This document shows positions 1 through 62,095 of a stretch of 62,095 nt of DNA, piece by piece. The DNA is from Squalus acanthias (taxonomy: Eukaryota), in contig CM059450.1 in NCBI GenBank assembly GCA_030390025.1, positions 3,410,001 through 3,472,095 of the forward strand. Reading direction: 5' to 3'. Below the pieces are notes generated by a model, which searched no databases, had not been told where the DNA came from, and saw only the letters and a program-made list of their open reading frames with translations. A program made the position numbers and the translations under genes. Positions within the stretch are counted from its first letter, which is position 1. Each line of letters starts with the position of its first letter.

Positions 1-912
1 AGTACGCCGGTGGTGGAGGGAGTGAATGTTTAACTGTGACTGAGCAAAGCAAAGCAAATGTTATTTTTATTGTATGGGGTTCTAGGTTTTTTTTTACTGC
101 TGTTTGGGGAATCTCATTGCTCAGTTGTAGTGGCCTCGATCTTGATATCACCGTGTCTGCTTCCTGTTGCTGAACAGTTTAAGGGCGATGCTCTGGGCTT
201 CACCCCACCCCTATCCAAATGACAACGCAGCTGAATGTCTCACTGTGCGGGGATTTGCTGATAAGTTGCACGATGACAGCAATGCTGCTCATCGGAGCTT
301 CAGTATGCTATCCCACCGGGCCGTTCTCGCACACCAGCACTCTTCTCTAATGCTGAAACTGGGTCCAAAACATGACAAACCAGCTCTGTGTACTATTGTA
401 GGAAATTGCGGCGGCGTTCAATAATGCCACTTTGGTGAACGATCAGCTTTCACTTGGCTGGACTCTCCCTGCTTCCTCCTCCTAACAGGCCATTCAGCCC
501 ATCAAGTCTGTACCTTTGCATTTTTCTGTGAGCTACCAGCCTAATCCTGTTCCTGCCTACTCCCCAACATTCTTTTTCAAATAACTGACTTCCTTTTTAA
601 AAAAATGTTAAGGACCCTGCTTCAACCGTTTGTGGCGAAGGAGTCCACATTATAAATTCCTCTAATTCTTTTTATGACCTTATTTGTGCCCTCTCACTGA
701 CTAATTCAAACAATCAATCGCTGTTTACTTTAATCACAACCTTTCATTTTAGGCTCACTCCATAACCGCCTCACCTTTACTGAAATTTCTCTCTCTTCAT
801 AACTGTAACCCCTCATCCCTGGCAACATCTGAGTGTGTCTACACTCCACCTTTTCCATTCCTTTGTATCCTTCCCATAGTGGTCTGCCCATTAATTTTTG
901 TGAACTCATGAG

Positions 913-1054
913 CAATGTTCCCGCTAATTTTTTTTTGGCGCCATTGCCCAGGCCATTCAAAAGACAGCGCGTGCGTGGTTTTTGTATTTGGGAAAAACCA
1001 ACTGCGAGGGATCCCTGGAGTGCTGTGCGGCCACGTAGCTTACAGGGAACATTG
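913..1054. mobile_element. hAT-type MITE, ~142 bp
   Basis: TIRs CAATGTTCCC...GGGAACATTG with 8-bp target-site duplication CTCATGAG (905-912 and 1055-1062). Confidence 0.85.
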
Positions 1055-1760
1055 CTCATGAGGCACCGGGAGCTCGTCATCTTTGCTAACCCACCTGAAG
1101 AGCAATTCTTGGTGCTTCTTGCTGTACGACCGCGTGCAGTATTAGATGTCCCAGATTTCCATGTTGATCCAGTGTAGTCTCGGTATTTTCAGAACAATTT
1201 CTTTTTTAACAAGTAGAATTTGTTTTTGTTGCCTGCACCAGTTTAGCAGGTGACCTTGACAACAGATGTTCATGTTCTTCACAGGTGTTTAGCTGAGCAA
1301 CTGAACATGGATAGACTCATAGCCAAGATCTACTTGTATAAAAACATTCTAAAAAATTAAAGTTTGCTGAAAGAGGCGCAGGTGCGGGACAGCTCGGTGA
1401 GATAGTTGGGTGTTTATTGGGCTGATAAACCGAGAATCTGTGCACTTGGGCGAGTGAATGGCCCAGCAAAAGCTTTCACGCTGCAAATGTGAAACCAATG
1501 TGCATTTAACCAGGATATTTTAACATCAAGTTCATAATGATCGTGAGGGGCTGGGCTGTGGGAAGGTGACGTTTTGTTTTCTCCCATCCCTGGGGAAAGG
1601 GAAGAGAAGGTAAGGGGAAATTGAATGTAAGGTCCAGATAAAAGGGTCTTTGCTTTCTCCCAGACCGAACTTCAAACACAGTTATGTATATTGCACAGTG
1701 TCTTTCAGAATAACCAGAAACAGTGATACAAATCAAGATCTGCAATATCACTTTGCCTTC

Positions 1761-1763
<3 letters not shown>

Positions 1764-1804
<41 letters not shown>

Positions 1805-1815
1805 TCCACTCTCTC
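1764..1815. repeat. (CT)n microsatellite running into assembly gap
   Basis: Directly visible CT run. Confidence 0.95.
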
Positions 1816-2315
1816 NNNNNNNNNNNNNNNNNNNNNNNNNNNNNNNNNNNNNNNNNNNNNNNNNNNNNNNNNNNNNNNNNNNNNNNNNNNNNNNNNNNNN
1901 NNNNNNNNNNNNNNNNNNNNNNNNNNNNNNNNNNNNNNNNNNNNNNNNNNNNNNNNNNNNNNNNNNNNNNNNNNNNNNNNNNNNNNNNNNNNNNNNNNNN
2001 NNNNNNNNNNNNNNNNNNNNNNNNNNNNNNNNNNNNNNNNNNNNNNNNNNNNNNNNNNNNNNNNNNNNNNNNNNNNNNNNNNNNNNNNNNNNNNNNNNNN
2101 NNNNNNNNNNNNNNNNNNNNNNNNNNNNNNNNNNNNNNNNNNNNNNNNNNNNNNNNNNNNNNNNNNNNNNNNNNNNNNNNNNNNNNNNNNNNNNNNNNNN
2201 NNNNNNNNNNNNNNNNNNNNNNNNNNNNNNNNNNNNNNNNNNNNNNNNNNNNNNNNNNNNNNNNNNNNNNNNNNNNNNNNNNNNNNNNNNNNNNNNNNNN
2301 NNNNNNNNNNNNNNN
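1816..2315. other. Assembly gap, 500 N
   Basis: Exactly 500 Ns, typical of a fixed-size scaffolding gap. Confidence 0.99.
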
Positions 2316-2915
2316 CCCCCCTTCTCAGAACATTCTGAGTTTTGCCAAAAATCAGGGTTCTACAACAGTAAAGTGCCTTTAAATAACTCTCACTGTACCA
2401 ATGCACTAAACAATCCCAGTGACAACATTGGAGCTGACCCTGCCGGTGTCCGATATTCTACATTATCTGTGTATGTTTCATCACCAGCCCCTCAGCGCAA
2501 GTCAACAGAACTCCCCATTCAGTAAAGTTCTGTTTTTAACACAGCTCGCTTAAAATTGGTGATTTGGTCATTGCACGGGTAACGGGGAACTCTGATCCTG
2601 CAGTGGAAACTGGATTGTCATTCCCAGGAATTTCTAACTCTGGTAACTGCTGTCGGGAGGGCGGCACTGTGACAGCCACCATGTGCCACTTTCTGATTTT
2701 ATATTTGTTGTTTGGCACCATTCCCCTTGGACCCGTTGAAGGCTGATGCCGAAACTTCAATGCCACTAACACTACACGCAAAATGGATGGAACCAGCTTC
2801 AAGTCTTCAACAACTGAGCACGGGCCAGCAAATCCAACTCCCACCAGTTAGCGAGTCTTCAAGGCCGCTGGACTCTGGAGATTGCATGTTTACATTTGAA
2901 GGGTCATCGGTGGCG

Positions 2916-3304
2916 GGAGAGCCCTGCGGTGATGCTCAGCTTCCCCTGCCTCCATGGTAAAAGGGGTATTGGAGAGCCCTGCGGTGATGCTCAGCTTCCC
3001 CTGCCTCCATGGTAAAAGGGGTATTGGAGAGCCCTGCGGTGATGCTCAGCTTCCCCTGCCTCCATGGTAAAAGGGGTATTGGAGAGCCCTGCGGTGATGC
3101 TCAGCTTCCCCTGCCTCCATGGTAAAAGGGGTATTGGAGAGCCCTGCGGTGATGCTCAGCTTCCCCTGCCTCCATGGTAAAAGGGGTATTGGAGAGCCCT
3201 GCGGTGATGCTCAGCTTCCCCTGCCTCCATGGTAAAAGGGGTATTGGAGAGCCCTGCGGTGATGCTCAGCTTCCCCTGCCTCCATGGTAAAAGGGGTATT
3301 GGAG
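2916..3304. repeat. 55-bp minisatellite, 7 perfect copies
   Basis: Unit GGAGAGCCCTGCGGTGATGCTCAGCTTCCCCTGCCTCCATGGTAAAAGGGGTATT starts at 2916, 2971, 3026, 3081, 3136, 3191 and 3246. Confidence 0.97.
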
Positions 3305-3414
3305 CTAAATAGGAGTTAATCATTTTGAGGCAGTTGGTATTTGAGCAGGATCCTGCTGATGATTTGGATTCATTACTTTGCACTGACACAGCACTTCCTG
3401 TTCTTGTGTTTCAG

Positions 3415-3436
3415 GTTACAGAACAAAAAACCAAAG
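3415..3436 (+). CDS. TNRC6B: TNRC6B 22-nt coding micro-exon (VTEQKTK)
   Basis: tttcag|GTTACAGAACAAAAAACCAAAG|gtaaga; phase 0 to 1; joins the next exon as KTK-V-PEATKP. Confidence 0.9.
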
Positions 3437-4913
3437 GTAAGAGACTTTTTTATCTTGGGAACAAAGTTCAAAAATGTATTTTTGTGCTATCTACATTTAT
3501 GTGTGTGTGTATATACACACACAAGTACATAAACACAGACACAAAACATGTACTTCCATAAATATATGCACGCAAATTTAAGCGAGAAATTCAAATTCGG
3601 TAACCTAACTAAACTGATGAGCGCTTAATAGTACATAGGAGTAACTGTAATGTTTAACCCCCTCAGGGTATTATTGGGACTGCCCTCTCTTGTGCTGGTT
3701 TCCAAACTGTTTTCTGACAGAATTGTAATAGAATGATTGCAAGACTATTATTCTAAACTCAATGTTTGCACTAAACTTCAGGTGTCATTTTTGTGTTTTG
3801 TTTGTTGTCTGAACTAATGCATTGTAACCACTCTGAAGTTCCATTTATTTTAAGTATTTAAAAAAAAAAATCTGGACTGGGGACTGGAATGAAGGAAGTT
3901 CACTTCAAACGAGGGATTGGTGCCAAATTTCTGGCACCTCGTACCACCATCAGAGGGAGCCATCGCAGCACCCTTCGTATCTGAAACCAGCAGGGAAATG
4001 GTTGACTGCCGAGCTGCAGTCGTAGCACAGTGTAGTGTCATGGGCTGTAGATATAATTTATATATTTTTTTTAAAAACCTCACTCCAGCACCTTTTTACT
4101 AAAGTGAGAACCTGCAAACAAGTTTTTTGGCTTTGGTACAGTGAAGGTTTTAGGGCCCCAAGTGGCGAGTAATATTTGGCAAGAGTGCACTGCTGATGAA
4201 AGACATTGCAAGGTTCTTTGCAAAAGAGGAGATTTATTTTTTTGGTCAAATGTCTCCCCATCTCTCTTAAAGGCACTCTTAATTTGGAATGCTGTCAGGC
4301 TTCCAGTATCTCTCCATGTGACCATTCTTCATGTATGATCTACACAGGCAGTAGCAGCCTGTTGGACTTTGGATATAGGCATCCCTATATCCTGTCCTTT
4401 TTAGATGTGCACATTAGTGCCCTTTCCCGCGGAGGATATTGGATAGTGATCAGGAGCAGGAACCTCTTTTCCATGAGGAACGAAACAATCCTGGCCGTTA
4501 GTTTTATTTCATCCCCCCTTTTGTGCATAGAGTTCATCTTGTGTCTGAGAGTCCTAACATCATGAGCTACTGGGGTCTCCTGGAGCTTGCTTACTTGCCT
4601 TGGGATGTTGGAGAGGAATTTCCTAGACTGCTTACTGAATTGGCCACAGTTTTTCTTCTGTTTTTTGCCCCTCCGGGAGATAGTGATTAGGAGGTCTGTG
4701 AATGGTGTGCCAGGTTGCACTGTTATCTGGATAGGGCCTGATGGGCTTTTCTTGTTCTTTTCATATGTAACCCAGAAATATCTCCTCCGCTGTCTTAAAA
4801 TAGTGCTCTGACCTGCAGTGTTACCAGGTCGTAGCAGATTGGCGTTACGAAAGATGTATATTTTGAATCCTATTTTTAAAAGAAACGTAATTGTCAGGTG
4901 CCTAAGGCAGACT

Positions 4914-5105
4914 ATAAGAGTTAGGGGCAGGAGTCGACCACACAGCCCCTCGAACCTGCTCTGCCATTCAATACGATCGTGGCTGATCTTCGACGTCAAC
5001 TCCACTTTCCCGCCTGATCCCCATATCCCTTGATTCCCTTAGAATTCAAAAATCTATCGATCTCAGCCTTGAATATACTAAACGACTGAGCATCCACAGC
5101 CCTCT
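4914..5105 (-). mobile_element. CR1-type LINE 3' end fragment
   Basis: Reverse complement of the conserved CR1 3' end (GGGAAAGTGGAGTTGA...CAGCCATGATC...GAATGGCAGAGCAGG) that recurs throughout the window. Confidence 0.8.
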
Positions 5106-7049
5106 ATGCACGGCCCATAAGGTTTCAAATAAAAGATCTTTGTTTGAAACACTAGCTATCCTGTGGAACGCCTGTTCTCAGCGGGCCAACATCCTGCATC
5201 AATGAACCAAGCACAGCAGCGCAGTGTTACATTAACACTTTGAGACAGTGCCAAGTGCAGTCCGCCCTCATTAGAACAGACCCGGTCGTTGCAAACCGTT
5301 CCCTTGGTCTTAGCTGAAAATCCGTCATAGTCAGCAGAGCGCAGCTTGGATCTCAAGATGATGAACTACCTGGCCCTTAATAAGTGGGCTTGACTGTAGT
5401 GTGGTTTGCAGTGAGATTTGTATGCAGCCCTCAATACCGCAGTGACCTATCCCGTATAAGTAAATGTAATATGTCGTCTAGATGTAAGTGGAAAAACTGC
5501 GGATGCTGGAAATCTGAAATAAAACCAGAAATGCACAGTAGATCTGTCGGCATCTGAAAGACCAGCACCGGCCGGCGGGGGACCTTTTGCTGGCGTTGAT
5601 TCTGTGGGACTCTGCATCACCTTGACCTGCGAGTTCTCTCTCGGCTGCTGGCGGACCTGTGGCGCACTGCTGTTCTTCTCTGTGGTTCCGACTACTATGC
5701 AGAAATGTACCCGTTCAGTGCACGCCCCCCCTTAAAGCGGGATTCTCTAAACCTTTTCTCCTTGTGGTCCTGTAAGTTACAAAACATGAAGCCCACGGGC
5801 TTTATAAACAGCTGTATATAGGGAATCTGCTTGGGGTAGTCGGGGGCTTCTTGCTCTTTTCCCATTGCCCCCTCCACTTCTCTAGTTCAAGCTGGGGCAT
5901 TTCTCCCTCTCTTTCCCCCCCCCCCCTTCTCTTCGACACTCTCTCTCCCAGTTTCTTGCTAGCACTTTTCTCCTTCCCTCCCCATCCCATTTCATGCTGG
6001 CTTTTTTTTTCTCCTTTTACAACCCCAACCCATTTCGTGCTAGCCCACCTCCATCTGATTTGGGACTGGCTAAATGCGCACATCCGCCGGGAAACGTGGG
6101 GCTTGAAAGCAAGTGTTTCTGCAGCAAGGGAGAGGCAGGGGCATTGGACAAAGAGTAATCTCTGTGCTGCTGTTGCATAACTCCTCGAGGTTGGTTCAGA
6201 GTGGCATTAATTAAAGGCTTAGGAGCAGATCGCTCAGTCACCACTGGTAATGAGGGAGAAAATTGTGGGAGCTTACAGAGATTAAAAGAAAAACAGCAAT
6301 TGCTGGAAATTTGAGATAGAAACAAAAACTACTGGAAATCATGTCAGTCAGCAACTGAAATAGAAGGGGGAGAGGCTCCTTCCCATTGAGGTGCAGACTG
6401 ATCGGTGTTTCTCCAGCATCTTCTGTTTTCTGTCCATTCAGCTCCTTTGCACAGTCAGGCTCGGTAACTCTCTGAGTTAGTGCTCTGGTGATATCAGCAT
6501 TCCAGATTTAAACCCATATTCTGAAATCCCAGAAAAAAAACCAATCAATCATAAAGTGGTTTGCTCTAAGTGAGTGCTATTGATAACCAGGCTTGTACTT
6601 TTAGGCCCAGATTGATGATCCCATTTTTCACTTTTTCTGGCTGCTAACCCATAAATTGTTCGCCCAAATGGCTCACTTTAACATCTGATTAGTCAGTGTT
6701 TACCAGAATGAAACCACTGGAATGGTTCGCTTCTTAGCTCTTTAAACTGTCACATTATTGTAAGTATTTCACAACCCTTTCTCTAACTGAATTCGACTTA
6801 TATTAAAACATGCTCTCCGTATGTCAGGTGCATACTGAGTAACTGCTCAAAGTGGTAAAAGCATCAAAGCAACCTTGCAGACGCGTTCCACTGGCTTGCC
6901 TGCCCTAAGATTTAGTGTCTTGGTTACACCAATAGCTGCTTGGTAAAGTTCCAGTTAACCTGCCTGCACAGCTTTGAGAATTGTACCTATCTTAGATGGC
7001 AATCCTACAAAGTTAGCTGAGAAGTTAGCTTGGAAGTGTAGTGCGTCCC

Positions 7050-7565
7050 ACAGCGCTCAACAACCAATGAGCTACTTTTGAAGTGTGCCGACTGTTGCAA
7101 ACACAGCAGCAAATTTGCATACAGCAGCAAATTTGCATACAGCAAAGGCCCACAAACTACAGTGAGATAAATGACCAGTTTATCTGATTTGATGGTGTTG
7201 GCTGAGAGATAAATGTTGAAGGAAAGAGAAAATTTGCATTCATATAGTGCCTTTTAAAGACCGCAAGATGTTTCAAAGAGCTTTCCGGCCAATGATGTAC
7301 TTTTGAAGTGTAAATCACTATTGTAACATTGGCCAAGACACTGAGAAACTCCCTGCTCTTCTGTCAATCGTGCCATGGGATCTTTCACGTCCACCTGAAC
7401 AGGCAGACGGGATCTCGGTTTAAAGTCACATCCGAAAGACAGTGCAGCACTCCCTCAGTACTGTGTTGCAGTGTTAGTCTAGATTATGTGCTCAAGTCCT
7501 GGAGTGGGGCTTGAACCCACAACCTTCTGATTTGGAAGTGAGTGTTACCGACTGAGCCAAACAGT
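7050..7565 (-). mobile_element. tRNA-derived DeuSINE (SacSINE1-like) fragments
   Basis: Reverse complement of the SINE at 57541: head ...GGCTCAGTCGGTAAC...GGGTTCAAGCCCCACTCC, Deu-domain and L2-like tail pieces. Confidence 0.75.
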
Positions 7566-7847
7566 CACTTAAGATGGTTTTCTTTAAGTCAGTGGACCCA
7601 GCAGCGCTAACTCTTGTCTGTATTGGTGCCAGGCGCTCCTTTGTCAATTGCATTCATAATGTTGAAAACTTCAATTAGATAAGCCAGCTGCATGATTTCG
7701 TAATTCTTCATACCTGATAAAACATGAAAGGTTATTCTTTCTCCTTTTCCTCTAACCTTGTAGAAATTAAATAAATGTCCTTTCTATATTTGTACGAATC
7801 GGAGTTTCTCTCCCAATAACGAATTGTTGTAAATATTTTTTCCCTAG

Positions 7848-8186
7848 TGCCCGAAGCGACGAAGCCAAGCCTAAGCCAGCCTCCAACTGCCACCCCAGTT
7901 GGCAGCGTTCCAACACCAGCCGGCAACGGTGGTAACAATGCCAAAAGGGCGGTGGCCACCAACGGCCAGCCACAGAGCGCCGCCCGCTATCTGCCCCGTG
8001 AGGTGCCTCCTCGATTTCGCCAGCACGAGCACAAAGTGTTACTAAAACGTGGTCAGCCCCCTCCGCCTTCCTGTGGGCTTCTTGGAGGTGGGGCGGGGCC
8101 TCCTGGGTTGCCGGGATCAAACCCTGGCACTGCACAACCATTGACACAACCCAACGGTCCGCTGCAGCACGGCAGCACACCAGTGG
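7848..8186 (+). CDS. TNRC6B: TNRC6B coding exon ([11 protein letters not shown]...[27 protein letters not shown]...)
   Basis: ccctag acceptor, G|gtaagt donor, 339 nt, phase 1-1; conserved GW182 N-terminal motif. Confidence 0.96.
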
Positions 8187-9416
8187 GTAAGTAGGTCGTG
8201 TTCCTTTTCAACCTTCCCTTCAATGGTTCTATGGGGAAATTTAAAACCAATGGCTGCTCTCGTAGAATAGATGAGTATTGGGTTTCTTTTCAGCGTTGTT
8301 CCTTAACCGGTTCTCCACTTGCAAAACCACCACAGGGGCCAGCACTTGCTGTGGTGCTGTAAGACCCTGTATGAAGCCTCCTTGTTCAATTCCAGCAAAC
8401 GCCCATGAGGAGACTGCTGGTATTACTTTCCTGAGGTGTGGTCATGCGATGAGGGAGGGAGAAGAAGTGCAGTACATGTGTATTGTGCACGTGGTTGGTA
8501 TGCAAGCTCGGCTTCCCCACCGATGGGATTTGTGATCTCTGCATCAATGTGTGGAGATCAGGAACTTCGCCTCTGGCATGGGGGACAAAATCTGGGCATG
8601 GGGAGAAATTCTTCCTGCAGACCTGACGCTATCTGTCCACAGGAGGAACACTTCCAAAGCCCAGGCCATGCTCGCTCATCTCATGGCAACGGTTGTTGAA
8701 AACTATGTGCAGTCTGTTCTTGCAAGCTTTCTTCTCTCCTGAAGGTGGGGTGGCTCTCGCTGATGTACAATTCCACGGGCACTAGCTGCCCTTCAGTACC
8801 TCACCCAAAATCTTTTTATAATCCTTTTTATGAACATTGTTGTTGGGCTATTTGACCTAGAGGCCATCGCAAGCGAGCCCGATCCTATCCTCCGCCAACA
8901 CTCGCTCTCCAGCAAAGGCCACCGAATAGTAATCGGGAACCTTAAACTGGATAGCAGTCAAGAATGGAAAGCTTGCAGTGTTTTCCTTCTATGGGCACTA
9001 AGGCTAATTGTCGCACCCTTCCCTCGCCCCAACTGCTGCCCCGGCTGAGGGCAGCCAACCCTGCACAGACCAAAGATCCAACTTGGGACCATGTGGTCTG
9101 CATAGCTCAGTGCGGAACCAGACGCTGTCCTTACCCACTTCGCCCATTAAGTGTTCTTTTGAAAGGCTAAAAGGTGGAATCTTATTTGGTACTTGATGTT
9201 GAAGTCTTTGTGCGTCTGTAGTCAATTGCTTATTTTACTTTTATTCCCTCCTTTTTTTAATTGCTGCTAAAGATAAACCATCAGATATTCTAGTGTCAAC
9301 ATGAGAAAATTGATTTTTGAAAATCCTACCCACTATAAATTATTTTGATTTTCTTTTTTACTCAAGGCAATATTTAATAACACGGTGATGATTATTCATA
9401 TTTTGCTTTTTTGTAG

Positions 9417-11843
9417 ACGCAAACCCTGGAGGTGCTGGTTCAAATTATGCAAATTCTGCTTGGGGTTCTGGATCATCCAGCACTGACCTCAACCACGGCT
9501 GGGATAAGTTAATCGTAGACGGGTCTGATATGGAGGCTTGGCCTTGCATCACAGGCAGAGACTCTGAGTCGGCTTCGGAACACGTAGACAACGAAGGTGC
9601 CTCAACCCTTGGCTCCGAGAAGAGCCTGCCACCCGGAAGTGGCGCTGCCAGGAGCTGCAAAGGAACTGCAAACCAGTTCGCTGCTGGGAGCGGAAAGAAT
9701 GAATGTAAATTGGGGGCCTGGAACATGGGCCTCGTGCCTAAACCCAGTCACGCATCTTCCATCTCTTCGGAGAGCAAAGACGGACTTAACAATTGGAAAA
9801 ACTTGAGCAGCCCCGATGGAGCTGGCCTTGGGTTGACCTTGAACCCAAATATCAACCCATCGGCCTGGCCAGTGTTGGGCCAGGAGGGCACTTCTGGAAA
9901 AGGGACTTTGGAGACGGACATTTCGAGCTCCAGTGCACAACTTAGTGCAGTAGGTCAAAGCCCTAGGGATCAGGACGGTACTTCTGCAAGCGCCTGGGCA
10001 AAACAGTCAAAAACGGAAAATGCGGGTGTTACATGGAATGCTTCTGTTGGAGAACAGCCTCAAGCTCTTAACACTGATGGACCAAATAATGGTGACACTA
10101 ACTCTTTGAATGCAAGCTCACAGAGCACCGGGAACCCTTTGCAAAATAAGGGAGTGTCTGATACGACAGGGAATGGGACCTGGAACATGCCCTTAGGAAT
10201 GGGTTTGGGAAACCCCTTGGTATTGAATCAATCTGTGAGCACTGAAGCCTCATCCGAAGGCAGTATTAGAGGAACTATGGAAGGACGGGGAGCTGGGGGA
10301 ACTTGGAATACAGTTTGGGGGTCTTCGGGAACTGACTCGATTTCTGGACAGAATGGTACAGGAGCTGATGGCAATAATGGACGCAATGGTGACGATGCAG
10401 CAAAAACTGGCTCTGGTATGAAACAGTTACTGGTGAATAGATCAAGAACTGAATCGTGGGACAATAATGGCGGATCATGGGACTCTGAGGCACAAGACCC
10501 CAATAAGGCAAAAAACTGGGGGAAAGGGAACAGAGCAGCATCTGGTGGTGCTCAGGGTTTGTGGGGTCAACAGCCAGGGACTGATAATCGCTCAGAAGGG
10601 GAGTGGGGTGGCCCTCCTAATGAACAGAATTGTGGCACAGGCGGATGGGACAATCACAGGGTAAACCCCCTCCCAGAAAACCAAGGAGAGAACTCCCAAA
10701 ATTCCAACTGGGTAAAGGCCTCTAGTTCCACTGGGAGTGACTCGGGTAGTCGAAGCAACAACAAAAAGGGAGGCTCTGAAAACCACCCAGGAGGACGGCG
10801 CTTAAACAAGACTGAGCCTCCTGACCAAGATGAGGTATTGCAAACTGTAATAAACAGGGCTGATCTGGACCCGAGAGTGTTGTCGAACACTGGGTGGGGC
10901 CAAACTCAGATAAAACAGAACACAATGTGGGATGTTCAGGAGTCACCCAGGAATGAGAGGCGCACTGACAAAGGAACAGAAGGGTGGGAGAGCACCGCCG
11001 CTCAGAGCACTAACTCAGGGGGCTGGGGCGAAGGGCCCAGTCAAAGCAGTCACTGCACCTCTGGGTGGGGAGATGCTCCGCAGTCTTCAAACATGGAGTG
11101 GAAGGATTCTAAGAATCCCAGTGGCTGGGTGGACCCAAAGAACAGTCAAGGTTGGGGAGGTGGAACACCAGAAGAGAAGACACCATCATGGAATGATGGG
11201 CCTAGAATCAAGGAACCGGGTTGGGCTGCAAGACAGCAACCAACTCAAGGTTGGTCTGCCAATAATGGTTGGGGCGATGGAGGTGGGCAACCAGCTGAAC
11301 AACCAAAAGCAGGTGGCTGGGACAGTTCGAACTCGAGGTGGGGTGAGAGTGGTCGTGGTGATGTAGGATCATGGGGAGGTGGCAGTAATTCTAATTCCAA
11401 TCAGAGAGGTGGGTGGGACGACCCCACAAGACACCAGGGATGGGGTGAGTCGTCCAAAACAGCCGCTCCGAATTGGAACAAGCAGCAAGATGTGTCTGGC
11501 TCTTGGGGCACTCCGTCTGCTGGTAGCCGGCAGTCAGGATCTGGTTGGGGCTCGGCGCCTGTGCCGCCTATGCCACCTGCAACTGTGCCACCTGCACCCA
11601 TCCCAACTGTGCCAAAGGAGGAAGAACCTACTGGATGGGAAGAGCCTTCACCGCAGTCCATCTCCCGAAAGATGGAGATTGATGATGGCACCTCAGCCTG
11701 GGGAGATCCCAACAGCTACAACTACAAGAATGTGAATCTGTGGGACAAGAACTCCCAAAACGAGAGCTCTGGAAGTGGGCCGACGCCACGGGAGCAGAAT
11801 GCATCCAATGCGGTTACAGGACGAGGTTCCACATCAAGTTCTG
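9417..11843 (+). CDS. TNRC6B: TNRC6B large GW-rich exon (Argonaute-binding domain)
   Basis: ttgtag acceptor, G|gtaagt donor, 2427 nt. Contains WDKLIVDGSDMEAWPCI, NPNINPSAWP, DLDPRVLSNTGWGQTQIKQNTMWD and EEPTGWEEPSPQSISRKMEIDDGTSAWGDP. Confidence 0.98.
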
Positions 11844-11887
11844 GTAAGTCACCCAGTTATTTGTACGTTCTTCTACTTCTATAAGTA

Positions 11888-12232
11888 CAGGAAACTCTTA
11901 AACCGGCAACATGCCGGTGCCGGTTAATTATCAAAAAGTCCGGATAACGGAGTGTTATATCTACCAAGGTACAGGGAGCCCCGTACATGGCCACAGATCC
12001 AGGAGTCCCTGGTGCATGGCCACAGGTGCAAGAACCCCGGTCACATTAAAGAATTTCTGCATCTCCCTTCTTGTGACAGATCTTACAGCGAGCATTCAGC
12101 AAAGACTTGCCCCATATAATGCTACGATCCAGTGTAGAGAGAGGAAGGAAAACCCCGGTTACCTACTCAAGAATTTTGCCGGTTAAGAGAGATTTCCGGA
12201 TATTTGGGTGCCGGTTAATAAAGAGTTTCCTG
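11888..12232. mobile_element. Tc1/mariner-pogo (Tigger-like) MITE, 345 bp
   Basis: TA|CAGGAAACTCTT...AAGAGTTTCCTG|TA: 12-bp TIRs with TA target duplication. Confidence 0.85.
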
Positions 12233-12740
12233 TATGTACAAGCAAACAAATTGTGTTGATCAGTTCAGGGGAGCTTCAATTTATGGAAATATAGAGGTAT
12301 CTTATCTTATTGGTTCTTGTATTATTCCAACCAAATTCAACTGCCAGCTCCACTGATATTGCAGTGGATAAATGCATCGTCAGGTGTAGCACTAAGTTAT
12401 ACAGTCCAGAAAGTTCCACGTTTAATTCCCAGTCTGTGCGGCGTTAACTGATCTCAGCCAGGTTGGCATTTAAGATGTGATCGTTTGACTAGGAAGGGGT
12501 GACTTGGTCAGGGTTCCCAGGTCTGATCCTTATCCAGTGACCTTTTCTGGTAAGACATCAGGCGAGAGCAGGATTGGGGTGGCCTGGTAATTATGCTCTT
12601 TGTGACCGATTAGTCTGCCAGTGCTTGCTATCTAGGCTCACGCATGTAGAGTGACCACTTGGACAATGTATCGGGGAGCTGCCAGCAACTAGAGGTCTAT
12701 ATTCCAGTCCAGCGAGGGCAACAAACATAACCACACTGTT

Positions 12741-13455
12741 CACAACCTTGGTGTCATATTTGACCCTGAAATGAGCTTCTGACCACACATCCGCGGCATA
12801 ACTAAGACTGCCTATTTCCACCTCTAACATCGCCTGTTTCTGCCCTTGCCTTAGCTCATCTGCTGCTGAAACCCTCATCCATGCCTTTGTTACCTCTAGA
12901 CTTGACTATTCCAACGCACTCCTGGCCGGCCTCCCACATTCTACCCTACAAAACCTAAGGTCATCCAAAACTCGGCTGCCTGTGTCCTAACTCGCACTAA
13001 ATCCCATCACCTCTGTGCTCGCTGACCTACATTTGCTCCCGGTTAAGCAACGCCTCGACTTCAAAATTCTCATCCTTGTTTTCAAATCCCTCCATGGCCT
13101 CGCCCCCTCCCTATCTCTGTAATCTCCTCCAGCCCCACAACCCCCCGAGATATCTGCGCTCCTCTAATTCTGCCCTCTTGAGCATCCCTGATTATAATCG
13201 CTCAACCATTGGTGGCCGTGCCTTCTGTTGCCTGGGCCCTAAACTCTGGAATTCCCTGCCTAAACCTCTCCGCCTCGCTACCTCTCTTTCCTCCTTTAAG
13301 ATGCTCCTTAAAACCTACCTCTTTGACTAAGCTTTTGGTCACCTGCCCTAATTTCTCTCTGTGGCTCGGTGTCAAATTTTGTTTGATAATCGCTCCTGTG
13401 AAGCGCCTTGGATGTTTTACTACGCTAAAGGTGCTATATAAATACAAGTTGTTGT
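12741..13455 (+). mobile_element. L2-type LINE 3' fragment
   Basis: Degenerate ORF2 C-terminus (LIHAFVTSRLDYSNALL; RSTIGGRAFCCLGPKLWNSLP) and L2-like tail GTGAAGCGCCTTGG...AAAGGTGCTATATAAATACAAGTTGTTG. Confidence 0.85.
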
Positions 13456-13639
13456 GTATATGAATGCCAGGGTACGTGAAGAGGCCCTGACAGCAGTGGG
13501 AGCGATACATTCACAACTGAATCCCACAGATCTGCGTTATCAATGTGTACAGTTGTCTTTATGGTACATAAACTATAACCCATCAGAGGCGTTGCTGCGC
13601 ACACTGTGTATAGTTTCACAAGCTCACGTGATGGGTTTG

Positions 13640-13910
13640 GATGAAGATAGCCCTTTAGGACTGAGATGAGGAGAAATGTCTTCACTCAGAGGGTTGTGAA
13701 TCTTTGGAATTCTCTACCCCAGAGGGGTGTGGATGCTCAGTTGTTGAGTATATTCAAGGCTGAGATCGATAGATTTTTGGACTCTAGGGGAATCAAGGGA
13801 TATGGGGATCGGGCAGGAAAGTGGAGTTGAGGTCGAAGATCAGCCATGATCTTCTTGAATGGCGGAGCAGGCTCGAGGGGCCGAATGGCCGACTCCTGCT
13901 CCTTATGTTC
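13640..13910 (+). mobile_element. CR1-type LINE 3' end
   Basis: EMRRNVFTQRVVNLWNSLP-coding remnant plus CR1 3' UTR. Confidence 0.85.
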
Positions 13911-15309
13911 TTATTTAGTTCATTTGATCTCATCCATCCAAAATATCAACCCAATTACAGTATCTATCTGTTATTAAATGTGTGCAGTGAGCTGGCCTCA
14001 ACCACCCTTCCTGGCAAGATGCTCCAGTTGTTGGATTTGCACGAATGTGGAGCCTACGTCATCCAACTGATGGCGGCCAATCACAGATGAAACTCTTTGG
14101 AAGTTCTCTTCAGTCCCTATGGAAATCAAGCGAATTCCAGACTATTAATCCATCTTTGCAATCCCGCACTTCTATCTCTGAGCAGTCACATTCCCCAGCT
14201 GATCATCCCTGCACTATATCAGCTCTTGGATCATTTATTGTGCTGTGTCTGTCTTTATCCGCTTCAATCGCCTTCTAAAAGAGATTTTTCCAGCTTTTTT
14301 TTAATAGGGTTAATCGTGACCGATTTAACTGCTTCCTTGACAGCTGTTCCGCGTATCTCGGAGTGAGGGGGTGTCTCTCCTAATTTCTTGGCACACAAGT
14401 TTTGTTAATTTTGTATTTGTGTCCCGTGCTCTGATCTGAGAAATTGCATCCGTTAGCCATTGCCCCTGTCTGAGTAATGTACTTTTTTTTTCCGACTCTT
14501 CCCCTCATCATCTGTTCACTTTCAACTGAGTTACTGCCCTGCAAGAGAAGTTGGCAGCAGGTGCAGACTGATGCCGGGAAGTCCGAGCTGCAGTGTGCAC
14601 ACACACACAGAGGCTTCTTTGTGTCCTACAAGCTGCACCTCCCTTTGCTGGGAAAGGAATCTCTGGATTCTGTACGGAGGCTGCAGTTTTATATCAGACT
14701 ACAATAACCAACAGATAAGATCCTGCTTTTGGAATTTTAAGTTAAAGCGCATGTTTTTCATGAAAGCTCCGGTAAGAAATTGGAAGTTTGCGTCAAGCCT
14801 GAGTCATTTGACTATTTGCTTTGGGGTTTTAACAAAACACCATGGAAAATATTTCTGACCTCTTCCCACTGGTCTATGGAAGATCATTCTTCAATAAACT
14901 TTATTAACATGGCCCTCTCTCTCTCTCTCTCTCTCTCTCTGGCAGTCATCTGACATTCCCAACAGTATTGCTCACATCTTTGAACTTAAAATGCACGCAA
15001 TGGCCTCGAATTCGGCTGCCTTTGCTAAAGGGAAAGATGCTATCTTTGATGTAAGGTGTGCTTGCCTGCAGTATTTTTTTTTTAAACAATGGTGCCCATT
15101 GCAAGACTGAATCTTTCTGGTGCATTGTCTTGGAGCATGATTCCATGGGGATACTCAGCTTCAGTTTCCTGAACATCAGCACTCTGCAGTGCAGTTGTGA
15201 GGCAGCAAGCAGAGCCCAGTGCCCCTTCACAAAGGGGAGGGGAAAATGGGGCATGGTTGCATTTAAGCCACTGCCATGCGTGTTCTTTCCATTGCTTCCT
15301 CTTTGGTGT

Positions 15310-15613
15310 CATAAGAATTAGGAGCAGGAGTCGGCCATACGGCCCCTCGAGCCTGCTCCGCCATTCAATAAGATCATGGCTAATCTTCAGTCTCCACTCC
15401 ACTTTCCTGTCCGATCTCCATGTCCCTTGATTTCCCAAGAGTCCAAAAATCTATCGATCTCGGCCTTGAATATACTCAATGACAGAGCCTCCACAGCCCT
15501 CTGGGGTAGAGAATTCCAAAGATTCACAACCCTCTGAGTGAAGAAATTCCTCCTCATCTCAGTCCTAAATGGCCGACTCCTTATCCTGAGACTGTGACCC
15601 CTGGTTCTAGACT
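15310..15613 (-). mobile_element. CR1-type LINE 3' end
   Basis: Same family as 13640-13910, opposite orientation. Confidence 0.85.
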
Positions 15614-16121
15614 CGTGTCCTCTGCTGACAGCACTGATTTCTGGAATGTGGTTCCATGGGCACTGGCCACCCTACAGTACGTTTCACGTGGCCGTTCCTC
15701 ATTTATGCACCTGGCTTGATCGATTGGTTATCCTCATAAAGACATGTCCTGTGTCATGTCCCTGCCTGATATCCACAGACTTTACCAGCAGGATTCACCT
15801 AGATAATGATCGAGAGCAAGAACCTGGGCAGGTTTTCTGGGTTTTTATTCTCGTCCCCAGCACTGAGATCGATTGTAGCTTTCTCACTAAACGTCTGGCT
15901 GAGATCAGATCATTCAAGGCCTGGGACTTGCCTGGTCTCTGTAGCTCGGGCAAACAAAAGCAAAATACTGCGGATGCTGGAAATCTGAAATAAAAACAGA
16001 AAATGCTGGAAACGCTCAGCAGGTCAGGCAGCATCTGTGGAGAGAGAAACAGAGTCAAAGTTTCAGGTCGATGACCTTTCGTCAGAACTGAAAAATGTTA
16101 GCGATGAGCAGTTCTTATGCT

Positions 16122-16500
16122 AACATAGAAAAATAGGAGCAGGAGTAGGTCATTCGGCCTTCGAGCCTGCTCCGCCGTTCAATATGATCATGGCTGATCC
16201 TCTATCTCAATACCATATTCCCGCTCTCTCCCCATACCCCTTGATGCCTTTTGTGTCTAGAAATCTATCTATCTCCTTCTTAAATATATTCAGTGACTTG
16301 GCCTCCACAGCCTTCTGTGGTAGAGAATTCCACAGGTTCACCACCCTCTGAGTGAAGAAATTTCTCCTCATCTCAGTCCTAAATGTCCTGCCCCGTATCC
16401 TGAGACTGTGACCCCTCGTTCTAGACCCCCCAGCCAGAGGAAACATCCTCCCTGCATCCAGTCTGTCTAGCCCTGTCAGAATTTTATACGTTTCAATGAG
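16122..16500 (-). mobile_element. CR1-type LINE 3' end inserted into a short shark repeat (15955-16660)
   Basis: Minus-strand ORF LIETYKILTGLDRLDAGRMFP...RRNFFTQRVVNLWNSLPQKAVEAKSLNIFKKEIDRFL is CR1 ORF2 C-terminus. Confidence 0.85.
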
Positions 16501-17029
16501 ATAATACAGAGGCCGGGGTGGGGGGTGAAGAACAAAAGGAAGGCAGGAGTGATTAAATGATGAAAGGGATGATGGTGCAAGGCGAAAGGGAGTGATAATG
16601 CGACAAGTAAAGAAACAAAAGATGGGTCCAGCGGAGATGTAAATGGCAACAGCAGAATAGCAGGGAGGGAAGCATGGAAAATCTTGTTCTGCTTTCCTTC
16701 TTCTATTTGTTTTATTTTTTGATAAGTATTTTTGTTCAAATGAAGAATGCTGATGACCTTTATTGGGGTATTGGCTCATAAGGGTTACTGAGGGGAGCAA
16801 CAGTAGGGAATTAAATCAACATCTGTGCACCTCTGCCTATTAACGCAGGACACCTCCGTGCTTTGCATTGCTTCAAGTCTGTACGTGTGCATGTTAATAC
16901 AGTTCTCTCAGATTTCAGTAATAGCTCCCATCCAGCGTCCCTGACATGGCTGTCAGCACTTGTTAGTTAAATAGAACTTTTTCGCAGTCTCCCCGCAGTA
17001 GAACCTTTCCTCTCGCGCTCTCTCTCTTG

Positions 17030-18314
17030 CTTGGAGCAAGTCACCAGAGTCACACTGGCTGGGGGGAGGCCGGAGGAGAAACACACTGGCTGGAGGGAGC
17101 CACCAGAGAGTCACACTGGCTGGGGGGAGCTGGAGGAGAGTCACACTGGCTGGGGGGAGCCACCAGAGAGTCACACTGGCTGGGGGGAGCCGGAGGAGAG
17201 TCACACTGGCTGGGGGGAGCTGGAGGAGAGTCACACTGGCTGGGGGGAGCTGGAGGAGAGTCACACTGGCTGGGGGGAGCTGGAGGAGAGTCACACTGGC
17301 TGGGGGGAGCCACCAGAGAGTCACACTGGCTGGGGGGAGCCACCAGAGAGTCACACTGGCTGGGGGGAGCTGGAGGAGAGTCACACTGGCTGGGGGGAGC
17401 CACCAGAGAGTCACACTGGCTGGGGGGAGCCGGAGGAGAGTCACACTGGCTGGGGGGAGCCACCAGAGAGTCACACTGGCTGGGGGGAGCCGGAGGAGAG
17501 TCACACTGGCTGGGGGGAGCCGGAGGAGAGTCACACTGGCTGGGGGGGAGCCGGAGGAGAGTCACACTGGCTGGGGGGAGCCGGAGGAGAGTCACACTGG
17601 CTGGGGGGAGCCGGAGGAGAGTCACACTGGCTGGAGGGAGCCACCAGAGAGTCACACTGGCTGGGGGGAGCTGGAGGAGAGTCACACTGGCTGGGGGGGA
17701 GCCGGAGGAGAGTCACACTGGCTGGGGGGAGCCGGAGGAGAGTCACACTGGCTGGGGGGGAGCCGGAGGAGAGTCACACTGGCTGGGGGGGAGCCTGAGG
17801 AGAGTCACACTGGCTGGGGGGAGCCGGAGGAGAGTCACACTGGCTGGGGGGGAGCCGGAGGAGAGTCACACTGGCTGGGGGGGAGCCGGAGGAGAGTCAC
17901 ACTGGCTGGGGGGGAGCCGGAGGAGAGTCACACTGGCCGGGGGGAGCCGGAGGAGAGTCACACTGGCTGGGGGGAGCCGGAGGAGAGTCACACTGGCTGG
18001 GGGGAGGCCGGAGGAGACTCACGCTGGCTGGAGGGAGCCACCAGAGAGTCACACTGGCTGGGGGGAGCCGGAGGAGAATCACGCTGGCTGGGGGGAGGCC
18101 GGAGGAGAGTCACACTGGCTGGGGGGAGGCCGGAGGAGAGTCACACTGGCTGGGGGGAGGCCGGAGGAGAGTCACACTGGCTGGGGGGAGGCCGGAGGAG
18201 AATCACGCTGGCTGGAGGGAGCCACCAGAGAGTCACACTGGCTGGGGGGAGCCGGAGGAGAGTCTTGCGCCCCCATCAGAATGGGCAACACCCCTACAAA
18301 TGCCAACAAATCTA
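17030..18314 (+). CDS. TNRC6B: Putative TNRC6B cassette exon expanded by a GW-coding minisatellite; frameshifted as assembled, so could be a pseudo-exon
   Basis: Begins (C)TTGGAGCAAGTCA = WSKS and ends GGCAACACCCCTACAAATGCCAACAAATCTA|gtgagt = GNTPTNANKS with a phase-1 donor that fits the exon at 20461. These ends resemble the human exon VWSKS...GWGNTPANAPNAMKP. The acceptor at the homologous position reads TG, not AG, and several 1-2 nt indels break the GW frame. Confidence 0.6.
17043..18263 (+). repeat. 30-31 bp tandem repeat, 40 copies (GAGAGTCACACTGGCTGGGGGGAGCCGGAG), translating as ESHTGWGEPE
   Basis: 40 occurrences of CAC(A/G)CTGGC counted. Variants give PPE/LEE/PEE, S/N/T/K, T/A and WG/WR. 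Confidence 0.98.
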
Positions 18315-19559
18315 GTGAGTTAACAGGAGAAGGTATTGAGGATTATCTTTCTCTCTTGTCTCTGATCTCAGTTGTACGGAGCATAAAAACCCAGGAACTC
18401 CCGTCAGCAATCAGAGGGGTTCTTTTCTTCTCATTGGACCGAATGATTTGCAAACCTTCAGCACTTTTTTTAATGGATTCTTGAGTATTGCAAGTAGACT
18501 GCCTTCTCTGGGCCAGAGATACCCCGCCCACACTGGATAAGGGCAGCACTGGGCTTGGCTGTGTTGTGTGTAATTCAATAGTCTGCCAATGCCTGAACAG
18601 CAAGGCTGCATTTCAGGATGGTCAGTTGAGCAAGCCACTTGCCAGAAGGCTGCCAGGATACTTGGAACTGTGTCCGAGTCCCTAGGAGAGGAGGGAAAGA
18701 TCCATTTCATACTTGTGTGCTGCATTTGGTCCTTTTTAAAATTTGTTACTGGGTAGCAAGGCTTTACGTCAAAAAATGCTGACATGACGTCCCTAATGGA
18801 TTGCACTGGTTGTGGAGTGGAAAATTGGATGCAAATCGGTATCGTCTGATTGTGACCGCGTCACTGAGATTTGAGTTCATTCACGTGTAATCCATGTGCG
18901 TGGCGTGAAGCCCCAACAGTGGAGCAGCAACCATTTGTGTAAAATGCTCAAAGCATGTTTTAAAATCCACTAAAACATATTTTATCAATTGCCAGGTTTT
19001 GACAGCTGAATATATTAGGCGTACTTTCCAAACACGCCTTGCTAACTGGTTGTTTCCGTTTTTAAGTTGGAAGTTTCCAGAGTGACACTGGTTTCAGTAT
19101 CGTGACACACTGTTTTCCTGTCCACTCATAACTTCTTAATCATTTCTCAGCTCGGTTTCTAGATCCAACCAGTCAACGGGTGCCCCATGTCAGTTTGGTT
19201 GAGTAACCTAATGACATCACTGAGGCAGGGAATCCCTGATAACCTGCTGTTTCTATTTACTTGAAGATCAATTGAAGTACTGAACAGAGAATATTTTTAA
19301 TGTTTTAATTGCATGTTTTAAAATTCAAACCAGCCCAGTATTAAAGAGCTGATGACCATTTTTTTTCACCTTATAACTGTATTTGTTTTTCTGTGTATAA
19401 CTTTCTCTTCTAGCTGCCTGATTTTGTTAGAGACGGTTTCAATCAGTTGACATTTCCTCCAGGGGTTTTCTTTCCTCCGGTTTTTTCTTTTCCTCTTCCT
19501 CCTCACACTCGCGCTCTCACGCACACACTGAAAACGCCCCTAACGCTTTTGACACCAGC

Positions 19560-20283
19560 TGACCCTTGACATTCTTCAGCATAACCATCGCAGAATCCCC
19601 AACCATCAACATCCTGGAGGTCACCATTGAGCAGAAACTTAACTGGATCAGCCACATTAATACTGTGGCTACAAGAGCAGGTCAGAGGCTGGGTATTTTG
19701 CGGCGAGTGTCTCACCTCCCGACTCCCCAAAGCCTTTCCACCATCTACATGGCGCAAGTCAGGAGTGTGATGGAATACTCTCCACTTGCCTGGATGAGTG
19801 CAGCTCCAACAACACTCAAGCTCGACACTATCCAGGACAAAGCAGCCCACTTGATCGGCACCCCGCCCACCACCCTTAAACATTCACTCCCTCCACCACC
19901 GGCGCACCGTGGCTGCAGTGTGTACCATCTACAAGATGCACTGCAGCAACTCGCCAAGGCTTCTTCAACAGCACCTCCCAAACCTGCGACCTCTACCACC
20001 AGAAGGACAAGGGCAGCAGACACATGGGAACGCCACCACTTCCCAGTTCCCCTCCAAGTCACACACCATCCTGACTTGGAAGTATATCGCCGTTCCTTCA
20101 TCGTCACTGAGTCAAAATCCTGGAACGACCTCCCTAACAGCACTGTGGGAGCACCTTCACCACACGGACTGCAGCGGTTCAAGGCGGCGGCTCACCACCA
20201 CCTTCTCGAGGGCAATTAGGGATGGGCAATAAATGCTGGCCTTGCCAGCGACGCCCACATCCCAGGAACGAATAAAATAAAAA
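19560..20283 (+). mobile_element. non-LTR retrotransposon (LINE) 3' fragment with A-rich tail
   Basis: Post-RT coding remnant (INILEVTIEQKLNWISHINTVATRAGQRLGILRR...IYMAQVRSVMEYSPLAW), frameshifted; ends CCCACATCCCAGGAACGAATAAAATAAAAA. Confidence 0.85.
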
Positions 20284-20460
20284 CTGAGCATGGACTAGGG
20301 ATCAAACCTGAGACCTCCTTGTTCTGTGTCTGTTATTCACCACCTTGGATAGTTAAGTGACCAGGGAGCCATATTTCCATAGAGGAGTTTGTGAGTTAAT
20401 TTCTTTTTAAATTTTAAAATTCTTTTGAGGAATAAAATGCTGAATATATCTTTTCTTCAG

Positions 20461-20645
20461 GTTCAAAATCTATGCAGGATGGGTGGGGAGGTGGTGATAG
20501 ACCTGCTGTGGCAAGTACCCGCCCCCCAAGCTGGGAGGAAGATGATGATGGTCCAATCGGCCTGTGGAACAGTGCCGGAACTCAGGAGAGTAATTCACCC
20601 TACAACGCATCTAACTGGACCTCAGGCGGGAAGAAAATTCACAAG
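20461..20645 (+). CDS. TNRC6B: TNRC6B coding exon (SKSMQDGWGG...PPSWEEDDDG...GGKKIHK)
   Basis: cttcag acceptor, AAG|gtaagg donor, 185 nt, phase 1-0. Confidence 0.95.
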
Positions 20646-21007
20646 GTAAGGATGGGAAATTCTTATAAGGATAAGCAGATGGTGAATTATCTTTCTCTCG
20701 CTTCTGGGAGCCTGGTTCAATTCCAGCGTCTAGACAGAGGCTGAGACGGCCTCTCCCTTTGTGTGTCTTTTTCTAACGCGCCAATTTGTCAATGGAGACT
20801 TCAGCGATTCAGGTATGGTGCAGCTTGCGGTAGGTCAACGAGCAATAACATTTGTGTGATGGAACCTGAATTTTCGATGGTGTCATACGATGGCACGAAT
20901 GTATCGTCCGCCAAAAGAGTCATGCAGGGAAAAAAACGAGGCAAACCTGGAAGTACACCAGATCGATCAGCCTCTGCAAGAGAAAGATCGGTGAGCATTT
21001 CAAGTAT

Positions 21008-21122
21008 GGGCCCTCCGTCAGCGCTCCGAGGGGCCCTCCGTCAGCGCTCCGAGGGGCCCTCCGTCAGCGCTCCGAGGGGCCCTCCGTCAGCGCTCCGAGG
21101 GGCCCTCCGTCAGCGCTCCGAG
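21008..21122. repeat. 23-bp tandem repeat, 5 copies (GGGCCCTCCGTCAGCGCTCCGAG)
   Basis: Units at 21008, 21031, 21054, 21077 and 21100, embedded in a short interspersed repeat. Confidence 0.95.
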
Positions 21123-22337
21123 GGGGTCTCCTGAAATTGTCACCTAACTTTCCTTTTCAGGCACTGACCTGCTGTGCACTTCCAGAATTCTCTTTGTATT
21201 TCACATTTTCAATGTTCCCAGTTTTTCCCTTTTTTATGTCTACAACAGCCAGAAAATCTGCCTGGTACAATCTTCCTTTTTTTGGCGAGGGGGGGGGACA
21301 ATTCTGAACGATGAATAAATTTGATTTTTTTTTTTAAACATGACATGAGGTTGTGCAGTTACCTCAACGGCTCACAGTTACAGTGTGGCACGGCGATCGA
21401 GGTGTGACTTTTAGTGACGGAAACAACTGCTGAGCAAGATCAGCCCTTGTCTCTGAGAAGGTGGGGTTCCAACAGAATACAAGAAATGAGTCCTGTTTTC
21501 TGATGCGGAATTCTAGTTTTGGTCATTTATTTCTGTTGTACGCTTGTACCATGCTGAGGCATTTTGATTAAATTTGTACCATTTTGTTTTATAAAAATTG
21601 TAAATGCAGGAGTTGCATCATCATGCAAGTCTTTTTTAACTAGCCACAAGCAATGTTCCCCCTGAGGTGCCTGGCCGCGCATCAATCAATTTAAAGGGCC
21701 TGTACAGGGGGATAGAAAATTAGAGCAAACATTGGCCACAAGCCAGGTGGGTGAACGTTTGCAGCAGTACAAACCCTGTCTGGCTTCCTGAGCATTTTAG
21801 ATCTTGATCAGTCATCCAGCCAACACAGGTTTGTGCAGTAATCAAACCCTGCGAGTTTCGAAAAAGAATTGCAAATATAAAAGGGCCCGTTTTAAGCAGT
21901 CCTGTCATTCTCCGTCGCTGTGTGCCGGAGTGGCTCCTGATTTTATTTTTTTTAAGTCGGCGTGACTGGTTCACGCCGGCAGTACTGCTGCAACATGCAC
22001 GATTAGGATCACAGCCGGCCTTGTCCAGATTTTGTTCCAGTTTAAACTGGTGAGGGGGACTGAGGGATTGCAGTGGCTTGGCAATCATATCCTTCCATCC
22101 CTGGGACCTGGAGCTGTGCGAGTGCAGCACAAACTGATGAGCTGAGCAGTTCCCTCTCTGCTGGCAGGAAGAGTGCTCCAGTCGGGTGGGTTTTTGTTGG
22201 AATTTCTAATCCAGGGTAGTGGGCTGGACCCATAACACTGCGCGTAGTTCACGCTAATTGGCACTAAATTGATCATCTGTTTCAGTTGGGAAGGGATGAT
22301 CGCTGTGGAGAAATAGGAATATCACACTGTTGCAGTG

Positions 22338-22742
22338 AACATAAGGAATAGGATCAGGAGAAGGCCTGAGGGCCCCTCGAGCCTGCCCCGCCATTCAATA
22401 AAATCATATCAGATCTTCTACCTCAACTCCACTTTCCCGCCCGATCTCCATATCCCTTGATCCCCTTAATTTTCAAAAAATCTATCGATCTCTGTCTTGA
22501 GTATACTCAACGACTCGGCATCCACTGCCCTTTGGGTAGAGAATTCCAAAGATTCACAACCCTCTGAGTGAAGAAATTCCTCCCCATCTCAGCCTTAAAT
22601 GGCCGACCCCTTATCCTGAGACTATGAACCCGAGTTCTAGACTCTCCAGCCAGGGGAAACAACCTCTCAGCATCTACCCTGTCAAGCCCTCTAAAAATGT
22701 TATACATTTCAATGAGGTCAACTCTCATTCTTCTAAACTCCA
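22338..22742 (-). mobile_element. CR1-type LINE 3' end
   Basis: Minus-strand MRVDLIEMYNIFRGLDRVDAERLFP...FFTQRVVNLWNSLP. Confidence 0.85.
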
Positions 22743-23511
22743 GTAGTGGGAGCTTTTCTGAGACTAGGACTGAGCTACATTATTGGGACAGAGTAGGGGG
22801 GGACTTGACTCTGCTTTTCTATTCTGCCAGTGCCAGCAACTCCCAGTGGTGATGCTTCTTTTACCCTTGATGTTTTAGAATTAACACTGTTTATGATGCT
22901 TTGTGGTTTAACACTGCTTCTTGGAGGCAGTCTGGCTGAAGTCATTTCATGTTGAACCCTCCCCCTGCTGTTTGGCGTTAAGTTCTAGTGACATTAAGTG
23001 GTGGGCTGTGGGTAGCACTTCAATGCATCAGGGAAAACATGCTCATCCTGGGGGCTGCATAGCAACAGTTCGAAAGCATAAAATGTGATGCTAAACAGCA
23101 GAGAAGCACTGGTATAAATGTACAGTTATCACCTATGATAACATTTAGTAATGTCAGATCAGGGAAATACGTTTCCCGTTTGCCGATTTTGTACTGACTT
23201 ATTTCTGCAAACAAAAAAGGAGGAAGACGACCTGTTTCAACAAATCATGAAATCAGACAGAACTTGTGAATTTTCAGGGTTTTATTGATTCCATCCTGGG
23301 GAATGGGGAGGAGGCATTGTAGTTCAGATGGGTTTAAATCAGCTGAATGGGTTGATTCTGAAATAGAGAGAGAGAGAGACTATTAATACCAGAAATCTGA
23401 AAGAAGTTTAACAAATGCTGGTCCATCAGCATCTGGAATAGAAAAGACAGCTTAACATTTTCACCACGCCTGAGTTTATTCTGAATCTCTCTCTCTCTCT
23501 CTCTCCTCTAG

Positions 23512-23586
23512 GGCTCCATGAAAGGTGGGAACAATGACACATGGATAAACCCGCTCTCTACGCAATTTTCCAAAATGGGATTACTG
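23512..23586 (+). CDS. TNRC6B: TNRC6B coding exon ([25 protein letters not shown])
   Basis: (CT)n ctctag acceptor, CTG|gtaaga donor, 75 nt. Confidence 0.95.
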
Positions 23587-24819
23587 GTAAGAGCAGCTTT
23601 ACTGAACACGCTGGAGCCCTGGTGTACCCGATTTGCAGGTTAAATTTATCACGTTAAGCCTGCTGCTGACTAGCCTTATTACTTTAAGCCTCATGTGACA
23701 AAAAGGTGGAGTCTTGTGACATAAAATACGCTGAAATGATTTGCAATATAAACTCCCGCGTCTGAGCCAATTGGAAATGTGACCATAAGAAGTCACTACA
23801 CGTTTATTCCCCGTCGCAAAAATGAGGGCGAAGTTGGTTATAATGTGTAGTGCTGTTACTGGGTTTATTTATTGCACTGCGACCAATATACAAGAGAAAA
23901 AGTCACAAGCTTTAATGTATGATACACTTCTTGTGCGAATTTGTTACCTCAAATTGCTCCCAGTGTTATTGCCACCACCAGTGCTGGACCTGTACCAATG
24001 TTCCCACTAAGCTGCGTGGCCGCACAGTCATCTGCAAGGTCCCGCGCAGGCCACTCACCGGCTTTCACATTGTAGATATCGCACATGTGCAATAATTTGA
24101 ATTGGCCGTGCGGTTGGAGTGGGGGGGGGGGGGTGGGTGGCGGCGGGCAGGCCGTGTAGGAGGCAGTGCAGCTTACGGTGGACTGCCTGACACCAGCGTT
24201 AGACCTGTACCCTCCAGACTTTTCTCCCAGTGTTACACAGCGCAAAATGCTCAATCCAGCCGCAACACCAATTCACAAGGAAAGAATCGATAATTGTGAC
24301 GCTGGGTGTTTTTAAACAGTTCAAGTGGACTGAATATGAGAACAAAGTGACTGGGGTGGGGGGGATTCATACTGCAGTTCATTTTGGTGCGTTTTATACT
24401 ATAGCCAATGCCACCTTTGTGTCACAAGGCTTGGAGTAATGAGCCTCGGTCAGCAGGCTTAATGTCGTAAATTACACACACCAATCCTAGTGACGACATT
24501 GATCGCTGCACAGTCTGCAGTCTTGGTCTGATTGTGGCATCAGGTTCTCCTCAGATCATTTCTTTAAAAATAAAGTTTACTGCAGTACTCTCTCGCAGTG
24601 CTACGTAAGCCAGCTGTGCTGGGCTCTACTGATTTCTGGAGATATAATAAAATGGCAATATTTGCTTATGGAGTACATTTATTTATTGTCTAAAACTATC
24701 TTCTTTGAAATGATCGGGCTGTTCCTTTTGTTTCATGGCCATACCCCTGTTCAACATTACAGATTGTAACTTGGTTTTCAACCCTGGAGTTCGATAGGGT
24801 CGGGTGTGGTAATACTGGG

Positions 24820-25540
24820 AGGCAATATAAACTAAAGGGTGCAATCCTAAAGGGGGTGTATGAACAGAGACACTTGGGGGTATATGTGCACAAATCGTTG
24901 AAGAGGGCAGGGCAGGTTGAGAAAGTGGTTAAAAAAACATACGGGATCCTGGGCTTCATGATTAGAGGTATAGAGTACAAAAGCAAGGCAGTTATGAAGA
25001 ACCTTTTATAAAACACTGGTTCAGCCTCAACTGGAGTATTGTGTCCAGTTCTGGTGCAGAAAAGATTTACGAGAATGGTTCCAGGGATGAGGGACTTCAG
25101 TTACGTGGATAGACTGGAGAAGCTGAGGTTGTTCTCCTTAGAGCAGAGAAGGTTGAGAGGAGATTTGATAGAGGTGTTCAAAATCATGATGGGTCTAGAC
25201 AGAGTAGATGGAGAGAAACTGTTCCCATTGGCGGAAGGGTCAGGAACCAGAGGACACAGATTTAAGGTGATTGGCAAAAGAACCAAAGGCGACATGAGGA
25301 AAAACGTTTTTACGCAGCGAGTGGTTATGATCTGGAATGCACTGCCTGAGAGGGTGGTGGAGGCCGACTCAGTCGTGGCTTTCAAAAGGGAATTGGATAA
25401 ATACCTGAAGGAAAAAAAACTTGCAGGGCTACGGGGAAAGGGCGGGGGAGTGGGACTAGCTGAAGTGCTCTTGCAGAGAGCTGGCACGGACTCGATGGGC
25501 CGAATGGCCTCCTTCTGTGCTGTAACCATTCTATGATTCT
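24820..25540 (+). mobile_element. CR1-type LINE 3' fragment
   Basis: ORF2 C-terminus (VQKRFTRMVPGMRDFSYVDRLEKLRLFSLEQRRLRGDLIEVFKIM) and CR1 tail CCATTCTATGATTCT. Confidence 0.9.
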
Positions 25541-25916
25541 AAAGACACTGAGGAGCTAAGGCAGTGGGGGAGATGTTGAGCCGGAAGTTGCTGTGAAAGA
25601 TAGGGGGTGGAAGTTGTTGCATACCAGGACGGGGAGGGGGACGTGAAGGTGGTAGATACCCTGGCTGAAGGGAGAAGTGGGGAGTCTGTGAAGTCTTTGC
25701 GGTGGCTGTAGTTATTGATGTTGTGTTTTATGTCTCTCGACTATTCAATGCAGAACTGTTTCCAGGTCGCTATTTCTTAATAATGCACTGCTTGGTTAGT
25801 TTCCCTAGATGCATATTAATATATGGGAGAACATGGTACCTTTGACTGATACACCAACACCTACATGTAAATGAGCCAAGCAGATAACGTGGGAATGACT
25901 GCACTTTGACCGTTTG

Positions 25917-26313
25917 ACCCAAATATCCGGAATTCTCGCTTAACCGGCAAAAATCATCCTCCGAAAACTCCTCTCAAATAACCGGCAATGTTGCCGAGCC
26001 ACAGTCGAGTCTCCGCGAACGCCGAGTGCTCCGAAAATTCCTCTCAAATAACCGGCAATGTTGCCGATCCCGAGTCCGAGTCCGCGAACGCCGATTTAGT
26101 CAGTAGGGGTACTTTTCAAAAGTGCCACTACTCGGCCACCTGGCGCTGTCGGAAGTCCGAAACACTGCAGAAGCAGGATTTGATTCTCCCGCGCTGCCTG
26201 GAGTCTCTTTGTTAAAGATAGCCTCGGTAGATATAACTCTCCGTTATCCGGTACTTTCGATAAACCGGCACCACGCCGGTCCCCGTCGATGCCGGATAAA
26301 CGAAAGTTTCCTG
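25917..26313 (-). mobile_element. Second, inverted copy of the Tigger-like MITE family; one TIR lost, internal ~68-bp duplication
   Basis: Ends AAAGTTTCCTG|TA; both ends match the reverse complement of 11888-12232. Confidence 0.75.
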
Positions 26314-26580
26314 TACATGGGGTTAGATCCTCACCTTTCACTTCTTGGACCTGGTCAAATTCAACCCATACCAATTGGGTAAAACTGAGTTCTGAGCAGG
26401 CAGGGATTCTGGGAGCCTGCACTGTATGGGCAGATTGTCAAACGTTAATATTTCATACAGTTTGGTGGTGCTTGGGTTATGATTGAAAGAAATACAGTAA
26501 CACGTGGACACCACCAAACTCAGATTTTAATAGTTTACTGCTTGATTTGTTTTTATTACAAGTCTTTGTTCCGTTCACAG

Positions 26581-26629
26581 AGGGAGTCTTCCGAAGACGG
26601 TGTTGGTAACAAGATGGACTTAACTGTTG
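26581..26629 (+). CDS. TNRC6B: TNRC6B coding exon (RESSEDGVGNKMDLTV)
   Basis: tcacag acceptor, G|gtgagt donor, 49 nt, phase 0-1. Confidence 0.92.
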
Positions 26630-26699
26630 GTGAGTATTAAACAGAGTAAGGTTGGGTTATTCGCAGCAGGTGACTTGTTTTAAAGCTGCTACTTTTACC

Positions 26700-27045
26700 A
26701 GGTGGGCAGAGGAAACTCTTCAAGGACACCCTCAAAGCCTCCTTAAAAAAAGTGTAACATCCCCACCGACACCTGGGAACCCCTGGCCCAAGACCACACA
26801 AAGTGGAGGAGAAGCATCCGGGAAGGCGCCAAACACCTCGAGTCTCTTCACCGGGAGCAGGCGTAGGCAGCGCAAGGAGCGCACGTCAACCCAAGCACCC
26901 CACCCACCCGCCCCTTCAACCACCGTCTGCCCCACCTGTGACAGAGACTGTAGGTCCCGCATTGGACTCATCAGTCACCTGAGAACTCATTTTTAATGTG
27001 GAAGCAAGTCATCCTCGGTTCCGAGGGACTGCCTAAGAGAAGAGA
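26700..27045 (+). mobile_element. RTE-type LINE 3' fragment
   Basis: FKDTLKASLKKC remnant and C-terminal zinc finger CPTCDRDCRSRIGLISHLRTH. Confidence 0.8.
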
Positions 27046-27666
27046 GACTTTTACTAAATTATCCTTGTATTCGATTAGTCAACACTTAACAATGGCAGAC
27101 AGTGCCGAGGTGGAGAATCGATGCGTACGTCATCTTTCCTCCTTCCCAATTCTCTCCTCGCCACTCCTGAAAGCTGATTCTGATCAGGACACCGTTCAAG
27201 CCACCCTGTGACACCTTAACCAAGTGCCCTTCCCTTCAGATGAGACGTTAAACTGAGATCCTGTGACATGTCCCTAGATTCCGAATGTTTTGAGTATTTT
27301 GATTGTGGAGAGCATAGTAGCTCGTCCTGATTATTATTTTTTTCTCTGCCCTCCTGCCTCCTCCCCACCCCGTGTCCACGCGCGTGCAGTTTCCAACATG
27401 GGCAATGGGATGGCAATCGGGATCGGCAGACCTCAAGAGTTTTACCTGACCCCGCCCAGAAAATTTCAGTAGCCCAACAGCTGCCCCACCTGAGAACAGC
27501 TAATTCAGCGCAAACTGTGAATTGAAGCCTGATAGATGAGTCACGTAGCTTGCTAGCAGTACTTGCCGACAGACGCGCACACATAGACACTCTCGCTTGT
27601 GTGTGGGAATGCATTTTAACTGGGTTGGTGTCTATCATTAAAGCCTCCCTTTTCTGTTTCTTCTAG

Positions 27667-27812
27667 GTGGTCTACCAGACAAAAAGCTGGAATCTGACAA
27701 ACGGGGAATGAACATGGATTACAATGGAATGATGAGGAAGGATCGATCGGGATTTCGACCACCAAATTCCAAAGACTCGCCCACCACAGACAGTGGACCC
27801 TACTTTGAGAAG
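27667..27812 (+). CDS. TNRC6B: TNRC6B coding exon ([36 protein letters not shown]...SGPYFEK)
   Basis: ttctag acceptor, AAG|gtgagg donor, 146 nt, phase 1-0. Confidence 0.96.
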
Positions 27813-28692
27813 GTGAGGGCTCTGCTGCCGGCTATAGAGAGAGTACGTACATTTATCTAGCTTCTCACTTCTCTCAAATACCCAAAAAGCATTTCTCTGA
27901 AGTGCATTGACTCTTAATATAGGTGAATGGAGCAGCCATATTACACAGAGTAATGACTCGCAAACCACAGGTAATCTCTTTCTAGTACACACAACGAAAA
28001 TGCTGCAGATACTCAGCCGGTCAGGCAGCATCTCTGGAGAGAGAAGCAGAGTTAACGTTTCAGGTCGATGACCCTTCGTCAGAACTGGGGAAAGAGGGGT
28101 GACGGTGCAAGGCAAAAGGGGATGGTAATGGAACAAGTATCTGAAATATAAACAGAAAATGGTGGAAATACACTCCGCAGGTCAGGCAGCAGTTTGATTT
28201 GCCTTTGTGATCTCTTTCTAGTAGTTGTGTTTTTTCAGGGAGGAATGTTGACCAGGCGACGAGGAAAAATCCCTGCTCTTCAAATGGTTCTGTGGGATCT
28301 TTTAACACCTACCTGAACCCCATCCGGACAGGGAGACAGGTCTCATCCGAAGGGAAGCCCCTTGAACAATGCAGCCACTCCAGTAGTACCTCAGTGGTTA
28401 GTCCAGGTTATCACTCCGGTCCTGGAGTGGGACCTGCGCCCACAGCCTGCTTGGCTCGGAGGCAGGAGTGCTACCGACTGAGCCAAGCTGACGGGATTTT
28501 TTTCTCCTGTATTTATTGTGTGTTTAGATCTGGGTTTTTTTTTACCAGTGGCTTGTCAACAAATGGGAAGCCACTTTTATCTGGCAGTACCAAACCTTTT
28601 TTTTAAATTTTGCAAATTCCACCCAAAAAATAGAATCTATGGAATGTTTTCTCATCTTCCACTCCTCGACTCCTTGTTAGAATTTACGATTG

Positions 28693-28835
28693 GTTCCATT
28701 CTAAGCAGGCAAGTCTAAGTGTCTTTTTCTGCCTGCATTTTTCTATCTATTGCAAGCGGCGTGCACTATAATTAGTAAGGTTATGAATAAATTTTTTTGA
28801 TCAATACCAAATTTAAGCCCTGACCCCCTTCCCCT
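28693..28835 (+). repeat. ~140-bp direct repeat, copy 1 (upstream of cassette exon)
   Basis: About 85% identical by eye to 29641-29778. Confidence 0.9.
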
Positions 28836-29314
28836 GACTGATTTTGGACTTGGCAAAAGGTGGTGAGCCAGGCAGCACAGAATTCCATTGGTGCAAATAC
28901 TGCAGATGAGCTGAGGCTCCTGTGTGTGTGATGATTGCGTACCACCTGCTTCTAGTTCCTTTACAGACTCTCTGGTATGTCTTTGAGAGCAGAGATGGTT
29001 GAGACCAGCAATGAATGGTTTGTTAAGTGCTCGACCGATGGAAAGGTTCCTTTTGTGGAATTCTAGATTGCTGCAGAAACCAAGAAAATCAGGACCCTGC
29101 AGCGGAACAGGTTGCTCGATCACTGCAGACAGCTCAGTCGCCCACATGTGGCCTGTACCCAGTCAGGGGATGTATGTGAAAGTTAGATTATGGCACTAAT
29201 TTTGTCTAACTGTGTGCGTGACGCCTAACGCTGTCTCTTCTCGTTTTTGTTTCTTCTTCCCGCCCTCCCCACAACTCATCTTTGTGCTGTTTTCTTGTCC
29301 GATTTTCCCTCTTT

Positions 29315-29364
<50 letters not shown>

Positions 29365-29411
29365 CCCCCCCCCACCCCCAACTGCATGCTGATTGGCTAA
29401 CTCTCCTTCAG

Positions 29412-29582
29412 CTGACTCTGCCTTTCTCCAATCAAGACGGGTGCCTGTCTGACGAGGCACCTAACTCGCCCTTCTCCCCTCCTCCGAGCTGCAAGCTGTC
29501 TCCCTCGGGCACTGCTCTACCCACCGCCAGCCTCGGCTGCATCGGCTCTGGTCTTAACATGCAAAACCTAAACGCTAGACAC
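29412..29582 (+). CDS. TNRC6B: TNRC6B symmetric cassette exon ([33 protein letters not shown]...NARH)
   Basis: cttcag acceptor with CTAAC branch point, CAC|gtaagg donor, 171 nt, phase 0-0. Confidence 0.95.
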
Positions 29583-29640
29583 GTAAGGGCTGCTTTCTGA
29601 ATGTGTCTTGTGACTGGGATCTCGTGATATTGTATGATCT

Positions 29641-29778
29641 GTTCCATTCTAAGCAAGCAAATCTAAGTGTCTCTTTCTGCCTGCATTTTTCTTCTGTCGC
29701 AAGCGGAATGCACTAATTAGTAAGGTTATCAATAATTTGTTCATCAGTAGCAAATTTAAGCCTTGATCCCCATCCCCT
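29641..29778 (+). repeat. ~140-bp direct repeat, copy 2 (58 nt downstream of cassette exon)
   Basis: GTTCCATTCTAAGCAAGCAAATCTAAGTGTC...AAATTTAAGCCTTGATCCCCATCCCCT aligns with 28693-28835. Confidence 0.9.
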
Positions 29779-30884
29779 TTTCACAAGTTAAAATCTGTGA
29801 TCGTATACTTTATATGTTTCTCTCTTCTCCACTCAACCAGTTGTGTTGATGTTTCTGTACTACAGCAACATTAATCACGATGCACACCGGGTGATGTCAA
29901 CTACTTCAAAATCACTTTAATTGGAAAACAATACTGTAATATTTACAGTATAAAAAGAACTCACGGAATCCTGTAAAATTGTGTTAAGTTATGTTTGTAC
30001 TGTATAGTGAAATATTCTCTAGTGACTAGAGTTGCCCTTTGTAGGGCTAGCTCCAATTGTCCTTTTTGCAACAATGCAGAGGAAGGTTTAAATCCATACA
30101 TTTTCCTTTCAGGGTCAGATACTGTCCTCAAATTTTCCTATTGCACCAACCTCAGTCAGGATGGCTTAGAGAGAGGGTGGGGAATTTCTCCCGTGCATCA
30201 ACAAATGTGCCTTTTATTTTCCCCTCTTCCCCCTAGACTGGACCCAGACTCTGCTTGGCACGCTTGAGCAGGGCTGAGGGGGGGCTACCCCACTGTGTGG
30301 AAGTTCGTGGTTGTGAACTGTTCAGAGCTCTGTGGGAGGGATGCAGCTCTGAAACTCTGCAATCTCTTCCGCAGCCCCTCCCCATACCAGTCGGTGTACA
30401 CTGTTTAATAGCTCTTTCCTATAGCTACACTGGGCAGTGCTGTCATTGAGATTACAGGAAAATCTAATGATGGCTTTGCAGAATTTTCATACTACAGCCA
30501 CTTGTACTGTGGATAACACCTAGCGGTGTAATCCAGATTCTGTCCCCCCACAGCATTTTGAGATATAAAATACTGTTGGTTACAGTCCTTTCACAGGACA
30601 GACAGACGGAGGGAGTGGAGGGTGGTGGTGTTAATAGTTGAGAGCAATTTGATGTGATGAGTAAAGAGTATTACACAGCATTGTGAACAGGTAAGAGTTT
30701 TGTTGACCCCTGAGGCTTCATGATACGAGAGTTTAAACAGTAGCCTCTTGGGTTTGCCTTTCCAAAAAGGACAAGAGTGGCCGTATCCCAGAGTGTTCCA
30801 TCTCAGAGAATGGCAAAAAAACAGTGACGGAGATTGTCACAGTGGAGCGCTCTATATAGTGGAAAATGTCCATCACTTTGGATT

Positions 30885-31430
30885 ACATAAGAACCTAAGT
30901 AGGAGGAGCTGGAGTAGGCCATTCGGCCCCTCGAGCCTGCTCCACAATTTAATAAGATCACGGCTGATCTTTTTCCTGAACTCCACTTTCCCGCCTGATA
31001 CCCATATGCCTTGATTCCCTTAGTATCCAAAAATCTTATCTGTTTTGAATATATTCAACGACTCAGCATCCACAGCCCTCTGGGGTAGAGAATTCCAAAG
31101 ATTCACAACTGTTTGAGTGAAGAAATTTCTCCACTTTGTCCCCCCTTCCAGATGGAACACTCTACCACTCCATTGTAGAACACATCCACCACTGGGAAGG
31201 AAGGGGAGAAAAGTGATGGATGTATTGCTGTCATTGGGGAGGGGAGTGTGATGCACATATAGACTTTGAAGCTGAATCACTCGTGGCATTTAGGAGGGAA
31301 CTGGACAAGTGCTCAAAAGGGAAAAATATCAAAGGACACAGGAAAATTAGATCAGATAGTCCGGTGTGGAGCTGGCACAGGTACGATGGACCGAATGGCC
31401 TCCTGTGCTAAAATTTCTGAGGTTCTATGT
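30885..31430. mobile_element. Two CR1 3' fragments, minus (30885-31130) then plus (31240-31430)
   Basis: CR1 3' UTR motifs in both orientations. Confidence 0.7.
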
Positions 31431-31702
31431 CTCACAATGGAGTGCTCCATCACTTGGGGATCGGGGAAGGGGGGAGCTGGTCAAACCACTATCCCTGACA
31501 GTTCCTGTTGTTCTCTGACTACCTTTGGTTGTGCTACAAGCTTGTTCCTCTGCTCTGCTGTAGAATAGCATGGAGATGGGCAGATGTCTACACCCTGAGG
31601 TGGCCTCCCTTCCTGATTGAATTAGTCTTTAAGTGATGTTGTATGAAAGTATTCACTGGAAGAAAATCTAATCGATGTAATGTTCCTGTCTCTCTCTCAC
31701 AG

Positions 31703-31837
31703 AATGGCAATCATGGTTTATTTGGCGGTAGCACAGCACAATCCAGAGGTGTGCACACGCCTCAGGTGCAACCCATGAATTCATCCCAGCCTAACCTTCG
31801 GGCTCAAGTGCCTCCGCAGTTCCTGCCCCCTCCTCAG
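31703..31837 (+). CDS. TNRC6B: TNRC6B coding exon ([16 protein letters not shown]...[14 protein letters not shown])
   Basis: tcacag acceptor, CAG|gtaggt donor, 135 nt. Confidence 0.96.
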
Positions 31838-32312
31838 GTAGGTAACACTGAGTCAGTGACTCACATCACTGAGCTATGGAGTCGTCCTTTTCTCTACCCT
31901 CGCTGTACGTTTGTTCGGGAGATGGGGTGGGGGGAGTCTGGATTTTGAGAGTACAGACCAGCTCTTGAACATGGATTCAAATCCAACCCAGCCGAATGGG
32001 CTAGACTTTACAATGGATGCTTTATGTTGTCATTGAGTCCGGTAATGGGGAATATTTCATTCTCCAGCACTGGCATCCCTCAATTATTAATAAACGTTCT
32101 ACTGTAGAGTCAGAAATGCTGCTAATCCCATGTCCTCTCCAGTGCTGCTGTGCTCCTTGCCTCCGGATCAGCAGAGGGCATTAGCCGCCCTTCCTTCTGA
32201 GGTGAATGCACAAATGCTGTTGTGAGGTCGGTTAGGGTTAGAAAACTGGAGTGGTGATGATTGCTGTTTGATATATTAACGTGCTAAGTGGATTCCTTGC
32301 TTTGAATTGTAG

Positions 32313-32447
32313 GTCCCTGCCTCCATGTTGAAGCATGCCGCTCCGAATGGCGCCCTGAACCCAGCCCTGTTTAGCCTTGGTCCTCAACTATCCCCTCAGC
32401 AAATAGCTATGCTCAGTCAACTCCCTCAGCTCCCACAGCTCCAGTTG
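32313..32447 (+). CDS. TNRC6B: TNRC6B coding exon (VPASMLKH...[23 protein letters not shown])
   Basis: ttgtag acceptor, TTG|gtaagt donor, 135 nt. Confidence 0.96.
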
Positions 32448-32976
32448 GTAAGTACCGATTCTTTTGTGAACGAGCCCTAGTGTTTTTCCACCGTGACCTG
32501 TTGTAATATCAGGTGGCTGCGTCGTTTCTGCTCCGCCTCAGGGAATGTTGTAGATAATTTCTGTCGAACAATGGCATGCTGAGGGAGGTTCTGAAGGGTA
32601 AAGGGTCCTCTTCTGCATTGGCGGTACATCTTCACAGCTGCGCGGAGCACATCTGCATTTCAATTTGTGGCCCTGATCTATCTATCTTTGGTGGGAGAAG
32701 CAGTCTTACCTGATCATAAAGTCCTGGTTCTTGCATGTATCCTTAGGGTGGCACCTTAAAGGGCGTCACAGAACATCCCGAGTGCACAATTTGCAGGGGA
32801 GGGTGGCAGAAGCAAGGAGCGATGAACTTTATGACCAGATTGCCCTGCTCTGTTGTATACAATAAGAGGGCAAAATATTCCATGCCACTTTATTATCAGG
32901 AACAAGAATCCGGCCTCCTCGTTCACACTGATTTCCTGCCCCTGGTCCACTCTGACTTCTTGTCCTTCCTACACAG

Positions 32977-33069
32977 GCCTACCAGCTCTTGATTCAGCAA
33001 CAGCAGCAGCAAGTGCTGCAGAACCAACGGAAGCTCTCCGCTGCGGTCCGACAGCAGCAAGAACAGCAA
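32977..33069 (+). CDS. TNRC6B: TNRC6B Q-rich exon (AYQLLIQQQQQQVLQNQRKLSAAVRQQQEQQ)
   Basis: acacag acceptor, CAA|gtatga donor, 93 nt. Confidence 0.95.
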
Positions 33070-34789
33070 GTATGAGATGCTAAAGATGTGGAATCTGTGA
33101 CAAACCGGTTTCATTTTGTGTTGCAAAAGTGGATTCAGAGAACAACCTTAACGCGTGGTTTGTTTTTTTAATGACTGGTGATGGTTTTTATTTAAGATAT
33201 CTCCCTCCACTGCTACTTGCTACTGCTCCTTATTAAACCAGGAGTGCTGAACAGTCCAATCCACAAACCGCACCGATATCATTGGTGCATCACTGTCACT
33301 GCCGCACCACCAGTGAACCTTTGAGAGACAGTGTTGAACTAGGCTGGTTAGAAACTGTTGTGGCCCGAGGTATGGGTATAAGATACCTCGCGCTGTGGTG
33401 GAATGCTTGCTAATCCCATTGCACGCCGTCTAGCAAGCTAACTGAGATGTTAAAAAAACTTGCACGTGTGAGGGAAGTGGACTAGAGTGACTGCCAGCTC
33501 TCGGGTATAATTTCCCCTCTTTTTTTTCTTCCCTCAAATAATCTTCCATTCATGCCCTCACTCTCCCCAATCCACTTCCCAGTTAACCTTTGGGAATTAC
33601 ATCAGGTGGTGGCAATGCAGTTGAACTTGGTCATTTATTTGCTGCACGCTTGAGCAAAATAGCAAAAAGTGAAGTAAATAATTGGTTAAATGCACACACT
33701 GGTAAAAGCCAAACATGAGACATGCTGAATAGGTTCAAGTCTGAATCATTGGTGTGCTGTTGTGATTCGGGTGAGATGGTCACTGCAGGTGATATGAAAA
33801 CACCAAAACTGCAAATGTTGAAAATCTAATTTAAAACTAGAAAATGCTGAAAATACACACGTTGATTCATCTTCAATAGACAGCTTTCCCTGTACGGCAG
33901 TTTTCTACTCAAACCAGCATTTGGCACTGCACAGTAATGGGGTGAAGTTTCACCTCCCACATTGATTCCCAATCTTAGTCACATCCCCAGAGAAAACAAC
34001 AAACAAACGTGCAGCAAGATAAACAGCAGCGTGAGTCGACTGCTGCTCCCTTTACACATCTCACTGGGTACAGAGCAACCTCTGGGGGGCGGGATCAGGA
34101 TCAGCCCTGCCTCCGGGCAGAGGGGTGGGAGGGGCACACTGTATCGTCTGCCCTTTGAACTGCAGTGTGTTCGCATCACCTTGCACATTTAGCAGTGACC
34201 CTCCTGTGTTCACACAAATCCCATTAGTTGTTCAGATCACGAGGGAATCGGAAGGCTCAAAACATTCAGCTCACTGCTGATTAATCCCATGAGGCTTAAA
34301 AGTTTACCAGCTGAGGTTGTACCTTGCGTGTCACTGTTGTGTTTCCCTTGTTCGCTGTGTACCATTAATGGTGATGTCATGAATTCTATCCTTGTCATGC
34401 ACTCTTTTTATCTTCACTTTATGAGAGTCTAACTGAGAATTCATTTGATGTCGGGGGACAGTAAAATGGAAGCTTACAATCTGGTTATGCAAAGTTTTAA
34501 AATTGGTGTTCTGGTATATGAAGATTTACTGATGTATACAACAAAACTTTTTTTTAATTATAAACTATTCCCCTTTCTAAATCTCTTCCCTCTAAAAGTG
34601 TTGGCTCTTCCACAGATGTCCTCCAGTGCCCTGCCCAAGTGAGCATTCTCAGTGTGAGAGCTTGGACAGTGAGTGAAGGCAGGCTGTTGGACTTTAAGGA
34701 GGGGGATGGGGGGGAAATCACTGTGACCCTGCTCTCTCCTGATGCCCGCACGCACGCACCCACTCTCTGCGAGAGGAATACATGCTGAT

Positions 34790-34936
34790 CAATGTTCCCT
34801 CTAATATTTTTTGGGGGGGGTGCGCAGCCCATTCAAGTTTTCACGCATGCGCGGTTTTTTCCATTTAAAAGCCGGTGCGCGGCCTGCACGGAACCTCCAG
34901 ACCGGTGAGCGGCCACGCTGCTTAACGGGAACATTG
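34790..34936. mobile_element. hAT-type MITE (same family as 913-1054)
   Basis: CAATGTTCCC...GGGAACATTG with 8-bp TSD ATGCTGAT on both sides. Confidence 0.88.
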
Positions 34937-35230
34937 ATGCTGATGTTCCCCTTCTATAACCCAGGGGCGCTGAGGCCAATTCCCGCACCCCCTGTCACTC
35001 CCTTGGGCTGATATCTGCCAACTCTGCATAGGCCAGGCATTGGACTGGGGAGCTCTTTCTTAGAGGCACTGTCTTCCTGTGTCAAATCGGGGCTGTTTAA
35101 GGGAGCCATTTGATCCTCTTGGCAGGGGGGGGGGGGGGGGGGAGAAACAAACCAGATTACTAGATGATGGAATTGAACGAGTGACCTGTTGTGAACCGTA
35201 TTTAACCCTCACTTGTGTGTGTTTCCGTAG

Positions 35231-35426
35231 CTTGCTCGTATTGTTAACGCTCTGCAGCAGCAGCAACAGCAGCAGCACCGACACAACAGCACCCCTGGGA
35301 TGAAACATTCACCGTCGCACCCCGGCATACCCAAGCAGCACCTGGATAATGTTGTGCCTAATTCTCTTCCCTCTGGCCTTCCAGACTTCCAGACCAAAGG
35401 ACAGCTTCAGCCGGGCTACCCAATGG
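35231..35426 (+). CDS. TNRC6B: TNRC6B coding exon ([16 protein letters not shown]...MKHSPSHP...LPDFQTKG...)
   Basis: ccgtag acceptor, G|gtgagt donor, 196 nt, phase 0-1. Confidence 0.96.
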
Positions 35427-35507
35427 GTGAGTTCCCTCGCTGCATAAACCTCATGCATGGCCCCTGGATTTCGGGTGCTCGACGCTAAAGTGTCTTTTGC
35501 ATTTCAG

Positions 35508-35663
35508 GCCTGGGTTCGAACATGAACGTGAACCAGTTAGATGTCAACAGTATTGTAGGAATGAAGGAACCTCAGTCCCAGCAATCCCGGCTCAAGCAGT
35601 GGACGACTATGGACGGTCTCTCTCCTGCCACTCCGCCGCCAGATCACAACCCCCTCAAAAACG
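35508..35663 (+). CDS. TNRC6B: TNRC6B coding exon with CCR4-NOT-interacting motif (QSQQSRLKQWT)
   Basis: tttcag acceptor after an 81-nt intron, G|gtaact donor, 156 nt. Confidence 0.95.
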
Positions 35664-37051
35664 GTAACTGTACAAAAACAGCGCGGGGATTTGTTGCACT
35701 GGACAACATGCCAGCTTCCACATTCTTCTTCCTTCAGTCTCTTCAATGAAGACTCTTTGCAATGTCGCCCACTCTAACTGATGCTTTCCAATTTCCCTCT
35801 GTGTTCCCTTTCTCCCACAATCTACAGCCTTTTAAAACCCAATCTTGGTGTCGCCTAATCACTGCTATTTACCTGTGCCCCTCTCTTTTTAACCTTGGTG
35901 CTGTCCTGCACTGCGTGCCTTGGACTTGTCACCTTGCTTTCTCAGTCAGCCTCACCAACTGATTGTGAATAATTCTCGTGTGGCGGAGACATTCGCTACG
36001 AACGAACACCTACGTATAATAAAGTGGAGTGTTCTAGCCCTTGGGTTAGATTTCTGCTGACCTTTTGAAGTCACTAGATTTAGACTGTGATGCTCTCCGC
36101 AGTCGAGTAGCCTGTTGACACTGTGTAGGATGTCGAGTTCGGTGAGGTGGCAGAGGACTGCCGGAGCCCACAGAACTGAACCCTAATGAGTCCATAGAGC
36201 ATGGTGTGGTGGTGAATCGGGGGAATCCGAAGTGGATCACTTACCAAGTTATGTAAAACTTTTGTAATTAGCTGTGATGCTTTTGTATAAAACATTAATA
36301 ATTACCATCTGAACAATCTTCGAAGTATATAAAAAGAGAAATGAACCCAGTCACTTTTGTCGTGTTTTTTTTCTGTCCCTAAGATAATGAGGGAAGGTTC
36401 TTGAGATAACAATCCAAGGAGGGGCCCAGTCTGAAGAACAATCTAGCGGCAACAATAATTCGACTTTGATTGACCTCTAGAATTATTTAGACCGCTTGTC
36501 TATAGGGAGTACCGAGTAGTGGGCTTAAAGGGACATGCTGGGTTAGCAGCTAAGCATTGCAAAATGCCCTAGACCCCAGAGTACTCGTCATCAACGCCAC
36601 AGGAGCTCGTTAAATTTAGGATTCAAGTTACATGCAGTTTTGTGGGTGGGTCTTGGATTTCAGGAGGTTTGATTGGAATGTGTCTCTGAGAATCGGTGGT
36701 GAAACTGGACGAGCTGATCTTTCTAACACATTGCGTATGGGGGACTCTCGGGAACAGGAGAGGATACCTCACCACTGCAATTAGGAGGTGGGCTCGAGGA
36801 TACTATTGCTTAGCCCAACTTGTTTGAGCAGTGCCTGGCGCATTTATTCCATATCTGATTGTCCCATTACCTGATTAAGATGCTACTCACTAACTGCATT
36901 GTAAGGATGCGTTCAGTTGTTGGGCTGTGCCGTGCCTTCCCTTGACCAGTTCAAACATACGCACGCACCAATAATTCACTTGAGTTTCGTTGCTGATCAC
37001 CCAGCTGACAAACCTGTGTAATTAATCTGGTATTTTTATGTTGTTTTGCAG

Positions 37052-37216
37052 GTGCTATTTCGAGCAGCATGGCACCATCGGTGAAACCTCGAGATAGTTT
37101 GCCCTATTACGAAATGATAGCAGGCGACTCCTTGGCCAGCCATTCGGGTCCTGCGAGTGACAACTGGTCCACCCCTAAGCTCTCCAATGGTTCCAGCAGC
37201 TCCAGTTGGCCTCCAG
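37052..37216 (+). CDS. TNRC6B: TNRC6B coding exon (AISSSMAP...SSSSWPP), first half of PAM2
   Basis: ttgcag acceptor, G|gtctga donor, 165 nt. Confidence 0.93.
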
Positions 37217-37682
37217 GTCTGATACTACTTGTGTACTATATATTTTTTTTTAAATAGGTAAGACTTGATAAAACATGGGCTCTCCGTGGTAGACCAGATT
37301 GCACAAGTCATTTCCTTTTGGAATCAGTGGGACTGGCTAATCTTTTAAGACGGGAATTCAAAGCCTTTGGACAGTTTGATGATTCCCAGTCCGGTTTCAA
37401 TCGCAGAATGGTGTTTCTGAACGTCGATGGGACACGACCTGGGTTCAGTGCTCACCGTGTCCGGGCATCACAGTCCTTTCCAAAAGAAACCGATTCTGGG
37501 GGGGGGAAATACTGTGAAATTTTATATTCCACCAAATGCCCTCTGCACCTGAGGCTAGCTCCTAATAATTAAAGTGTCCATGAGTGGAGAAACTGGGAGT
37601 GCCTGTGGGAACTTGCGGACACTGAGGAGCCCGGCAGTTCCTACACCCCTGGCGCACATTTACTTTACTGAAAGTTCGCAGT

Positions 37683-37825
37683 CAACGTTCCCGCTAATTT
37701 TGTTTTGGGTGCGCGGCCCATTCAATTTCTGGCCAATGCGAGGTTATTTCACTTGTAAAGCCAGTGACCGGCCTGCGCGGGACCTCCCGACTGCTGCGCG
37801 ACCGCACCGCTTAACGGGAACATTG
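37683..37825. mobile_element. hAT-type MITE (same family)
   Basis: CAACGTTCCC...GGGAACATTG with near-identical 8-bp TSD TTCGCAGT/GTCGCAGT. Confidence 0.82.
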
Positions 37826-38406
37826 GTCGCAGTCCAGCCCACTTCAGCAGGTTGAGCTCCTCCTTAATTAGTACTGACTGCTATAATTTTATTTCAAACT
37901 GATTTCTTGTAGCAGGTTTCTAATTTCAGGAACTAAGCACGAAAGACTTGCATTTATTTATATTGCTTTTCTCAGAAACATCTCAAAGCACTTTGCATGC
38001 AATGAGTTACATTGAAGTGCAGTGACTGTTTTTATGCAGATTAACACCGCAGTCATTTTCCACACAACAAGGTTCCGCAAACAGTAATGAAATGTATGAG
38101 CGGCTACTTTAGTTTTGATGGCGCTGGTATAAAGTGAAGAATATTTGACAGGACACTTGGGGGTACTCGCTGCTCCTCCTTGAATAGTGCAATCGGATCC
38201 TCAACATGAACCTTGAACCACCAGAGCAGGCAGATGGGATATCAGGCAACGCTCCCTCAGTACTGCACTGGAGTGTCAGCCTAAGTGAAGGTCATTGTGA
38301 GAGATATGGTGGTGTCACCTTGTCTCCCAAGTATAAGATAACAAAGTTAACTGATGAATTTCTTTGATACATTTCCTTCCCCCCCCGCCCTTTGTTTTGG
38401 TTTCAG

Positions 38407-38553
38407 AGTTCCGCCCTGGGGAACCATGGAAGGGTTTCCAAAACATTGACCCCGAATCAGACCCATATGCGACCCCAGCGAGCATGATAAACAGCTCCGC
38501 AGCACCCCCATCCCCGGACTCGGAACACCAACTTCTCAGGGACAGGAGCACAG
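38407..38553 (+). CDS. TNRC6B: TNRC6B PAM2 exon ([24 protein letters not shown]...)
   Basis: tttcag acceptor, G|gtatgt donor, 147 nt; the spliced [13 protein letters not shown] is the GW182 PAM2 (PABP-binding) motif. Confidence 0.97.
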
Positions 38554-39907
38554 GTATGTGGCCATGACACGCTATCTTCCATTTTGTGTGCTTTTGATTT
38601 TGCTTTATGTTAATGCCCAAAGACCAAATGCTGTGCTTTGGGATCCAGCCGGAGGCTCCTCAATAGGAGCACCTCGCATAACAATCATTCCTATTTGGAA
38701 TATTTTACCGAATCTCTGCTGAGCCAATTGCCCCTCAAATGAAAGCACTTTCTACCAAAACCAGGGTAAAATTTCAGGTTTTCTATACCGGGCAGTCAGA
38801 CAGCACAACTTGTGGGCAGCTCCATCCAGAAAAAGAGAGGGACAATCCGCGTCTTGCATGGTACAACTCGCTCTCCGTGCCAGTGGCAGATCTGGATTAG
38901 TGACAGTTCAGGAGCAGTGCTCCAGCTAATACTGAGCTTAAGCTGAGGGTGGCAATGATGTGCCTCTTGCTAAAATCACAAGGGCCTGAATGTTCCCGTT
39001 TACATAACATAAGGAATAGGAGCAGGAGCCTGCTCCGCCATTCAATAAGATCATGGCTGATCTTGGGCTGAAAGCCACTTCCCTTCCCCATTACTGTTCA
39101 GAATAACTCCTACTCCTAGGAGGACTGCAGCAAATTACAGCAATAGTGCTGTGTTAGAAGTTTTATTAACTTCTTGCACTCTGTGAAACCAGTACTGTCA
39201 TCAACTGCCTTTGGTTTTTTTCCCCTCTGCATTCTTGTCACATTTGTAGGTAGAAATTTTACTTGGCAATTTCTCGGACTTGAGCGTGTAAACTGGGAAG
39301 TTTCTGTATTTAATTAAGTCGTTGCGGTAATCGGGTAGTAATAATAGGCCCCGTCTATGCTGGAGCAGGGAACTGAGAAAAGCCGACCAGTTGAAAGACT
39401 CGTCCTGTAGCTACCTCCTGTCCTCCTTTCTCGGGCCCAATGCTGCAAGTTGCTCTCATTTGAAAAGCTGTCATGGTTCCTGCGTAAAATACGTAAAGCG
39501 TAATGGTGGGTTTGTGAAATTTCCATACTCTCTCCACTTCAACTGTGATGAACACCCAACATTAAAATGATAGATTACACGAGGGCGCAGTCCCGGCCAT
39601 TACAGGCCTGCCTGTTTGTCACTGGTAGTAGTGAGAAGTCGCACAACACCAGGTTATAGTCCAACAGTTTTATTTGAAATCACAAGCTTTCGGAGCGGCT
39701 GCTCCTTCGTCAGGTGAAGTGAAGGAATACAAATCGGCAAAGCATATATAGACAGAGAACAATGTCTGCAATACTGGCAGTAGTAGTATTGGAGCAAGGG
39801 ACCAATGCAGAGCATCTCACATATATTGTGCATTCTTGGTGTGAATTCTCCCTCTTGTTCGGCTGTGAGTTAAGTCTGATCTCTGGCTCTGTCTTGTTTG
39901 CTCACAG

Positions 39908-40003
39908 GGTCCAGTTCCTCCCTGAACACCTCGCTGCCTTCACCCGGTGCCTGGTCCTATAGTGCCTCAAACAGCTCCTACAGCACCGTACAGAGCACTT
40001 CAG
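39908..40003 (+). CDS. TNRC6B: TNRC6B coding exon ([31 protein letters not shown])
   Basis: tcacag acceptor, G|gtaggg donor, 96 nt. Confidence 0.95.
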
Positions 40004-40873
40004 GTAGGGGCGATGCATTGAACCCTCCATTGCCTGTGTTCCCAGGGCTTGTGATTCTGTATTAACTGTGGTAGGGACTGCACTAAATGACTTGTTTGAT
40101 CCACATAATATGCCATGTGAAATTTACTGCAGATTGTTTTATTGTCATAAACCAGCCGTAATTAAACAACAACTTGCATTTATATAGCGTCATTAACGTA
40201 GCAAAACGTCCCAAGGCGCTTCACAAGAGCATTATCAATAAAAAAAAAAATTAAGCCGGTTAAACTGCCCGGAATGCAAGGTGGTCTCTGCCATAAATGT
40301 GGGCAAGCAGTACGAGACCAACTCGAGTAAATAGTATCTCCCGATTCAGCTACACAAAGCTATATTAATTTTGATGCCCATCCTTGCCCCTCCCATTTGC
40401 TTCCTTCCCCCTCGCGCCCCCCCCCCCCCCCCCCCCCTCTTGGTCCAGTTCAGTTATTCTTTGCCCTTCGACCCTGCCTGGATCTAATACCGTGCTTGGT
40501 CTTCACTCCCTGTCACGGGAGATCTGCTAATATATAATTTTGTTGCTCTGACATCGCCATCTACGGGCCTCGACTGTGGGACTGCCTATTTAAATAAGTC
40601 ATTGGAACTGATTCGCCCATTCATTTACTGTGGTAACATTTGTGCTTAAAGATTTCTATCATCCACTTTCCAGAAAAAAGTAATTTAGAGAATGTTTAAA
40701 GATGCTCAAATCAGATTTGTTGTTTTAAACTTGTACCCGAGCCCTTAGTTAGAATGTTTTGAGCATATTGTGGCTTTTTCTGGCACTCTTGTTTCGAGAT
40801 TCCCTCCTCGCCCAGTCACGTGGTTTTTTTTTTAAATGCATTAACTGGGTCCTGGACCGTGTTGTTCTTCCAG

Positions 40874-41083
40874 CCAAGTTCAGTGACTTCAAGTCGACGT
40901 GGTCTCCAGATCCGATCGGACATCCCAGGATGTGGAAGAATCAGATGTCATCTAAAAACACTAACCCGCCAACCCGGCCGCCACCAGGACTGACCAATCA
41001 GAAGCCTCCATCATCTCCGTGGGGCAGCGGAGCCCCCCGATTCAGCAGAGGATGGGGCGTACAGGAGTCACGATATGCCCTGA
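40874..41083 (+). CDS. TNRC6B: TNRC6B coding exon ([16 protein letters not shown]...[10 protein letters not shown]...ESRYAL)
   Basis: ttccag acceptor, A|gtgcgt donor, 210 nt; contains the PPGL motif. Confidence 0.95.
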
Positions 41084-41379
41084 GTGCGTAGTTTGCTGTC
41101 ACTCTTGTCTCTTTCTCTCATTCTATTATTTCTATCTATTTTACTTGAAAGTTTATATCTGCCTGATCCAATTGAAAACTATTTTATATTATAAAATCCA
41201 GTCATCTTGCCATTACACTAATGTTTTTGGTGTGTTTGTATACACAATAAGGGGAAATACTAGGCCTCAAGCTAGTGGACTGTTCTTATCCTATTCCCAT
41301 CCCATTTAAAAAAAAAAAAAAAAAAAATTTTTTTAATTCTCCTTTTTAGCTACTTTATGCTATCTAACAGTTTTAGTTT

Positions 41380-41760
41380 GGCCCCAGTGGCTGCACACTC
41401 GCCTGAGAGTCACAACGATGACTTGAGCACATAATCTAGGCTGAGGCTTTAGTGCAGTACTGAGTGAGTGCTGCATTGCCAGAGGTGCCATCTTTCGGGG
41501 ATCGGGCATCAAACCGAGGTGTTAAACCCTCAGTTAGACGTAAAAGATGGCAAAACAGCAGAGGTGTCCTCAATCAGCACCTCCAAAAACAGATTTACTG
41601 GGCATTTCGATCTCGTTGCTGTTTGTGGGACCTTGCTGTGCTCAAATTGGCTGCTGCATTTCCCTACGTAACAGCAGTGACTGCACCTCAGAAGTAATGA
41701 ATTGGCTGGAAAGCACTTTGGGACGTCCTGAGGATGCGAAAATGCTAAATAAAAGTTTTT
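41380..41760 (+). mobile_element. Degenerate DeuSINE copy
   Basis: Similar to 57541-58010. Confidence 0.7.
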
Positions 41761-41996
41761 TCCCCCAAGCTTGGCATTAACTAATCACAATGTCCTCTGG
41801 CACTCTTCAACCTTGGTAGTGCCTTTCAGTGTGGGCTGTGGCTCTCGGTGTTAAAGAAACCGCTGACCGCTCCCACCAATCAGTCCCCAGTGCGTCGAGT
41901 GGGTCGTGCTTTCAATCGCAGGAGGAAAATAGCCTTTTTAAAAAATATATATACATACTATATATACATATACCTCATCTCCTCGCTTCTCTCTAG

Positions 41997-42076
41997 GTTC
42001 CAACTGGAGTGATGGCAGTTCGGGTGCATCTGCTCGGGTCAGCTCCTGGCTTGTTCTTCATAATCTCACTCCACAG
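41997..42076 (+). CDS. TNRC6B: TNRC6B coding exon, start of RRM (SNWSDG...SWLVLHNLTPQ)
   Basis: ctctag acceptor, CAG|gtacag donor, 80 nt, phase 1-0. Confidence 0.96.
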
Positions 42077-42404
42077 GTACAGAAATTCTGTAGAATGGTC
42101 AATGATCAGAGGTGTATCACAGAGGTACTTGAGGTTCCTGATGGGTTTGCGCCAGGATTTTGGTAAAGTGTAATGGTTAGCGTCACCTGGCATTGCATAC
42201 GAGTTCCCTGGCATCCACCAGCCTTGGGGCGTAAGCACATACGTTTTCCTTTTAAAGGGAAATCTCTCTCTCGCCTACTTATAAACCCTCTCTTTATCTC
42301 TGGTAAGTAAATGCAAGTTTGTAGGGAGCGCAGACGTGTAGAACTGTAGCTCGCATCCTAAACAAAGTGTAGGGAAAGAGACACAATAGAAATTTAGGAC
42401 AGGA

Positions 42405-43037
42405 AGGAGAGAGCTGGAGGCAGTGGGGAGAGAGAGCTGGGGGGGAAGAGAGAGCTGGAGGCAGTGAGAGAGAGAGAGAGAGAGCGCGGGACGGAGAGAG
42501 AGCTGGAGGCAGTGTGAGAGCGGGACAGAGAGAGAGCTGGAGGCAGTGTGAGAGAGTGGGACGGAGAGAGAGCTGGAGGCAGTGAGAGAGAGAGAGCGGG
42601 ACGGAGAGAGCTGGAGGCAGTGAGAGAGAGAGCGGGACGGAGAGAGCTGGAGGCAGTGTGAGAGAGAGCGGGACGGAGAGGGAGCTGGAGGCAGTGTGAG
42701 AGAGCGGGACGGAGAGAGAGCTGGAGGCAGTGAGAGCGGGACGGAGAGAGAGCTGGAGGCAGTGAGAGAGCGGGACGGAGAGAGAGCTGGAGGCAGTGTG
42801 AGAGCGGGACGGAGAGAGAGCTGGAGGCAGTGTGAGAGCGGGACGGAGAGAGAGCTGGAGGCAGTGTGAAATAGAGAGCGGGACGGAGAGAGAGCTGGAG
42901 GCAGTGGGGAGAGAGCTGGAGGCAGTGGGGAGAGAGCTGGAGGCAGTGGGGAGAGAGCTGGAGGCAGTGGGGAGAGAGCTGGAGGCAGTGGGGAGAGAGC
43001 TGGAGGCAGGGAGAGAGAGAGCGGGACGGAGAGAGCG
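42405..43037. repeat. GA-rich compound minisatellite (GAGAGAGCTGGAGGCAGTG with GGGA or GAGAGCGGGACG spacers)
   Basis: About 20 copies of GCTGGAGGCAG with variable GA spacers; strongly purine-skewed. Confidence 0.95.
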
Positions 43038-43961
43038 AAAGGCAGATTGTGAAAGGAGGGGAAAAATTGCAGGATTCTCAGAGGACAGTGAGTTGCAGAG
43101 CACGAAGCTGGAAACCTTTGTAGTGTATTGGTGGCACCAAAACACGCGAATGTGTTTGACAGCGATGGTTTGGATATCACTTGTACTGATAATAAACAAA
43201 ACAATCACATTGTGAGATTAAAAACAAAACTGCCAGTGCCAACAATCTGAATTAAATCCAGAAATACACAGCAAACCTGTCGACATCTGAACAGCAAAAG
43301 ATTAATATTTGAGTTCGAGACCCATCATGTACCCTCGTAACCCTTCTGTCACCAATTGCTTTTATGAAACAATAGATACGTGGGGCAGATGTGTTTCTTT
43401 TACTGATGTGCTGAAAGGGGTGGATGATAAAGCCAGGTTGTAAAGCAGAAAGATTTTATTGATAAAGGACTGGCTTTACTCAGGGCCAGTTAGAAGCTTT
43501 GCTAGTTGTTGGCTGATGTCATTGCTCCTAGATATGCGTCTCAGCGATTGAACGTTTTGTAGCTCTTTTGATGGATGAATTGGTAAATGTCCTGCACAGT
43601 GTGGCACTGAGCCACGTAAAGCAGGTTCCGGCCCTGGCCTGCGCACCGCAACCGGATCGCAGCTTGGCTGGCATTTGATGCACATCAGTTGGCCCAGCGG
43701 CCATGGCTGGAGAGGATGGTAGAGTGAGCGTGGCGGGGGGGGGGGGGTCGCGGATCAAGCTTTGCAGTGATGCCCCTGCAGTGGAATAACCTGCGACACT
43801 CACTGTGGGCTCACGCTTTAAGAGTTGTCGCTTGGACGAGTGACTGGAGGGCGCTGTACCCCAGCCAGAGTCCGCAACTTCAAAAGAGGAGAGGTGGAAG
43901 CGGAAGCAAGTTGTGTTTATTTTAATTAAAACGTTGAAAGTTAAACATTGCTTCCTTTCAG

Positions 43962-44101
43962 ATCGACGGCTCCACTCTGCGAACAATCTGCATGCAGCAT
44001 GGCCCGCTGATAACATTCCACCTGAACCTAACACACGGCACCGCACTGGTCCGATACAGCACCAAGCAAGAGGCTGCCAAGGCCCAGACTGCGCTGCACA
44101 T
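43962..44101 (+). CDS. TNRC6B: TNRC6B RRM exon ([46 protein letters not shown])
   Basis: tttcag acceptor, AT|gtaagt donor, 140 nt, phase 0-2. Confidence 0.98.
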
Positions 44102-45130
44102 GTAAGTCCCTGGCTTTGATACGATAGATTATTCCTCACCCTGCTCCCTCCATTCGTGGGACCCCAGCCACCAGACACTGTTCTCTAGTCGGGAACATGG
44201 GACAATCTAATCACTAACTGCTGACAGCAGGCCTCCTTTCAATATTGCATCTGTTTAGAATTTTGATGATAAAGGAGAATGTATCCAGGAACACTTTCAT
44301 TTTTACTCAAAATTGGCAGAACTGCAGGTGAACTTGTTTCACCTGAAACGAGAGAACAATTCTTTGTGTCAGAGCTTAAAAGCTACCACTACTGGGAATC
44401 TCAAATGAAAGGAGAAAATGCTGGAAATCCACAACAGATCAGCCAGTGTCTGAAAGAGAAAAGACAGGTTAAAATGGTGGTTGGGTGTGTTTCATCAGAG
44501 TCTGAAACATTGGCCTGTCTGTTTTCTTTCAGATGCTGACAGACCTGCTGTGTACTTCCAGCATGTTCCCTTTTGATTCCGGATTTCCAGCAATTTTCAG
44601 TATTTCTCTACTCCCAACAGACTGGTTGTTTTTTTTTCTGCTTTGGGCAGCACTGATCCATTGGAGTCAGATGTCCTTGGGTGGGGGTGGATGGGGGAGA
44701 TGCAGCATCGGTTAGACCTCGTAAAGCTCTTGACATGGTCTCCAGCTGAACCACTGGCAGCAGTGGACGTTCCTTTGTTATGGGGCCGAACCTTGCTCCC
44801 TCTCGGCTTGAGACTACCAAATCCCAGCTGCTTGTGAAGGTGCACTCGGCTCCTGGGGTTTTTGCGTCCACAAGATTGATGCCGACTGAATTAGTAATCC
44901 CATTTTCAGGGGAGGAGGCGAGAAAATTATTGGGGAAAAGAAGAGGGCAGAGTAAAAGAAAATGCTGGAAGTGCAGCAGTTAACCAGCATCTGAAATGGG
45001 TTTTAATGCTGAACCTTTTCCAGCATTTTCTGGGGGGTTTTTTTCTTGCCCTATTCCCTTCCCTTCCAAATAAAACCTCTACACGCCAAGGGTAATTCTG
45101 TCCCTGATTTATTTCTTTATTTTTTTGTAG

Positions 45131-45500
45131 GTGTGTGTTGGGGAACACTACCATCCTTGCTGAGTTTGTCAGTGAAGAGGAAGTCAACCGCTATTTTGCA
45201 CAAGGTCAGTTATCAACACCATCCCCAGGCTGGCAGCCGCTGGAGACGGGACAGAACCAGATGGATCCAGTCGGGAGCAGCCTGCACTCGTTCGGCGGGC
45301 GGTCTGGCCTGGGACAGTGGAACAGTGCCGGAGGAGTGGGCAGGGGCGGCGCTAACCTGGCGGGAGCCTCGCTTTGGGCCACCCCGAGCTACACGGCAAG
45401 CTTGTGGGGGGCCCCGAATTCCGACGATTCGCACCGAATGGGCAGCCCGGCCCCCCTACTACCTGGCGACCTCCTGGGCGGAGGGGCTGATTCAATTTGA
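45131..45500 (+). CDS. TNRC6B: TNRC6B last coding exon ([12 protein letters not shown]...[20 protein letters not shown]-stop)
   Basis: ttgtag acceptor; TGA at 45498-45500. Confidence 0.98.
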
Positions 45501-48500
45501 ACTTTTAAGCTTTCAACCTTTGACCTGTGACCTCGTGAACTTTTTTGAACAGCAGCACTAATGTGTTTTTTTTCAAACTGCAATAAGTTTCAAGACAAGT
45601 TTAAAAAAAAAAGGAGAAAAAAAAGAAAAAAGTGAAACAAATTAAGGGGGTCATCCACAGTCTCTCTTGTGCACATAGACACCTCCCTCCTAATTTTCGG
45701 CTACTTTTTTTAATCAAAAAAAACAAAAAACAAAAAAAACAACAAAAAAAAAACATATCACACTTCGAAATACTTGAATCATGAACGCCAACATTAAAAA
45801 TGTGAAGTACACTTTACCATCAAAAAATAAATACGTTTTTTTTTAAACTAGTATAGTTTTTCCTTACACGATTTTTTTTCCCCCCTTCGTATTGAGAAGT
45901 TGTTGCAACAGGACATTTACTGAAAACACAAAAACAGGCTTTTTTTTAAAAAAACATTATTTTTTTTGCACTGGGCACGTTTCCGTCCTCTGACCTGCAA
46001 TAGCGGAGACGCGACAGAACCTCACATATTAAAGCTTAGTGATTGACCAGGACAGATACTGAGCCTAGCAGTTACTTATTAGATGTCCCAGTTGCAGTGT
46101 ATTATGATGCACCAGTACCAGCCCTGTACCCATACAAATACCACACGCACCAACCCCTTCACTGGGGCTTGGGACATTGCACCTATCCATGTTAGGCTTG
46201 CGTCATGTGTGGGGTGGCGGGGGACTTAGCACAAGATTCTCACACTGCTCCCCTAACAGGTAAAGGCACTACCATGGGCACTACTAAATCACACAGACCA
46301 GAGGGTTTCGGGTTCGATTTCTGGTCTGTGCTGAATTAGTTTATCTCGACCGCAGAGGCAGCAGTGGTGGAGGGGCTACTATTGCTCTCAATGCGCCGCC
46401 CCCCCCCCCCCCCCCCAAAGCTTGGGGACGGGAGAGAAAATCATCCGTGGTTCCCATTTGTGATCTCTGTCCAACAACCCTTGTTGGAAAATTTGCATGT
46501 TGGGTGGGGGGCAGGGTTGGGCTCGGCTGCGATGCCCTTTGTGGTTGAATATTCTGCCAGCAATCATTGTCCAGGGTCAGGGACGAATGACGGCTGCTTG
46601 GACGAGACACCAAAGGGCTGTTAGAACAACTAACTGCGAGACTGAGCATCTTAAGGAGCGCAGGAAAACAATAGCTTCTCAACAGCATTAAGTCCATCTC
46701 CTGATAGATGATTGGAGAGTGGTATTTGCATCAGAGGTGCCTCTCTCTTGGTTTACTAAGGCTTTGGACTGAACTTGGGTTATCGCTCCCTGAACATTTG
46801 CAGCCTTTAATCCAAGGAGATGCTATTCTACTCTACTATTTCCTCTCATTGCCTCCCTCATCCAACCAAAAGTTGTCTTAACTAATTTCAGTTGATAATT
46901 AAGATGCTCCCAGCCCTTCACTACAACGCTGCTTATTTTATGCTCGATTTAAGGTCTGGTTACTGTATTTTTTTCTGTTGTAAATTTTAACACATCCAGT
47001 GATAGCGCAGCACAATCTCGAGCACCCCTAAAACATGCGTTGATGAAGATATTACCACGCTACTTTATAGTGCCATCTCATCAACGTATCGCTGCCGCTA
47101 ACTGGTCTTGTGCTCTCGATAGTTTATCACGCGCTACTGTTTAGCATCGCAATAGTCTTTTTTTTCTCTCTCAAGTGGGCAACGTGCTGCCCTCTGAAAC
47201 TGCTACACTCAAATGACATAAGCACTTAAAAACAACGTATGTTAGAAAACTTAGTGTAGAGGTTTTTCAAGTTAAATTTACGTGTTGCACTCAGTCTCCG
47301 TGTTGGTGGGGGTGGGGGGGGGGCTTTCATTGTGTACTGTAACCAGCTTCATCATTTTGTAAACTGGGGGGCGGGGGGGTTCACGGCGGGTCAGTCATTT
47401 CCCCCGCCCCCCTCCCCCTTGAGGTATTCAAAACACTTAGCTAATTCAATGAAGGTGTTGCCGTAATTTAATAAAAATAACTCCTTTGAATATAGTCCTC
47501 CCTCCTTTTTGTATATGTTTTTTTTTAAATCTTTGAGCAGAAATGTAGCTATCCAATCGGCTTAGCTGGCTTGAGCCTTCCTACGTTCACCTGTACTGCC
47601 TGTAAATTGACACTTTCACCAAATGGCTTGTAGCCGCTCACAAACCCTCACTGACACAAGTCTGCGAAACTGGTTTACCGCCAGCTGTTTACATCCCACA
47701 GTCTCCGGCATCTCCACTCTTAACAAGAGCTTCTCTGTCACTGCGCAGAGATTTTGGAACAGGACTGAGCTCTGGGAACGACCCCGCTTACAGCTATAAT
47801 AACCCTTGCTGCATGTAGCTCACTTTTTATTTCTCCTTTTCCCCAAAACCACGCAGGTTATTTCTGTGAAATTACGGTCCATCTGTAATCGCAAGCCAAT
47901 CTGTGGCCATTCTGTGTACTTGCTGACCTAAAGTATGCAACCATACTTGCTGTAAACCTAGCCTAAGGTTATACGAGACTGTGTAGGAATAGCTTTAGCA
48001 TGTATTTTTGTTTACACCATACGCAAGAACCTGTCTGCATGTGTGTGCGGAGCCATGATACACATGGCATAAAGGGGTCATGTCCAGGACTCTAACAGAC
48101 CTCGCGTGACCGCAACATCGAACAAAAAAAAGTCCAATTTAAAATGTAAAGCGAAGATACTGAAAGTGTATTTCTTTAAAATGTTAAGTCAGGCGCATAT
48201 TATGAACGGGTATGTGTGTCTGTCTCCTGTGAAGTATTCCATTATCACTGACCTTGCCCACTGGTGACCTTGCTGCTTGTGTGGGGTCACGCTGAAATCC
48301 AATCACTCAATCAATTGAATTGTGCGTAGAGTAGCGCTGGAGACTGGCACACATCCTTTATACACGCACGCACCTACGCAAACACACAGACACACAGTCA
48401 GGCAATGCACACCTCAATGGGTAGCAGACTGCTTCACAGTCCTGCTGCTGCACAGGCTGGTACTGGGTCCCAATTAATGGTAGATAAATGCCGAACACAG

Positions 48501-51500
48501 AGAGGAGGAACAGTACCTTTGTTCACTGGTCGATCACTATATAAAAAGATATAAACGTTTACGTACGAATGTTCTTCAGATTAAAAAACGTGTGCTTTCC
48601 TTTTATTCCCCCCTCCCCCTCCCTTTCATGTTTTAAACCCGCTTGGGTGAAACCTAGTGAGAAAAGCATTGACCTGTTTAGGAAACTATATAAAAAGAAA
48701 ATTGTTGTTAATGTTGTTCTAAGTATTGCACCTTTTTCTGTTTTAATTTTTTTTTAAATTGTCCTCATTGTGTTTTGCTGTAGTGTTGAATTTTTCTTAT
48801 ACACAGAAAGTTAAAGCGTGTAGTATGGGTACGGTGGAGGGAGGGGGCATGGGAATGGGCAGCGAGCAATGATGTACAGTGGGAGGAAAGGGAAGGAAAT
48901 TTGGCGTCTGTCTGTCTTAAGTCTTCACCTGCTGAAGACCTTGGGTTTGGAGCCACACCAGTGTCACGTCTGTGAAGTGACCAAAAGTGGCTGTAATTAC
49001 AAGTTGCTGCTTTAATTGTATTCAGTTAGCCAACGTGTAGAAACCCCCGCGCACGCCTTTCCCCTTCCCATCCAGACGTACGGTCACTTTGCATTTACCA
49101 TGCCCTCTCGCCCACCCCACACCCCCTCCTCCCCTGTCTCGCTCACACACATACAGACACGTGCACACCCACCCATACACGCCTCACTCCTGCGTGTGCT
49201 TGATCATCTTCCAGCACTTTGTGGAGTTATATTAATCCTGAACATTAGGGAGGTGCCCAGGTGTTTGGCCTTGTCCTGTTTACATAACCTTTAGGGCTGT
49301 GTCGAATTATTATTGAATATAATATTTTGAAGAACCTTGTGGTTTTTTTTTTAAAAACAAAGTTGACCAGTCCCGATTGAACAGACTGGTGACAATTGAG
49401 TCTGGTGGAGCAGGGATACCGTAATGAACTGTTAAGCGCTGTATCTGATCCAGCTGCCCGGACCCTGTCCGACAGGTGGACATCATAACGATAGTCGCCA
49501 AAAGCTGCCAAGTATTTTTACTCCGCTTCATTGACCGAGGCAGCGTTTATATCGACTTATCCAAAACGAGGCGGATTGGGGAGGGAAGCTGCTCATTCTC
49601 CATCGCACTTGGCTCACGTTTTGCTTTGAGAGGGTAGTGCTCGGAGTGATTCGAATGAACTGTTCCGATAATCGATTTTTAAATATTTGATTCCAAATAT
49701 TGCCGGCACAGTCCTAGAAATTCTTTTTCCAAGGTGTAGAAAAGTCTGAAATCAAAAAAAAAAAAGTTGAACCGTTCTTCCATCGAAACAGGATAAAAAG
49801 ACCAAAAATATATCTTTCGTATTTTTAGATGAGGAGTAACTCTGGGAGCATTTGACGGTGTTTTGTTTCTAGTTTAGTTTGCATTTACTTTATGTTTTGC
49901 TTCTATTATGACCTTTTTTTCTCCTAAAATTTAAAGAAAGTTCTCAGGAATTTTTAGGGGAAAAGCCAGTTCCCGAAATGTTTTTTTTAAATAAAAAAAA
50001 AAGAGGGAATAAAAAGCTAATGTCTGACTTTGATGAGATTTAGATTTTTCAGTCTGTTTGCTGCACCAGTTCCAATCCTGTCTAATAACTAGAAATCTAC
50101 TTAAATGGTAATACCTCATTGCAGTCCTGTTAGAATATTTGGGTCACAAACGATATGCATCCACAAAACTTTAATGCCACATTCAGTTTAACCTGGCAAA
50201 AGCAATTCCTGTCGTCCTGGAGCAGCCGGGGTGGGGGGGAAATGGGGGGCGGTTGTGGTTGACCCAGTGGGACATTAAGCTTCCTACCAAGCCTTTCCTA
50301 ACGTTGCAAAAGACCCTTTGCTAACCGGGGCAACTTTGTCAAAACACACAGGTCTCTCTGCTCGAGTGCAAGCGACCACTTGAGGCTGCCTTGCATTGAA
50401 ATTGCGGTCTTGCTTGAATCTTTCAGGCAAGCCGATTACGAATCCACTGTGGATTTGGGACCAGTCAGCCCGGGACAAGGGCGTTCAATGTTCCGTAGAT
50501 TCATTGTGAATCCCACCCTGACTGGTCCATGCTGTCATTCTGTGAGGAAACTGGCTAAAAAGTTTTTATTTCCAGGCAGAGAAAAAAAAAAGTATTGTTT
50601 AATGAAAGTAAGCAAGACGATTCTAAAATAAGCACAATTTATTTTTCCCCCTCTCTACCCCATTCCCCTCACCAGTCTGACTTGTTCCAACCTGACAAAG
50701 CCATTTCTTGTGATATTCGGAGGGTCTGCTTGAAAGAAATGCGAGTACTTGTTCAAACCGTTCAGCCGCAGCACTCCACGCCTGCAGTGTTTCAGAAAGG
50801 TGGTGGGGTGGGGCGATTTCTGTCGGCTTGTGGACCTCGAGCTCTGCTATACTGTCGCTGCCACTTCATTTAGCGGCACCAAGGCACGCCGATTAAAACG
50901 GGCCCCTTTGGCAGCTGAGCGCTGGGATCTTCCTTTTCATGCAGTCGGCAGCCCGCGAGTCTTCTCCCTTTTCACTTCGGTAGGCCGAAAAATCTTGGGC
51001 TGGCAGGCGCAGGAGCGGAAACCAAGCCGGCATCGGTCTCCAGGATCACGCACCCCCCCTGCCCCCTTCATTATGGGAATTTAAAACATATATAGAGATA
51101 TAGTGTGCAGTAATTCTGTTGCTTAGTGACACCCTGTAGAGTAACAATTATTCAGGATATCACCTTACTTTCACAGAAGTGTCCAGGAGGTTCCCCCTCA
51201 GTAATTTGAAGCTTCTGTTGCAATGATTTTTCCCCCCTTTTTTAAAAAAAAACCCCCCCTGAATAAATCACTTTTTGTAATGTCATTATAAATGATAAAT
51301 AACTGGTGTAAAGGTCATCTCAAGGGGAGAGTTTCTGACTGAGTGTGGGGCTCCTTGACATTAACTGGTGTGGAAGGTTAAGAATCGTGCAGGAAGGTCG
51401 CCTTGAATGAGCGCAAGATCACTCTCGCAGAGTTTACCAACTTCTGGGTGCGTGAGCCCTGCTGCTAACCACAGTGTTCTTGCAGATGTGTGTGCACAGC

Positions 51501-54500
51501 GCCAGTCCCGTGGGAAACGAGATTCACGGTTACACTGAGAATCTTAAAACAGAAACAAAAAAAACCCCGCTTATAACATGCGTATGCCAGACCTCTCCTG
51601 TGCACTGTCTGTGGGAGCCAAGCAAAAGTCTTTTTTTTTAACTAGAGGCAATGAAGGAAGCCTGAGAGGGCCGGAAATCCAAAACTAAAGCAGAAAGTGT
51701 AGCAAATACTCAGCAGGTCCATCGGCACCTTAAAGAGAAAAGACCGGATGGTAATTTAAAAAAAAACCATTATCCTGTCTCATTCTTTCAGACGTAAACT
51801 AAATACTGCTGTGAATTTCCAGCATTTTCTGTTATCGTACTTGATCTGTATGCAGAGGTCCTATAATTTTTTGTGTGTGTGTGTACTCTATCCTGGTAGT
51901 TTCTCCGACCCCTGCCTGACCCTTCCAATTGTCTCGGGTCCCAGATTGTTTTGTAATGTGTGCGGGGCGGAGGGGAAGCTGCACCACTCTGGTCGGAAAA
52001 TCACTCCCACGCTTGCACGCAGCTGCACCTTGACCCCCGGAACACTTCGGTTATTGGCGGGCGTCCCTAAAATAGGGGTGAGGGCGTGTTCAAAAACCTC
52101 GGATACCACCTGTGGTCCCTGTGTCGGTCCGCGAGCCCGTAAGCAGCGACCGTGTTTGTCGGGATTATCCGGCTGTGTTAAATTCGAGGTGACTGGAGCT
52201 TCCGCCTTGCCCAGACCTTCGATCGATGTCGAGGAACTTCCTGGAGACACGGCCCCCTGGGAGGGAAGGAGAAGGGGAGGGGTTGGAAATAATGCAAAAT
52301 GGTATCTCCACAGTTGACCAAAAGAAATTTTGACGTGCATCATAAATTTGGCTTGTGAGGAAGACCCACAGTTACAATAATTAAGGTGGAGTTGATTTCA
52401 ACAGAATGCGGTGCCATTTTTATTGCTTAGCTATCTCCTTTCCATATTATAAAATTATTTTCTTCTCAGTAAATCTTGTTATTCTGTGAGCTCTTCTTCC
52501 ACCCAGTTTTGACGTGGCTTTACTTTACAGTTTCCATTTTCTTTAAGCCGGAAAGCCGTCCCCTTTAATCCTCTCCCAAGCTCCCCCCTTTTATTTTTGT
52601 TTCACCCTCTGGTGTCCTTTCTGCTCTGTCGCCCTCCTGCCTTTCGCACCAGGGCATCGTCTCTGCCTTTGATCGAAAACAACTTGAGGGAGTGCCTGAC
52701 GCCTCACAAGGTTGCTGAGCACTCTTGTGCAGATCCCTCGCTCCCACACCTTCCTATATCCCGGAGAGTAAATAATTAAACATTTTAAAATAGCTCAAGT
52801 CGGACATTACCGTTTGTGGGTCCCTACTTTCCAAGTGATCCCAGCGCATGTCACTGACCGACTTTAAAGGAGCATTGGTCCCTCGTTCACCTGCTATGTC
52901 TTCCCAGGGAGATCCACAGACTTTGAATGGGACCAACTTAAAACTCAGTAGGAGTCCCTTCAAAGGGCATTCAGCATCTCAGTTCCTAGTCTTTGTCTTA
53001 TCAACCAGGCAGATTATATTCCTAAAGTGCAATTTTAGCATTTCCTGCCTATAGTATTCATTGGTTGTAAATGGTAGGGTCACAGCACAAGCAGCAGCAG
53101 GAGCCAGTTGTTCTGTATTTTTCTCTCCTTTTGAAGAGGATGTTTTGTGCCCTTGACATCAGATAGCCGTGCTGTTGGTGGAGGGGTGAGGGCCCTAATT
53201 GAAATGGTGGTCTCGGTCCAATCTCTTTAGAAAAGAGCTCCAGAACTGCCCTTAATTAGTGATAATTCACCCATCTTGTTTGGGGAGGCTGCTGGGGTTG
53301 TGTTGACTGGCATATGGAAGTAGCTGGCAGGGAAGATGCTGCCCCTAGAGTCCGGGGTCTGAACTGCAGCGTTAACATTCTGGTTCGCCCCCCGCGTCCC
53401 ATGCCATGCCCGAGTTGGGAATGCATTGTGCTGCTGTTGGTTTGATTGCACAGTTAGAAGTATTTCAGTTAATGTGTATGCACAATTGTAATAAGGTTGT
53501 CGTGTCAACCATATCTATAAGTTTAAAATGAGTTCCGTTTTGGTTTTTTTTGAGTGTGGGGTTGGGGAGGGGGGAGGGGGAAAGATTCAAGACCTCGCTA
53601 CAGTCGGGTGATCAGGTTTTGCTGGGGATCAGATGCCACATATTTCCAATGGGAACAGTGCCACTGTGCAGCCTGATCCCTTTCTATGCTTCTGCCGTTG
53701 GCCAAACGGATTTGCGAAGGGTATCGCACTTTCTTGTGATGAGATTTTCTGCCTTTTGAACAAGTATGTCTTTTTTTTTAAAAAAAACACAACAATAGCT
53801 GTGACTGAGAGTTGTTGGTATATTGATTGATTTAATTCTGCTGAAGTCAATATTGTGTGACCCTGGGCGTGGCTGTGTCCTGTCCCAATATCTCTTCTGT
53901 CGATACTGCAGGGTGCATTTGGTGTTGGCTTAAATGCCCACAAAAGACTGATTCTGAGAATTTAATCATCTTGTTACTGATTTGTGTGTGGGAAGTTGTT
54001 AAGTAACAAAAAGAAATTCTGCCGCCTGCCTTGTGTCCTCCAGCTCCCCCTTCCCAATAACAGGTGGTTGCAGTACATCAGTGTCCCAGGGTCGAAATGC
54101 TGTGCTGTCATTGAATCAAACTCCTATTTATAAAGAGGCAACAATCAGCTTTGCTTTGGAATTTTCCTTTAAGACAGTATCATTTTTTTTTTAAACTTTG
54201 AATTTCATTGATCTAACAGTGTGTGTTATATTGCACAATATCTTTAGTGTATATTAAGGAAACGTGTTTTTTTTTGTTAAGTATTAATGATTTTGTTAGA
54301 GCAGAGAGGTGACTCGTTCTCGTAAAGAATTCCTTTTTGAATTGCATGTGGCGCGCACCTTGCTCTTTGCAATTCCTCACACTTTTCCACAGCCCTCCCT
54401 GGCAATTTAAACTCTCAGAATTGTAGGGCGGGTGCGTGCTGTACTTTTGAGATGCTGATATTTATCCCCCTCTCTCTTTCTCCTGGTGAGTTGGGTCACA

Positions 54501-57285
54501 GCCGAGAGAAGGAATGTCACCAGTTGCTTTTTGTAAAGTTTTTGTCCTGAGTACCTGTGAGTTTTTTTAATTGCATCAGCTCAGCACCAAATATGGAAGG
54601 TGAGATTCCTGGGGGGGTGTGTGTGTGTGTGTGTGCTCTTTTAGCGCAGTTATTAACCCATTGTAATTTAGGGGGTTAACTTTGTTGAAGTAGCACACAC
54701 GGTAATTTGACGTAACCAATGTGCTGACAATAGCACTGCGAGGACCTTCAGCCTCTCCATCTGCGACTGTTTGCGCTGTTCCCAAGATGTAGTGGTCTAC
54801 TCCCAGTACTTTCCCTTGCTTCCTCTTCCCTCTGCCTGCTCCAGTACGTCAGATACCTTTTTGTTTACATGATAGATTGGATTCATTTTAGCCTGGTTGA
54901 TCTGATGAAGTCACCCTTGTTACCCCCCCAACCTTGTCTCCGTTATACTTCACCTTGCCTACAAGGGCGGGGTGCATGTTGGACAACCCATTGCATTGTT
55001 CTATATTGTACAAAGAGGCATTAAAAATCCATCGCAAGTGGGCGGGGGAAGGAGATTGAATGCCACTGTTTACACTTGCCTGATTCAATTGCTGTGACTC
55101 GCAGAGCGATGTCTTTTATTATTTTGCTGCACCGTAACAAGATTTAACAAAACAAACACTTCTCTTTTGTGTTGTTGGGAGTTTACAGGGTATGTATGTT
55201 ACCATGGAACATTCGGTGCCGTGTAAACTGGGGTTAAAGACTGTTGGTGAAACTGGACTATATGGCGGGGTGTTGGGTAGGCTCCCACCCCTTTCTCAGT
55301 GGAAGTTGCAGAGTTGTCTGGGAATGCCGTCGTTAGTTGGTCATCGGTGCAGCAGCCAGTTACACACACACACACACACGCACACACACAGTGAGGCGGC
55401 AGCATATCAGAACTGCTCAGGAGAAGTCGAAACTTTTTTTTCAGTTGCAGTCAGTTCAGATAAGTGACCTGTATATAAACCTTTACCATTGTTATCACTC
55501 GACTAGGGTAGAATTGGGCAACCGAGAAGGAAAAGAAGATTTTTAAAAAAAATTACTTATTCTGAAAGTACTGTGAATTATATATATATATATAAAAAAA
55601 CTTAAATTCTGTGGTTCCAAGGATTTCTCATTCTGTTTTTATAAATGAATCCTAATGTTATATAATAAGCAATTTAGAACATTTGCAGAGGATTTTGCTG
55701 ATATGTCTTACATTAAGCATGTGCGTATTTTGATAGGTTTTGAAGAAAAAGAAATATATATGGAACTAGGTGGTCGGGATAATCGGTCTGTTTGGTATTC
55801 GGATATCTGACTTCCTACCGTGCCTGCCCCCGGTACCAGTTCAGTATTGGTGCTATCAGACTGTCGCTTCTTGTATTGTTAACTATCGGCATGGCAACCC
55901 TGTAGCACACGCAGTGGGATGCCTGACTCCCCGGACAGGGCAGCAGTGACTTTAAAAAAAAAAACAACTGCCCGCGGCCTCAGCTCACCTGCCAGTGTTG
56001 GGCGAGAAGCTTTCAATTCGTGTTGAGCCGGCCCACTCGATGGGTTGCCATGGGTCACTGGATAATCCATTTTTGGGGGGGGGGGGGGGGGGTGGGGGGA
56101 GGGAGAGATAAACTTGATGCCATTTGCTATTCCGCTAACACACCCACCCCGTCTGACAGAGTGGTTGGTGGGGCTTGTCCAAAACAAAAAAAAATCTCCT
56201 CGTCCAAGCCACCTTTCCTCCGGCTTAAGGTGGGTTCTGTGGCAGGGAGATGGGATGTGAAATCAGAAGGAAAGTTTATTTATATATATATGTATATGTA
56301 TGTATGTATAAAATGCATTGTTGTCACTAGGATTACTTAGCCTATTGGTGCCAATACACTATAGGAAAAACAATCGTACTTAAAGCCAATACACTCTGTG
56401 ATGCTCTTAATTCATCACTTAAAATTGCTCCCATCTCTCAGCACTGATCAATAATCGCCAGTACTACACTTCACCCCAGTATTATACAGCTTGGGTTATA
56501 ATCCACAGGCAGCATTCTATGTTCGGAAAGGCAGAATCTAGAATCGTATGGCTAGATTTATTTTTCCACAGTTCGAGTGGCCAAGAGCACATTGTGGTTT
56601 ACTGCAATCCTGGTGACAACACTGTAATGTTATAAATAAATGCTAACTATAGTGGGGGAAGAGAGAAAGAGAGAGCGAGAGAGACAGGACTGACGCGCAT
56701 CAAAGAAAATGAATGTATTTCATCATTTAAAAAGAAAAATGACCTGCAAAAATTTGTTTAAAGGGATACTGACTTTTTACCACAGCGGGAGGGGGGGGGG
56801 GGGGAAAAGGGGAGAACGTCCCATTAGTGGGTGCCATTGCCTTTTAATTAGAAGAAGAAAATCTGAGAACTATGCATTGTGTAACCAGGATAGGTACTTA
56901 TTAAGAGAGGAAAAAAAAAATCACTGGTTCATTAACAAATTGTGTTGCTCAATGTAGTTTGTACAAATAAGCTGGAGCGTTTCCATTTCTTGGTCTGGCC
57001 ATAGCTGGTACTGTATCCCCATCGCTGGAATAATAAGGGTGAATTTTTTTTTATATATATCAGCGCAAAATATTAAAAAAAAAGTCTGTCATTTCATTGA
57101 AACTGAAAAACAAAAAAGTTGTTCTAATAGGTATATATATAAAGAATTTTGAAATTTGCTTTTATCCGTGGTTTGTTTTGAGGATGTGATTGTAATTGTG
57201 CAACACAGTTGCTTCAGTGGACTACATAATTTTTCTTGAGAAAAAAAAAGAGAATAAACATGTTGTGTTTGGCTGCTAAGCATTA
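45501..57285 (+). other. TNRC6B: Probable very long TNRC6B 3' UTR (~11.8 kb)
   Basis: U/A-tract-rich sequence with no recognisable LINE insertions and many miRNA seed matches; ends at AATAAA followed by a GU/U-rich element, after which dense TEs resume. Mammalian TNRC6B also has a >10 kb UTR. Confidence 0.7.
57253..57258 (+). terminator. Probable distal polyadenylation signal
   Basis: AATAAA with downstream GGTGTCTCGCTGTGTCTTTTTTT at ~57291-57313. A proximal AATAAA also exists at 45826. Confidence 0.65.
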
Positions 57286-57540
57286 CCTCTGGTGTCTCGC
57301 TGTGTCTTTTTTTTCCTCTACCTTTCGATGCACATTATACTTGGGGTGGCCAAACCTCCGGGATTGGCCCTGGAGTCTCCGGTAATTGAAGATTCATCTC
57401 CAGGACACTGCTGGGAGCAACACCCGGGAGAAACATCATAGTAAACTTCTTTCAACACTTTTGTTTATTTGTTATGAAAATGTTGGGAGATGGGAAAGAA
57501 ACAGACTTGGTCAGAATCATCCGATCGGGTAATGAAGAGT

Positions 57541-58010
57541 GTCAGCCGTGGCTCAGTGGGTAGCACACTCGCCTCTGAGTCAGAAGGTTGTGGGTTCCAG
57601 TCCCACTCCAGAGACTTGAGCACATAAAGCTAGGCCGACACTCCCAGTGCAGTGCTGAGGGAGTGCTGCACTGTCGGAGGTGCTGTCTTTCGGATGAGAC
57701 GTTAAACCGAGGCCCCGTCTGCTCTCTCAGGTGGACGTAAAAGATCCCGTGGCCACTATTTCGAAGAAGAGCTGGGGAGTTATCCCCGGTGTCATAGGCC
57801 AATATTTCTCCCTGAACCAACATAACATAAAAACAGATTATCTGGTCATTATCACATTGCTGTTTGTGGGAGCTTGCTGTGCGCAAATTGGCTGCGGCGT
57901 TTCCCACATTACAACAACGACTACACTCCACAAAAAAAAAGTACTTCATTGACTGTAAAGCGCTTTGAGACGTCTGGTGGTTGTGAAAGGCGCTGTAGAA
58001 ATGCAAATCT
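57541..58010 (+). mobile_element. Near full-length tRNA-derived DeuSINE (SacSINE1-like)
   Basis: A box GTGGCTCAGTGGG, B box GGGTTCCAGTCCC, Deu-domain GATGAGACGTTAAACCGAGGCCCCGTCTGC...GTAAAAGATCCC, and L2-like tail GTAAAGCGCTTTGAGACG...AAAGGCGCTGTAGAAATGCAA. Confidence 0.85.
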
Positions 58011-58145
58011 TTCTGTTCACTTTCCGATTGGCCGTGGAACGCCGGGAAGCGGAACCTAGCTGCAGGATCCCTCTCCTGGGAAAAGGGGGTGGCGGGCGGG
58101 GGGGGTAAAGCCAGGATCGGGTTCAAGTGTGATGGTTCCCAACTC

Positions 58146-58804
58146 ATGATCTGGAAGTGTTCCCAAGCTAACCTTACTGCTATAGTCCAACTCGATCAAA
58201 CTTCTACCACTTGTATTCTAGTCCTCTAGATATAAAGGCCAGCATCCCATTAGCTTTTTTGATTATTTTCTGTATCTGTTCATGACATTTTAATGATCCA
58301 TGTCCCCGCCCCCGCCCCCCGAGTCTCTTTGGATATCCACTGTTTTTAGCTTTTCACCATTTAGAAAGTACCCTGTTCTATCCTTTTTAGGTCCAAAGTG
58401 GACGACCTCACATTTGCCTACATTGAAATCCATTTGCCAGTTTTGACCATTCACTTAATCTGTCGATATCCCTCTGTAATTTTATGCTTCCAGCTACACT
58501 GCCTACAATTCCACCTATCTTTGTGAGAATTGAATACAAATTCTCAAACTGCCATGGTGGGATTTGAACTCGCGATCTCTGGATTACTGGTCCAGTAACG
58601 TAACCACTACACTGCCACACCCTTATAACCACAGAGAAATACACCGCTACAGCCTCCCCCAGTTGAATATGGTAATGGATATGCGTGACCGGCATAGCAC
58701 TCCCTCTCATGGGGAACTGGGGTCAGGGCAAGCAGCGGTCCACGTGTCAATCAATCGAGTTGGACGATGGCAATAAGGTTAGCTTGGGAACACTTCCAGA
58801 TCAT
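58146..58804. repeat. 51-bp inverted repeat pair (58146-58196 / 58754-58804) enclosing CR1 and SINE fragments
   Basis: ATGATCTGGAAGTGTTCCCAAGCTAACCTTACTGCTATAGTCCAACTCGAT versus the reverse complement of the right arm: 3 mismatches. Confidence 0.9.
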
Positions 58805-59464
58805 AGTTCAAGGCAAGCCAAGGGCATAGTGTTTTGGGGTTTACTATTGAATAGTTAATCGGGTTCAGTTTGGCCTCTGGTCAAAACAAACCGGTACAAA
58901 GATACAGGTCGTGTGTATTATGTTGGGAGAGCGTAGACCCTTCTCAAATCTGCAGTGTAAAGATAGCACTTTTGTGCGCATTTTGCGTGTGGTTTTCCCA
59001 AGACCCTATCAAACTGGGCTGTACATCTACACTCTGTGGAAGATGCCGATTGGTTGAAGAAAACGAGACAAGGTGAGCAATCGTATTTATCTTGCGCTAA
59101 ATTATTACCTGTACACCAACCCCCTGATCTGTGGCCCATCATTGAACTGAATATGTAGAGAATGTTTTAAGTATATATAATTTTTGGTTTTAAATGCCGA
59201 AGAAGTATAATTGGTATCTATTGACTTGCTGAGTGAGGAGGACCTTGGCACCGACTATAATTATTATGTACCTGTTAAAACGCTGTGAACTTTCACACAG
59301 GAATTCATCAGTTCCGGCCTGCACCTCAGGCAGTGGTTGCTGGAACATCATGGAGAGTCGGACACCGAATGCAGATTGTCTGTGTTTCCATGGTAACTCA
59401 TGGTGCAGTATTTTTTAGGATCATCACCTTTTGTTCAGTTACAGACGGGGCAAGATGCCCAAAG

Positions 59465-59930
59465 CAAAACGTACGATAAGGGGGTTGACTTATGAAGAAA
59501 GGTTGAGCCTATACTCGTTGGAGTTTAGAAGAATGAGAGGTGGTCTTATTGAAGCATATAAGCTACTGAGGGGGCTCGACTAGGTAGATGCTGAGAGGAT
59601 GTTTTCCCTCCTGGGGGAATCCAGAACTAGGGGGCATAGTTTCAGAATAAGAGGTCGCCCATTTAAAACTGAGATGAGGAGGAATTTTTTCCGAGGGTCG
59701 AAAATCTGTGGCACTCTCTGCCCCAGAGAGCTGTGAAGGCTGGGTCATTGACTAGGTGGAAGGTGGAGATAGACAGATTTTTGAACAATAAGGGAGTGAT
59801 GGGTTATGGGGAGCGGGCAGGAAAATGGAGCTGAGCCCAAGATCAGATCAGCCGTGATCTCATTAAATGGCGGAGCAAGCTCGAGGGGTCAAATGGCCGA
59901 CTCCTGCTCCTATTTCTTACGTTCTTATGA
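59465..59930 (+). mobile_element. CR1-type LINE 3' fragment
   Basis: LYSLEFRRMRGGLIEAYKLLRGLD...EMRRNFF remnant plus 3' UTR. Confidence 0.85.
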
Positions 59931-60654
59931 TAATGTCGTGGTTACAGTGCTGGATGAGCAACCTCGCGGTCGTGAGTTCAAATCTCGTCATGGAAAATTG
60001 TGAAAATTAAATCAATAAAATCTGGTAACTTGCGGGCTGCAGGATTGTCAACTGGTTCAATAATGTCCTTCGGGGAAGAGAACCTGCCACTCCCACGCCG
60101 TCTGGCCTGCATACGATTCCAATCCAACGCTAGGTGGTTTAGTCAATGCCCTCTAAAATGGCCTAGCAAACCAGAAGAAGGCAGCCCACCACCACCTTCT
60201 CAGGGTAACTCGGAACGGGCAATGGATACAGCCTCCCCTCCCGTGAACAAATAAAGGACTGAAATGCACACACAAAATCAGTCACTCAAACACAAATGTG
60301 TTGGTTTTTGATTATTAAAATTGCTGCAGGCCTTCCTCCAAAACCTGACTGAAGTGTGAAGCCATCATCGCAACTTGTACCTCAATATCTTCGTGCTCCA
60401 CAAACAAGGGCAAGCTGACCAGACGACAGATCTTGTGTTTTGAGTTATGAACATGGGAACAGGAGGAGGCCAATGAGCCCCTCGAGCCTGTTCCACCATT
60501 GTGAGATCATGACTGATCTGTGACCTAACTCCATATACCCACCTCGTCCCGTTGAAGTCGGCCTTAACTAAATCTATAATCTTAGCAGCTCTTTCACGTT
60601 TCTCCCTTTCAAACACCACGTTGAACTCACTATTTGATCAATGTTCACGCACAG

Positions 60655-61215
60655 TTAGGCTGTTAACTCTGGCTCATTACTTATTACTAAATCTAATATG
60701 GCATGCCCCCTTGTTGCCACTCGGACATATTGCTGTAGAAAACTATCCCGGACATGCTCAAGAAATTCACTACCTTGCTGACAGGTGCTAGTCTGCTTAT
60801 CCCAATCTATATGAAAGTTAAAATCCCCCATTAAAACCACTCTGCCTTTACTACACGCTTGTCTAATCTCTGCATTTATACAATCTAGCACTTCACACAG
60901 CTGCTACCAGGGGGCCTTTACACAACTCCCACTACAGTCTGAAATCCTTTCCTATTTCTTAACTCCACCCATAAAGCCTCCACTGGCTGCTTACCTCTCA
61001 TTATAACCTCTCTCATAATTGAAGCGATTTGATCCTTAATCACTAAGGCTACTCCTCCCCATTTCCCCTATCTTTCCTGTAGACCTTATAACCTGGTATA
61101 TTTAGTTCCCAGTCTTGCAGCCATGTCTCAGTAATGGCTACCATGTCATCCCCTCCAAGTTGAATTTACACCCACACTTCATTTAATTTATTCCTTATGC
61201 CCCGTGCGTTTGTGC
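60655..61215 (-). mobile_element. CR1-type LINE ORF2 endonuclease (APE) fragment
   Basis: Minus-strand VAITETWLQD...IPGYKVYRKDR and VVLMGDFNFHIDW...FLQQYV..TRGHAILDLVISN motifs. Confidence 0.85.
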
Positions 61216-61559
61216 CACACACCCTAGCCTGTCCTTCGACTCTGATGCTTTACTCAGTTGTTTCTTATTTCTGTCTTCTGGTTTAATCGCTTTACGTCTT
61301 TTAGTTTTCCTTTCAGGCCAGCACCAATCCATAAATCAGCAAACCAGCACAAGCTCCAAATTTTAGCCCATTTTCTCCCAGGACAGATGCATCGACCACG
61401 TGAAAACCCAACCCAAACTATTTGTTTCCCTTGTTCTTTGCAGCACCCACACCCCACACTCCAGCTGATTAAGATGGTTAAACTGTCAGGACCAGGTAGA
61501 GAATGCAGAGCCAGCTGATGGAATGAACACAAACTGGTTGCTTTGACTCTGGGTTCCAC

Positions 61560-62066
61560 GAGCCCCGCCCCCGCCCTGCTGCCTGTATCAAAGATGGCGG
61601 ACGGCAGTTCAATTTGGCCTCAGTCCAGATTTGCAGCCAATTCCTGCTCACGGTTCACTGACAGCCGCTGTTTACGGTTCAACAGCCCGAAAATTGTTTG
61701 TTTTGGGCTCAAAAAAAACCCTCAATGCACCGCCGGCCACCAACAATACTGGCACTTTGTGTACAGTGTCTGTTAAAGAAATTAAATAATACAGATATAC
61801 TTAATAACATTGCTGGGCCTGCAGAAAGTTGCACTGTTGATTTTGCCGATGAGAGGTTTGAATAAAACTGATTCTGAATTTGTTAAAATAAATTAATCTG
61901 GGGGGGTGCAGCAGGGCGCCAATATCAAAGATGGCGGTGGCCAGCCTGAAAGATGGCGGATACGCACAGGCACGGTGACGTCACCGGCAGTGCCCTATGA
62001 ACCGGAACCGGCGGAGGCTCATTCCCGGATGTGAATTTCTTCTGGAAACATCGGAGCGGCGAAAAA
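61560..62066 (+). promoter_or_regulatory. CpG-enriched housekeeping promoter / 5' UTR
   Basis: GC box 61563-61576; YY1 motifs AAGATGGCGG at 61591, 61928 and 61950; CRE palindrome CGGTGACGTCACCG 61973-61986; ETS-like CCGGAA/CCGGAT at ~62002 and ~62025. Confidence 0.8.
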
Positions 62067-62086
62067 ATGTCCGACAACGAGGAAAA
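62067..62086 (+). CDS. POLR2F: First coding exon of probable RNA polymerase I/II/III subunit RPB6 (RPABC2)
   Basis: aaaATGTCCGACAACGAGGAAAA|gtgaga = MSDNEE+AA, 20 nt. Human POLR2F begins MSDNEDN with, as recalled, a 20-nt coding first exon. Lies just downstream of a housekeeping promoter. Only 6 codons are visible. Confidence 0.75.
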
Positions 62087-62095
62087 GTGAGAAAG

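Follow-up and report, generated by a model that had tools for sequence, protein, structure and literature searches.

A probable dead TNRC6B hook exon overrun by a G-rich minisatellite in the shark Squalus acanthias

The window analysed here, a stretch of 62,095 nucleotides from Squalus acanthias, contains most of a shark TNRC6B gene, whose exons are detected as 18 collinear tblastn segments of the sawshark TNRC6B protein with 81–100% identity. The best protein matches for the region searched are all named TNRC6B, the nearest among the matches listed being those of Pristiophorus (92%) and Heptranchias (90%). A minisatellite array is located in an 8.6-kb intron of this gene, between the large GW exon (donor at 11844) and the SKSMQDGW exon (20461), two exons that can be joined directly in frame (Table 1). 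A second cassette exon of 57 amino acids, present at positions 29409–29582, is intact and separates the long TNRC6B isoforms of at least seven sharks from the short ones. Other tandem arrays are also found in introns of the gene, at positions 2916–3304 (55 bp × 7.1, 100% matches) and 21008–21125 (23 bp × 5.1, 100%), and a GA-rich compound array of 21/34 bp occupies positions 42428–43019. A run of 500 N (approximately 1810–2310) directly follows a (CT)n tract.

Table 1. Position of the array, its flanking remnants and the neighbouring TNRC6B exons in the window.
Feature	Position	Strand	Remarks
Large GW-rich TNRC6B exon	9413–11843 (start approximate)	+	95.6% identity to sawshark TNRC6B (tblastn); 41 Trp in 817 codons; constitutive DDGTSAWG hook inside; phase-1 donor GTAAGT at 11844
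Polypyrimidine tract with dead 3′ splice site	17006–17029	+	ends in TG (17028–17029) instead of the acceptor AG
Probable 5′ remnant of the hook exon, W-S-K-S-P-E	17030–17049	+	WSKS at 17032–17043, then −2 break relative to the repeat frame
First AG past the pyrimidine tract (a GAG)	17035–17036	+	candidate rescue acceptor; tract 15/20
Minisatellite, 40 units	17045–18257	+	27 units of 30 bp and 13 of 31 bp; tandem-repeat and unit-by-unit reading
Probable 3′ remnant of the hook exon	18258–18314	+	SLAPPSEW (repeat frame), −1 break, GNTPTNANKS
Phase-1 donor GTGAGT	18315–18320	+	intact in the window, AT in organism C
Next constitutive exon (SKSMQDGWG...)	20461–20672 (end approximate)	+	in frame with 11843

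The 40 tandem units of about 30 bp described in the original prediction are present at a single locus of the genome: an exact 24-nt pattern of the unit yields 22 matches in 3.7 Gb, all at the array locus, and controls yield none. With head-to-tail units in the range of 10–100 bp, high identity and a single locus, the array corresponds to a minisatellite (VNTR). Its composition is biased (69% GC, 48% G), and its propensity to form quadruplexes is raised, with G4Hunter scores of at least 1.2 in 34% of the 25-nt array windows versus 3.6% elsewhere. In the sequencing run X2, words with about 10 occurrences in the window are covered about 12 times more deeply than unique sequence (93.2/7.67), a contig depth that cannot be used to size the array.

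Each unit, read in its own frame, encodes ESHTGWGE(P/L)(E/P), and the predicted counts of 35 GWG, 4 GWR and 1 GRG are correct unit by unit. However, the array has no single GW frame: because 13 of the 40 units are 31 bp long (seven with a G7 run and six with GAGGCC), this frame is limited to at most 16 consecutive units, with a 15-unit in-frame run at 17076–17525. A GW/WG platform with Trp residues about ten or more positions apart therefore appears only when the frame is reset at each unit. Some of the 31-bp units may be assembly errors, the interior of the array lying beyond the coverage of the run contigs. The lack of stop codons among unit substitutions had been noted in the original prediction. 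Indeed, none of the 13 distinct substitutions creates a stop, but this has a probability of 0.48 by chance and we rejected its reading as selection. Ten of the 13 are non-synonymous, versus 10.4 expected under neutrality. Judged from the sequence, the unit substitutions look neutral and display no sign of coding constraint.

In bony vertebrates, the same intron harbours a hook cassette exon of 52–57 amino acids (35 distinct versions), which is included in some TNRC6B models and skipped in others and which aligns with 5w6v_B, the TNRC6A hook peptide of a crystal structure (E = 1.6e-4). This cassette likely corresponds to human TNRC6B exon 6, a GW-rich, alternatively spliced and RAVER1-regulated exon whose deletion lowers AGO2 binding (PMC11039986, available text). 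According to a review, the Ago-binding sites of TNRC6 proteins contain at least two Trp residues, ten or more residues apart (PMC9262622, available text). We compared the shark locus with this exon from head to tail. The profile of the 35 bony-vertebrate exons has its two best matches in the window inside the array (10.6 and 10.5 bits). The head of the remnant ranks 2 of 8415 pyrimidine-preceded positions when compared with bony-vertebrate exon starts, and its tail ranks 32 of 6750 GT positions. Moreover, the last two units plus the tail can be aligned collinearly, at the DNA level, with the TNRC6A hook exon of the same genome (score 66, reached by 1 of 500 shuffles). The motifs WSKS, WGEP..GWGE and WGNTP follow one another in the order of the hook cassette, at its intron position and with its phase-1 donor. 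The 5′ WSKS, the 3′ GNTPTNANKS with its GTGAGT and the junction of this donor with the 20461 exon in the GNTPT frame were all as predicted.

These similarities are individually weak; combined with the order of the motifs, the intron and the phase, they make it likely that the array and its flanks are homologous to the TNRC6B hook cassette exon. The proposed origin of the array from this exon thus gains support, both from the 5w6v_B match of the bony-vertebrate exon and from the location of the best profile matches. The period of the unit is the Trp-to-Trp interval of the hook (10 codons, one Trp). The hook core DNGTSAW/DNGTSAWG is absent from the remnant and present in the paralogous TNRC6A exon, which is intact in the same genome (207 nt, with AG, GT and VDNGTAAWG all preserved; locus L006, about 1430–1640). 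A separate intact hook exon in the intron 11844–20460, whose existence would have counted against the original prediction, was searched for with the 35-exon profile in the six frames of the window, and none was found. When the genome was searched with a single turtle exon, the paralogous TNRC6A exon alone was retrieved (E = 0.001), the remnant not being among the matches. Five of its 67 weaker matches (L007–L011) were inspected and correspond to an unrelated dispersed repeat present on many contigs; these matches were considered spurious.

The exon was predicted to be symmetric, but the remnant (17030–18314) is 1285 nt long as assembled, which is not a multiple of 3. The acceptor AG at the homologous position is replaced by TG, both in the window and in the X1 contig. 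Compared with the repeat frame, the WSKSPE head is shifted by −2 and the GNTPT tail by −1, and this −1 break is located in the conserved W-G-N-T-P. Both breaks are reproduced in the run contigs, and the remnant has neither a length that is a multiple of 3 nor a single open frame. The 3′ remnant has the same length in X2, X7 and X9, and the TNRC6A paralog exon has one extra G at the motif.

The X1 contig (DNA, organism A) covers 16636–17066 with no gap and with substitutions only at 16817, 16827 and 16859, being identical to the window over 16860–17066; X1 may be the source sample of the assembly. Since this contig is gapless and its three substitutions lie upstream of 16860, the TG and the −2 break are not base-calling errors. 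The X2 contig (organism A, same species label, other study) covers 18228–18620 and displays a single gap, at 18521, so that the −1 break is real as well. This break is also shared by organism C, because all four gap letters in its X7 contig lie beyond 18520. Two small differences from the window were also noticed in these runs: position 18260 is G in the window and T in X2, X7 and X9 (Glu to Asp in the repeat frame), Asp being a better fit to the bony-vertebrate exon than Glu, and a 13-nt insertion at 12552, common to X1 and X9 contigs, reflects either polymorphism in the intron or a difference in assembly.

Organism C, a related species, carries two further lesions: a G>A change at 18284 converts TGG (Trp) into a TGA stop in the repeat frame, and a G>A change at 18315 converts the donor GT into AT. 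It carries the array too, since the repeat words have a depth of 75–85 in X7 versus 6.6 for unique sequence (about 12×). By hand count, organisms A and C differ at 4 of the 57 sites of the exon tail and at 18 of the 305 sites of the adjoining intron (Fisher P = 0.76), so the tail is not conserved above intron level. A contig of organism B that ends inside unit 1 hints at the presence of the array in this organism. The array has thus persisted across a species split with about 6–7% neutral divergence; we give no date in years for this split, because no usable shark nuclear rate was among the papers listed in our search.

Transcript evidence comes from three samples of one study with unlabelled tissue (X9, X10 and X11), presumptively of RNA type and available as contigs only, from which rare isoforms are dropped; the run search returned no holder recorded as RNA. 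No RNA-type contig has a joint or a loose end at the acceptor 17030 (X9, X10) or at the donor 18314 (X9, X11). The only RNA-type contig to cover the 18314 donor, a 215-nt contig of X9, is unspliced across it, with a depth of 3.8 versus 3.9 in the intronic contig 12499–12637 of the same run. No contig is present at 16764–17110 in X9 and X10, nor on the remnant in X11, blanks that are no proof when taken alone. In X10, a 5890-nt contig tracks the window to 11845, an extent that includes the GT with which the 20461 exon also starts, and continues for 2606 nt, compared to about 2550 nt of coding sequence remaining after the skip junction. These lengths fit a skipped mRNA with a junction between 11843 and 20461. 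The RNA-type contigs of this study are consistent with skipping, and they are compatible with rare or tissue-restricted inclusion.

We looked for the hook exon in 54 chondrichthyan records (TNRC6B or cluster members), two of which (P0138 and P0158) were dropped because both anchors are absent. The 52 remaining models represent 21 species, which comprise sharks, rays and a chimaera; the largest shark/ray cluster was covered with 15 of its 72 members, and gene models can miss rarely included exons. The hook exon is present in none of these 52 models versus 60 of 73 bony-vertebrate models. The two flanking exons are directly joined in 50 of them, and the other two contain a filler unrelated to the hook. 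The filler in the Callorhinchus UniRef models P0155 and P0156 is unlike the hook, and we took these as forced models. The paralogous hook is kept in 15 of 16 chondrichthyan TNRC6A models. No protein of 264–2000 amino acids shares three 5-residue words with the repeat, which is weak evidence. A HMMER search with the last two units against 1.84 billion representatives gave one match, a low-complexity repeat that is unrelated and lacks any scoring stretch. A fragment search across the junction gave three matches and no shark hook exon, the whale-shark model being the skipped form. The TNRC6B hook exon was thus apparently lost across cartilaginous fishes, with a fossil kept in this shark, and the presence of this fossil points to a loss in sharks and not to a gain in bony fish. 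A TNRC6B devoid of the second Ago-hook exon, which is kept and regulated in bony vertebrates, would imply a lower Argonaute valency for this paralog in cartilaginous fishes. In the literature searched on TNRC6/GW182 evolution in cartilaginous fish, on TNRC6B hook splicing and on shark minisatellite pseudo-exons, from which subscription papers were mostly out of scope, neither the locus nor the clade-wide absence is described.

Since the splice acceptor is gone and the remnant is out of frame, it is most likely a non-coding fossil. We conclude with good confidence that the locus is the remnant of a dead TNRC6B hook exon, now probably skipped and probably overrun by a neutral G-rich minisatellite. 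The alternatively spliced array of about 425 amino acids proposed in the original prediction, which would have switched Ago binding on and off, is largely contradicted by X1, X2 and the RNA-type contigs: the acceptor AG is missing, the frameshifts are confirmed and no RNA contig uses the 18314 donor. The lost donor and the stop of organism C also argue against a function of the array. Two points run counter to a dead exon, namely the donor GTGAGT, which is still good, and the GAG at 17035–17036, which would give an open exon of 426 codons.

The array may have originated from the structure of the exon itself. The ancestral exon would have contained two W-(G/R)-E-P motifs exactly 10 codons (30 nt) apart, providing microhomology, and misalignment of these near-repeats could have duplicated one 30-nt period. 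The resulting unit, containing a G6 run, would then have been further expanded and homogenised by slippage and unequal exchange, with a turnover of the G-rich unit as in the other minisatellites of the window. The spliceosome would join 11843 to 20461, producing a hook-less TNRC6B such as annotated in the other cartilaginous fishes examined.

It is conceivable, with rather low probability, that the multiplication of the units began when the exon was still translated. In that case, an ancestor or a living relative (e.g., organism B) would have produced a tandem, plant-style Ago-hook isoform of which the array is the fossil, and a once-coding or still-coding hook array would belong to a clade in which the exon has apparently disappeared from the other members.

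Somewhat less probable is an occasional splicing via the cryptic GAG at 17035–17036, either as a poison exon tuning TNRC6B through NMD or, in alleles whose length is divisible by 3, as a Trp-rich insert of mixed frame, which would read mostly ESHWLGGAGG with 30 Trp, mainly in a non-GWG frame. This GAG is the first AG after a strong pyrimidine tract, the donor is kept in organism A, and the segment 17037–18314 (1278 nt) is open and in frame as assembled; among 71 open in-frame AGs (176 AGs tested), this is the only one with a good pyrimidine tract. However, GAG is a poor splice acceptor, no contig of the RNA-type runs supports its use, and these runs leave the acceptor side blank (X9, X10) and the donor unspliced (X9). 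In addition, organism C has lost the donor, the tail is no better conserved than the intron, and the frame hinges on the 31-bp units of the array interior, beyond run-contig coverage.

An ordinary intronic minisatellite resembling the hook exon by chance would agree with a best profile score of only 10.6 bits, with the missing turtle-exon match and with the modest rank of the tail, but we consider it quite improbable: head, middle and tail follow one another as in the hook exon and occupy the expected intron, a pyrimidine tract precedes the remnant and a donor of the right phase follows it, and the score of the alignment with the paralog hook exon is rarely reached by shuffled sequences. Finally, a live cassette exon encoding a tandem Ago-hook array of about 425 amino acids, with breaks due to assembly errors, is highly improbable. 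It would account for a unit that contains a single Trp and measures exactly 10 codons, close to the spacing described for TNRC6 Ago sites (PMC9262622, available text), for the 15-unit in-frame run and the intact donor, and for seven internal breaks that are G6-to-G7 homopolymer changes typical of long reads, but the run contigs reproduce the lost acceptor and the −2 and −1 breaks, all of them within or next to unique sequence. The −1 break is by itself enough to bring the repeat and the donor into different phases, organism C has a dead donor, and the search of proteins of 264–2000 amino acids detected no such repeat.

The dead hook exon can be compared with several known systems. With the GW-rich cassette exon of bony-vertebrate TNRC6B, it shares the intron, the 1/1 phase, the WSKS head, the WGEP...GWGE middle and the WGNTP tail. 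In contrast to this cassette, which is intact with its 52–57 amino acids, the shark exon has a dead acceptor, a broken frame and no DNGTSAW, and its middle part is amplified 40-fold. One unit covers the stretch from Trp to Trp in the homologous TNRC6A hook peptide (PDB 5W6V chain B; alignment DNGTSAWGKPIDSGPSWGE), but lacks the residues preceding the first Trp and gives no sign of being translated. The array also resembles the C-terminal WG/GW platform of plant NRPE1, which is made of tandem repeats with GW/WG peptides whose expansion is thought to proceed by illegitimate recombination (PMC4476159, available text). The NRPE1 repeats, however, are in frame within a protein, whereas the shark array is frame-broken and has no transcript support. 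A coding array would have allowed valency models to be tested directly and would have been, to our knowledge, the first tandem hook platform in a vertebrate GW182.

GC-rich minisatellites (VNTRs) and pseudo-exons typically occupy a single locus with a short G-rich unit, contain interspersed variants homogenised within species and tolerate indels. The shark array is alike in its locus, unit, variants and tolerated indels; the combination of a dead exon and a minisatellite is ordinary in kind and is filed here as a pseudo-exon with a minisatellite, a warning against the annotation of a giant GW array at the TNRC6B locus. It differs from ordinary VNTRs by a unit that can be derived from a single period of a known motif for protein binding, and would provide a clear example of the internal period of a protein motif seeding a minisatellite.
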